Positions 1 through 64,000 of a DNA stretch of 64,000 nt are shown here, one piece after another; position 1 is the first letter of the stretch, and every line of letters starts with the position of its first letter. The DNA lies in NCBI GenBank assembly GCA_951406725.2, contig OX597823.1, forward strand, positions 11,346,001-11,410,000, in the 5' to 3' direction. The notes beneath the pieces were generated by a model. The model was not told the origin of the DNA. It searched no databases and saw nothing but the letters and a program-made list of their open reading frames with translations. The stretch is from Octopus vulgaris (taxonomy: Eukaryota). The position numbers and the translations under genes are program-made.

Positions 1-29
1 GAAACTGAAAGAAGCCTGTCGTATATATG

Positions 30-62
<33 letters not shown>

Positions 63-259
63 TTGTGTGTCTGTGTTTGTCCCCCTAGCATCGCTTGACA
101 ACTGATGCTGGTGTGTTTATGTCCCCGTCTCTTGGTGGTTCGGCAAAAAGAGACCAATAGAATAAGTCCTGGGGGTCGATTTGCTCGACTAAAGGCGGTG
201 CTCCAGCATAGCCGCAGTCAAATGACTGAAACAAGTAAAAATAAAAGTAAAAGTAAAGT
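1..259 (+). mobile_element. SINE family A, 3' part (cut by window edge)
   Basis: Matches the 3' half of the full copy at 12289-12707 and ends in cagtcaaatgactgaaacaagtaaaa. Confidence 0.9.
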
Positions 260-1304
260 ATATACATATATATATGCGTGTGTGTATGTTCTAAATTTGT
301 TTGTAGTTTATGATTGATTCTACAGGCAAAAACTTGTTGATCTTTAAGATTAGGTTTATTGGTTGTTTATTGTTAGACTAGTTCAACTTTGATATGAAAG
401 TAATCTATATATCTTGAAACCCCAAAATGATTAATTCATTCTTTAATTTAGAAACTATATACATTTTAACTGTAGTGTTCATATATTTGAGAAAAATATA
501 TTTTCAAAACTTTCAGCCTTTATTCCGGTTATAACATTTTATAATGTTTCCAAACAGGTTTTTTTTAAGCCCATAAAAAATTTTTTAATGAAAATAAATC
601 TTGGAAAAATACTGTATTGGAAATGTAACCTAGGTGATAGTTCTTAAACATCAGAAAGCAAATGCTTTATTTTTCAGTTAGCAAGGAGAAAATAACTTCT
701 TTTTTATATATGGCTTCAAATTTAACTGGTAAACCAACCAATATAAAGTAACATAAATTTAGGTCTTGACACTATAAATATGAAGTTATTAAAAGTTAAT
801 TATTATAACTGGTAAATCATTACATAAGACTTTAACACTGAACTATTCTGTGCTTCATAATGCTAATATGATGGTAATGTTAGTTAATAAAATATGAAGT
901 TCACAAAATACTACATTACACTATACTCAATATTAATTTATTCAGCATAATCTAATATTGAACAGTAATGAATTATAATGTAATAAATATTAATATTGTA
1001 TATATTAAACAATGTATATATGTATGTGTGTGTTTGTGTGTTATTCATTTAATGTCCATTTTTCCATGCTAGCATGGCTTGGATGGGAATTGATTCTGTG
1101 ATAGGATTTTTAGTGCCTTATTCTCTTCCTCTTGCCATCCCTCATATGTTTTTTTAGGTAAGGGATTTTTGTAGTCCCACAGGTAATTGAAAGTATGGAG
1201 TGACTGGTCATAATGTCAACACAGATAGAAACACCATGACTGTTTCCATCAAATGGTGACAAAGGAACCATTGACATAGATAATTGCTTATTATTCCTTG
1301 TTGG

Positions 1305-1670
1305 GGCAAGCGAAATCGAAATCGAATTGAACCAGCCAGGATCCCTGGTCTGGTGGTACGTAAAAAGCACCATCCGACTCGTGGCCGATGCCAGCATCGC
1401 CTCGAATGGCTTCCGTGCCGGTGGCACATAAAATACACCAATCCGACCGTGGCCGTTGCCAGCCTTGCCTGGCACCTGTGCAGGTGGCACGTAAAAAGCA
1501 CCCACTACACTCACGGAGTGGTTGGCATTAGGAAGGGCATCCAGCTGTAGAAACATTGCCAGATTAGACTGGAGCCTGGTGCAGCCTTCTGGCTTCCCAG
1601 ATCCCCAGTTGAACCGTCCAACCCATGCTGGCATGGAGAACGGATGTTAAACGATGATGATGATGATGAT
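1305..1670 (+). mobile_element. SINE/retroposon family C with (GAT)n tail and internal ~62-bp subrepeats
   Basis: gtggcacgtaaaaagcacc...ggttggcattaggaagggcatccagctgtagaaac...gttaaacgatgatgat; many reverse copies elsewhere in the window. Confidence 0.85.
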
Positions 1671-1929
1671 TCCTTTCTTCATTACAAAGATTATTACTTC
1701 AGTAGTTTCAAACCTCTTCCAACAATTCAATTGCATGGAATCAGTTTTTCTTCAACAAGTCCTCTGATTGCTCCAGTTCAATAATAAGCTTAGACGTCAT
1801 CTATGTCTGCTGTTTTCACTGTTCAAGAATTTCAATTTCCTCCTGACTGAGTGGTTTCCACATAGTTGTAGCATTGATTTCTGAGAAGGCCAGTCCTTGT
1901 GTGAAACAAAGAGAAAAATGATTACAAAA

Positions 1930-2020
1930 TGTTGGTGGATGGTATATCTTGGTTGTTGGTATATCTTGGTGGTTGGTATATCTTGGTGGATGTTGGTGGA
2001 TGGTATGGTTGTTGGTATAT
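1930..2020. repeat. Degenerate ~17-18-bp tandem repeat (tggtatatcttggt(t/g)g)
   Basis: Unit seen about 4 times. Confidence 0.7.
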
Positions 2021-2196
2021 ATACATTTTCAGGTTTTCTTTTGCTTTTGACTTCAGAAAGGTTAGTTTTGATGGTGACTGAGCGACACCAGTTGGGATCA
2101 GATGGGAGCTATAATCTAAGCCTACTGAGAACAAATGTCACCCAGTAAGACTATATTAATAGTTTTGTTCAAGTTGGTTAGCTGCTCTGTCATACT

Positions 2197-2268
2197 GGAG
2201 TGGCTGTGTGGTAAGTAGCTGGCTACAACACGGTTCCAGGTTCATTCCCACTGAATGGCACCTTGGGT
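2197..2268 (+). mobile_element. SINE family A, tRNA-like head only
   Basis: ggagtggctgtgtggtaagtagc...ggttcattcccactg...gcaccttggg. Confidence 0.75.
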
Positions 2269-2554
2269 CTTCTGATCCATGCCATCATAGAAAAGCAGAA
2301 GTAAAATGCAGAGTAATATACTTTTCATTAAAGCTTCAAAATTATCACAGATCTGTTACTCAGAGTTCCATGTTTTCATTTGTCAGACAGTTGCCAAATG
2401 TTCTCATTTATCGAAGAACTGTCCTATGAATGGGAACATGAAACTCTGAGTAACAGTTCTGTGATAATTTTGCAACTTTAATTAAAAGTATATTACTCTA
2501 CCTTTGATATTCAAGTACTATTTTTTCCACCTTATTTTGCACTTATGTGCTCAC

Positions 2555-2625
<71 letters not shown>

Positions 2626-2627
<2 letters not shown>

Positions 2628-2744
2628 AGGTGGTGCTATTTACCAGGTGGTGCTATTTACCAGGTGGTGCTATTTACCAGGTGGTGCTATTAAGTTAGAC
2701 ATGGCCTGGGCCAATAATGGCCGAAACCTATCAAAGTATCAAAG

Positions 2745-2746
<2 letters not shown>
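2626..2746 (+). mobile_element. 3'-end stub of LINE family 2 with a 17-bp unit repeated four times
   Basis: (ccaggtggtgctattta) repeats then agttagacatggcctgggccaataatggccgaaac; reverse complement of 25840-25887. Confidence 0.8.
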
Positions 2747-3124
<378 letters not shown>

Positions 3125-4054
3125 TTTTCCTCCCCATCAAAAGCCCTAAGTTTTCTTTATAACTAACCCAACTCCTCTTTTAGTATAAACTCTTTCTTCT
3201 TCCACCCCATTTCCACCCTAGATTAAATTCTGACCACTGCCATCACCTTTTCTTGTCCGTAATAATCCCTAAATTCTCCTATTTTAACTACAGCCATCTT
3301 TCTCTTGAAAGCCTACAATGGTACTTAAGCTTTGATACTGTTTTCACCTTATAGTTTAGAGATACTTTGAGGTTACTGTCAACAGAAAATATTGGACTGT
3401 ATACATATATTCTTTTAGTCAGTCAATATTTGCTGTGAATAGTTACTGAAAAACTTAAGTATATATATACACATAGCTGTGAGTGTATACATAATTGCGT
3501 GTATTTATATATATATGAATATACAAAGATGTGTGTCTATGTGTGTGTGCGTACATAAATACCTATGTACATACATACATACACATTCGTATATATGTAC
3601 ACACACATACACACATAGGTGACTTGAAAGGAAGCAGGTTGGGGGAAGGTAAATATAAAAATATAGAAAAATAACTACCCCAGCTCCCTGATATATGAAG
3701 TGTTTTTTTCCTTTATTGTGTTATTTTCTTTCACTTAGCTAGATAAGACATTTATGATAACCAGTATGACTCCCTTATACTGCTGGTTGATGGTGGTTCA
3801 TTGAATATTCTCAACTGATTTAATAGAAGCTGCAATAACCAACTGGCTGGCTCATTCCCTTCCTCCTCTCTTTTCTTCTCTCTCTCTCTCTCTCTTTCTC
3901 TCTCTATTTTCGCCTTCTCCTCCATCACTATCTCCATGAACTACTCTGTGTAATTCAGTATTAATGTGGATATTGATCGAAGTGTAGAAATGGATGTGCT
4001 GAACTGTAGTTCATAGGCTGACCCAGATTGGAGGACATCTTAGGAGAGCCCAAA

Positions 4055-4560
4055 AACCAGCATCAACACCACTACCACCACCACCACCACCACCATCAAC
4101 ACTGCTATCACTATCACCACCAACAGCATCAGGCTCAGTTATCATCTATACTAGCACCACCAGTGCCATCACCACTACTACCATCACTACCTCACACAAC
4201 TGCAAAAAAGCATCACTATCATGAACACTATACCACCATCATTATCATTTTTACTATCACCATTGCTACTATCACACCAGTGTCTCTACTACTACTACTA
4301 CTACTACCAGCACCACCAGCTACACCACTACCACCACAATCAGCTCTATTGACACCATTAGCATCATCATTACTACTGTCTCACTAAGACTGCTACCACG
4401 ACCACCACTACCACCGTCACACCTAACACCACAATCACTACTGCTACTACCATTATCACCACAACCATTATCACAATCACCACTATCACAACCACCACTA
4501 TCGCCGTAAGCACTTCCACTACAATCACAACCATCACCAGCATCCGCAACAGCAACAAGA
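4055..4560. repeat. Degenerate (CAC/CAT/TAC)n low-complexity tract
   Basis: Seen directly; explains the His/Thr/Pro- and Val-rich ORFs. Confidence 0.85.
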
Positions 4561-5081
4561 ATATATCATTCCATCGTAGCAAGTCTGCAAATTAGTAGTT
4601 TTGTTCTACTAACCAGACAATTTGAAAATTATGCAATTGATTTATTGCACTATATTTATCCAATAGGTAATTTTTAATAATTTATGAATTAAAATATTTA
4701 TTTTCAAGTTTCATTTTTTTTAGTGTATTTAAATTTCAATGCAGTTATAACAACAATAAGGACACTGAAAAAGTGTAACTATAATGTTGAGACACTTGTC
4801 AGGCTTGTCATGTGTAACGGAAATTTTTTAATATCATGTATATAAGTACTTGGACCTGCACACACGCACACATGGCCACATCTCTCTCGCTTTCTCTCAT
4901 TCTCATACACACAAATATGTATAAATACATATGCATCATGTACACACAATACAATACATAAATAAGATATATAATGTATCTGTATATACAAAGATACACA
5001 TATATTTACAGTATATATATATATATATTAACACATACATGCATCTATAAAAGCTGATGTTAGGATGTGTGTGTGTATATG

Positions 5082-5113
<32 letters not shown>

Positions 5114-5308
5114 GGTCCCGGGTTGAGTCGGGGTTAACCACAGTAAATAAGGTACTCAATACATAGCAGAGTAAATTAATTTATTATATAGAAGGAGCTT
5201 CTACAGGACTAGAACTGTTTCATTCAAAAGAAATCATCAGGAGCTTCCTGATGATTTCTTTTGAATGAAAAAGTTCTAGTCCTGTAGAAGCTCCTTCTAT
5301 ATAATAAA
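5114..5308. mobile_element. Inverted-repeat element with hammerhead motifs (Penelope-like pLTR or retrozyme-like remnant)
   Basis: 63-bp arms at 5180-5242 and 5246-5308 with 1 mismatch; each arm carries a CTGATGA..GAAA..GTA core. Confidence 0.65.
5240..5294 (+). ncRNA. Type I hammerhead ribozyme motif (mirror copy on - strand at 5194-5247)
   Basis: Stem I ggagcttc/gaagctcc, core CTGATGA, stem II ttc-tttt-gaa, GAAA, stem III (c/a)ag..ctg, GTA cleavage triplet. Confidence 0.75.
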
Positions 5309-5309
5309 A

Positions 5310-5359
<50 letters not shown>

Positions 5360-5367
5360 TATATAAA

Positions 5368-5930
5368 AACTTGCTTAGAGGAAACGAAACGACGCAAGGG
5401 CGCTCAGTCATACAATAGTGTAATAAATAAAATATATGCATACATACATACATATATGTACGTACCTACATCTACATGTATATATACATGCATATTTAAA
5501 TATATATACGTGAGTACAGGACACCACAAATAGACGTAGAACTCAACGAGAAACGAAAACATAAAAACAAACAGGGAAACGGACCTTTTTTTTAACAACA
5601 AAACAACAGAGTACAAGACAAACAACACAAGGAAAATTCCCCTTCATCAGCTGTCCCTAGTACGACTCCATACGTGTTTCAAAGGTGAGGACAGAACACG
5701 ACTCGTCGAACTAGCCCTTCCTGTGAAAGAATTAAATAAAATTCCTTTGCAGAGGGGTAAAAACAAGGAAAGAAAAAAATGTGACAAAACAGGACGTAAA
5801 AACGATACGAATAAAATTACAAAATAAAATACAAAATTAAAATACAATTACAAAAAAATACAGTACAAGAAATAAAAACAAACAAGAAAACAAACAATGA
5901 GGCCCTTTTTTGGCCTAGACGAGGAAAGAT
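5368..5930 (-). mobile_element. Probable interspersed repeat with hammerhead-like core fragments (possibly Penelope-related)
   Basis: Minus strand reads cctttGAAAcacGTA...ggacagCTGATGAagggg; CpG-rich relative to flanks; stem I is not canonical. Confidence 0.35.
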
Positions 5931-6324
5931 TTTTAAGAGCAGAGGAAGAAATCCTAAAATCAGCCTTCAGTACTTCATCCCATGTTTTCATTCGCTTCTC
6001 TCTATCCACAGCACTTTCTCGCGCCCAGTGCTTTTCTTTTTTTGCTAGGTCTGGTTGAAGGTGCAGTGCCCATGACCTCCACAAGTTCCCTAATGCCAGT
6101 GAGATTGATATTTTCAATGTTCAGCTCAAACTGTTGCTAGTCAACACCAACAGGGAAGATATGAATCAGGAGGAAATCCCAGAGGGCCACATTTTGAGGA
6201 AGTAGCACTAGGAAAGAGTGGTTTAGTCAGGACCTGAGAGGCATTGCACATAACATGAATAATAAGAGGAAGAAATGAAAGTGTCTGTATGAAGGTGACA
6301 ATGAGCCCAGCAAGCTCTGTGTTA

Positions 6325-6602
6325 CAGAGACTGCGTCGGCTGTGGGGTCACTCCGAAAAGCTCTATCTGTGACAATTTCATCTCAATTGAAGGAGAAGGG
6401 CTTTCTCCGTCCGGGTCACGGATCTGTGGAATAAGCTGCCGGACGAGATAGTGAAGATGCCGACGACCACTCGGTTCAAAGACTCTCTTGACTAGAAATG
6501 GCATGAACTCTTTGCATGAACACCCTCCCTGTACATAACTCCATGTCCCCCCTACATGGCCTTGCTTTTGCTTTTTGAGCCAAAAAATTAACTTAACTTA
6601 AC
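6325..6602 (+). mobile_element. CR1-type LINE 3' end (ORF2 C-terminus plus (TTAAC)n tail)
   Basis: Translates LRRLWGHSEKLYL*QFHLN*RRRAFSVRVTDLWNKLPDEIVKMPTTTRFKDSLD*, the typical GH.KL...FS.RV..WN.LP...FK..LD motif. Confidence 0.85.
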
Positions 6603-6618
6603 TATATCAGTTGCAGAA

Positions 6619-6849
6619 GGTAGCGAGCTGCTAGAAACGTTAGCATGCCGGGCGAAATGCATTGCCGTATTTCATCTGCCGTTACGTTCCGAGTTCAAAT
6701 TCCGCCGAGGTCGACTTTGCCTTTCATCCTTCCAGGGTCAATAAAATAAGTACCAGTTACGCACTGGGGTCAATGTAATCGACTTAATCCGTTTGTCTGT
6801 CCTTGTTTGTCTCCTCTGTGTTTAGCCCCTTGTGAGTAGTAAAGAAATA
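6619..6849 (+). mobile_element. SINE family B (tRNA-like head, Meta/MESC-like central domain), full length with 16-bp TSD
   Basis: B-box gagttcaaattcc; core gcctttcatccttcc.gggtc.ataaa.taagtacc; TSD tatatcagttgcagaa at 6603-6618 and 6850-6865. Confidence 0.9.
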
Positions 6850-7330
6850 TATATCAGTTGCAGAAAATTCAGAGATAGGAGGCAGCTCTCCTTTTGACCA
6901 GAAATGGAATGTGTCTGTGAAAGATTTTATACTTGTCAGTTGAGTTGTCTTTCTCTTGATACAGTTTGTAATGCCTGTATGTGCAGAAGCAGCAGCAGCA
7001 GCAACACCTCTCAGATGTGGGAACATCCTTCCATTATGTGCCTTGCCCGAGTTTCATTGAGTGTCAGAATGTTTGAGCTCTGAAGTAGTTTCTGATTCAG
7101 AAGACAAGGCCAATCTTTGGAATGCTGTCCTGCCTATGATAAGGATATGTTTTTTCTAGGAAAAATCTTCAGTGATAGTAAGCAGCCATGAAGGCACTAG
7201 TTGTATGTTGTTTATATTTTACGTGATATATAGTGCAATGATGTATATAATTATATACATCATTCTTGATATAATTATAAGTAGTGCCAGTGCTGTTAGG
7301 TGACAACATTGGCATGGCCTGACTGGAGGA

Positions 7331-7433
7331 TGCTATAGCAGAAGACACTTGCCCAAGGTGCCACGCAGTGGGACTGAACCCAGAACCATGTGTTTGGTAA
7401 GCAAGCTACTTACCACACAGCCACTCCTGCGCC
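7331..7433 (-). mobile_element. SINE family A head fragment
   Basis: Reverse complement of 12289-12390. Confidence 0.85.
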
Positions 7434-7564
7434 TGTTGACAAAGAAACAAAACTGCTCAGTCAAGTGATGGAGTTTTGTCTCTTAATAAGAAACTAACTC
7501 CTTCTTTATAGGAAGAATTCAAATAGTTACCAAAGAAAATTTATATATACATATATATATATAT

Positions 7565-8071
7565 TTTGTTTCAGCTCAGAGCTGCGGCCATGCTGATGAA
7601 CTGCCGTTTTGTGCTACACTGTTATTACTAAGGGCCCCCTCTAATATGTGGCACTTGGTAAAGAATGGAGTTTGATATAGTTACCCTCATTTGCACCTCT
7701 TGCCGTGAGGTAGGTTCATCTGGGACTCTCGATAGGAAGAGGTCCAGCTTTGATTTAAAAACTGCTACATCTACTTTGTGCAAGTTCCTCAGACTCTTTG
7801 GGAGAATATTAAAAAGCTGTGGGCCCTTGAAACCCAGGCTGTTGCAGAAGCTAGTCCTGAAGCGTGATGGCATTGCTGGGATCTTTGGCACTTTGCAGTG
7901 TCATCCCGTTCTAGCATTGGTGTAGCTTACAATGCCAAAATTTGGCACAATTCCTTCCAGGATCTTCCAGATATATATTACTGCATACCTCTCCCATCTT
8001 CTCTCCAGGGAGTAGAGTCTTAGCTGCTTCAACCTTTCCCAGTAGCTGAGCTGTTGCAAAGAGACAATCTT
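7565..8071 (-). mobile_element. LINE family 1 (CR1/L2-group) 3' fragment with 3' tail
   Basis: ORF ..SLGFKGPQLFNILPK..FKSKLDLFLSRVPDEP..; homologous to 54425-55470. Confidence 0.9.
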
Positions 8072-8416
8072 ATATATGTAGTTTATTGAGGTTGGCCCAG
8101 TGGTATTTTAGTCTGAAGTTTCCACAGTATTCAACCTCTTCTTGAGAGACACCTTCTTTCACTATAGTGGTGGAAGAAATACAGAAAAAAAATGCTTATA
8201 AAGTATTGTAAATGAGTTATTAATACATTCTCATTGCTCTCTTTGCACTTCTTTTCATGCTACTTCTTCCATCATAGCAGTGATGAGTCTAATGTCTCTT
8301 GTATGATGAATAGGTTGTGTATCATGAAAATGCTAGTGTGACAGGTCATTGAACCAACCTTAAAAACTGCTGTAATCTATGTTCATGTTGAGTTCTTCTC
8401 TAGGTTGTAACTCAAC

Positions 8417-8641
8417 CGAGCTGGCAGAAACGTTAGAGCACCGGGCGAAATGTTTAGCGGTATTTCGTCCGTCGTTACGTTCTGAGTTCAAATTCCGCCA
8501 AGGTCAACTTTGCCTTTCATCCTTTCGGGGTCGATATATTAAGTACCAGTTACACATTGGGGTCGATGTAATCGACTTAATACCTATGTCTGTCCTTGTT
8601 TGCCCCTCTGTGTTTAGCCCCTTGTGGGTAATAAAGAAATA
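8417..8641 (+). mobile_element. SINE family B
   Basis: Aligns end to end with 6619-6849. Confidence 0.9.
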
Positions 8642-8993
8642 GGTACTTATATATGAGTGTATGGGTATTTTCATGAAGTCATTATTCATAACTGAATCCA
8701 GCCATTTTGTCATTCATCAGTCATGACAAGCATGATGATGTTTATGACTGGAGAGTAGCACTTTCATAGTCTTCAGTATTCACATACTTTAGATAGCAGA
8801 GTATATTTGTTCAGTAATTAGCAATATTTATTTCATGATGGCAATTATAATGAAGATCATATAAAGTGTATATCTATATCTATTAATTATTTAGCTCCAA
8901 TTTAGAAATCTTGAAACTGTGTGACACAAACTCGTTATATTGTCTTTGCTTTGAAGATTAAGTTTTTCCTAAACACATTGAGCACTAAATTTT

Positions 8994-9115
8994 TTGCATT
9001 GGTTTGGTCTGGAGAAAAGGGCTGTATTCATAGTTGCATTGGTTTGGTCTGGAGAAAAGGGCTGTATTCATAGTTGCATTGGTTTGGTCTGGAGAAAAGG
9101 GCTGTATTCATAGTT
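8994..9115. repeat. Perfect 40-bp tandem repeat x3
   Basis: ttgcattggtttggtctggagaaaagggctgtattcatag; ggtttggtct recurs at 9001, 9041 and 9081. Confidence 0.95.
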
Positions 9116-9830
9116 TTTGAAGGCCTTCCTTGTCTGAATAGTTGAAAGTTGTTGGTTACAGGGGCAAAGAAAACAGGAAGAGAACCTAGAGTAATGTTCT
9201 GCGGAGAAAATGACAGAGGGTAGTGTTTAATGCGGGTCCTGGGTGTGGTAGACACAGTATGGTTGATGAGAGGAGGAAATTCAAGTGCATTGGAAATACT
9301 AGATTGAAGATGGTACAATACTCACCATCACTGACAAGCATAAAAAAGGGCAAAGTGAGCAGATAGCAGATCTGAGGGCCAGAAGTTTGAGTAGGTTGAT
9401 GAATTACTAAGGGCCCCCTCTAATATGTGGCACTTGGTGAAGAATGGAGTTTGATATAGTTACCCTCATTTGCACCTCTTGCCGTGAGGTAGGTTCATCT
9501 GGGACTCTCGACAGGAAGAGGTCCAGCTTTGATTTAAAAACTGCTACATCTACTTTGTGCAAGTTCCTCAGACTCTTTGGGAGAATATTAAAAGGCTGTG
9601 GGCCCTTGAAACCCAGGCTGTTGCAGTAGCTAGTCCTGAAGCGTGATGGCATTGCTGGGATCTTTGGCACTATGCAGTGTCATCCCGTTCTAGCATTGGT
9701 GTAGCTTACAATGCCAGTCTGATGAATAAACTTTTTTTTCTTTGTGCAGTGTAGGGCATCTATGTATAGCAGTAGCATCAGTCTGAATGCAGGAGCAGTA
9801 CTCCTTTGTCAGTCTCAGTTGTTTGGTTAT
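9116..9830 (-). mobile_element. Old degenerate LINE ORF2 C-terminal remnant, interrupted by 9404-9716
   Basis: Minus-strand peptides RL.KEYCSCI... and TPRTRIKHYPLSF..SLPVFFAPVTNNFQLF resemble CR1/Jockey-group C-termini. Confidence 0.5.
9404..9716 (-). mobile_element. LINE family 1 internal fragment, near-identical to 7625-7937
   Basis: About 5 substitutions over ~313 bp by eye; no 3' tail. Confidence 0.9.
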
Positions 9831-11705
9831 ATTTGTAAATGTCATGACTTCTGACCCTCTGCCTCTACCTTATATTCAAAGTTCCCTTTTTTATTCAACT
9901 TCTTTTCATGTTTTTTTAAATAAGGATACAAAGTCATGCATTTGTAAAGGGAGGAAGGCAGCTATGCATTTCTATGATAAAAACAGTTTCTTTGAAATGG
10001 TTTCCATTGGAATGCAACACCAGATTATGGCTTCCCAAATGTTGTCGTTTCTCTTAAGCTCACTAAGGGGAATACTTTGTTGCAGTGATCCACTCTTTAA
10101 ATTGATGATATCATTTAAAAAATGCATGCATCAGTACATGATTGCTTGCATTGCATATTCACACATATGTGTTTGCATGCACAAGACCACATGCCCGTAT
10201 ACACACATAAATGTTTACACAAACATACATTAATATTCACACAAACACACAAGCTGGTAGACTTATAAAAAAAATAATATTAATTGGTTACACTCAATAA
10301 TTATGTGCAAAAAGTGCAGTAGAAGTACAGAATTGATTGAGCAATGGTTACATCCATTTACATTCTAAATCCAAATTATGCCTAGTTGAACTTTGCCTTT
10401 CATCCACCCAGAGTTACCTAAGTAAGTACTAGTTAAGTGCCAGGAAGCACTATAATCAATTATAATTTTTTCCCCAAAGATGTTTGACTTTGATGAAAGT
10501 TAGAAATCTATGTTTATATACTAAGTGTATTTTGTAAAAATAATTTTATAATTTCAAGTTATTCTGAAACGAATTAGAAGTTTTGTGTATTGGTCATTTA
10601 TAAAGTGGTAGCTGCACTCAACAGGTAAAACTTCTTTTGAGGTTTTATTTTTTGTACAGAAATATATATATATATACACTTCTTGAATACTAATTTATAA
10701 TTGACATAAAACTAAAGCTTGATAGAGGAGCAGAAATGGGATTGTGAGACATTCATGCTCCTAACAAAAAGTCAAAAGTAGAAATCATTTGTTTTTTTAA
10801 TGAAGAGTACTTCAGTTATTTGATCAACAGAACTCTCCACTCATTGTATGATGGTTATGACTGTGGTCATGCTGGAGCACCACCTTTAGTCGAGCATGGT
10901 TATGTATTCTACAGTCATTTGTATTCTTCAAGTAATCTTCTGACAGACTCAGTGTGATGCAGTGTGGAACAAGGTTTGTCCTTTGAATTACATGTACAAT
11001 CTATCTGAAGGGCTTCCACACAGTTTTTATCTACCCACTTTTGCTCACAAGATTTAGATTGAACAGGGGCTTTGGAAAAAGATATACCAAAGCACCACAG
11101 TGAGCGTGAACCCAGGATCTCATGACTGCAAAGTAAACTTCTTTACTTCAGTATACCCTTAAGCCTTTATTAAGAGTAAGACATGTATACAAGACATAAA
11201 CAATTGTGATGCAATTTTAGAATAACATTTTAAAAATCTTTTTATTTATATATTTCTTTTCTTTTATCCTATGTTAATATTAGTGAGTTTCTACAGCTTG
11301 AAGCTTACTCCAGCATTCATTATCAGAATAAATGACTGAGATAGGCCTCTCCTTCTAGTGAAGAAGCTAATTTAGCAAGAGTTCTCCAATTGCCAAAGAA
11401 AGTTTAGAGCTAAATTCTGAATTTTGATTGGAGTATTCATTGTGATGCCACTACTCTCCACTGCGATATCTTGAGTTATGTTGTTGGCTATAACTGTTGC
11501 CTAAGTACAAAGACAGGTACGGTTGAGAAGCTTGCCTCACAGCCACATGATTCTATGTTCAATCTTAGTGTATGGCACTTTAGGCAAATATCTTCTAGCT
11601 TAGCCTTGAGTCAGCCAATACCATGTGAATGGAATGTGGTAGGTAGGGACTGTCTGGAAGCTCATTGTATACATAACTGATAACCCTTTCACAGTTTAAT
11701 ATTAA

Positions 11706-11925
11706 CCCTTTTGTTACTAACCCGGCCAAAACCTGCTCTGGCTCTGTGGTAAAATGTCTTGTTTTCATAAGTTTTGAATTAAAATATTCCACCAAGCCTT
11801 AGTCACAATTTATGTTCGTAACACTAGCTGAATGATAACTAAGTTATTTTACTAAATTCTTTGTTATATTCAAAATAATTGAAAGAAACACAGAGCATCT
11901 CAAAATAAATACAGTAACAAAAGGG
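11706..11925. mobile_element. piggyBac-type MITE family B
   Basis: TTAA-cccttttgttact...agtaacaaaaggg; reverse of 63573-63792. Confidence 0.85.
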
Positions 11926-12288
11926 TAGGAAATAAAGAATAGTTAATCCAACAAAGAATGAAAACTTGGTCATCAAACATTGTTCACTGACAATTTGGCA
12001 CCACTCTATGGTAGTTACTAACAGAGAGAGGATTTACAACTGACTGAACATAGATAAAAATGCCTTTAGTCAGCATAATTTACATATAGATTCAATATTC
12101 AGTGAATCAACAGGAAATTTCAATGTAGTCACTCATTCTGCTAGAACTAGCAGCCAAATATTCCTCAAATCACATTCTATAGTTTTAAAATAGGATGCAC
12201 TAGTTGGACAGTGTAATCTTACACACACACACAGAGGAAAATAAGTCTTTCCACACAAGTAGAAGTATAAGAGAAAAAAATTGACAAT

Positions 12289-12707
12289 GGCGCAGGAGTG
12301 GCTGCGTGGTAAGTAGCTTGCTAACCAGCCACATGATTCCGGGTTCAGTCCCACTGCGTGGCACCTTGGGCAAGTGTCTTCTGCTATAGCCTTGGGCCGA
12401 CCAATGCCTTGTGAGTGGATTTGGTAGACGGAAACTGAAAGAAGCCTGTCGTATATATGTATATATATATATATGTATGTGTGTGTGTTTGTGTGTCTGT
12501 GTTTGTCCCCCTAGCATTGCTTGACAACCGATGCTGGTGTGTTTACGTCCCCGTCACTTAGCGGTTCAGCAAAAGAGACCGATAGAATAAGTACTGGGCT
12601 TACAAAGAATAAGTCCCAGGGTCAATTTGCTCGACTAAAGGCGGTGCTCCAGCATGGCCACAGTCAGATGACTGAAACAAGTAAAAGAGTAAAAGAGTAA
12701 AGAGTAA
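12289..12707 (+). mobile_element. SINE family A, full length (tRNA-like head, CORE-like box, internal microsatellite, LINE-like tail)
   Basis: A-box tggctgcgtggt, B-box ggttcagtccc, gcaccttgggcaagtgtctt, tail (gtaaaaga)n. Confidence 0.92.
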
Positions 12708-13299
12708 TGTAATTTGAGAAAATTTACTTTGTTGTTAAGAAATCTTCTAGAGAGGAACTGCTACACAAACCTTCTGTGATAAAAACTCATCATATTCCAT
12801 TGCTTTCGAAAATTAAAATAAAAAATAAATAAATTGTGAAAACAGTAAAGTTATTGTGTGATTTATCTTTTACTCATTTCAATCATTGGACTCTGGCCAT
12901 GCTGAGACACATCCTTGGCAGATTTTAGTTGAATAAATCAATCCCAGTCAATTATTTTTATTCAAAATCCAATATTATTTTATCAGTCTGTTACCAACCT
13001 GCTTGCAACAGTTATCAAGCAGTGAGGGACAGACAGGCATATGTACACACACACACACACACACACACACATACGCATGTATACACACAAAACGTGACAA
13101 GCTCCTTCCAGTTTCCATCTACTGAATCTATTCACAATGCTTTGGTCAGTTTGTGGCTATAATAGAAGTCTCATGCACAAGATGCGAAGTAATGGAACTG
13201 AAGCAAACTTTTTACATCATACCCATGCCTGCACCTATAAATTTTCAGAAAGTAAATTTTCTTAAATTGTCTACAGAACATTTTTGCTTTACTGATATA

Positions 13300-14963
13300 C
13301 AGACATACCTCACCCTATGTTGTTAATTGGTTCCAGGAATCATAAATTAGGTCAAAAAATGACTAAAGTTGAATTAACTTGTCTCTAGGATAGGCCAAAT
13401 TTACTTGTCTCTAGGCTAAACCAATAATAACCATCCCCAGTTCTGTACTTTATTTATGAATGCATTTTCAATAATACTTGGTTAATAAAAACCTATTTTA
13501 ACCCTTTAGTGTTCAGATTACTCTGTTAAATGTAAGGTTTTTTTATTTAAATTGTTTTGAATTAATCATGCATTACCTTATAGCTTTGAGGTTTCAATGG
13601 TGTGATTGTTTATTTTTAGACTGTCAATGTAGGTTAGGTGTGAGAGGCTGGATATGGCCAGTTTGAATATAAAATATGTAGAATATATTGGGCCGGATTT
13701 GGCCAGTTTAAACACTAAAGGGCTAAGCTTACAAACAAATAATTTTTATTTTTTAATACAGTACAGTAAAAAAAAAAGTATTCTAAATTTACAAATACGA
13801 TTTGGTAGTGTTTACCATATATCGTGGACGCTTTATTTAGGAATGCAGTTTGCAATAAGACATGGTAAAATAAAAGCCATTTTAAGCTTAAAAAATAAAT
13901 TCAGTAATTATTATTATTTTGCAATAGTAAAAAAACTACATTATTTTAAATTTACCAATACATACATACAATTTGGTAGTTTACATTGCAGATGTAGATG
14001 GCTGTTGATTGTCAACATCAGCAGCTGATTCTGGCTGTTCTTGTTTTTTGATGCAATTAAAAGACCAGTTGAGAGTTCCTTGAACTGTCTTCTTCTTATA
14101 AGGAGCAAAAGCTTTGTGACAAGCTCCCATAATCTTGGAAAGGCATTGAGTATTTGGATCCAAATCCTTGAACATAGAAAGACCTTTTTCGATATATGCA
14201 ACTGCTTGCTGCATTTTCTTAATGGTAAAGTGACGTGGCTCAGGTTCGACTTCCTCTTCTTCTTTATTTTGCTGCTCGAGAACCTCTATCCAATCTTTGT
14301 TCGTCAGGGGCTGCTTGTCTTTTTCAAATAAATCTGTGAAATCCTCCTCCTCCAAATCCATTTCCAGTTCTTTGCTCGTAGTCACCAATGTTTTGTTGAT
14401 GGCAACATTATCAAACCTCTTAAAATCATTCACGAATTGTGGGCATAGCTTCTTCCATACACCATTCATAGCCTTGCTCTGTACATCATTCCATGCTACT
14501 GCTATGTTCTGTACAGCCTTGTAGATATTGTATCTCTTCCAAAAGTCACAGTGTGTTGGACTCATCAAGATCAGGTGCAGTAATTGCTTGCCATAGTATT
14601 CGCTTCATATAGTAATGCTTGAAGACAGCAATTATTCTCTGATCCATTGGCTGCAGAAGAGACGTGGTGTTTGGAGGGAGGTATACAACAGTAACATTGG
14701 GGTCAAAATCTATGATGTTTTGCAGGTGGCCAGGAGCATTATCTAAGATAAGTAGAACCTTAAAAGTAATCTCCTTCTCCTTACGGTACTTCTCTGCTGC
14801 TGGGATAAAATGATTGAAGAACTAATCTTCAAAGACAACAGTAACCCATGATTTTGAATTAGCCATCCATATAACAGTGACAGATGCCTTGGGTGTGTTC
14901 TTCAGGGTACAGGGGTTGTGTGCATGATACACAAGCAATGGCTTTAACTTAAAATCTCTTGCA
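13300..14963 (-). mobile_element. Tigger/pogo DNA transposon remnant (DDE_1 transposase pseudogene plus one TIR)
   Basis: Minus strand KLKPLLVYHAHNP..W.ANSKSWVT..KVLLILDNAPGH..VVYLPPNTTSLLQPMDQ..DFWKRYNI..AWNDV..VWKKLCP with stops and frameshifts; TA-cagacatacctc end resembles the Tigger1 TIR CAGGCATACCTC. Confidence 0.92.
13502..13722. mobile_element. piggyBac-type MITE family A nested in the Tigger remnant
   Basis: TTAA-ccctttagtgtt...aacactaaaggg-CTAA. Confidence 0.88.
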
Positions 14964-14965
14964 CA

Positions 14966-15119
14966 AGTATGGTCTCATTTTTACTTCGTTCTGAATGATC
15001 TCAAAATCCATCCAGCTACTTGCCTGCACAGTGTTGCTATCTTGGTAGTATGCACAAAAGATGTTGCATCATTATTCATGTAGATTCCCAGACCACACAC
15101 CAACTCTAACTGTGGGATA
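14966..15119 (-). mobile_element. LINE family 1-related RT fragment
   Basis: ..LGIYMNNDATSFVHTTKIATLCRQVAGWILRSFRT.. is homologous to 54720-54850. Confidence 0.8.
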
Positions 15120-15146
15120 TATAATATACATATATATATATGTATA

Positions 15147-15390
15147 TATTCTTTTATTCTTTTACTTGTTTCAGTCATTTGACTGTGGCCATGATGGAGA
15201 ACCACTTTTAGTCAAACAAATCGACCCCAGGACTGATTCTTTGTAAGCCTAGTACTTATTCTATTGGACTCTATTGCTGAACTACTAAGTTACAGGAATG
15301 TAAACATACCAACATTGGTAGTCAAGCGATGGTGGGGGAACAAACTCAGACACACAAATACATACATACATACATACATACATACATACA

Positions 15391-15440
<50 letters not shown>

Positions 15441-15715
15441 CACACGATGGGCTTCTTTCAGTTTCCTTGTACCAAATCTACTCACAAAGCTTTGGAAACT
15501 GAAAGAAACTCTTTGTGTGTGTGTGTCCACCACTGCTTGACCACCAGTGTTGGTGTGTTTATGTCTCCATAACTTAGCAGTTTGACTAAAAGAGATCAAT
15601 AGAATGAGTACCAAGTTTTACAAAGAATAATAAGAACTCATTTAACTAAAATTCTTCATGTTGGTGCCCCAGCGTGGCTACAGTCTAATGACTGAATCAA
15701 GTAAAAGGTAAAAGA
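15147..15715. mobile_element. Two SINE family A 3' parts in opposite orientation (minus 15147-15494, plus 15495-15715)
   Basis: Tail motif gactga(a/t).aagtaaaag at both outer ends. Confidence 0.75.
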
Positions 15716-16794
15716 TATATTAAGTATATTCACATTTAGAAGGTGGAGGCAAATTTTGGTAAAACAAATTTTCATCAATATCCTTGGTTTTTTCTAATAT
15801 TATTAGTTTTATTCAATATTCTATCTTCCTTTATCTAACTCTTCTACATATCCCCATTTTCATATGTGTTAGTAAAATGTACTATAATACTTTTTCTGAA
15901 ATATGTCCATATCATACCTGCAAAGAAAGCAAATGTAGAAAAATTTTGATGTTGTTGATTTTGAACAACATTCTCTGTTTTAATCTCATCTCTGTCTGAA
16001 AATGTATATTTTCTAATTAAAAAATCTACACCTATATTACTCCTATTTTCTTGATTTTTTTTCCTTTGTATAAAGGAACCTCCATGAGTAATTAAATACA
16101 TACAACATACACTGAAAACATATTTACATTACAAAACCATTTCAAATAATTCTGTGATGTAAATATATAAGATAATAAATGCAGTATTTGCCTAATTAAG
16201 TACATGATTAATTATCCAAATGGAACCTGTTTTTGCAATCACTTTGACATTGCTTGTTTTTGAAGCTCTCATCAGCTTACAAATAATTTGTACATATTCT
16301 TTTCTCCAGGCACAAAAACCAATTTCGTTAGGGGTAGTGAGTTTAATCAATCAAATTGACCCACTATTTTATTGATCTCAGAGTGATGGAAACCAAAATC
16401 AACACTGTTGAGATTTAAACACAGAATACTAAAACACTAAAAGTAGGTAATATAAAGCATCTAGGCCAACTTTCTACAACTTTCTGCTGCTTCACCTAGT
16501 AAATGTTTAGATGTTCCAACCATGACCATCTATTTTTAGTGTATCCATGACCACGTTATCCCATATGTCATTCCTTTCTTTACACAACAATGCAATTGAG
16601 AGAGATTTAGCTGCTATTGTAGGAAATGAGGAACAAGAATCATACAAGTTTTAAAAACAAAATAATATCATGTCGTTTTGTCTAGCTGAGATTAGAGGAA
16701 GGGTCATTGTCCAGGACCCTTGCATCTCTGAGATCAGTGAGCTTGATGCCATTATTGCTTTGTTTAAACTGTTGCAAGTCAACACCTTCATTAA

Positions 16795-17014
16795 CCCCTT
16801 AGTGTTCAGATTACTCTGTTAAATGTAATACTTATTCACTCAAATTGTTTTGAATTAATCATGCATTATGTTATATCTTTGAGGTTTCAATGATGTGATT
16901 GTGTATTTTTAGAATGTCAATGTAGGTTAGGTGTAAGAGGCTGGATATGGCCAGTTTGAATATAAAACATGTAGAATATCTGGGCCAGAAATGGCCGGTT
17001 TAAACACTAAAGGG
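16795..17014. mobile_element. piggyBac-type MITE family A, inserted in an old LINE remnant
   Basis: TTAA-ccccttagtgtt...aacactaaaggg-TTAA. Confidence 0.9.
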
Positions 17015-18126
17015 TTAAAGGTATGAGCTGTGGGAAGATCCCAGAGAAATTTCCTGGGAAGAAAAAATAACGGCAGTGCCAAAGGTGTTGAACACTAAGA
17101 GTCACATGAATAAGAAAGACAAATATGTTGGAGCTGCTTGAATAGTGGCAGCCAGAGACCAACTAGCTCTGATGAACAAAGTCTGTGAAAGTAGCAATGG
17201 CAAAGACAAAAGAGGAGATTGCACTCCTGTGGGCCAGAGACTGTAGTGTGTCCATTAGTGATTGAATTCCAGTTAGTCAAGTAGCTCTTCTCTAGATGTC
17301 CCTGTGACTGTACATCCAAAACAGTGCACCGTGATACACTGGGGTTCAGTGAGGTGCAGCTAGGTACACAGCTAAAACATCAAAGTCATATTTATAAATG
17401 TGAAAATTACAGAATGAAATTCTAAAAATAAAGTCTTCATGACAATGTTTCATTGACTGAATAGGTATGTAATAATTTTCTGCAGTTTAAATTATTCGTT
17501 AACTAATATATAAATATATAAATATGTAAATACTTTCCCTAAAACCATTTTTTCGTTTGTGCTCAAGGTGTACTAAAATATTTTTATTTGCGCTGTTATG
17601 AATTGCCCCATATTTGTTTGTAGCCTTTGTAGTTTCTTATAAAAAGAAATCAGTTTAAACAGTAACGAAGATGACAATTAGAATATCTGTAACTTCCTGT
17701 GGTTTGGTAGAGAAAATATTGAAGACAACAGGTCAAGTAAGCATGGAGCTTGTCAAGATTAGCTTCAGAGGTGACCTTTGTGGTATACTGTTATCGTGTT
17801 TTTCAGTATCAACTGTTCTACTTTAGGGAGAAGAAAGCCTTTATATGAACAAATTGATGAAATTTATATAATATCAGTTAGTATGTATGTAGCTTGTTAC
17901 TATGATAACCTCTATGTCAATCTGAAGGTAATACTTTGGAAATAGGTTCAATTTAGAAAGAACAGTTTAATAACTTAATGTTCAAATTTCATATTTATCA
18001 ATGGTATATCCTAAACATTTTTATAAATCTTCAAATTTATTTTTTTATCCATCCAATTCATATTGGTTAAGTGCAAAGATATGAATCTTTGACCATAGAC
18101 TGATATTCATTTGTAAAAATATTTAA

Positions 18127-18346
18127 CCCATTAGCATTCAGATTACTCTGTCAAATGTAAAGCCTGTTTAATCGCATTGTTTTAAATTAATTGTACAGCA
18201 TCTTGTAACTCTGAGATTTTGATGATGTCTCTGTTTATTTTTAGAATGACTTTGTAGGGTAGGTGTGAGAGGTCAAAGCTGGCTGGTTTGAGCATATAAC
18301 AGGAAGACAATTTTGGCCTGCTATGGCTGGTTTGAACACTAATGGG
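18127..18346. mobile_element. piggyBac-type MITE family A (variant TIR)
   Basis: TTAA-cccattag...ctaatggg-TTAA. Confidence 0.88.
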
Positions 18347-20550
18347 TTAAAACAACTTTTGCTTGACACATACATTTTGCTTGTAGACAAAGATCTGATT
18401 TTCCCCTGAAGTATATAAAATAATTTAGTGAAACTAATCAATTTCTTGAAATCATTTCCTCTTTTCTTTGGGAGTCACTAACAATTACTGCTAGATTTTT
18501 GTTTTCATCCTGCAACTCAGATGGAGATTTCAGTTGTAAATCAAATTTTTTTTTGCATATATCATACATATTTGTCTTTATTCAATGCAATTAGCAGTCT
18601 GGATGTATTTCCCTAAGATCAGTAACTTTTTTAATTACAATTATAGACGCACACTCATACACACCATTTGTGCACCCTTACATTTATAAGATATTATATA
18701 CACATACTATAACACAATACATATTAATATGTAGGGTTCTGTGATAATTTTATTGTTTATAACTAACAAATTATCAATATATTAATAGTATTCTACCTTT
18801 ATTTCAAATAAACTCTGTAATGTTCATTCTGATTTAAGATTGTTGGAAGTATTTTGATTTTCATTGTCTATCACTTTTAATTGAAAATCCCTGAAAACAT
18901 ACAATCAAATCTTACATAAATTTCTGAAAGAAATATTATAAAATTAACATTAACAATGTATGTAAAATCTTGTTAAAATATATGTAGAATTCTAAAACTG
19001 TATGTGTAAGTGTTATTTATTTGCATTAGAGTTTCCATATTTTCACTTATTTTTCCATAATATTTAACAAATTATTATATAAAATCAGTATAGAATATGT
19101 GTAATAAGTATCTAATATTTCATTATCATTATATATTCTCAGTACATAAAATTCATCTATTACAATTATAATGTTGCCCCAGCATGGCCTTAGCCTCTAG
19201 TGGTAACAAGGAAAGTAGAAGTGTTTGTATGAAGCATTAAAGAATAGTAAACCTTGCAAAACTGCTAATGCTTTACTGAAAAACATTAAATAATAGCAAT
19301 GTTACAATTATATTATCTTAGGTCTCAGACAAGCAGCTACTATGTAAAAAGAAATTTGTATCACAGCAACCAGTAGCTCTGCTCTGTTTCCACTGACAGA
19401 TCAGCAAGTGATCTACTATTATATATTGATTCCAAATGGTCTATTTTCATAGAATACGATGATAAAAACCTAACAAATCATTCCTGAGACCAAACAATCA
19501 TATTAAGCCACACACAAAAACAGGCTACAGTTTCTTGAGATAGCTGACTGATTTTGTGGCAATGTCTACTAATGAATGAAATTGTACCTCAAATCAATGT
19601 TACCAAGGCAGAAATCCTTTTACCTATATTTCTTTAATCAGTTCATCACTAAACTACTTTCTTTTGACCAGAGTGTTTAGTTTGATGTTTTCATTTAATC
19701 ACAATGAGTAAATAAATATATATCTCCTGAAAAGAAAAAAAAAAAAAAAAAATAATGATAAAAATAAATAAATAAAAAATAAGAACTTCCTTGTAGAACA
19801 TGATACCATTTCAAACTCTATCAGATTTATATCCATTCAGTAGGTCAGAGAATCGCCTAAAGCTAGTGGACAAAACATTCATTTTAAGATGAAGCTCACA
19901 TTAATGGAGGTAGTATAGTATGTCCAGAAAGATATTGTTCCTACTACTACAGTGTGTCAATTGTATAAGGAAACTCTGTAAAACTACTTCTGCAATTTAG
20001 CTGAATCTTCTTATACATTTGATTATCAATCACTTCTACAGTTGCTAATCAATCTTTGTTATGTTTTTTTATATATTTCACAGAAGGGTTAGTCCACCAT
20101 TAACTTTCCTTCTTGATTGAAACATTTCACTTCACTCCTGCGATTAATGTCTTTTTGGAAATAGTTAAAATATTACAGATTTTTTTCATTACTATTGAAT
20201 TTTGTTTCTTCAGTTTATATTACTCCAGATGAATACATTTTATAAATATAAGTCGTTACCCAGTCAGATAGATAATATTCTTTATTCAACAAGTTATTTA
20301 TTTGTTCAAACAATAATATTTAGTCTTGTTTCTAAACCATCAGTTTTGGAGTTTTTAATTTCACCAGCTTTAGTTTCAGTCATTCTATCAATTCTCAGCT
20401 TGATATATTTTTTACATAACTGGTTTATGGTCGAAGAGATGTCTATGGCTATGAGATAGCAATAACTGCAGTTAAAGATTCAGCCTAATTGCAGATTAAA
20501 GTGTGAAAGAAAGATATTAACTGGGAGAGAATATGGGAAAAGGAAAGATT

Positions 20551-20955
20551 GGAGTGGTTTTGTGGTAAGTAGCTTGCTAACCAACCACATGGTTCCGGGT
20601 TCAGTCCCACTGCGTGGCATCTTGGGCAAGTGTCTTCTGCTATAGCCCCGGGCCGACCAATGCCTTGTGAGTGGATTTGGTAGACAGAAACTGAAAGAAG
20701 ACTGTTGTATATATGTATGCATATATATATAGATGTGTATGTGTGTGTGTTTGTCCCCCTAACATTGCTTGACAACCGATGCTGGTGTGTTTATGTCCCC
20801 ATCACTTAGCGGTTTGGCAAAAAGAGACCGATAAAATAAGTACTGGGCTTACAAAGAATAAGTCCCGGGGTAGATTTGCTCGACTAAAGGCGGTGCTCCA
20901 GCATGGCCGCAGTCAAATGACTGAAACAAGTAAAAGAGAGAGATAAAAGAGAGAA
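20551..20955 (+). mobile_element. SINE family A, near full length
   Basis: Aligns with 12289-12707. Confidence 0.92.
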
Positions 20956-22571
20956 AGTATTTTGTATAAAATCTGAGGATGATGTATTAGCGAGGAAGAG
21001 AAGTTGGTGCAACAGGTGCGTTCAGCAGGTGGGAGTCTGTTGCATTTGGAAGTCCACAGGAACATTGTTCATTGAAGTAGTTGCAGATCTACTCAGATAT
21101 ATTTAAATATTTACTAAAACATGATAATTTTTATGACAAATAAATAAATATATTACTTTTTTATAGTGTTTATTTTAAGCAAAATATTTTCAACATTAAA
21201 AAAGTATCAGATTTGAAGCTATTTTTGTAAAATGAATAATTAAAGAAAGTACATATTTTTAGAAACAGATATGATGTCTCTGATGTGAAAGGAAGGGGAA
21301 ATCATGAATTGGCAAATTTTATATTTCTTCCTAAATACATTGGCACAGCATAGATGTATCTATGTGCAAATAAGTACTACAATATGTATCTTGTAGTACT
21401 TATTTCAACTCTCTGCACTTTGATAAATCCTGTTGAAGTTAGCTTTGCACCTTTCATCCGTTCAGATTTGAATTTTAAAAAATACCAATCCAAAGCAGTG
21501 TAAGAACATTGAACTGAATGCTTTGTAGTATTTGTTCTGGCTCCTTGCATTCTGAGTTAAATCCCACCATGGCTTACACAAATGGTAGACTTAATCTGTT
21601 TCCTGATTCAATACACCACCAGCCACATTGAATTCCTTTAGCAAAGTCCTTTCTGGTGCAAATACTCAGTCTAGCTCTCTAGATTGATGGTACCATTCTT
21701 CCTCCCTCTCACCAATCTCAGAGACCCTGTAAAGGCTCATGAGCATTGTCCTCCCTCCTATCTAAAAGAAAAAATAAAAGTATCAAGTATTACATTATCA
21801 AATAAATGTGTCACCCTTTTTTTAAGATGGTAGAGTGGAGACTTGGTTACTATTTCTTGTAGTTTGAGCATCTACATAGAAGCCTTCATTTGAATGCACC
21901 ATTAAGTTTAATCCCTGTATCATCCAATATGTTTTTTGATTTTACTGATGGATAATATATTTTAAGGATCATTAGGCTACTATTTCTTGCAGGTCAAGCC
22001 ATCAAGGCTTCCATACTGGTTTGTAGTTTATAATTTTAAAACTAATGGCTGGTACTGTGAGAGAGAAGTAAGATCCCAGTAAAGGCAGTTATTCTCTTAG
22101 TTTTTGATTCACTTTTACGAGACCAAAGATTTCTGAGGCAGTATCCATATCACACTTTTACACAACAAGGACAAATGAAGCTCTGACAAGAGGACATTGC
22201 ACTGGATAATTTACTGTAATCAGTTTGTTACTAGATTGGTAGTTTACAGTTATGAGTTCAAAATATTACCAGAGTGAAGTGTAACTATCACTTCGGTTTT
22301 TACTTTACTAATTTAGTCTAAGGAGGAATGGCTACTGAGACGAATGGAGAAATGGAAGAACAAATCATGACGCATTGTTTCTCCTTAAAATGTAGATCTG
22401 GTCTGAAATGCAATTGAGTGGATTATGTCGAGGACAGACAAGAGCCAATCAGTGGCAATGCTAATACAAGTGACAGATTTAGTCTACCACCCATTAGATA
22501 CGTTATCAACTTGTTGAAAAGTTAGTTGGTTAAAGCATCAATGCTTTCCAGGGTTGATAATAATCCTGTTT

Positions 22572-22758
22572 CATCATCATCATCATCATCGTTTAACGTC
22601 CGCTTTCCATGCTAGCATGGGTTGGACGGTTCAACTGGGGTCTGGGAAGCCAGAAGGCTGCATCAGGCCCAGTCAGATCTGGCAGTGTTTCTACAGCTGG
22701 ATGCCCTTCCTAATGCCAACCACTCCGTGAGTGTAGTGGGTGCTTTTTATGTGCCACA
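22572..22758 (-). mobile_element. SINE family C 3' part
   Basis: catcatcgtttaacgtccgctttccatgctagc...gtgccac. Confidence 0.88.
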
Positions 22759-23813
22759 TTTATTTATCTCTCTTACAAAATAGATTTTGAGTTTGGACCA
22801 AGACGTAAGAAATCGATTTTAAAAGAAAAAAAGAAAGAATGGAAGGGAAAGGAAGAAATGCTTGTAGCTTAGTGTCCTTATGCTGCCTGATGGTAAAAAG
22901 GTATAATAGGACTTTTTTGATGTTAAGCCTCAGTCCAGGCTTGATTGAGCAGATTTATGATCAAAAGTATTCTACCAATGACCTCACTGTCAAACAGTTT
23001 ACCTAGGACTATGTTAGCCAATGTGTTTCTTTTTTTTTTTTCTTTTTCAAGTCAGCAGAATGTAGTTTGGGCTTAAGATTTGGCTAGTACCTCTAGCAAA
23101 CTGAGCAACCATGAAGAAGCTTCAATTGTTAGGTCGATAATATGATTGCTGTTCAAGAAAATATTAGTGCATTAACGGTAATTTTTCAACAAGTGGTTGA
23201 TAACATAGCTAATGATTCTAGTTTCTCAGTAGATATTGGTTGACGTGTGTAATTGAATGCTTTACAACTAACTCAGTTTTTATCAATATTACTGAACTGT
23301 TTAACATATCGTCTGCAAATATATTCTGTTTCACTTCTTATTGGAGTCAAGATTCTTATCTTGTTTCTCATTGTTAATTCAGTCATAGGAAATTTATAAT
23401 ATATGCATATTTATTCATTTTATTTGTTTTGTTTTTTTTTTGTTTTCTTTTCTTTTTTTGCTTTAGAGCTGCATTACAATCGTTAACTTAGATTCATCTT
23501 AGGTTCATTATATATGTCTGCTGCAGTAACAGAATCATACACATCGTGTTTTTATTTTTTTTATTAATATTATTCATGTTATTGTTACATGTTGGTGTTG
23601 TTGTGTTGCTATGAAATTCGCTTTCATTTCCATAGATAAGTTTATCCCCTCATCAGATGCCCGTGTGGCAAATAAAACAAATATTTGTTGTTGTTATTAT
23701 CATTATTAGTGATAGTAGTGGCACATTACTTTAGACTGGGTCTTTGGATTCATATCATATTTTGTGTTAGATAAAAATCAGTTAATTTCCTCCTGTCTTT
23801 TGTTTAACTGCAG

Positions 23814-23899
23814 TAACGCCAAGCGCCTGACAGCTGCAAACTCGGCTTCGCCATTATTTGTATTCCTTCTATCAGAATATGAAACAAACATTTTTGCAA
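23814..23899 (+). other. Candidate exon or conserved non-coding element
   Basis: Polypyrimidine-CAG acceptor, GTGAGA donor, one open frame (NAKRLTAANSASPLFVFLLSEYETNIFA), CpG retained, TGACAG/CAGCTG motifs. Confidence 0.25.
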
Positions 23900-24409
23900 G
23901 TGAGAGGTGTCAAGCATTTCATCCAAGTAAATCACTTTGTTTGGCTTGTATAATTATCAGTGCATTGAGTGGATTATAATACCTTATATTTTTTAATTTC
24001 AATTTATTTCATTTTCACATTGAATTTTCTCTTATTGAATTTTTTGTTTTTGGGAACGTGTATGTATATTTGGTGCACAGCCCAGAATAACATTAGTGTT
24101 TCAAGTCAATGGGAAAGAGAAAAGCCTACCAATTTGCTTAACCAGCTAGAAATAGCAGCTAAATTCTTTCAACTCACATCCAAGTGTCTTAAAAAACAAA
24201 CACATTGGCTTGTAGATTCAAGTATGTTTATATATAGTTTCACATATGTAGATCCAAATATACAAAAAATTGAGAAAGTTATAGATGGGATGCCTTTGAT
24301 TATACGATGGCTCAATCAAGGCTGACCTGGTGCTAAAGAACAACACCAGGTTTTTGAGTATTTTTAGCAGACTTCACATTTTGCTAGCATTCAAGTCAAA
24401 TCTATTTTT

Positions 24410-24683
24410 TCATCATCATCATTGTTTAACGTCCGCTTTCCATGCTAGCATGGGTTGGATGGTTCAACTGGGGTCTGGGAAGCCCGAAGGCTGCACGAGG
24501 CCAGTCAGATCTGGCAGTGTTTCTACAGCTGGATGCCCTTCCTAAAGCCAACCACTCTGTGAGTGTAGTGGGTGCTTTTTATGTGCCACCGACACAGGTG
24601 CCAGACGAGGCTGGCGAACGGCCACACTCGGATGGTGGTTTTTTTTTGTGCCACGGACACAGGTGCCAGATGAGGCTGGCGAG
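24410..24683 (-). mobile_element. SINE family C
   Basis: Same family as 1305-1670. Confidence 0.88.
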
Positions 24684-25820
24684 CGTGCATATGTTTAAGC
24701 AGAGGATTGATATCTACAGGATAAAACAAGAATACTGAAAAGTAAACAGCAAAAGAGCTACAGAGAGGAAAGGGTGCATAAGCTTGTTAGGAGTAGTGTT
24801 GATAAATTTCAGGAAGTTTGTCCTGACAGTGAACAACTGATGCATGTTGTTTTTTTTCATACTTTGACAATTCTGAGCATGTAAAAAATATATCCAAAAG
24901 TCCTGGCTTCTGCTTTTTTGACGGTTATAGTCAATAATAAATATGACCATAGTCAGTTACATAGATGTGTCTATGGCTGGTTTTGTAGATGTGTCATTCA
25001 ATCCAACTGCAGCACTCTAGATGAGTGTCTTTAACTGTAGTCCTGAGTTAACCAATTCTTTATGAGTAGAATTTGCTAGACAAGACTATTGTACAAATAA
25101 TATAAATGTGTGTGCATGTGTATTTGTGTATGTGTGTATATATATAATACTTCTACACATTCTCTCTTTCGTTATCTACCCCCCACCTACACCCACACAT
25201 ACACAAGCAAGACGTGTCCTCCAACCTATACAGGAAAGCAATAATTTTTCATAAGAGCTGATCTGGGCTGTGAAAACCCATCTAACTCATGTCAGCATAG
25301 AAAATGAATGAAAATGGATGATGATGATAATGATGTTGGTGATTTTGTGTGTATATATTTTTCACTTATATTGTAAAGCTGGTAACATTGACCACAAAAC
25401 TGAAAAAAAAAAAAAAACCCAGTACTTTTTGAATGAAGTCCTTGCAGCATTTGTTCTGCACTGACTTACAGACACCTGCTTCATCACACTCACAATCTCC
25501 AGAGCAGTGAGCAGTGTTCAAGCCTCTTGGAACAAAAAAATCATTGTTCTTCAGCTATTGTATAAATATTCAACAGATAATTATTCAGATTTTATGACAC
25601 TGATCATGTATCTTTTTGTTTAACTTATGCTGGCTGACTTTTAAGCTTATATCATAAGTAGTCTTGATATATCTGCTATTTCCTTGACATAAAAACACCA
25701 CCTTTTCCTGTAAGAGATAAAACTAAAATACTTTTACTGATAAAACTTATTTTCAAATATATTTTTGCAGAAAAAGGTTGTGACAATGTTCATCATATAT
25801 ACATACACACATATATATAT

Positions 25821-26155
25821 AACTTAGAATAACTTAGAAAGGTTTTGGCCAGTATTGGCCCAGGCCATGTCTAACTTAATAGCACCACCTGGCGAAGTCT
25901 TTCAATTCAGGATTTGGGCACTGAGGCCCATTCGAGCAGAGAGTTATTGTTTGCAGAGACATATCCAGGTGTGGGTGGTTTGTCCGGGACTGTTTGAAGG
26001 AATTTGTCCAAAGACTTCTTGAATTTTGTGTGGTCAATTTCTGTTTTGACGTGTCCTGGTGTAATGTTGAAGAGAGCGGGTCCAATTGAGGTAAAATAAT
26101 TGTGCCGTATTGTCGTTATGTGATGCGATTTAGATTTTTAGGGGTAGAATTCACA
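25821..26155 (-). mobile_element. LINE family 2 (CR1/L2-group) 3' end
   Basis: Minus frame ..HNYFTSIGPALFNITPGHVKTEIDHTKFKKSLDKFLQTVPDKPPTPGYVSANNNSLLEW..* followed by 3' UTR and short-repeat tail. Confidence 0.85.
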
Positions 26156-27893
26156 AAAATTATATATATATAGCACACACGCACACACATGTATATAAAC
26201 ATGCACACACACACACACAGGCTTTATATTTTGTTTTTACACCCTTTATTTTCAAGCAAATAAAGGTGCCTCTGTGTGAATGTGCAACTTAATAGATATA
26301 ACACTTTACTCTGCCAAAACCAAGGCATCAGAAGTTTCCCCTTCCACGTTATTTCCCCCTACTTAGGAAAACATCCTCAGAATTGGTCCTGTTCTATCTT
26401 CAGCTTCTTTAAATAAAATTTGAAGAAATTGATGAGAACTTGGCTAAAGAGACAAATGCATGTGTTCAAACCTTTCAGATGACTATCACCCCAGCCACCA
26501 GATGTCGGTTTTCACTATAGCCATAGCTTTTAGTCATATCTTTCCTACACATGACAATTGCTGTTTTATATAAACCCACAAGTTCCTAATATATGGTGGC
26601 TAAAGTCACACTGCAAATGTAACTGAGTAAATAAAGAAAAGTAAAGTTTTATTAGGATATTCTCTGGATATCTTCTTTTATTTTATTTGAAAATATTGAG
26701 CCTCTAAGTGTTAGTGCTTGGCTGTAATTTCATGTGAATTGGACAAGTGATAAATCTTTCCCCCTGATAATTTGGCAATCTATTGCAGATAACAAAGACA
26801 CTCACGCCCTAATCCTGAACTCACAGCTTACCTGATCAGAGAAATGTAGTATAAAGAGGTCTTTTTAATAAACAAATGGAACACCATGTCTGGGTTTAGG
26901 TTAAGGACTTACGGGCAAATAATTCAAAACCCCACTATCTTACCTCTTATATTGATGACTCATTTTCTGTTTTCAAAATATTCTTTAATTACAAAATGAA
27001 TTTAACTGGTACTGAAATAATAATAATAATAATTATAAGGAAAAACCATCATCTGCATCATTTTCTCTTCTACTTTTCCATTTTTGCTTGGGTCTGACAG
27101 GATTTGCTGAAGCAGATTTCTCTAGCTTCATGCTCTTCCTGTCACCAACCTTCACCTGTTTCCAAGCAGTGCAATTTGTAACCACCACTATGATGCTGAT
27201 ATTTGTTTACAATTAGTACTTGATATCTAGACAAGAAGACTGAAACACTTACATACATACACTTACACACACACACACACACTATATGATGTGTTTCAGT
27301 TTCTGTCTACCAAATTCACTCACATTACTTTGATCAGCCTGGGGCTATAGTAGAATCCACTTGCTTCAAGATAATACCCAGTGGGGATGGATATAGAACT
27401 TTTTGGTTGGAAACCAAACTTCTTAACAACCACACATCTATGGTTGTGCCATTATGCAAAAATGAATGAATGTTGTTGTTAGTATTATTATTATAATATT
27501 AGTAAAAAGCCACAAATTTTACAGGAAGGTATGGTCAATTAAATCAACCTGACTGGTGCTTCAGTTTATTGACCTCAGCTAGATTTAAAATCAAAACTTT
27601 AATTAAAGTCCCATGTATCTTTCCTTTTTTGAAAGTCATTATTTATAGCAGGCCAAGCAAGCAGGCTCTCTAATGAGTTAGTTCAAGTAATGATCATTAC
27701 GTTGCAGTTCAGTAAGGTTTTAAAATGGATATTTTGGAATTATTTTTGAAACTTTTGTCTCAAAAATGGAAATATATGCTTTAGTAGCTTAGTAGCTTAG
27801 GTGATGGCTGCTGTATGAAAAGTCCTATTGTACAATTTCACGAGACAAGAATTTATTGTACAACCTCTTTATATGTAGTGCCCTATAGTATAA

Positions 27894-28098
27894 CCCTTTT
27901 AAAATTTAAACCAGCAATATCCAGCCTAAATATTCTACATGGTCAGATCCAACCTTTCACATGTATCTTCCAATGTAATTTTCAAAATAAACAATCACGT
28001 CATCAAAATCTCAAAGCTATGAAATAATGCATAATTAATTCAAAACAGTGTGAATAAATAAGCATCACATATGATAGAGTACTCTAAATGCTAGATGG
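27894..28098. mobile_element. piggyBac-type MITE family A, degenerate reverse copy
   Basis: taacccttt start; interior is the reverse complement of 16795-17014. Confidence 0.7.
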
Positions 28099-28327
28099 TC
28101 AATAACTCTAACACTGATGAGTGTCATTTTATTTTATTTTGGTTTGTTTTTTCCTGATAATCAGAATAATACTTGAGATAAATCTGAGAATTCATTACAC
28201 TTTTAATAGCTTTCCATGCAAAATGATCAAATTATACTGTTGTATTCTATATTGAACCTGCGATGACAATCTTAGCAACAGAATTCTCAATACCAAATCA
28301 ATTTTATAATGTTGGTAATAGTTTTGA

Positions 28328-28480
28328 GCAGAAAGTTTCACAAGGCCTTTATATTTTGAGCATGAAGTCCCATCCTCAGAAGTAAAATAGTCTGGGAAAT
28401 GTCCAATTATACAAGTTTTCTTTTTCTTTTGAGGATGGGCCTTCATGCTCAAAATATAAAGGTTTTGTGAAACTTTCTGC
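28328..28480. repeat. Inverted repeat, 55-bp arms with 43-nt spacer
   Basis: 28328-28382 pairs with 28426-28480, 4 differences. Confidence 0.9.
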
Positions 28481-30109
28481 ATTGTCTGAAGCTTTCCTAT
28501 TTTCCCTTCTTCACACAAACACACACACATATAATAGTTAGATGCCCTTTATGCTGCTAACCCTTATATGTTTCTAAAGTAAAAAGGTTTCTTTTTATTC
28601 TACTTGTCTTTGGAGGCTCAAAGTTGTGGGATGATTTGTTAGCAGGAAATTTGCTAGCTAACAAATCATTAGCAGAAAATATCAACAGTCAGCAGTTTTT
28701 CCCAAATCATTTTCAAGCAAAGATGCAGAATGTAAATATGTATATAGACACACACACACACACACAGACACACACACACACACATTTAACAGGTTCCTGT
28801 ATAGTTTCATTCTACCAGTCCTATTCACAAGGCATTAATCATTCCAAGGCTACAGGAGGTGACCATATGGTAACAAATTCACACAGCCATGCCTATGCCT
28901 GCAAATAATATATATATAAGGTACAAAATACAAAACAGTGTATCTTTATTGTTGTACCAGTATATATAATCATTTTCATGCTTGCTTGGGTCATATTGAA
29001 TTTGTTGAAGCAGAGTTTCTATAACCAGGTGCTCTTCCTGTTGCAAACCTATTTCCAAGCAAGGTAATTTTTCCACACAGGCATATTTCCATGGAAGATG
29101 AAAAATGAATGGCGCCACCTGTCTGATGGTGACACTTGCTTACAATCAATGTGTTGTCGAGACAAGGAGATACAAATACCACCCCCACCTAATTCATATG
29201 AGTCTTTTTTTGGTTACCCTCTACCAAATCTACTCACAAGGCTTTGACCAAGCTGAGGCCGTAGTAGAAGAAACTTGCCCTGAGTGACCCACTGTGGAAC
29301 TGAACCTGAGACGATATGGTTGGGAAGTAAATTTCTTAATCACTCAGCTATACCTACACCTATATATGTATGTGTGTCTATGCACATACAAATTCTGTTT
29401 AATCAAATTCATCTCACAATTGGTCAACTTGATTTTATAATAGATAACAATTACCCAAGATACTTTACAGTGGGAGCAAATCCTAAAGTTCAAGGGCAAA
29501 CTTGTTAAGCACATGGCTATGCCTACACCTATTTATCTGTGTGTGTGTGCACATGCATGCAGATATGATTGTGTGGTAAAGAAATATTTGTTTTGTAACC
29601 ATGTTACCTAGAGTAAATAAATGTCTTCTACTAAAGGCCTGGGTCAATAAGTGTCTTGCATTTTATAGACATGTGTTGCAAGAAGCACATTGTATAGGTG
29701 TGTGTATTTGAGCAAAATTACGATTATGTTGATATTCCTTGTTGACATTATGTCAGCTGCTGTGCACTTTCAATGACTTCTGATAAATTCCTGGCTTTGG
29801 GTAAAAATAAAATACTGGATAATTAGTTAATTATGATTTTATGTAACATATTTCCCTCTCAGATTTACATGCTTATTGCAGTGGTACTTCAGTATTCCTA
29901 AGTCTTGTAAAGAACTAGGAAGGTTAGCCTCTAACAAGGCCTTAAGGCCAGGAACTTTTCAGCACTCCCATGTAAAAAAAATATCTTACTTGAAAATGGT
30001 GGTCTACAACAGGAAATGCTTCTAACTATAAAAACCTGCCTCAAATAATTCCAGCTAATCCATACTTGCTCATTCTCTTGCTTTCTCAATATTTATGTAT
30101 GTATATATA

Positions 30110-30782
30110 CAGGGTGCAATGGGTAAATTGTCACCATTTTATATTTTTAATCTCACACATGCGAAAGAATGATAAAAACCAAACATCCAGTCAACATCAT
30201 GGTGTTTGGAGTGATCATTAGTGATGGCAATGTTATGCCTCCATTTATCTTCCCACATAGCCTCAGACTCAACACAGAAGCCTACATCAAGTGTCTGGAG
30301 GCGGTAGTGCTGCCCTGGTCAAGAGGGTGGCTGCTGGAAGGCCCTATGTCTAGCAACAGGACTCTGCACCACGCCACACAAGTAGGAGAACCCAGTCATG
30401 GCTGTCAGACAATTTCTGTGACCACATTATCCCTAACATCTGGCCACCTAACTCCCCAGACTGCAACTCCTTGATTATTATGTGTGGGGCACAGTTGAGC
30501 GAGAGACCAACAAAACGCCTTGTAACATCAAAGATGAACTGAAGGCAAGGGTTATGGCAGCATTCATCAACTTAAACAAGGAGACCATCCAGAAGAGTTC
30601 AAGAGATTCTGAAGTCGTCTGGAGGCTGTGGTTGAAGCCAATGGCAATTTTATTGAATAAATTTACTCATTAGTATTCCAAGATATTTTATTTAATTTTG
30701 GTAAATATATCGGTTAAAATGAGATGTCAGTGTTATTTTCATTTTTGCTTAATTTAGATGACAGTTTACTCACCGTACCCTA
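30110..30782 (+). mobile_element. Internally deleted Tc1/mariner element of DD37D (maT) type
   Basis: TA-flanked imperfect TIRs cagggtgcaatgggtaaattgtcacc / gatgacagtttactcaccgtacccta; peptide KHPVNIMVFGVI..QQDSAPRH..WPPNSPDCN.LDYYVWG; 37 residues between the last two Asp after correcting a 1-nt frameshift. Confidence 0.85.
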
Positions 30783-32090
30783 TACACACACACACACACA
30801 CATTTACAGTGTGACACAAATGTCACATTACTTTTAGAACTTTAACTGTTTTTAATAAAAAGAGGAAGAAATTTTCTCTTTAGAAATATTTATTTTGGCT
30901 CTTGAAAATTAAGTGACTCATGGAATATGACATTCTGTAAATATCCTCCACTACTTTGCAGAGTCAAACACTTTTGAGGCAGCGTACTACGACAGCTTGT
31001 AATGATTCTTTAATCCAATGTACAGGTGTGCTCTTCTCAATGTCCCAGATTTTCATTAAATAACTGCAACAGAAAGAATTAAGATTATAATTAAAAAGTA
31101 ATTTAAATTTTAAAGTGTCAAGTGATTTCAGTGGTGCCCTATGCTCATTTGTATGTATGTGTGTTGTTTATCAATTAAAATTCATAGAAAGGAAACCAAA
31201 ATAATTGAAAAATTTAGGGTTTAACCACAACGACTACTTTTAGGTTTTTTTGAAGTAGTTAGTGATAAAAGATATGAGATATAACTGACAGTGTTTATGT
31301 GAAGACAGTCTTATGTGATGATAACAAATACTAATATGCTGACAGCAGTGTTTATACAAGAAATAGTACTTATATCTTGACAACTGATTGTTTTAATCTG
31401 CAATAGTGGGTGTTTATAGGACAAATACTGATAGTGTGTATATGATGATAGCAAAGGGTGTTTACGTGATGACAAGCAGGAACACCACTTAGCACCAACA
31501 GTAAAAATAAGAAAAGGAAATAAAAAAAAAACAATACAATCATTTCCTTCTTTGATACACAACTTCTCTCTTGTCAATATTTAAGGCCTGGTACATTGCT
31601 CACTTTACCCCACCTCTTGATCTGTTGGGGGTGAGGGTTTACTCACATGCATTCTGGCCACCCCCACTGCCAATTGATTTTTTTTCTTAATGCCATGGAG
31701 TCAATGCCTTTCCTCCCCGGATTGACTGCCATAAAAATGTTTTTAACCACGTATATATCAACAGGAGTATAGTGAAAACCTAATATTTAAGAAGTAAATC
31801 TATTGTACAGATTGTTATACTACTAAACCCCCTAAATATGAAAAAGTACAAAAATATACTAAACATGTCTTCATTTGTAGGTAGGCTTAATCTGGTGTCC
31901 AGTTTCACACATCACCACCCAGTTCTTGGGTGCCTTTATCATGGTACATACATTCTGTTGAAAGTATCTGGGTCAGATCTCCTGTCTGAAGTTAACCTCT
32001 TCCTTTTTCATCAGTTTTGGAGGCTCTCAAAAAGGATCAAGGTTGTTGTCCTGCCTCCTATGAATAGGCAATTTAGAGAAAATAAGGAAC

Positions 32091-32164
32091 AGGATGATTG
32101 AATAAACAGTCTGTTATCATATAAACAATATATAATGACAACAGGCTGTTTATTCAGTCATCCT
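32091..32164. repeat. Hairpin, 30-bp arms with 14-nt loop
   Basis: aggatgattgaataaacagtctgttatcat / atgacaacaggctgtttattcagtcatcct. Confidence 0.9.
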
Positions 32165-33726
32165 TTGAAATATTTTCAGACATATATATATCTTTGGTTA
32201 AGAAAATAAATTTGGTCAAGTGTTGGTCAGTGCTGTAGCATCATCACTTTAATATCTGGAGTAGTGCCATTGGGATATATAGAATTGCCCTTTTGGCATC
32301 TATTCCCAACTTTTGGAACCTAGTCAAACAATTGTTATGGTGTATGTATCTATGCATAGTTGTGTCTGAGATCATCTGCATGTGTGTTTGTGATAACTAG
32401 AACCATACAACAGATTTCATGCCACACTGCTTACATGTTATTGTAATATTCTAATATTTATTGATTTCTTGCTGAAATTAAAATGAATTCTGGATGAGAT
32501 AAGTTGTATAAAATGTAAAGGATAGGTTTTGAAAATCCTTACTTATCCCACACACACATATATGCACATCACATACAAGTGGTGTTGTCTAATGTCAATC
32601 AGGAGGACTGTATAATATCACTCAAGCAGCCAGATATAGCAACCAAATTCCCTCAAATCATAGCTTACAAGAATGAAATAAGATAATATAGTCCAAGACT
32701 TACTGTGTGAATAAAAAAAGCCAGTTGATAATGGTTGGAATTCCTTTATCATATGTCTATGTATTAGGATCAATGCAATAAAAATTGAATTCTTTTATTG
32801 ATTTTATGTAGGAAATGCTGATAGTTTTCTCAGACTAGTGAAATTTATGTGGTTAATGCTCCTCTTGAAAAGTTGTAAGTCAATGGCTGTACTGATGAAA
32901 TTTCAGAGAGCCAATGTTCTGGGAATAAAGGTATGGGTACTGTTGTGAGTGTGAATCCTGGTGGTAGTGGGGAATGTGGACACAATATAGGTAAAGAGTA
33001 GAGAAAGATGAGTATGTTGGGAATGCTTGATGCAGATAGCCTGTAACCAGTTATTCCTGAGAAGCAGTGGCCATTGTAGTAGTCAGAAAAGACAGAAAGA
33101 GAAGAAAGTGTCTGTGAGCCAGAAGTTGACTGTTGGTAAGTGGCTTCATGTCAATCAGCCAGGTGTAGTTTTTCTTTGGATGCAGTCAAGGATGTCTGTG
33201 TGTGTAGCTGCCACACTCCATTGTGGGTTTCATCTGAGCATTGAGAAAAAAGATTTTTATCAGTTAAGCCCTGTGAAAAGTCATTCTGTTTTGTATAAAT
33301 TATTAATAAAAGTTTTCACTGTTTACATTACCATATCATCTGTAAGGACTCATAAAGAAGTAATATTTTTTCACAACTTTGAAAATATTGCTTGAGTTTT
33401 AAGGTTTCTAATTAACAGATTAATTGGCTTCAAAGAAGAGTTAATTTTATTAAAAAATATTGAAATTATTTATGACATTATAAAGTAAATAAATAAGATT
33501 TTGTATCATTGTAAATATAATAGAGAGGTATCATTTAGTGAAAGCTTATCACAAGTATATGTTAGTATGTAAAGTTAAACGTGGCTTGAGGACTTAATGA
33601 AATGCATGGACTGAATGACAAAATAATGAATCGGTTGATACATTTTAAGTTTTCATTTTCATTTTTATTGTTTCAAATTCTAATGGAGAAGAAATATTCC
33701 ATACTTGCCATAAAAGAGTTGTTTAA

Positions 33727-33945
33727 CCCTTTAGTGTTCAGATTATTCTATCAAACATAATGCTTATTGATTCCCATTGATTTGAATTAATCATGCATTA
33801 TCTCATATCTTCAAGATCTTGATGATGTAATTACTTAATGTAGAATAACATTGTAGGGTAGGTGTGAGAGCCTGGATCTGGTCAGTTTGAACATAAAACA
33901 GATTAGCTATTTTGGCCGGATATGGCCGGTATAAATACTAAAGTG
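33727..33945. mobile_element. piggyBac-type MITE family A
   Basis: TTAA-ccctttagtgttcagatt...; right end decayed. Confidence 0.82.
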
Positions 33946-34475
33946 TTTACCCCTAAGTATTAACTGACTGAGAACTATGATGAAAAGCACTCCAACCTTA
34001 ACTGTTCCACCTTTATACTCCTCTTCTTTTTTTGCAAGCATAGTGTAACCCAGATTATATTAGCCAATATATCTTTTCCTTTTTTAAGAATGATAGGGTT
34101 ATTATATGAAGGAGAACTTTTTTTGATATTTGTAACAGTTTAAGCAACCATATAGAAGTCTTTTTGCTGGCATGGTTTGTTCAATTTTCTGTTTTTTCAT
34201 CCCAGCATGGGTTAGATGAATATATATTACTGAGGTGTTGATTTACAGCTGGGTGCCCTTTTTGTTGTTAATTCTTACCTGATTTTTTAAAGCAAGGAAT
34301 GTCCTATTCCACATGTATTTGAAAGTACACTGGACAACTAACTGGTTGAAAGGCAAATCACAACAAACTTCACCACTTGTAGCACACATGCTTCTCATGA
34401 GCAGCATTCAAATCAAAAATGTTCAAAGGCACCCACCCCTATATATGTATATACACATACAAACACACATATAAT

Positions 34476-34770
34476 ATCACGTGACCACGTGACCGACCAG
34501 ACCATCAGATGTTGTTACACATTGCTGGTCACAATGCGTTTGCATTGTTTTAGCCTTCGAATGACGCCAACCAGCTGGCTAAGCAAGCAGGCCAACAGAA
34601 GAAAGAGTGGTGAAAGAGTACAGCAGGGATCACCACCCCCTGCCGGAGCCTCATGGAGCTTTTAGGTGTTTTCACTCAATAAACACTCACAACGCCCGGT
34701 CTGGGAATTGAAACCACGATCCTGCGACCGCGAGTCCGCTGCCCTAACCACTAGGCCATTGCGCCTCCAC
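34476..34770 (-). mobile_element. SINE family D (tRNA-derived)
   Basis: Reverse complement of 46569-46871 with a small deletion. Confidence 0.9.
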
Positions 34771-35739
34771 ACATATAATATATATACGCATATATATATA
34801 TATGCATATGTATACATATACACAATGGTCTTCATACAGATTTTGTTTTCTAAATTCATTCACAAGGCCTTGATTAGCCCAGAGCTACAGAAGACACTTG
34901 TCCAATATACTAAGCAGTAGGACTTAACTCAAAACCACATGGTTAAAAAGCAAACTTTTTAACCACACAGCTTTGTCTTCAAAGTGATAATTTTATAGCT
35001 AGCTCAATTGAGCCAAATAAAGTCCACTTATCATCATCATCATCTAACATCTGTCTTCCATGCTGGCATGATTTTGGCCAAGCGAAAATATTGTGATTCT
35101 TGGAAAGTGTTGACTGAAATCATGTAAAAAAAACTCTCCAGTAGCTTGACTGCTTCATCAAACAATAGAAGCTTTGGATTCAACAGACTGTGTGCTATAT
35201 GCTAAACTATGGCTGTGTATGACGAAGAGGGCAAGTCTTCACAGAAGAAATACAAAAATCAAGTCAGAACACACGTTAATTTGATGAGTTGTTAGGACTA
35301 AAGAATTGACAGATTTGTAAATACATGATTTCTTAATTAGGCATAAAACCTTGAAGTTACAGAAGCAGCAACGTGAAAAGTCGTGGAGTTGAGGCAGTTC
35401 TTGAGTGAGTAAGAAGAGATTTAACTGTGCAACTGAAGGTGAATTACGGAGCCAGTCATTGGAGATGATAAAATGTCATGCTTAGACATGTTAATATGTC
35501 TTGTTGTTTAGTTAATGACTACTCTTGGCTGTGTCATATAGTTTACAGTTCAGCATCATCTGAAAGAGATGAAATCTCTACCTTAACTAATTAGCTTCAC
35601 CTTCTCTTCAAGCTTTTGCTGCATGAATAAACAACTGAATCATAATTCACTTCAGTCAGCTCTACATGTAAGTCAGCAGAAAATGGCATGAATTGAGATT
35701 ATGTTTTAAATGCACGTATAATACTGTAATAATAATAAT

Positions 35740-36268
<529 letters not shown>

Positions 36269-36679
36269 GATTTCCAAGAATCACAATAATAATAATAATG
36301 GTATGGAAGAATGATTTGAATCTTTGTAGTAAGGGTTATATAGAATAATAGTGGTTAGCACTGGTAAAATAAAAATATCAAGTGCATTACTCTTATCAAA
36401 TCCATGTCATCATATAAGAATAAAACAATGTAAAATTATGATTGTTTTATATGGAAGTAGAAGATAATAACGAATAGTTGGCTACTGTAGTTGTTTAGGA
36501 TAAAGTTTGCTACTTAAAGAAAATGATGATGTGTAGAATAAATTCAGCTGATAGGAGTAGAAAATGTAATGTTCCAGGGTCTTATTATTGCTTCTCCCTC
36601 AGAATTCCCAGGAAATTTGGGTAAAAATGTAATAAAAAATTCCCAAGATTGTATTCTATCACCCATGAGTTTCTGAATG

Positions 36680-36848
36680 TCATCATCATCGTTTAACGTC
36701 CGCTTTCCATGCTAGCATGGGTTGGACGGTTCAACTGGTGTCTGGGAAGCCCGAAGGCTGCACCAGGCCAGTCAGATCTGGCAGTGTTTCTACAGCTGGA
36801 TGCCCTTCCTAACGCCAACCACTCCGTGAGTGTAGTGGGTGCTTTTTA
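36680..36848 (-). mobile_element. SINE family C 3' part
   Basis: Family match. Confidence 0.88.
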
Positions 36849-37148
36849 AACCAAATATAAATTATAAAATTGTCTCAAATGCTCAGATAGTTCAAGTATT
36901 GGCCTTTTATGCTATTGAAAAAATCTTTCACAAAATGCTCTCAGAAACTAGTACACTTGAAATAGTTGAACCTCTTTTAAAAGGAATAGACCTTCAGAAA
37001 AATAACCTCCGCAAATTCAATAATTAAAAGTGCTTTTATTAAGGAAACTGTTACAAATAAAAGTTTGGTTTTTTATTGAAGAATGGTTCACATGTAATGA
37101 TTAGTGAAATAACTAAAAGAAAGAGTAATTCTGGAAAATTCAGTATAT

Positions 37149-37435
37149 ACTCTTTTACTTGTTTCAGTCATGTGACTGTGGCCATGCTGGAGCACCACCT
37201 TTAGTCGATCAAATCGACCCCAGGACTTATTCTTTGTAAGCCTAGTACTTATTTTATCGGTCTCTTTTTTTGCCAAACCGCCAAACCGCTAAGTTACACA
37301 CCAGCATCGGTTGTCAAGCAATGTTGGGGGGACAAACACAGACACACAAACATGCACATACTTATATGTGCCACGCAGTGGGACTGAACCCGGAACCATG
37401 TGGTTCATAAGCAAGCTACTTGCCACTCCTACGCC
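37149..37435 (-). mobile_element. SINE family A with internal deletion
   Basis: Tail and head present, central part missing. Confidence 0.85.
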
Positions 37436-38163
37436 TAAAAAATATATATATTTTTTGTGTAATCATGTATGTAAGAATATAAATGCACATTGATCTGGTA
37501 AATTCTGGAATTTAAGAATGATAAGAATTTATAAAACTTCACTTGTTGAAAAAAACTATTTAACTTTTAGAAATAAAGCTTACTGAATTCAAACTTGGTT
37601 TGAGAAAAAAATTATTTAGTGATAACTGATAGAGAAAATGCCATGGTTAAATTTGGTTAGGATATTAACTGCAAGCATCAATTATATTATATGGACTTCA
37701 TTTGGTTGTTTGTGATATTCTTTCTAAGAAAACTGAATCAAATTGCATGCAATGAAGCTACTTTAAAACATGACCTTTGCAACAATTGAACTTAGTGAAA
37801 TAATATCAACTGCAGAAGTCACCATCAACCATTGGCAATGTTGTTGAAATGCAAGAACAATTGTCAGTTCATTTTGTAGGTCTCTAACAAAAATTTTTAA
37901 AGACCTACAAAATGAAACCTACAAATTCTTCAGAAAGCTGCAATTTATCCATAATATTTTATATAGTTTATTTACAATGTCAGAATGATTCTTCCTTCTT
38001 AGAACCTGTATTTTTAAAGTGGTGGTCAATATGACTGTTCAGATAAATTAATGCTTATCCACATTGGTGAAGCAGCATTTAGTACCAATTAAAATTGGGA
38101 CTGAAAAAAACCCCCAAAAATACTAGATGGGAAAGATGTTACGTTTCTCTCAAGAAAAGGCAT

Positions 38164-38498
38164 ACTCTTTACTCTTTTTACTTGTTTCAGTCATTTGACT
38201 GCGGCCATGCTGGAGCACCGCCTTTAGTCGAGCAAATCGACCCCAGGACTTATTCTTTGTAAGCCCAGTACTTATTCTATCAGTCTCTTTTGCCGAACCG
38301 CTAAGTGACGGGGACGTAAACACACCAGCATCGGTTGTCAAGCAATGCTAGGGGGACAAACACTCACACACATACACACATATATATATATACATATATA
38401 CGACAGGCTTCTTTCAGTTTCCGTCTACCAAATCCACTCACAAGGCATTGGTCGGCCCGGGGCTATAGCAGAAGACACTTGCCCAAGATGCCACGCAG
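38164..38498 (-). mobile_element. SINE family A, 5'-truncated
   Basis: Family match. Confidence 0.9.
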
Positions 38499-38790
38499 CA
38501 TATTTGTTTTTATTCTGGAAGTATTCAGTCAATAGAATACTTCCATGTTCCTCGTGCTCAGAGAATATCTTAAGAAAAGAACTGAACAGCAAAGGAATAA
38601 AAATTTGATCAGAGTGATGAAATATTTAATTACTTTCTTTTCAATTTTGGATGCACTTCATTCATTTTACATTTTGCCATTAGAAATTTTCCTTCAAAAT
38701 ATTGCACAGAATGATCATCAGTTTATCAGAAGAATCCCTTACTCATAACTGAAGCACCCACTCCATCAAAAGAAACTCCCTTATTACAGA

Positions 38791-39178
38791 CTAGCAGTAT
38801 CGCCCGGCGTTGCTCGGGTTTGTAAGGGAAATAACTATATAAGCATTTTTAGAGATGTAAAGTATAATAGCCATCTCAATATGGCTAACCACAAAGGGGG
38901 GGTGTTACTGTAGCTTTTTACGTTCTGAGATTTAATAATACATTTTTAGAGAGTTACTTCCCTTATATAATAGCGAAAAAATGCATTAAAAATGGGAAAA
39001 AATGATGGTAAATTTGTTTTTAAATCGTAGACTCATGCTAATACCCAGAAGGGCTCGATATGAATCACGACTATAAGATACCCGGTTTTGGTTAAACTGC
39101 ACCGCAAAATGTGGGAGTAGTTAGGAATCTAAATTGTAGGAGACAGACAGCACACAACCTCACTTTTATATATTAAGA
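38791..39178 (-). mobile_element. Non-autonomous Helitron (388 bp)
   Basis: Minus strand begins TC(ttaatatataaaag), ends in subterminal hairpin cccgagcaacgccggg then CTAG; inserted between A and T with no TSD. Confidence 0.9.
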
Positions 39179-39444
39179 TATTCAATGTTGCAGCAGTTAA
39201 CAAAGCTGTGTTTAAATAAAAAAAAAGATTAAAAACAAACGCAAAAGAACTTCAAATCAACATATGATCCCAAAGATGAAGATGCTTAGAATTACTGGAT
39301 ACAGAAATGTTGATCTGCTGAAATAGTTCTTTCCCTTAATACTATTCCTCCAAATTCCATCAAAGTAGAAAAAGTCATTTCTATGATAGGCTCTTTGTTA
39401 TACAGTTGTAATGAAGTTTGAGCGACAACATTATCAACAATATG

Positions 39445-39504
39445 TTTATTTATTTATTTTATCTAGTTTCAGCTCATGAGCTGTGGCCATGCTGGGGCAC
39501 CGCC
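39445..39504 (-). mobile_element. LINE family 1-type 3' tail stub
   Basis: Reverse complement reads ggcggtgccccagcatggccacagctcatgagctgaaac followed by an A-rich tail. Confidence 0.7.
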
Positions 39505-41877
39505 ATGTGCTTCTTGAGATAAAATTATCAATCTTAGAGAAATATTTTTAGCAGTCAGGAAACTCTTATCTTTTTTTCATAAATCTTTGGGGCTTTCTAC
39601 ACAAGTATCCATGTTCTTTTAATGGAATAAATTTCCATATTCATGATTCTTGCTTTCTAATGTCTGAAACAATGGAGGTAAAATAGAAAAAAAAAAATCT
39701 TAAATTTATTTTGTTTTATATTTCTGATTCCTTAGTAATGACAAGTTCAAGGAAATTGACATACCCAAACTCATCCTTTGATAGAGAGAAGAATATATAT
39801 ATCTATATTCAAGTTATATGCCTAGCTGAGTAGTTATCTATCTTCTGGTTAATCTTGATAGAGCAAACCAATGATGAAAGGCAGTCACAGCCACGACTAT
39901 CTAATCTTTTTTTTTTAGACAGTGTCTGTTCAGGATTATATGATTCAGTGTGTCCTTTTCCTTTTTTAAGTGATAATTTGAGGGTTATTTGACTGTAATC
40001 TCTAGCAGGTTAATTTGTGTTTTGTGTAGATATCATGTGAGCATAATCAATAGGGTGTAGATATCTACCAAGGGATCCCTATGGTCAGTGCAAAAATGAA
40101 ATAATAAATAAATTCAGTAATGTATCTGCTGAGCAAATAGTCACTAGTAGGACCCTACCAAAATATAATAATATCTGTAATACAGATATTATAATCAGGA
40201 TTAATGTGTGTACTTACTTGTGCCTTAAATGTAAAAAAAAGCCAGGATTTTATTTTGAGTTCTTATTCTAATATATTTCAATATTTTAGTATAATTTTTG
40301 TCTTTCATCTTTTGGTTAAAATATTCAGTTACTGACAATTTTTTAAATGAATAAAATAGACATAAAAAAATAGATATCTCCATATGTTTAATAACAGCCA
40401 TTTGAAATATACTTTCACTTTATTAGATATGTTTCTTTCACTCCTATGCTGATATTTCCAGATCAATAATATCTTCAATGCATGAATAAATTTCATTATG
40501 AAAATGCTTTAAAAACCAAAGCATTTTTTTTTGTTATTTTGTAACTTATTTTTTTATAAATGATGTTGTATGAATTTAAAATGTTCAGCTCAATATGTAC
40601 ACTTGTCAAAACATTTTTATTTTATTAAAATGAAAATATTATTAATATAGTTTTAGCTGGAGGTCAGACCTGATCAAGCAGACCTGTGATCAAAGGTTAT
40701 CCAGCCATGACCATCCAATACTATTATTATTTTTGCACACATCAAATGTGTCCATTCTAAAGAAGTCAAGACAGTGAGTTTCAAGAAAATGAGATAGCTG
40801 TTTCTTGCAAATTGAGTCTACTCCAGTTAATATTCTTTGGTATAGAGCAGTTGATAGAACTCCACGAAGCTTTTACAGGATCATTTAATGGTCTCTATAT
40901 AACAGCCAAATTTCCATCAAAACATCCACTATTCTTTAAAGCAGTGATGTAGTTCAAGATTAACTGTTTAAACAAGATAGTTGGTCATTTCCTACATGTT
41001 TATGAACATTAGTTTACCCAGTTAGGGTTGAACTAGAGTTTAACAAGAAAAAGAGCTGCAGGGGTCAAATTTTGAAATTCATGTAACACTTTAATTCATT
41101 GTAAATATTTGTAATTTGAATAGTTGTTTAGCCCTAAGTCAGCTCTGATTCCGAAAATCTAAAGCATTCCAACCTTTTATTTTTTTCAACTATTGGGCAC
41201 CATGGGTTACATTTTTCATTTTCGAAGACGGTAATGTGTAATTTGTAGGATAGTAGATGGAATGACAAACACAGCAGTACTTTCATCATCTTGAGAAAAG
41301 CTGAGAATTCCCAGTGCTGCCAGTAGTTTTGGTCATGAAAAGACATTAAAACCTCCCAATACTAATTGCAAATAAACAATTTTTAACATTGCCAAAAGTC
41401 ACTTTTCCTCTTTTGGAAGTGTTGGTGATGACTGATTTAGTTATACAGATTTCAGCAGGATTAGAACACTACTCCTGGACATAAACAGTTAAAAAATATC
41501 GTGATTTGTTAACTCAAATTTTCAAATCCAAAGCAAACTTATTTGTCTCAAATAACTATATTAATTTGTAAGACATTCTATCAATGCCACATGTTTTAAC
41601 CCTTATATTACCATAAGTTTCTGCTGAAATACACACTGCATTCAGTCCAATTAATCTGGTATAGATTCAGCAATTTAGCATCTTTTCATGTATTTTGGTT
41701 CTATGTCATTCTGTTCATGAGGTCCACCATACTAAATCTTATAATTATCCCCATCAGTAACTATTATAGAATGCATTCTTACATTCTAGCAATAAATACC
41801 AACTATATATGCTAGTTTATAAAATCATCCTCTAAGATCCTATTGTCTTATATAAAAAAAAGCTACATTGAACTATA

Positions 41878-42079
41878 TACTCTTTACTCTTTTACTTGTT
41901 TCAGTCATTTGACTGCGGCCATGCTGGAGCACCGCCTTTAGTTGAGCAAATCGACCCCAGGACTTATTCTTTGTAAGCCCAGTACTTATTCTATCGGTCT
42001 CTTTTGCCGAACCGCTAAGTAACGGGGACTTAAACACACCAGCATCGGTTGTCAAGCAATGCTAGGGGAAAAAACACAG

Positions 42080-42110
<31 letters not shown>

Positions 42111-42276
42111 CATATATACGACAGGCTTCTTTCAGTTTCCGTCTACCAAATCCACTCACAAGGCATTGGTTGGCCCGGGACTATAGCAGAAGACACTTGC
42201 CCAAGATGCCACGCAGTGGGACTGAACCCGGAACCATGTGGTTGGTTAGCAAGCTACTTACCACACAGCCACTCCT
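41878..42276 (-). mobile_element. SINE family A, near full length
   Basis: Family match. Confidence 0.92.
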
Positions 42277-42590
42277 AGTCATAGATAAACAAAAGGATAG
42301 AAAATCAAGGCTAGAATGCCTTTGATCAGGGAAGACATGGGGGTTATACAACAGCAGCAATTATTTGTATAACGTTTGAAACACTTAAGCAAATAGTTTC
42401 CATTTCAATAAAGTTCAAAATATTGACATCAACAGTGTTCCGTGTGGAGAAGAGTATGTTTTGGATGGAACCCTTCTGCAGAGAATAAATAGACTTTATT
42501 TGGATAGAATATGGTCTGTTAAATAGTTTAAAGACAATTATTTTCTTCTTGCATACTTTCAGTCTGAATCTTCAGCCACAATTTGTTTGG

Positions 42591-42764
42591 ATGCCGCTAC
42601 GTTCTGAGTTCAAATTCCGCCAAGGTCAACTTTGCCTTTCATCCTTTCAGGGTCGATAAATTAAGTACCAGTTACGCACTGGGGTCGATGTAACCGACTT
42701 AATCCCTTTGTCAGTCCTTGTTTGTCCCCTCTGTGTTTATCCCCTTGTGGGCAATAAAGAAATA
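42591..42764 (+). mobile_element. SINE family B, 5'-truncated
   Basis: Family match. Confidence 0.88.
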
Positions 42765-43516
42765 TATTGAGTTGAACCAATCGATAGACCAAACCTCCTT
42801 CCAATACTGAAAATTTCAAGTTAATGATTGCTACAAAACAGCAGCTCCCTTAAGTCATGCCATACTGTTTTGAATAAAAAAAAAAAAGGACATACTACAT
42901 ATTGTCTTTGATATACAGGGACTACTTTGATCCGAGGTTTATCAGCTGGATCAAGAGTGACCTGGGCCTAAACAACAACATACTGAAAATTTCATCTTGA
43001 ATAATTGAATTTCAAACATTTATTTGGAAATTATGGGCTGAAATTCTACCAAAGTACACATATCTTTTACTGTTAAAATAAGTACTTGATGCACTTTAGA
43101 GACAAGTACAGTGCTAGTTTGGCTAGCTTGCTGATAGTCCACAAGTGTTTTTTATTCTAATGCATTTTATATAAGTTTACTTGAACAACACATAATCTAC
43201 CATACTAATGGGAAAACTAAACTAATTTACAATAAGAACTGATTAGCTCATCAAACTAATTATCCCCTGTTATGATAATCACTAGTTATTTATTCATTTA
43301 TGCAAAAGCAAGAGTTAAGACAACTACAAAATTTACAAGAATTTTCAAGAACTTGGTTAAGGTCAGAAATAAGTGTACAAAGTCACTGCAGGATTTAGAC
43401 ACATTTGTAGACATCGTTATTGTTGTAGCCTTTGTTTGCTGAGTGAAAAATATCCTTTGGGAGAGTACACTATATCTAGCTATTTACATGTGTATGTGTG
43501 TGAATATTTATGAATA

Positions 43517-43745
43517 TCATCATCATTCATCATCATCGTTTAACTTCCGTTTTCCATGCTAGCATGGGGTCTGGGGAGCCAGAAGGCTGCGCCAGGCCCA
43601 GTCTTATCTGGCAGTGTTTCTACGGCTGGATGCCCTTCCTAACGCCAACCACTCCGTGAGTGTAGTGGGTGCTTTTTACGTGCCACCTGCACAGGTGCCA
43701 TATGAGGCTGGCAAACGGCCTCGATCGGATGGTGCTTTTTACATG
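43517..43745 (-). mobile_element. SINE family C
   Basis: Family match; a further internal piece lies at 44053-44173. Confidence 0.85.
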
Positions 43746-44761
43746 CAGTGAATGTATATATATATACACACTGTAAAGTTGTTGGTAGTAGAAAGGGCAT
43801 CCAACCATAGGAACCAGGCCATGAATGAAATGTGATCTTCCAACCCTTCTGAGCAATATTCCCTGAACATATGCTAACTCTGACTGTGGCTACCTATCTA
43901 AACCATGCCAGCATAGAAAACAGGTGTGAAACGATGATGATATGTATGGTGTGGATCTTCATTGACAATGAGGATTCAGTTGTTCAATTAAATGAATTTC
44001 CTAAACCACAGGCATAAGTACCATTAACAAAATTCCCAAGTAGAATCAGCACGACCCAGTCTGATCTGGCAGTGTTCCTACAGCTGGATGCCCTTCCTAA
44101 CGCCAACCACTCCGTGAGTGTAGTGGGTGCTTTTTACGTGCCACCCGCACAGGTGCCAGATGAGGCTGGCAAACTGAATGTGACGAGGTACATTTTGACT
44201 GACATGTACAGTTCACTCACTTGAGCTGCGATACGGTTTCTGTCTGCTCAGATTCACTAGCACAGTTTGGGTCAACTTGAGCAAATCGAAAAAGACTTTG
44301 CCAAAGATGACATGCAATGGGATCATGTCCAGAACTTTATGATTGTGAAACAAACTTCACCATTTAGTTATATTGCTCTTTTACTGTAATATGCATACCG
44401 TCCAAGTGCAGTGAGTGCAGAGGGGGGGGGGAAGAGAGTGGTTTGTTAACTTTTACAATTGCTTTTCTTGGTTCGCACAAACATTTGTCGCTGTTTAGCC
44501 CTAGGTCAGAAGCAATCCAACTGAGACCACTTTTTTTTTTTCCCCGATATCTAATGCTGGACATTTTATGATCCAGTTTTCTTACATTTTAAAGACGAGA
44601 TGCTATTTGATGGCAGTTTAGCTGTTATTTCTAGCAGGTCAAACAACTCTTGTGTAGAAGCATCCAAACAGTTGAGCTTGGTGCTGCATGCTCATGAAAT
44701 ACTCATCAATTTAGAGTGCTGCCACTGTTAGCAGCAGCAAGTTGCATCTGCACTGCAGTAC

Positions 44762-44905
44762 CTTGTCACGGCTATATAGTCTGGAACCATTTGACAGTTT
44801 GGTGTACTGGTTACAGACACAATAAGCAATGCCATTAATAGGATGCCAACTGTTGGCCTCTTCCCTTTGTTGATTTTCTTATCCAGTGTGTGTCTATGAA
44901 TGATG
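44762..44905 (-). CDS. Candidate 144-nt coding exon of an unknown minus-strand gene
   Basis: Acceptor tttactttgtatatttcAG, donor AAG/GTACTG, length 3n, only one open frame: IIHRHTLDKKINKGKRPTVGILLMALLIVSVTSTPNCQMVPDYIAVT. Confidence 0.3.
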
Positions 44906-45139
44906 CTGAAATATACAAAGTAAAACAGTTGATATATCATCTATAAAGACTCTATATGTATATATTTAAAAATTTTTTTTTTATTGGCAGAAAGTTACAA
45001 AAGTGACTCAGAAATCTTGAGTGATTTTGTAACTTTCTACCAATAAAAAAATAATTTGTTTATACTTATGTGTGTGTGTGTATATATATAATATTATACA
45101 CACACACACACAAATATATACATCTGAATACACGCATGC

Positions 45140-45200
45140 ATATATATATATATCTATATATATATATCTGAATATATATATATATATATGAATACATGCA

Positions 45201-45234
<34 letters not shown>

Positions 45235-45460
45235 TACATGCATGCATATATATATATATATATGAATACATGCATATATATATATATATATATGAATACA
45301 TGCATGCATATATATATATATATATATGAATACATGCATATATATATATATATATATATATGAATACATGCATATATATATATATGAATACATGCATATA
45401 TATATATATATGAATACATGTATATATATATATATCTGAATACATGCATGCATATATATG
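45140..45460. repeat. Minisatellite of tgaatacatgca(tgca)-(ta)n units
   Basis: About 9 recurrences. Confidence 0.9.
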
Positions 45461-45654
45461 TATGTCCAACCCATGCTAGCATGGAAAACGGACGTTAAAC
45501 GATGATGATGATATATGTGTGTGTGTGTGCGTTTGAATTTGAATGCACAGAGATGTGTGTATATGCAAATTAGACTTCATCATCATCATCACTTAACGTC
45601 TGCCTACCATGCTGGCATGGGTGCGAGTATATGTATATACATATATATATATAT

Positions 45655-45755
<101 letters not shown>

Positions 45756-45851
45756 TCTAAAATTTAGAAATATATATTTTAGAAATTTTTTTACACACAT
45801 ACATATATCATCATCATCATTTAACGTCCGTTTTCCATGCTAGCATGGGTT

Positions 45852-45888
<37 letters not shown>

Positions 45889-46568
45889 TGCATGTATACA
45901 GACGTATATATTTATATATGTGTGTGTTATTCATCATTTTCCGTGCGCATTTCCGTGTTGGCATGTGTTGGACAGGTTTCCCGAAGCAGTATGTGACAGG
46001 ATGACGTCCTTGTCCTATGTTGGCATTCTTTCGGTTAAAGTCGCATAAATGTCAAAATCAACAACAGCTGATTGTTCGGCAATTTCAGAAAAAAGAATTT
46101 TTACTTCTTTACTGTTTATTTTTTCATGTCCGTTGTGGAGCCGACATTTGCCTTGCAAGTCCGTGAGGGAGCTGAAAAGGGAAACACACGCTCGTACACA
46201 CCCATTAAGTTCCGTGTCCCTGAGTTGAATAGTGGACCGTCCGCACGCGCACACGTATTTTACATACATAAATCTGATCACTTGCATGTACACCCGTTAT
46301 CGTTCCTATACACGTACATAGATAATAAATATATATACATTTTGAGTGTGTGCATGTATACAGATTTGCGTGTGTATAGAGTTGTGTGCTCGCAGTCACG
46401 TACATACCTCGATGTGTTAATCGACACAGTAAAAAATTGTTCTTAGGTCCTACCTGACATGATAACATTTGATTAGATAAATACACCTACCCTCATCACA
46501 CACACACTATATATATATATATATAGTGTGTGATGAGGGTGGGTGTGTGATTATATATATATATATAA

Positions 46569-46871
46569 GTGGAGGCGCAATGGCCTAGTGGTTAGGGCAG
46601 CGGACTCGCGGTCGTAGGATCGCGGTTTCGATTCCCAGACCGGGCGTTGTGAGTGTTTATTGAGCGAAAGCACCTAAAGCTCCACGAGGCTCCGGCAGGG
46701 GGTGGTGGCGATCCCTGCTGTACTCTTTCGCCACAACTTTCTCTCACTCTTTCTTCTGTTGGCCTGTTCGCTTAGCCAGCGGGGTGGCGTCATTTGAAGG
46801 CTAAAACAATGCGAAGCGCATTGTGACCAGCGATGTGTAACAACATCTGATGGCCTGGTCGGTCACGGTGA
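46569..46871 (+). mobile_element. SINE family D (tRNA-derived, CpG-intact, probably young), inserted in (TA)n
   Basis: A-box tggcctagtggttagg, B-box ggtttcgattccc; second copy at 34476-34770. Confidence 0.9.
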
Positions 46872-47819
46872 TATATATATATATGTGTGTGTGTGAGTGT
46901 GTATGATTTCATTAAAAAAATAGGTGGGATATTAAAAATACGAAACAAAAACAAATTTTGAAAAATATAAATCGATAAAATATATTAGGTTCTGAAAGTT
47001 TTGCTGCAACTACAAAAGCAATTCTCCCATGTACCCCGAATATATCTCATACAGTAACGCCTTTTAAACTTCCACCTGTTCATATGCAATCAAATTGTAA
47101 AACACGTTTATACAAAAAAAAGTCAACAAAGGCAGATATGAAAAGTATTTTCTAGTTTTTTAATGAAAATACAGAAATATATTTAATAAACAAGTAAATA
47201 AAAATACAAAGAAAAAACTTCGATAATAAATTATTGTATTAAATATAAACTATTTGCTACTAATGTTGCTTGCTATCGCGAATATATACACATATAGGCG
47301 GTTTTCTTTTAGTGTGTTTTTTTCCTAATTATTTATATATCCATGTGTAACAATTTATTTGTTATCTTGTACAATGAACCCAGAAAATATTGCTTTACTT
47401 TGTCTTTCTGTTTATAAATATATAAGTTTGTTGTCGTCAAATATTCAGATATTATATATATAAGACAGACATTTAGAAATCTTTATGATAATTTTTTTTT
47501 TTTCTTTTTGCTTTAAAATATAATGTATATATAATCGTTTCATTTTCACTTTTTTCCAAAGAAAATGAGGATATAAGAAAACATTGTTTTTTTTTTTAAA
47601 AAGAATATTGAAATATAATCTTGTTTCGTGGGGCTCTTTTTCAAGCACTGTGCATTAACGCTCTGAAGTAAAAACAATTATCTAAGACTCTAACACACAG
47701 AAAAAAAAAAGTCAACAGCTCCTACCTGTAAAATGCAACGATCCTCAAAAATTAGTGACCTAACACCTAACTAAACAACCAAAGTGACTGCCAACCCTCG
47801 TTACAAAGATACATTTTTA

Positions 47820-48470
47820 GTTTCTCACCATCTCTTTCTCTTTATACCTACTATGTCCTTTTCTTCCTATTTTCTATTATCTCTTTTTTTTTTCTCCCGC
47901 TTTTCCACTCCTTCCTCTCTATTTCCTCTCCTTCTATCCCCACTCTCTCTCCCTCTTACGTAGTTAAAACAGATTTGCCTAGTGTTTCAACTGTAGCTTG
48001 TCTCAGACAATGCCTCGTCGATAGCAACCGATTGCCAGTAGTCGGTAGAAACACAATCTTTGATTGGATGACTGTGAGACTCTAATCACAATTAGTCAGT
48101 CACATGGGATTCATCTATAATGAACTAGTGAGAGAGAGAGAGCATGACATTTACTATATGTAGCGTAAAGAAATGGAGGAGCTGAATATCTGAAGCTTTC
48201 GATCAACTAAAACCGTTCCCTTGCTCTCTTATTTAATGAGATTTCCAGTTTAGCAATTGATCCAACCGTCGGGGGGATTAATTTACCATTTTTGAGAAGA
48301 TCAGGTGGATGATGCACAGTGTGGAGTACCTACGATACCCGTTCATCTTTCCGGGTGAAAACAAACTAGCCACTTCGAATTGATCGCCTGGTGCCCTGTG
48401 GTAAACCATATCCTTTTATATTTCATGTTTTTATTATAGGTAAGGTGTCCAGGTCACTGATGTTGTAGTT
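47820..48470 (+). promoter_or_regulatory. Probable promoter/5' UTR region
   Basis: No recognisable TE, CT-rich tract at 47820-47957, raised CpG, directly upstream of the signal-peptide exon. Confidence 0.4.
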
Positions 48471-48534
48471 ATGAGGCTGCCTTGGCGATTTTTCATTATT
48501 TTGGCGGTTCTGGTTTCTCCGACATGGGCTGAAG
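48471..48534 (+). CDS. Probable first coding exon encoding a signal peptide (secreted or membrane protein)
   Basis: ATG..MRLPWRFFIILAVLVSPTWA/E(G) has n/h/c regions with a T-W-A cleavage motif, followed by a consensus donor AAG/GTAAGT (phase 1). Confidence 0.7.
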
Positions 48535-49476
48535 GTAAGTTATTCCATTCAATTATTATCATTATTATTATTGATATCGATTGTGAACAGAACAGGCTAT
48601 ACCCACCTACCTCGATCTCTACTCCCCTCCAAACCCCCCGTGCACACTCTCAAAATATACATAGAGCCCCTCTTGATAAGGATTCTTATATCATCTATAG
48701 TTCTGCTGCAACCCCCTATATTTACTTATGTAAATTACAATTTCAATAATTGATTTATAGTAATAATAATAAATTAACAGTGAAGATGAGTTGGCAGAGT
48801 TTATTAACTGTGTATTGAAAGTAATAAAGTAAGTTATTTTTTAAAATACAGATTAAGAGAGAGACGATCTCTGGTTTAGAAGACTATCAACGTCTCTATG
48901 TTAATTTTTTTCCCCACCTGTACAAGGATTTCTATTTGTCACATATCCACTACAAGACTGTTACAATATGGCCTTTCTCTAACAGGTGACCACTGATATT
49001 CCTGCTTGAGTCTCCTGTGAATACTAATATTTCTCTACCGTGTGTGTTGCATGTGTACTACATAATAAATACACAGTACTTAGCAATCAACAAATTAATC
49101 AAATAATAGCTGGGTTTTTTTTTTTTCTCAAATAAAAAAAAAAGACAGAAAAAGTGAAACAATTCATTTGAATAATGATATTACAGTAATTGACAGTTAT
49201 TCTCCAAAACGGCAATTGTTGATTACTATATTCAAAATTATTTGTATTTCATATTAGTTTTCTTGAAATAATTTGTTTATTTAATATAGAGATGTTTTTT
49301 TTTTTGCTTTTGTTATTATCTGCAGTAATTAAGATAATTGTATTCTATTTTTTATCAACTTGTAGTTTTTAAGATACATACCTGTGCGTGCTTATGTATG
49401 TATATATATATGTATGTGTGAATATATATATATATGTATATATATATATATGTCTATATATATATGTATATATGTC

Positions 49477-49521
<45 letters not shown>

Positions 49522-50789
49522 GTCTATATATATATGTCTATATATATATGTATATATATATATGTATATATATGTATGTATTTCTATATATGCACACACA
49601 CGTATGTATAGTTTATGTTGGTATGTAGCCTTTGTCAACCTTGATTGACCAGATTTGTAAATTATCTAGCAGTTTAGGGTTCAGCTTGAATTTTCTTAGG
49701 TTTTGTTCCTTTTTCTTCTTAAACTCTCTATTAAATTTTGTTTCAGAGATTAAAAGAAAAAAGAAGTTTTTTTTAGATTTTAATTTAAAGCCTTTATTAT
49801 TATTATTATTAATTCGTGAATACATCTTTTTCCAATCGGTTCCGCCCACATAATTACGTTTTAACTAGCTTTTTAGCTTTTACTTTTTAAATTTAAAGCT
49901 CTGTTGGTATTGTTGGAAAGACGAAGTTGTCAATAAGAATCAATCGAAAAGTCCGTTTATTTAGTGAAATTAGGTAAATAAATAAAGAAATGGGTGATTT
50001 CAGGGTGAGCTCAAGTAAAATTATTACCTCCTATGCCACTGCCACCTCGCTTAGTAATCTATCTAGTCTTTCCGAATAGGCTTGTTTCCTATGAAACAAG
50101 CATATATAATGAGAAGTTGTGCTAATTTAAGCGATCACACTAAAATATTCATCGAAAATATTTTTATTTTTAGTTTTCTCATATTTTGTAAAAATTTCTT
50201 AGGAAATATCTTTGTAATGTTATCAAACCTTCTAACCCAACAGAAATTGTCCAAAAGTATCTTTCATCCACATCTCCATTATATATATAGATTAATATAT
50301 GTGATATTGTTGTCCAAGCCCCCATATTCAGTGATGATGATGATGATGATGATGATAATAATAATAATAATTTCTAATAATAATAGATACCAATACAGAG
50401 ACTTAGTCAAGGTGTATATAGCCTGTTCACCTATTTATTATAATGTGTAAGTTGAATGAAAGGATTCACTTTCTGCTATGAAAGACGAGGGGATCGAACG
50501 GAAAAAAAATCCTTTATATATTCCTCACACATTTTTCCATTTTCCTTACTTCCTTTTACTGTTTATTTGCTCAGTGGTATGAAAACCCCAGCTTCCTCAA
50601 TCACATTTTGAATACATTATCTCTATATGCACGTAGATAAAATACTTCCTTATCGAAATCTTCATTTATATAGCATAACTGCTGCTTTCCTGAGATTGTG
50701 TATGTATACATACGTGTGTACACACACACCAATGTGTATGAGTGTACGCATACATACATGTGAGTGTGTCTGTATGTATATAAACGAAC

Positions 50790-50861
<72 letters not shown>

Positions 50862-51121
50862 ATACACAAGCATTCTAACACAGGCTGTAACACATACATG
50901 TATATATAATGACATGTACATATATAATTATATACGATAATACATTAGTACAAATACTATTATGCATACATATATAATTATATGAGGATATTTTCATCTA
51001 TATCTCTCTATATATGCATATATATATATATATTAATGTGTGTATAATCGTATATGTATGCATAATTGTAATTATATATACTTACATATATAACATTACA
51101 GAAAGCTGTATGTGTTAGTAA

Positions 51122-51159
<38 letters not shown>

Positions 51160-51344
51160 TCATATCTATATCTATCTGTCTGTCTGTCTATCTATCTATC
51201 TGCCTATCTATCTATCTATATATCTATATCTATATATCTATCTATATCTATCTATCTATCTTCATATATGTAAATATATCTGTCTATACATATGTAAGAA
51301 TTTTTATACAGAGAAAAATATATATTTATATGTGTTTTAGTGTA

Positions 51345-51513
<169 letters not shown>

Positions 51514-51876
51514 GAATACACATATAAATATATCTTTTTCTCTGTAAAAAAATTCTTACATATGTATAGACAGATATATTTACATATATGAAGATATATA
51601 TATATATATATATGCATGTATGTATGTATGTGTGTTTATATATTCATAGTGAAAATAGATGTAAGTATAGTCATATATGATGTATACGTATATATATATA
51701 TATATGTGTGTGTATACATATATGTATATATGTATACGTATATATATATATATATGTGTGTGTATACATATATGTATATATATATACATGTATATATATA
51801 TACATGTATGTATGTGTGTGTGTTTATATATACATAGTGAAAATAGATGTAAGTATAGCCATATATGATGTATACG

Positions 51877-51927
<51 letters not shown>

Positions 51928-52069
51928 GATATATGGATATGTTTATATATATACATTTTTGGAAATATAAATTTATATATATATAATACAGCATATAATA
52001 TAAATATATATAATATATACAGAATGTGAATAAAATATATGTATATACTATATATTAAAAAAAAAAAAA

Positions 52070-52103
<34 letters not shown>

Positions 52104-52550
52104 ATATATGAATATTTCTGTTTATATGGATATATGTTTATGAAAATTTGTGTGTGTATGTGTGTGTGTGTGTGTAACTAGGTATAAATATATGAATAGA
52201 TGCAACATAAACGTAACAATATACAGTGTGTGAATACCTACATATGATTTTATAATCATATGTGTACCAATGTAAAATTTTATTGACAGTTATATACATG
52301 AGCTTATAAATAATTATATTTGTAAAACTATATATGATTATATTGATGTATGAAAATTTATGAATATGTATGTCATATAAATATATTGCTATACAATATT
52401 ACACATGTCTGCCTATACATCTGTAATCATCTTGCCATCTACTTATGGATATGTGTTTTATTTAATATATGGATATAGATATGCTTTTTTCACGCTGATA
52501 CGAAAAGAAATATCTATACTTATCCACGTAATTATGTGTGTGTGTATATG

Positions 52551-52606
<56 letters not shown>

Positions 52607-52663
52607 TTGAATATGTGTAGGCATTATATCTATCAATATTTAAATAAAATAAAAGGTGTGTGT

Positions 52664-52728
<65 letters not shown>

Positions 52729-52962
52729 TGTATAGGTATATATATATGTATGCATATATGTGTGTGTATCTATATATATATATATATATGCATATATACA
52801 TATATATATATATGCATATATACATATATACATATATATGCATATATACATATATATATATGCATATATACATATATATATATATGCATATATACATATA
52901 TATATATATATGCATATATACATATATATATATATATATGCATATATACATATATATATATA

Positions 52963-53013
<51 letters not shown>

Positions 53014-53285
53014 GATATATACATATATATATATATTGCATATATATATATATATATATATGCATATATACATATATATATGCATATATACATATATATA
53101 TATGCATATATACATATATATATATATATGCATATATACATATATATATATATATTGCATATATACATATATATATATATAGCATATATACATATATATA
53201 TATATATATGATACTATACTATATATATATAAGTATATATATATATGCATATATACATATATATATATATATGCATATATACATA

Positions 53286-53357
<72 letters not shown>

Positions 53358-53706
53358 TATATACATATATATATATATGCATATATACATATGTATATAT
53401 GCATATGTACATATATATATATGCATATGTACATATATATATATACATATGTACATATATGTATATGTAGGTACATATACACACACATTTATATAGGTAC
53501 ACGTATATATATGTGTATCTATATAAATGTGTGTGTGTATATGTACCTACATATACATATATGTACATATGCATATATATATATGTGTGTGTGTGTGTGT
53601 CTGTGTATATATGTGTATATATATAGATATATACATGCACATATGCATGCATATATAATATACACATATGTATGTATATGTGCATATGTAGATACAAATC
53701 TTTGTG

Positions 53707-53744
<38 letters not shown>

Positions 53745-54350
53745 TGTATATAGATATGTATGAATATATACATGTATATATGTATGTAAATGTAGATATT
53801 TATATGGAGACATATATATGTATATGTAAATATATATATGTAGTTATGTATATGGATATATGAAAATAAATATATATATGTATGTATATGGATGCATAAA
53901 TATATATGTATATATATCTGTATGTATGCATATAAATATATATATATGTATATCTACCTGTATATATATGAATATATTTGTATATGTATATGCATTTATA
54001 AGTATATATATGATTATAGAAGTGATTAAGATTCATTTGAATTAGGTGCTTAAGTTAAAGCACCAACTCAGTTTGGTATTATCTGCACACATCGAAGTAA
54101 AGGGAATAAAAATCATGGAAGTAAAAAGATGTCAAGTATTAATGCAATACAACCATTTTGGATGGCTCCATTTAATCGAACTATGCATTGATTGCATCAA
54201 TTTAAATAGTGTCACGTATATATGTGTGTGTGTGTGTGTATATATATACACACACACACACATTATATATATATATATATATACATGCATGTATGTATGT
54301 ATACATATACATGCATGTATGTATGTATGTATATATATATGTAATGTGTG

Positions 54351-54385
<35 letters not shown>

Positions 54386-54424
54386 ATATATATATATAAT
54401 GTGTGTATATATATATATATATAT

Positions 54425-55470
54425 GTTCCACAGGGCACTGTCTGAGGGCCACTGCTGTTCATAGTGGCCCTTTCAGACGTGCCCTCAATTGCTAAGATGG
54501 CCACCCTTGCTAGCTATGCAGATGACACAAAAGTCTCTCAGACAATACAAAACCCTGGAAATATTGCACATCTGCAACAGGAGTTGGATACAATATACAG
54601 GTGAGCTGAGGACAACAACATGCAGTTTAATGCTGGGAAGTTCCAAGCCCTGCGCTGCCGACACACAGAGCTGAACGACATGCAAACCGGATACACTGGC
54701 CCAATTCCAGAGTCAAAATCAGTGCGTGACCTGGGCATTGACATGAGCAATGATGCATCTTTCCAACTGCATATTGCCAGTCTGGTAATAAAATGCAGAC
54801 GGCTAGCTGGATGGATCCTCAGAACTTTCAGAAAGAGAGAAGGAGACACTGATGGTCCTTTGGAAGACATTCGTCCTCAGCCGCTTGGACTACTGCGCCC
54901 AACTATGGTCACCACACAATATAAAGTCAACAGCAGAGCTTGGAGTTATCCAACGAAGCTACACTCAAGATTGTCTCAATGCAACATATCAGCTACTGGG
55001 AAAGACTGAAAGTATTAAAACCCTTCTCCCTGGAGCGAAGGCGGGAGAGATATGCAGTGATATACATGTGGAAAATCTTAGAGGGTCTTGTCCCGAATTT
55101 TGGCATTGATTGTTACCCCAACAGCAGAATGGGGTGCCACTGCATGGTGCCAAAGATCCCAACATCAACATCAAAATACAGGACCAGATACTGCAACGGC
55201 TTGGGTTTCAGGGGACCACAGCTCTTCAATATCCTTCCTAAACGCCTGAAAGACCTGCATGGTTTGAATGTGGGTTTCTTTAAAACTAAACTGGATCTCT
55301 TGTCAGGGGTTCCAGATGAACCTACCTCTCAGCAGGAAACACAGATGCAGGCAGCGGCGTCGAACTCCCTGGTTGACAAAGTACCACGTATCGGAAGTGG
55401 TTTCACATACAAGTGTAGCTCATTCAACGGTGGTGCGACAGCATGGCCACAGCTTTCGGGCTGAAGCATG
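54425..55470 (+). mobile_element. 5'-truncated LINE family 1 (CR1/L2-group) reverse-transcriptase pseudogene
   Basis: VPQGTVL.PLLF..YADDTK..MQFNAGKFQ..VRDLGI..RLDYCAQLWSP..SLERRRERY..GPQLFNILP; stops and frameshifts; 3' tail present. Confidence 0.93.
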
Positions 55471-55480
55471 TTTAAGGATT

Positions 55481-60360
<4,880 letters not shown>

Positions 60361-60711
60361 GCATGTAGATTGAGAGAAAGATAGTGTGTGGAGTATAAAT
60401 ATATTGATTCTGTTTTTATCTTTCAGAAAATTTTTATAACGAATGATTACATTTATGTTTAAATTCATAATAACATATTGTGTTTTGTTATAAGAAAAGT
60501 TTGGCCAGGACCTCTTTTTTTCTAGGTCCCTGTGAAAGTGATGGTATTTACCTTAACAGAAAGAGGTGTTTAGTACCAAGTCAAATGTTTTTACTGTTTT
60601 TTAAAAAAAAAGTCAAAATGTTTTTTTATGAGAAAGCAGCATAAGTGATTTTAGGGTTTATTAACTTTATTGTCACTATGTTGTGCAAAAGAAAAGTTTA
60701 CTTTTCCACTT

Positions 60712-60913
60712 GAGGCACAAGGCCTGAAATTTTTTTGTGAGATGGCCAGTTGATTAGATCGATTCAGTATGCAGCTGGTACTTAATTTATGGACATTGAA
60801 AGGATGAAGGGCAAAGTCGACCTTGGTGGAATTTGAACTCAGAACGTAAACACAGATAAAATGCCGCTAAGCATTTCGCCCGGCATATTAACATTTCTGC
60901 TAGCTCGCTGCCT
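60712..60913 (-). mobile_element. SINE family B-related subfamily (different 3' tail)
   Basis: Reverse complement has gcgagctagcagaaatgtta..gagttcaaattcc..gtcgactttgcccttcatcctttc. Confidence 0.8.
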
Positions 60914-61243
60914 TGCGAAAGAAAATTTTTGTGGGAAAAATATGGTTCCTATAATATTTCCTCATGAAGTATCTGTTAGCATAATGCAGGTCTTCTCTGA
61001 GCTTTATATTTTCACATCCAAAGGAAGTCAGAAAATTACTATTTATAAATCTCAGAGAGCTATTCAGCAACAGCACTTTGGAGTGAAGATTATTTGCCAA
61101 CATAACATGGCAGTCCTGGTTTAGGACGAATGTTGCTGTAATTTAACCCCAGGCGACATTGTCTCCAGTTGGCTATTGGACATGATCCATGTCCTTATAT
61201 TTTCAACAAGGGAATCTAGCACCCCCACTCAATTCCAAAAAAT

Positions 61244-61290
61244 ATCTGTGTATCGTGATTTCCAGGTTATTTCCCTTCATCAGCACAGAT
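61244..61290 (-). ncRNA. Minimal type I hammerhead ribozyme motif
   Basis: atctgtg-CTGATGA-agggaaataacctg-GAAA-tcacga-TA-cacagat: 7-bp stem I, ATA triplet, short near-palindromic stem III. Confidence 0.75.
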
Positions 61291-61511
61291 GTCTCCTGGG
61301 GTTAAATTACAGCAGCATTCGTCCTAAACCAGGACTGCCATGTTATATTGGCAAATTATCTTTACTCCAAAGTACTGTTGCTGAATGTATCCTATTGTGA
61401 GATTTACAAATAGTAATTTTCTAATTTATAGATCAGTGACTAGTTGTCACTTTGAAAACTATATATTTTGAACAGGAATTTGGCAGCGCCACCTCTAGCC
61501 GAAAAATTTAT

Positions 61512-61557
61512 TCTGTGCTGATGAAGGGAAATAACCCAGAAATTGTGGATACACTGA
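61512..61557 (+). ncRNA. Second, more decayed copy of the same hammerhead motif
   Basis: tctgtg-CTGATGA-agggaaataaccca-GAAA-ttgtgga-TA-cactga. Confidence 0.6.
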
Positions 61558-62034
61558 TATTGTTTTGAGCTGAATAGGGGGTTCTAGGTTCCCTTGTTAG
61601 AAAATATAAGGACACAGATTGTGCCATATAGCCAGCTGGAGACGAAGTCTCCTGGGGCTAAATTACAGCAACATTCGTCCTAAACCAGGACTGCCATGTT
61701 ATGTTGGCAAACAATCTTTAATCCAAATGAAGACAAGTAAGATAAAGAAAAGTAATTGTGTCTTGAGTATTTGCTTTTCATCATTGTCCTCTCTATTAAC
61801 ATCTAATGTGCTAACATTAATTAGGAATTTAATTAAATATTCAGTGGACCCAACTTTGATAATGACAGCATCACACTGAATCTTTTGTAGATTTTAACCA
61901 GCACACTCTTGTCCAATATTTTACGTTTGTTCTTTGAATGTTTTAAAATTACATTTTTTCATGTCATCTCTGCTAAAGCTCACAGTTTCCAATCCAGAGG
62001 ACACAATCAGTCATAACATTTCTCTTTGAAAACT

Positions 62035-62305
62035 AATGCCTTTTGAGTGAATTTGGTAGGTGGAAACTGTGTGGAAGCCTGTTGTGTGAGTGTGTGTGTG
62101 TGTGTGTGTTTGTCCCTCCCACACTTCTTGACCACTAGTGTTGGTTTGTTTACAGCCCCATTACTTAGTAGTTCAGCAAAAGAAACTGATAGAATAAGCA
62201 CCAGGCTTAAAAGATAAGAACTAGGGTCAATCTGTTTGACCAAACCATTTCAAGGTGAGTGCTGCAGAATGGCACATTCAGAGACTGAAACAAGTAAAAG
62301 ATGGA
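62035..62305 (+). mobile_element. SINE family A, old diverged copy
   Basis: Recognisable central and tail motifs. Confidence 0.75.
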
Positions 62306-62560
62306 AGATCCATTAATCATTAGAGATTAACAATCCTGTAAGGGAAAATTTGGTTTAGAGTTTCAGGGTTAGGGTTTAAGATTAGGATTTTGGGTTAAGG
62401 TGTAGAGTTTAGAGTTACTCAGACAAGGATAGCCAATATAAAGATCTGGGAAAGGCATTGAAATTGGACTTTTTAAAGGCAAATTTATGGCTTTATGTAC
62501 CATTTGTCTCTTTCAAAATAGTGTTCTCCCTGGTTGGTACATCCAACATTTTCTTTCCAG

Positions 62561-62710
62561 ATTTGGAATGCATTTTCAAAGGCAGTGCATGGATGTCATT
62601 GCTGATTTTCTTTGACACTGTCTTTTGTCTGAAATTATTGGCCTTTCAGGGTGGATCTCTAACATGGGCACAACAAAAGTCTTCAGAGACCAAATTTGAA
62701 GATAAGGAAG
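62561..62710 (+). CDS. Low-confidence candidate phase 1-1 exon (150 nt)
   Basis: Acceptor ttttctttccAG, donor GAAG/GTAACT, open in the frame compatible with 48471-48534; peptide not recognised. Confidence 0.2.
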
Positions 62711-63301
62711 GTAACTGGGAACAAGAGACATCTCATGCACTGCCAAACTTCTGGCTCTGGAGTGATTCATGAGTACAGTGTCATAGTGCAGCAGCCATGG
62801 TTTAAGCCTCTTTCCTTTGTGCTTATTTTCTCAAATGCCTGAGGACATCCATGTAAAACTCTTTATTAATTCTGATTATATGGAACAAAAACCTGATGAA
62901 TGACACCCTTCCATAAAAAAAAAAAACAACAAACAAAACAAACAAAAAATTAAGACACCTATCACATCCCTTTCATCTGAGTGACTCTGTACTTTTTTTT
63001 TGTGGCTGCAACAATGATCCAACATCCTATGGCGACTACTTTTTTTTGTTTCAACATTGTGACCTTCATAAAACCTGTATACCCATGTTTCTTCCTTTGT
63101 CACATTTTTCCATAAAGTTTTAATCAGCATTTAACCAGTCAAACTACTTGGTAGAGTGGAAGATTAAGTAGCTTGTAGTATTATTAACTTATTCTCTCCC
63201 TTCATGTTTTGGGTCATGACTTTTCTTCTTCTTTGGCAGTTGATAGAATAAAAACTAATCAATTGCTGGGCTGAGCTTGAATTTCATCACCATCCTTTTA
63301 A

Positions 63302-63512
63302 CTCTTTCATTTCTGTATCTATTTTGAGATGCTCTGTTTCTTTCAATAACATACAAAGAATTTAGTAAAATAACTTAATTATCATTATGTAAGTGTTAGG
63401 AACATAAATTGTGACTAAGGTTTGGTGGAAGATTTTAATTCAAAACTTATGAAAACAAGACATTTGTAATACAGAGCCAGAGCTGGTTTCAGCCGGGTCA
63501 GTATTGAAAGGG
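63302..63512. mobile_element. piggyBac-type MITE family B
   Basis: TTAA-ctctttca...tgaaaggg-TTAA; aligns with 63573-63792. Confidence 0.85.
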
Positions 63513-63572
63513 TTAAGCAGGTGTTATTGACCTAAAATTTTGAAGGAAGGTTTTTAACTTAGATCACTTTAA

Positions 63573-63792
63573 CCCTTTTGTTACTGTATTTATTTTGAGA
63601 TGCTCTGTGTTTCTTTCAATTACTTTAAATATAACGAGGAATTTAGTAAAACAACTTAGTTATCTTTAAGCTAGTGTTACGAACATAAATTGTGACTAAG
63701 GTTTGGTGGAAGATTTTAATTCAAAACTTATGAAAACAAGGCATTTGTACTCAGAGCCAGAACCGGTTTCAGCTGGGTTGGTAATGAAAGGG
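63573..63792. mobile_element. piggyBac-type MITE family B
   Basis: TTAA-cccttttgttac...gtaatgaaaggg-TTAA. Confidence 0.9.
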
Positions 63793-64000
63793 TTAAGTTT
63801 AGTTAGAAATCATTATTAGTCTGTTTCTCAATTTCTCTCCCTCTCATATATTTCTACATACCATGGAAGCAACAAAAGCAAAGTGAAATTATTTGGGGTA
63901 AAGTCAAAATACAGGTATCTAATTGTCAAATTTGGTACCTGACATAAATACTTAAACACACACACACACACACTCTCTCTCTCTCTCTCCGGCACACAGT

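Follow-up and report, generated by a model that had tools for sequence, protein, structure and literature searches.

Within the window, as we call the whole 64-kb stretch of Octopus vulgaris DNA analysed here, a region near the right end carries inverted arms like those of a MITE together with hammerhead-like motifs, and the question arises what kind of element has left them there. The original prediction described two arms of ~130 bp, a spacer with a hammerhead on the minus strand and a further unit starting at a hammerhead on the plus strand. We found that 61030–61727 is a single decayed insertion of a 353-bp protein-free repeat, in which an inverted 5'-truncated copy (61289–61030) is joined head-to-head to 1.25 direct copies (61288–61727). 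Its parts are the following:

61016..61030, plus strand: left copy of the target-site duplication (TSD), decayed, matching the right copy at 11/12 positions (13/15 by direct reading)
61030..61289, minus strand: inverted 5'-truncated arm, unit positions 140–353 followed by 1–51, ending at the long (tailed) 3' site
61030..61076, minus strand: Penelope-type tail of ~50 bp; the other end of the insertion has no tail
61245..61289, minus strand: type I hammerhead with intact core and a single CpG change that breaks the palindrome of stem III
61288..61371, plus strand: 3' end of the first direct unit (positions 270–353), 84 bp
61372..61727, plus strand: whole direct unit, ending at the short (tail-less) 3' site
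61512..61557, plus strand: type I hammerhead with intact core, stem III and helix I damaged
61721..61735, plus strand: right copy of the TSD, whose first bases coincide with the short end of the element

The inverted arms are real, as the inverted self-match within 61030–61422 has an E value of 8e-69, and their boundaries had to be corrected: what had been taken for a right arm, a gap and a further unit is one direct run from 61288, which shares 2 bp with the inverted arm where they join and reaches 61727, so that 61422 is no insertion end. The hammerhead expected on the minus strand of the spacer lies at 61289–61245, with its predicted cut between 61251 and 61250. A hammerhead-shaped motif is also present at 61512–61557 on the plus strand (predicted cut after 61551), while the unit thought to begin there begins elsewhere. 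The sequences 61512–61727 and 61289–61077 match at 85.6% over 216 bp, and the inverted arm shows 15/244 non-CpG differences from the family majority. A strict hammerhead scan of the entire window is passed by the minus strand copy only; a search of 60400–62400 against Rfam gave 12 hits at E values up to 10, none of them a hammerhead, and all Rfam matches were rejected as microsatellite-driven or due to chance. The other hammerhead element mentioned in the original prediction could not be identified within the 64-kb window. The end order of the locus is long on the left and short on the right. With the two motifs on opposite strands, both stem III palindromes broken despite intact cores and a paired-fold energy that weakens from -29.3 to -23.4 and -17.2, the copy in the window is likely inactive and probably dead.

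To place this locus in its family we searched the genome (2.8 Gb in 227 contigs), where searches with two parts of the unit yielded 2142 and 1716 first-look candidates; 40 from each search were scored. The family map was built from 54 distinct loci, left after removal of six same-place duplicates from 60; these are the best-scoring matches and not a random sample. The unit of this family, termed A, is 353 bp long with 41% GC. Tandem monomers occur with this period in runs of up to 1091 bp. Some of the tandem arrays are later local duplications. The majority motif (CCCG GAAA TCGCGA TA) equals the ancestral hammerhead with palindromic stem III that had been reconstructed from the two copies in the window, and the ancestral 43-base motif has 20 exact copies in the genome while a control has 0. 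The CpG-type changes invoked for that reconstruction are borne out as well, with CpG bases differing from the majority at 29.5% and other bases at 3.7%, both low estimates because the loci are best matches.

The ends of the copies follow a rule. Two intervals covering 16% of the unit contain 79/94 of the 3' ends and 10/94 of the 5' ends. These correspond to two 3' sites about 52 nt apart, one near position 350 and the other near position 53 of the next unit, while 5' ends are scattered. In family A, one arm is tailed and the other tail-less in all 36 classifiable inverted insertions. In the first set of 34 inverted loci, 25 pairs were classifiable and every one of them combined a short with a long end (16 in one order, 9 in the other; p 4.9e-7), and a set chosen solely by the exact hammerhead (20 loci minus two same-place duplicates) added 18 further loci, 15 of them inverted, with 11/11 classifiable pairs obeying the rule. 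The tail can be carried by either arm. All 50 adjacent inversions are head-to-head and none is tail-to-tail, and the joints overlap by 1–7 nt in 30/50 cases, partly by chance extension. A TSD score of at least 9 was reached by 21/34 inverted loci and by 7/15 in the second set, compared with 1.7% in 300 shuffled pairings; since TSDs flank the pairs so far above the shuffled level, every inverted pair represents one insertion. TSD length varies, mostly between 9 and 15 bp. A pile-up of 5' ends at positions 31–50, which corresponds to one unit length (8/94), was set aside as evidence because the queries select long copies. Clusters of 5' ends were also seen at unit positions 299–310, in a small hairpin, and at 235–240, in a complementary 5-base stretch, which suggests that joints are guided by microhomology.

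As conservation inside a decaying family says little (in family A 11/772 changes in the hammerhead core and 780/25217 in the remainder), relatives were sought. A hammerhead descriptor search returned 706 matches and none for the control. Family B (357 bp, 60% identical to A and collinear with it) was reached via a 34-bp match, families C (352 bp, 87% identical to B) and E (345 bp) via the descriptor search (loci L117–L146 for B, L149–L167 for C, L189–L203 for E, plus L147 and L148). The 11 core bases are unchanged in each of the four families, CTGATGA and GAAA being retained along with the U-H cut triplet. Helix I differs in sequence between the families but is paired in all, while stem III reads TCGCGA, CTCGAG, CTGCAG or CTAG and is a palindrome every time. 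In helix I, 5/6 pairs are changed on both sides between A and B, and 95.6% of the cells are paired vs 23–56% in slid controls (8 A and 8 B natural copies, representing two lineages and not 16 events). Stem II of family A has just 3 pairs and a mismatch. When cut at the predicted site and folded as circles, the units reach z scores of -7.9 (A, 100 dinucleotide shuffles), -7.4 (B) and -7.4 (E). Covariation over the whole rod from A to B is modest, 28/54 changed pairs still pairing (null mean 19.8, max 33), and 19/23 double changes keep the pairing. Families B, C and E share the two 3' ends of A, and by eye the tail rule holds for 5/5 classifiable pairs in B, 4/4 in E and 3/5 in C, where the two others are short/short; this amounts to 48/50 over the four families. 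B copies mostly lie within (TA)n runs, unlike those of A, L148 represents another variant whose period is close to 368 bp, and the window itself holds an old relative of B at 38857–38916 (minus strand, within a repeat at ~38790–39179; 78% over 60 bp) in which no intact hammerhead was seen.

From these data we regard the repeat as, very probably, an animal non-LTR retrozyme with a predicted type I hammerhead that likely depends on a Penelope-like RT-GIY-YIG enzyme for reverse transcription and insertion. Because its insertion ends match Penelope-type ends, the repeat likely spreads with a borrowed Penelope enzyme. In the proposed sequence of events tandem source copies would be transcribed and the predicted hammerheads would cut, likely as pairs via the palindromic stem III, after which monomers may circularise. 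The Penelope enzyme would bind the branched domain in which the two 3' sites lie and would nick both target strands ~9–15 bp apart, priming one strand at the short site and its partner at the long one. Synthesis of the two cDNAs would then converge, with uncut or re-ligated RNA as template, and end at variable positions, after which the cDNAs would be joined, often over a few shared bases. A search for the partner covered 36 GIY-YIG loci (20 plus 16 longer stretches, in which a few related families dominate) and revealed no end homology to the unit. The one 34-bp match from this search belonged to family B and not to a pLTR, and a supposed Penelope body between two same-strand hammerheads 5.9 kb apart was rejected as its opposite-strand frame is LINE-like by eye. 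Intact 781-aa RT-GIY-YIG frames are present in the genome in abundant young elements, and a homologue search with this frame yielded 543 RT-GIY-YIG relatives. Examples are L101–L104 and L113 (e.g. L104:744–5960), Penelope-like elements inserted in (TA)n with terminal repeats 99–100% identical, in which the 781-aa frame follows another one (up to 479 aa) that has no clear Pfam match; the hammerhead scan found none in these loci.

RNA data were analysed next to the genomic copies. Animal non-LTR retrozymes are characterised, among other features, by self-cleavage and by unit-length RNA in linear and circular form. A run search for the unit gave no holder recorded as RNA. In three raw RNA runs with a related label, of uncertain species match and library type, ~2000 reads each were found on both strands, 68–75% of the unit-matching reads continue into unrelated sequence and there is no pile-up of read ends at the predicted hammerhead cut site, which shows that the unit reads in these runs are fragments inside host transcripts. 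At L022:985–2080, A>G (60–65) and T>C (38–50) places outnumber G>A and C>T in runs X21–X23 and some reads carry many changes; this may reflect editing (A-to-I) of the double strand that head-to-head arms would form, but is confounded by differences between copies and species. A location in the first intron of a gene starting at 48471 had been considered probable for the insertion in the window. The signal-peptide-like first coding exon at 48471–48534 (plus strand), followed by a GT donor, is indeed present; a later exon was not found, and reads over 60380–64000 show no exon joint. Elsewhere in the window we noted broken frames resembling by eye a LINE RT end (54605–55461, plus strand) and a DDE transposase end (13984–14604, minus strand), a region at 5240–5300 whose short palindromic inversion (~5240–5250) looks like a hammerhead core, and a highly abundant repeat present as a 281-bp tandem pair (63292–63797). 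A broken frame at L168:5974–8093 (minus strand) looks by eye like a Helitron helicase.

It is possible, if rather doubtful, that the anatomy is that of a retrozyme while the hammerhead plays no part in insertion, circles are never made and uncut tandem read-through RNA is the sole template, an explanation that departs from the preferred one in the circular step only. In its favour, 10/32 unselected arms cross the predicted cut site and just 2 stop within 5 nt of it; the template is thus uncut or re-ligated. The RNA runs without ends at the cut site point the same way, as do hammerhead mutants of a lizard Penelope element, which insert in vitro nonetheless (available sections of PMC11167929). 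The units of one insertion also often differ: at 8 variable sites differences were counted in 16/59 tandem comparisons, leaving out five loci judged to be later local duplications (22/121 with all included), and in 51/188 inverted ones, giving 27% vs 36% between loci. Agreement within an insertion is slightly higher than expected by chance (87/119, permutation p 0.005), at sites that are not independent and that could be hypermutable. The 27% is at odds with rolling-circle copying from one monomer circle and favours mixed or multimeric templates. Against a hammerhead without function stands its conservation, together with the unit-length circular fold, across families just ~60% identical, which implies selection on cleavage.

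The retrozyme reading also has to be distinguished from one in which the unit is a mere pLTR of an autonomous Penelope-like element and the loci are its heavily 5'-truncated ends. The insertion anatomy would be the same, and pLTR hammerheads are described as mostly truncated single copies (available sections of PMC4209133). What makes this explanation improbable is the region upstream of the unit start, where the unit's own end is found for up to three periods. Arms longer than one unit (35/126, max 1091 bp) always wrap into the unit, comparison of 23 5' flanks and of 121 3' flanks revealed no shared body apart from a single pair in each set (the 5' pair has 23 bp in common near the end), no RT body lies beside the unit at 72 loci, and the longest open frames of the unit encode 48 aa in sense and 73 aa in antisense direction. 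Since arms wrap, flanks have no common body and no sense frame exceeds 48 aa, the unit is closed and non-coding and not the end of a longer element. Moreover, its hammerhead has a 6-bp helix I and a short helix II as in retrozymes, whereas pLTR motifs have a long helix II, a type that this genome contains in another family. That separate family of minimal hammerheads, with a 188-bp tandem period and 4998 first-look candidates (e.g. L184–L185, G000:C30:17291510–17292590, and L169–L188), does not resemble A, and its 20 loci showed no RT frame.

We consider it highly improbable that the repeat is a SINE-like sequence mobilised by a LINE, with inversions arising by L1-type twin priming. TSDs of 9–15 bp, 5' truncation and the short overlaps at 30/50 joints would fit such an origin. 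The unit, however, has no poly(A) or simple-repeat tail and gave no tRNA call, and while twin priming on one RNA leads to non-overlapping parts, both arms here copy the same sequence and end at two fixed internal 3' sites. That the element is a MITE or a foldback DNA transposon, whose long terminal inverted repeats happen to come with a hammerhead-like string, is hardly conceivable: the copies do have inverted ends, TSDs and fixed outer ends, but the arms vary from ~40 to >500 bp, the tail sets one outer end apart from the other, 20/54 loci have no inverted arm, units occur in tandem, TSD length is variable and the hammerhead covaries. The original assignment as Penelope-like or retrozyme-like rather than MITE can thus be refined to a 353-bp retrozyme unit, closed and non-coding, whose insertion ends are of the Penelope type.

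The window locus itself is an ordinary decayed copy and the value lies in the end rule at the family level. So far the mobilising enzyme of animal retrozymes has been proposed from co-occurrence and homology, and the octopus families carry a two-start-site footprint for which recent in vitro work with a Penelope enzyme has given an explanation. With thousands of short copies the insertion geometry becomes countable, as an arm with and an arm without the tail in each insertion, and the in vitro system gains from these families a defined substrate RNA and a prediction that is clear. A wider claim might equally well hold or fail, namely that a lineage of four or more retrozyme families, present in thousands of copies, records a near-strict rule in which an asymmetric RT pair primes the two cut strands at different RNA sites (short and long), that animal retrozymes are thereby tied to Penelope enzymes by insertion anatomy, and that some family may still make viroid-like circular RNA in the octopus. 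Standard annotation overlooks the family, which has no Rfam match and mimics a MITE; the word hammerhead is absent from the available sections of an octopus repeat annotation (PMC13282606). In the literature we found no description of cephalopod retrozymes and no count of the tail rule, while repeat libraries and paper supplements may name the family otherwise.

The following comparison with known systems refers to the available sections of the cited papers. Close opposite-strand hammerhead pairs and the palindromic stem III have already been noted (PMC4209133). Penelope-like elements show a tail, often at one end only, an adjacent inverted truncated copy and partial tandems (PMC8557442, PMC3846280), and with the purified lizard Penelope enzyme both strands are cut and extended from two internal RNA starts whose spacing equals the tail, hammerhead cleavage being unneeded (PMC11167929). 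The octopus unit resembles the endonuclease-positive Penelope-like elements in 5' truncation, partial tandems, inverted copy, one-end tail, TSDs of ~8–15 bp and hammerhead (PMC8557442, PMC3846280, PMC11167929), with a tail of ~52 bp in family A and ~42 bp in B compared to 30–40 bp in Penelope-like elements. It differs from them in having no RT frame and in closing on itself; an RT and GIY-YIG frame between pLTRs, by which an autonomous Penelope is recognised, is absent from the unit and beside 72 loci. Vertebrate retrozymes have been proposed to be non-autonomous Penelope derivatives via co-occurrence and pLTR homology, with data mostly from vertebrates (bioRxiv 10.64898/2026.07.22.740005). 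Borrowed Penelope machinery is proposed in both cases, whereas the octopus case comes from an invertebrate and is based on insertion anatomy, no homologous pLTR having been found. The closest relatives are the animal non-LTR retrozymes described by Cervera and de la Pena in 2020, with repeats of 350–390 bp in mussel and 330–350 bp in axolotl and Penelope elements named as candidate mobilisers (PMC7229834). Common to both are a tandem unit of 150–450 bp, a GC content below 50%, the lack of LTR and ORF, long TSDs (>4 bp), a type I hammerhead with short palindromic stem III and a highly self-paired circular fold, here a predicted one. Unlike these, the octopus copies are mostly dispersed, truncated or inverted, and two Penelope-type insertion sites were mapped for the octopus unit, which are not reported for the animal non-LTR retrozymes in those sections (PMC7229834). 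It is well supported that the family joins a known kind, the animal non-LTR retrozymes, to which the counted end rule is a useful addition.
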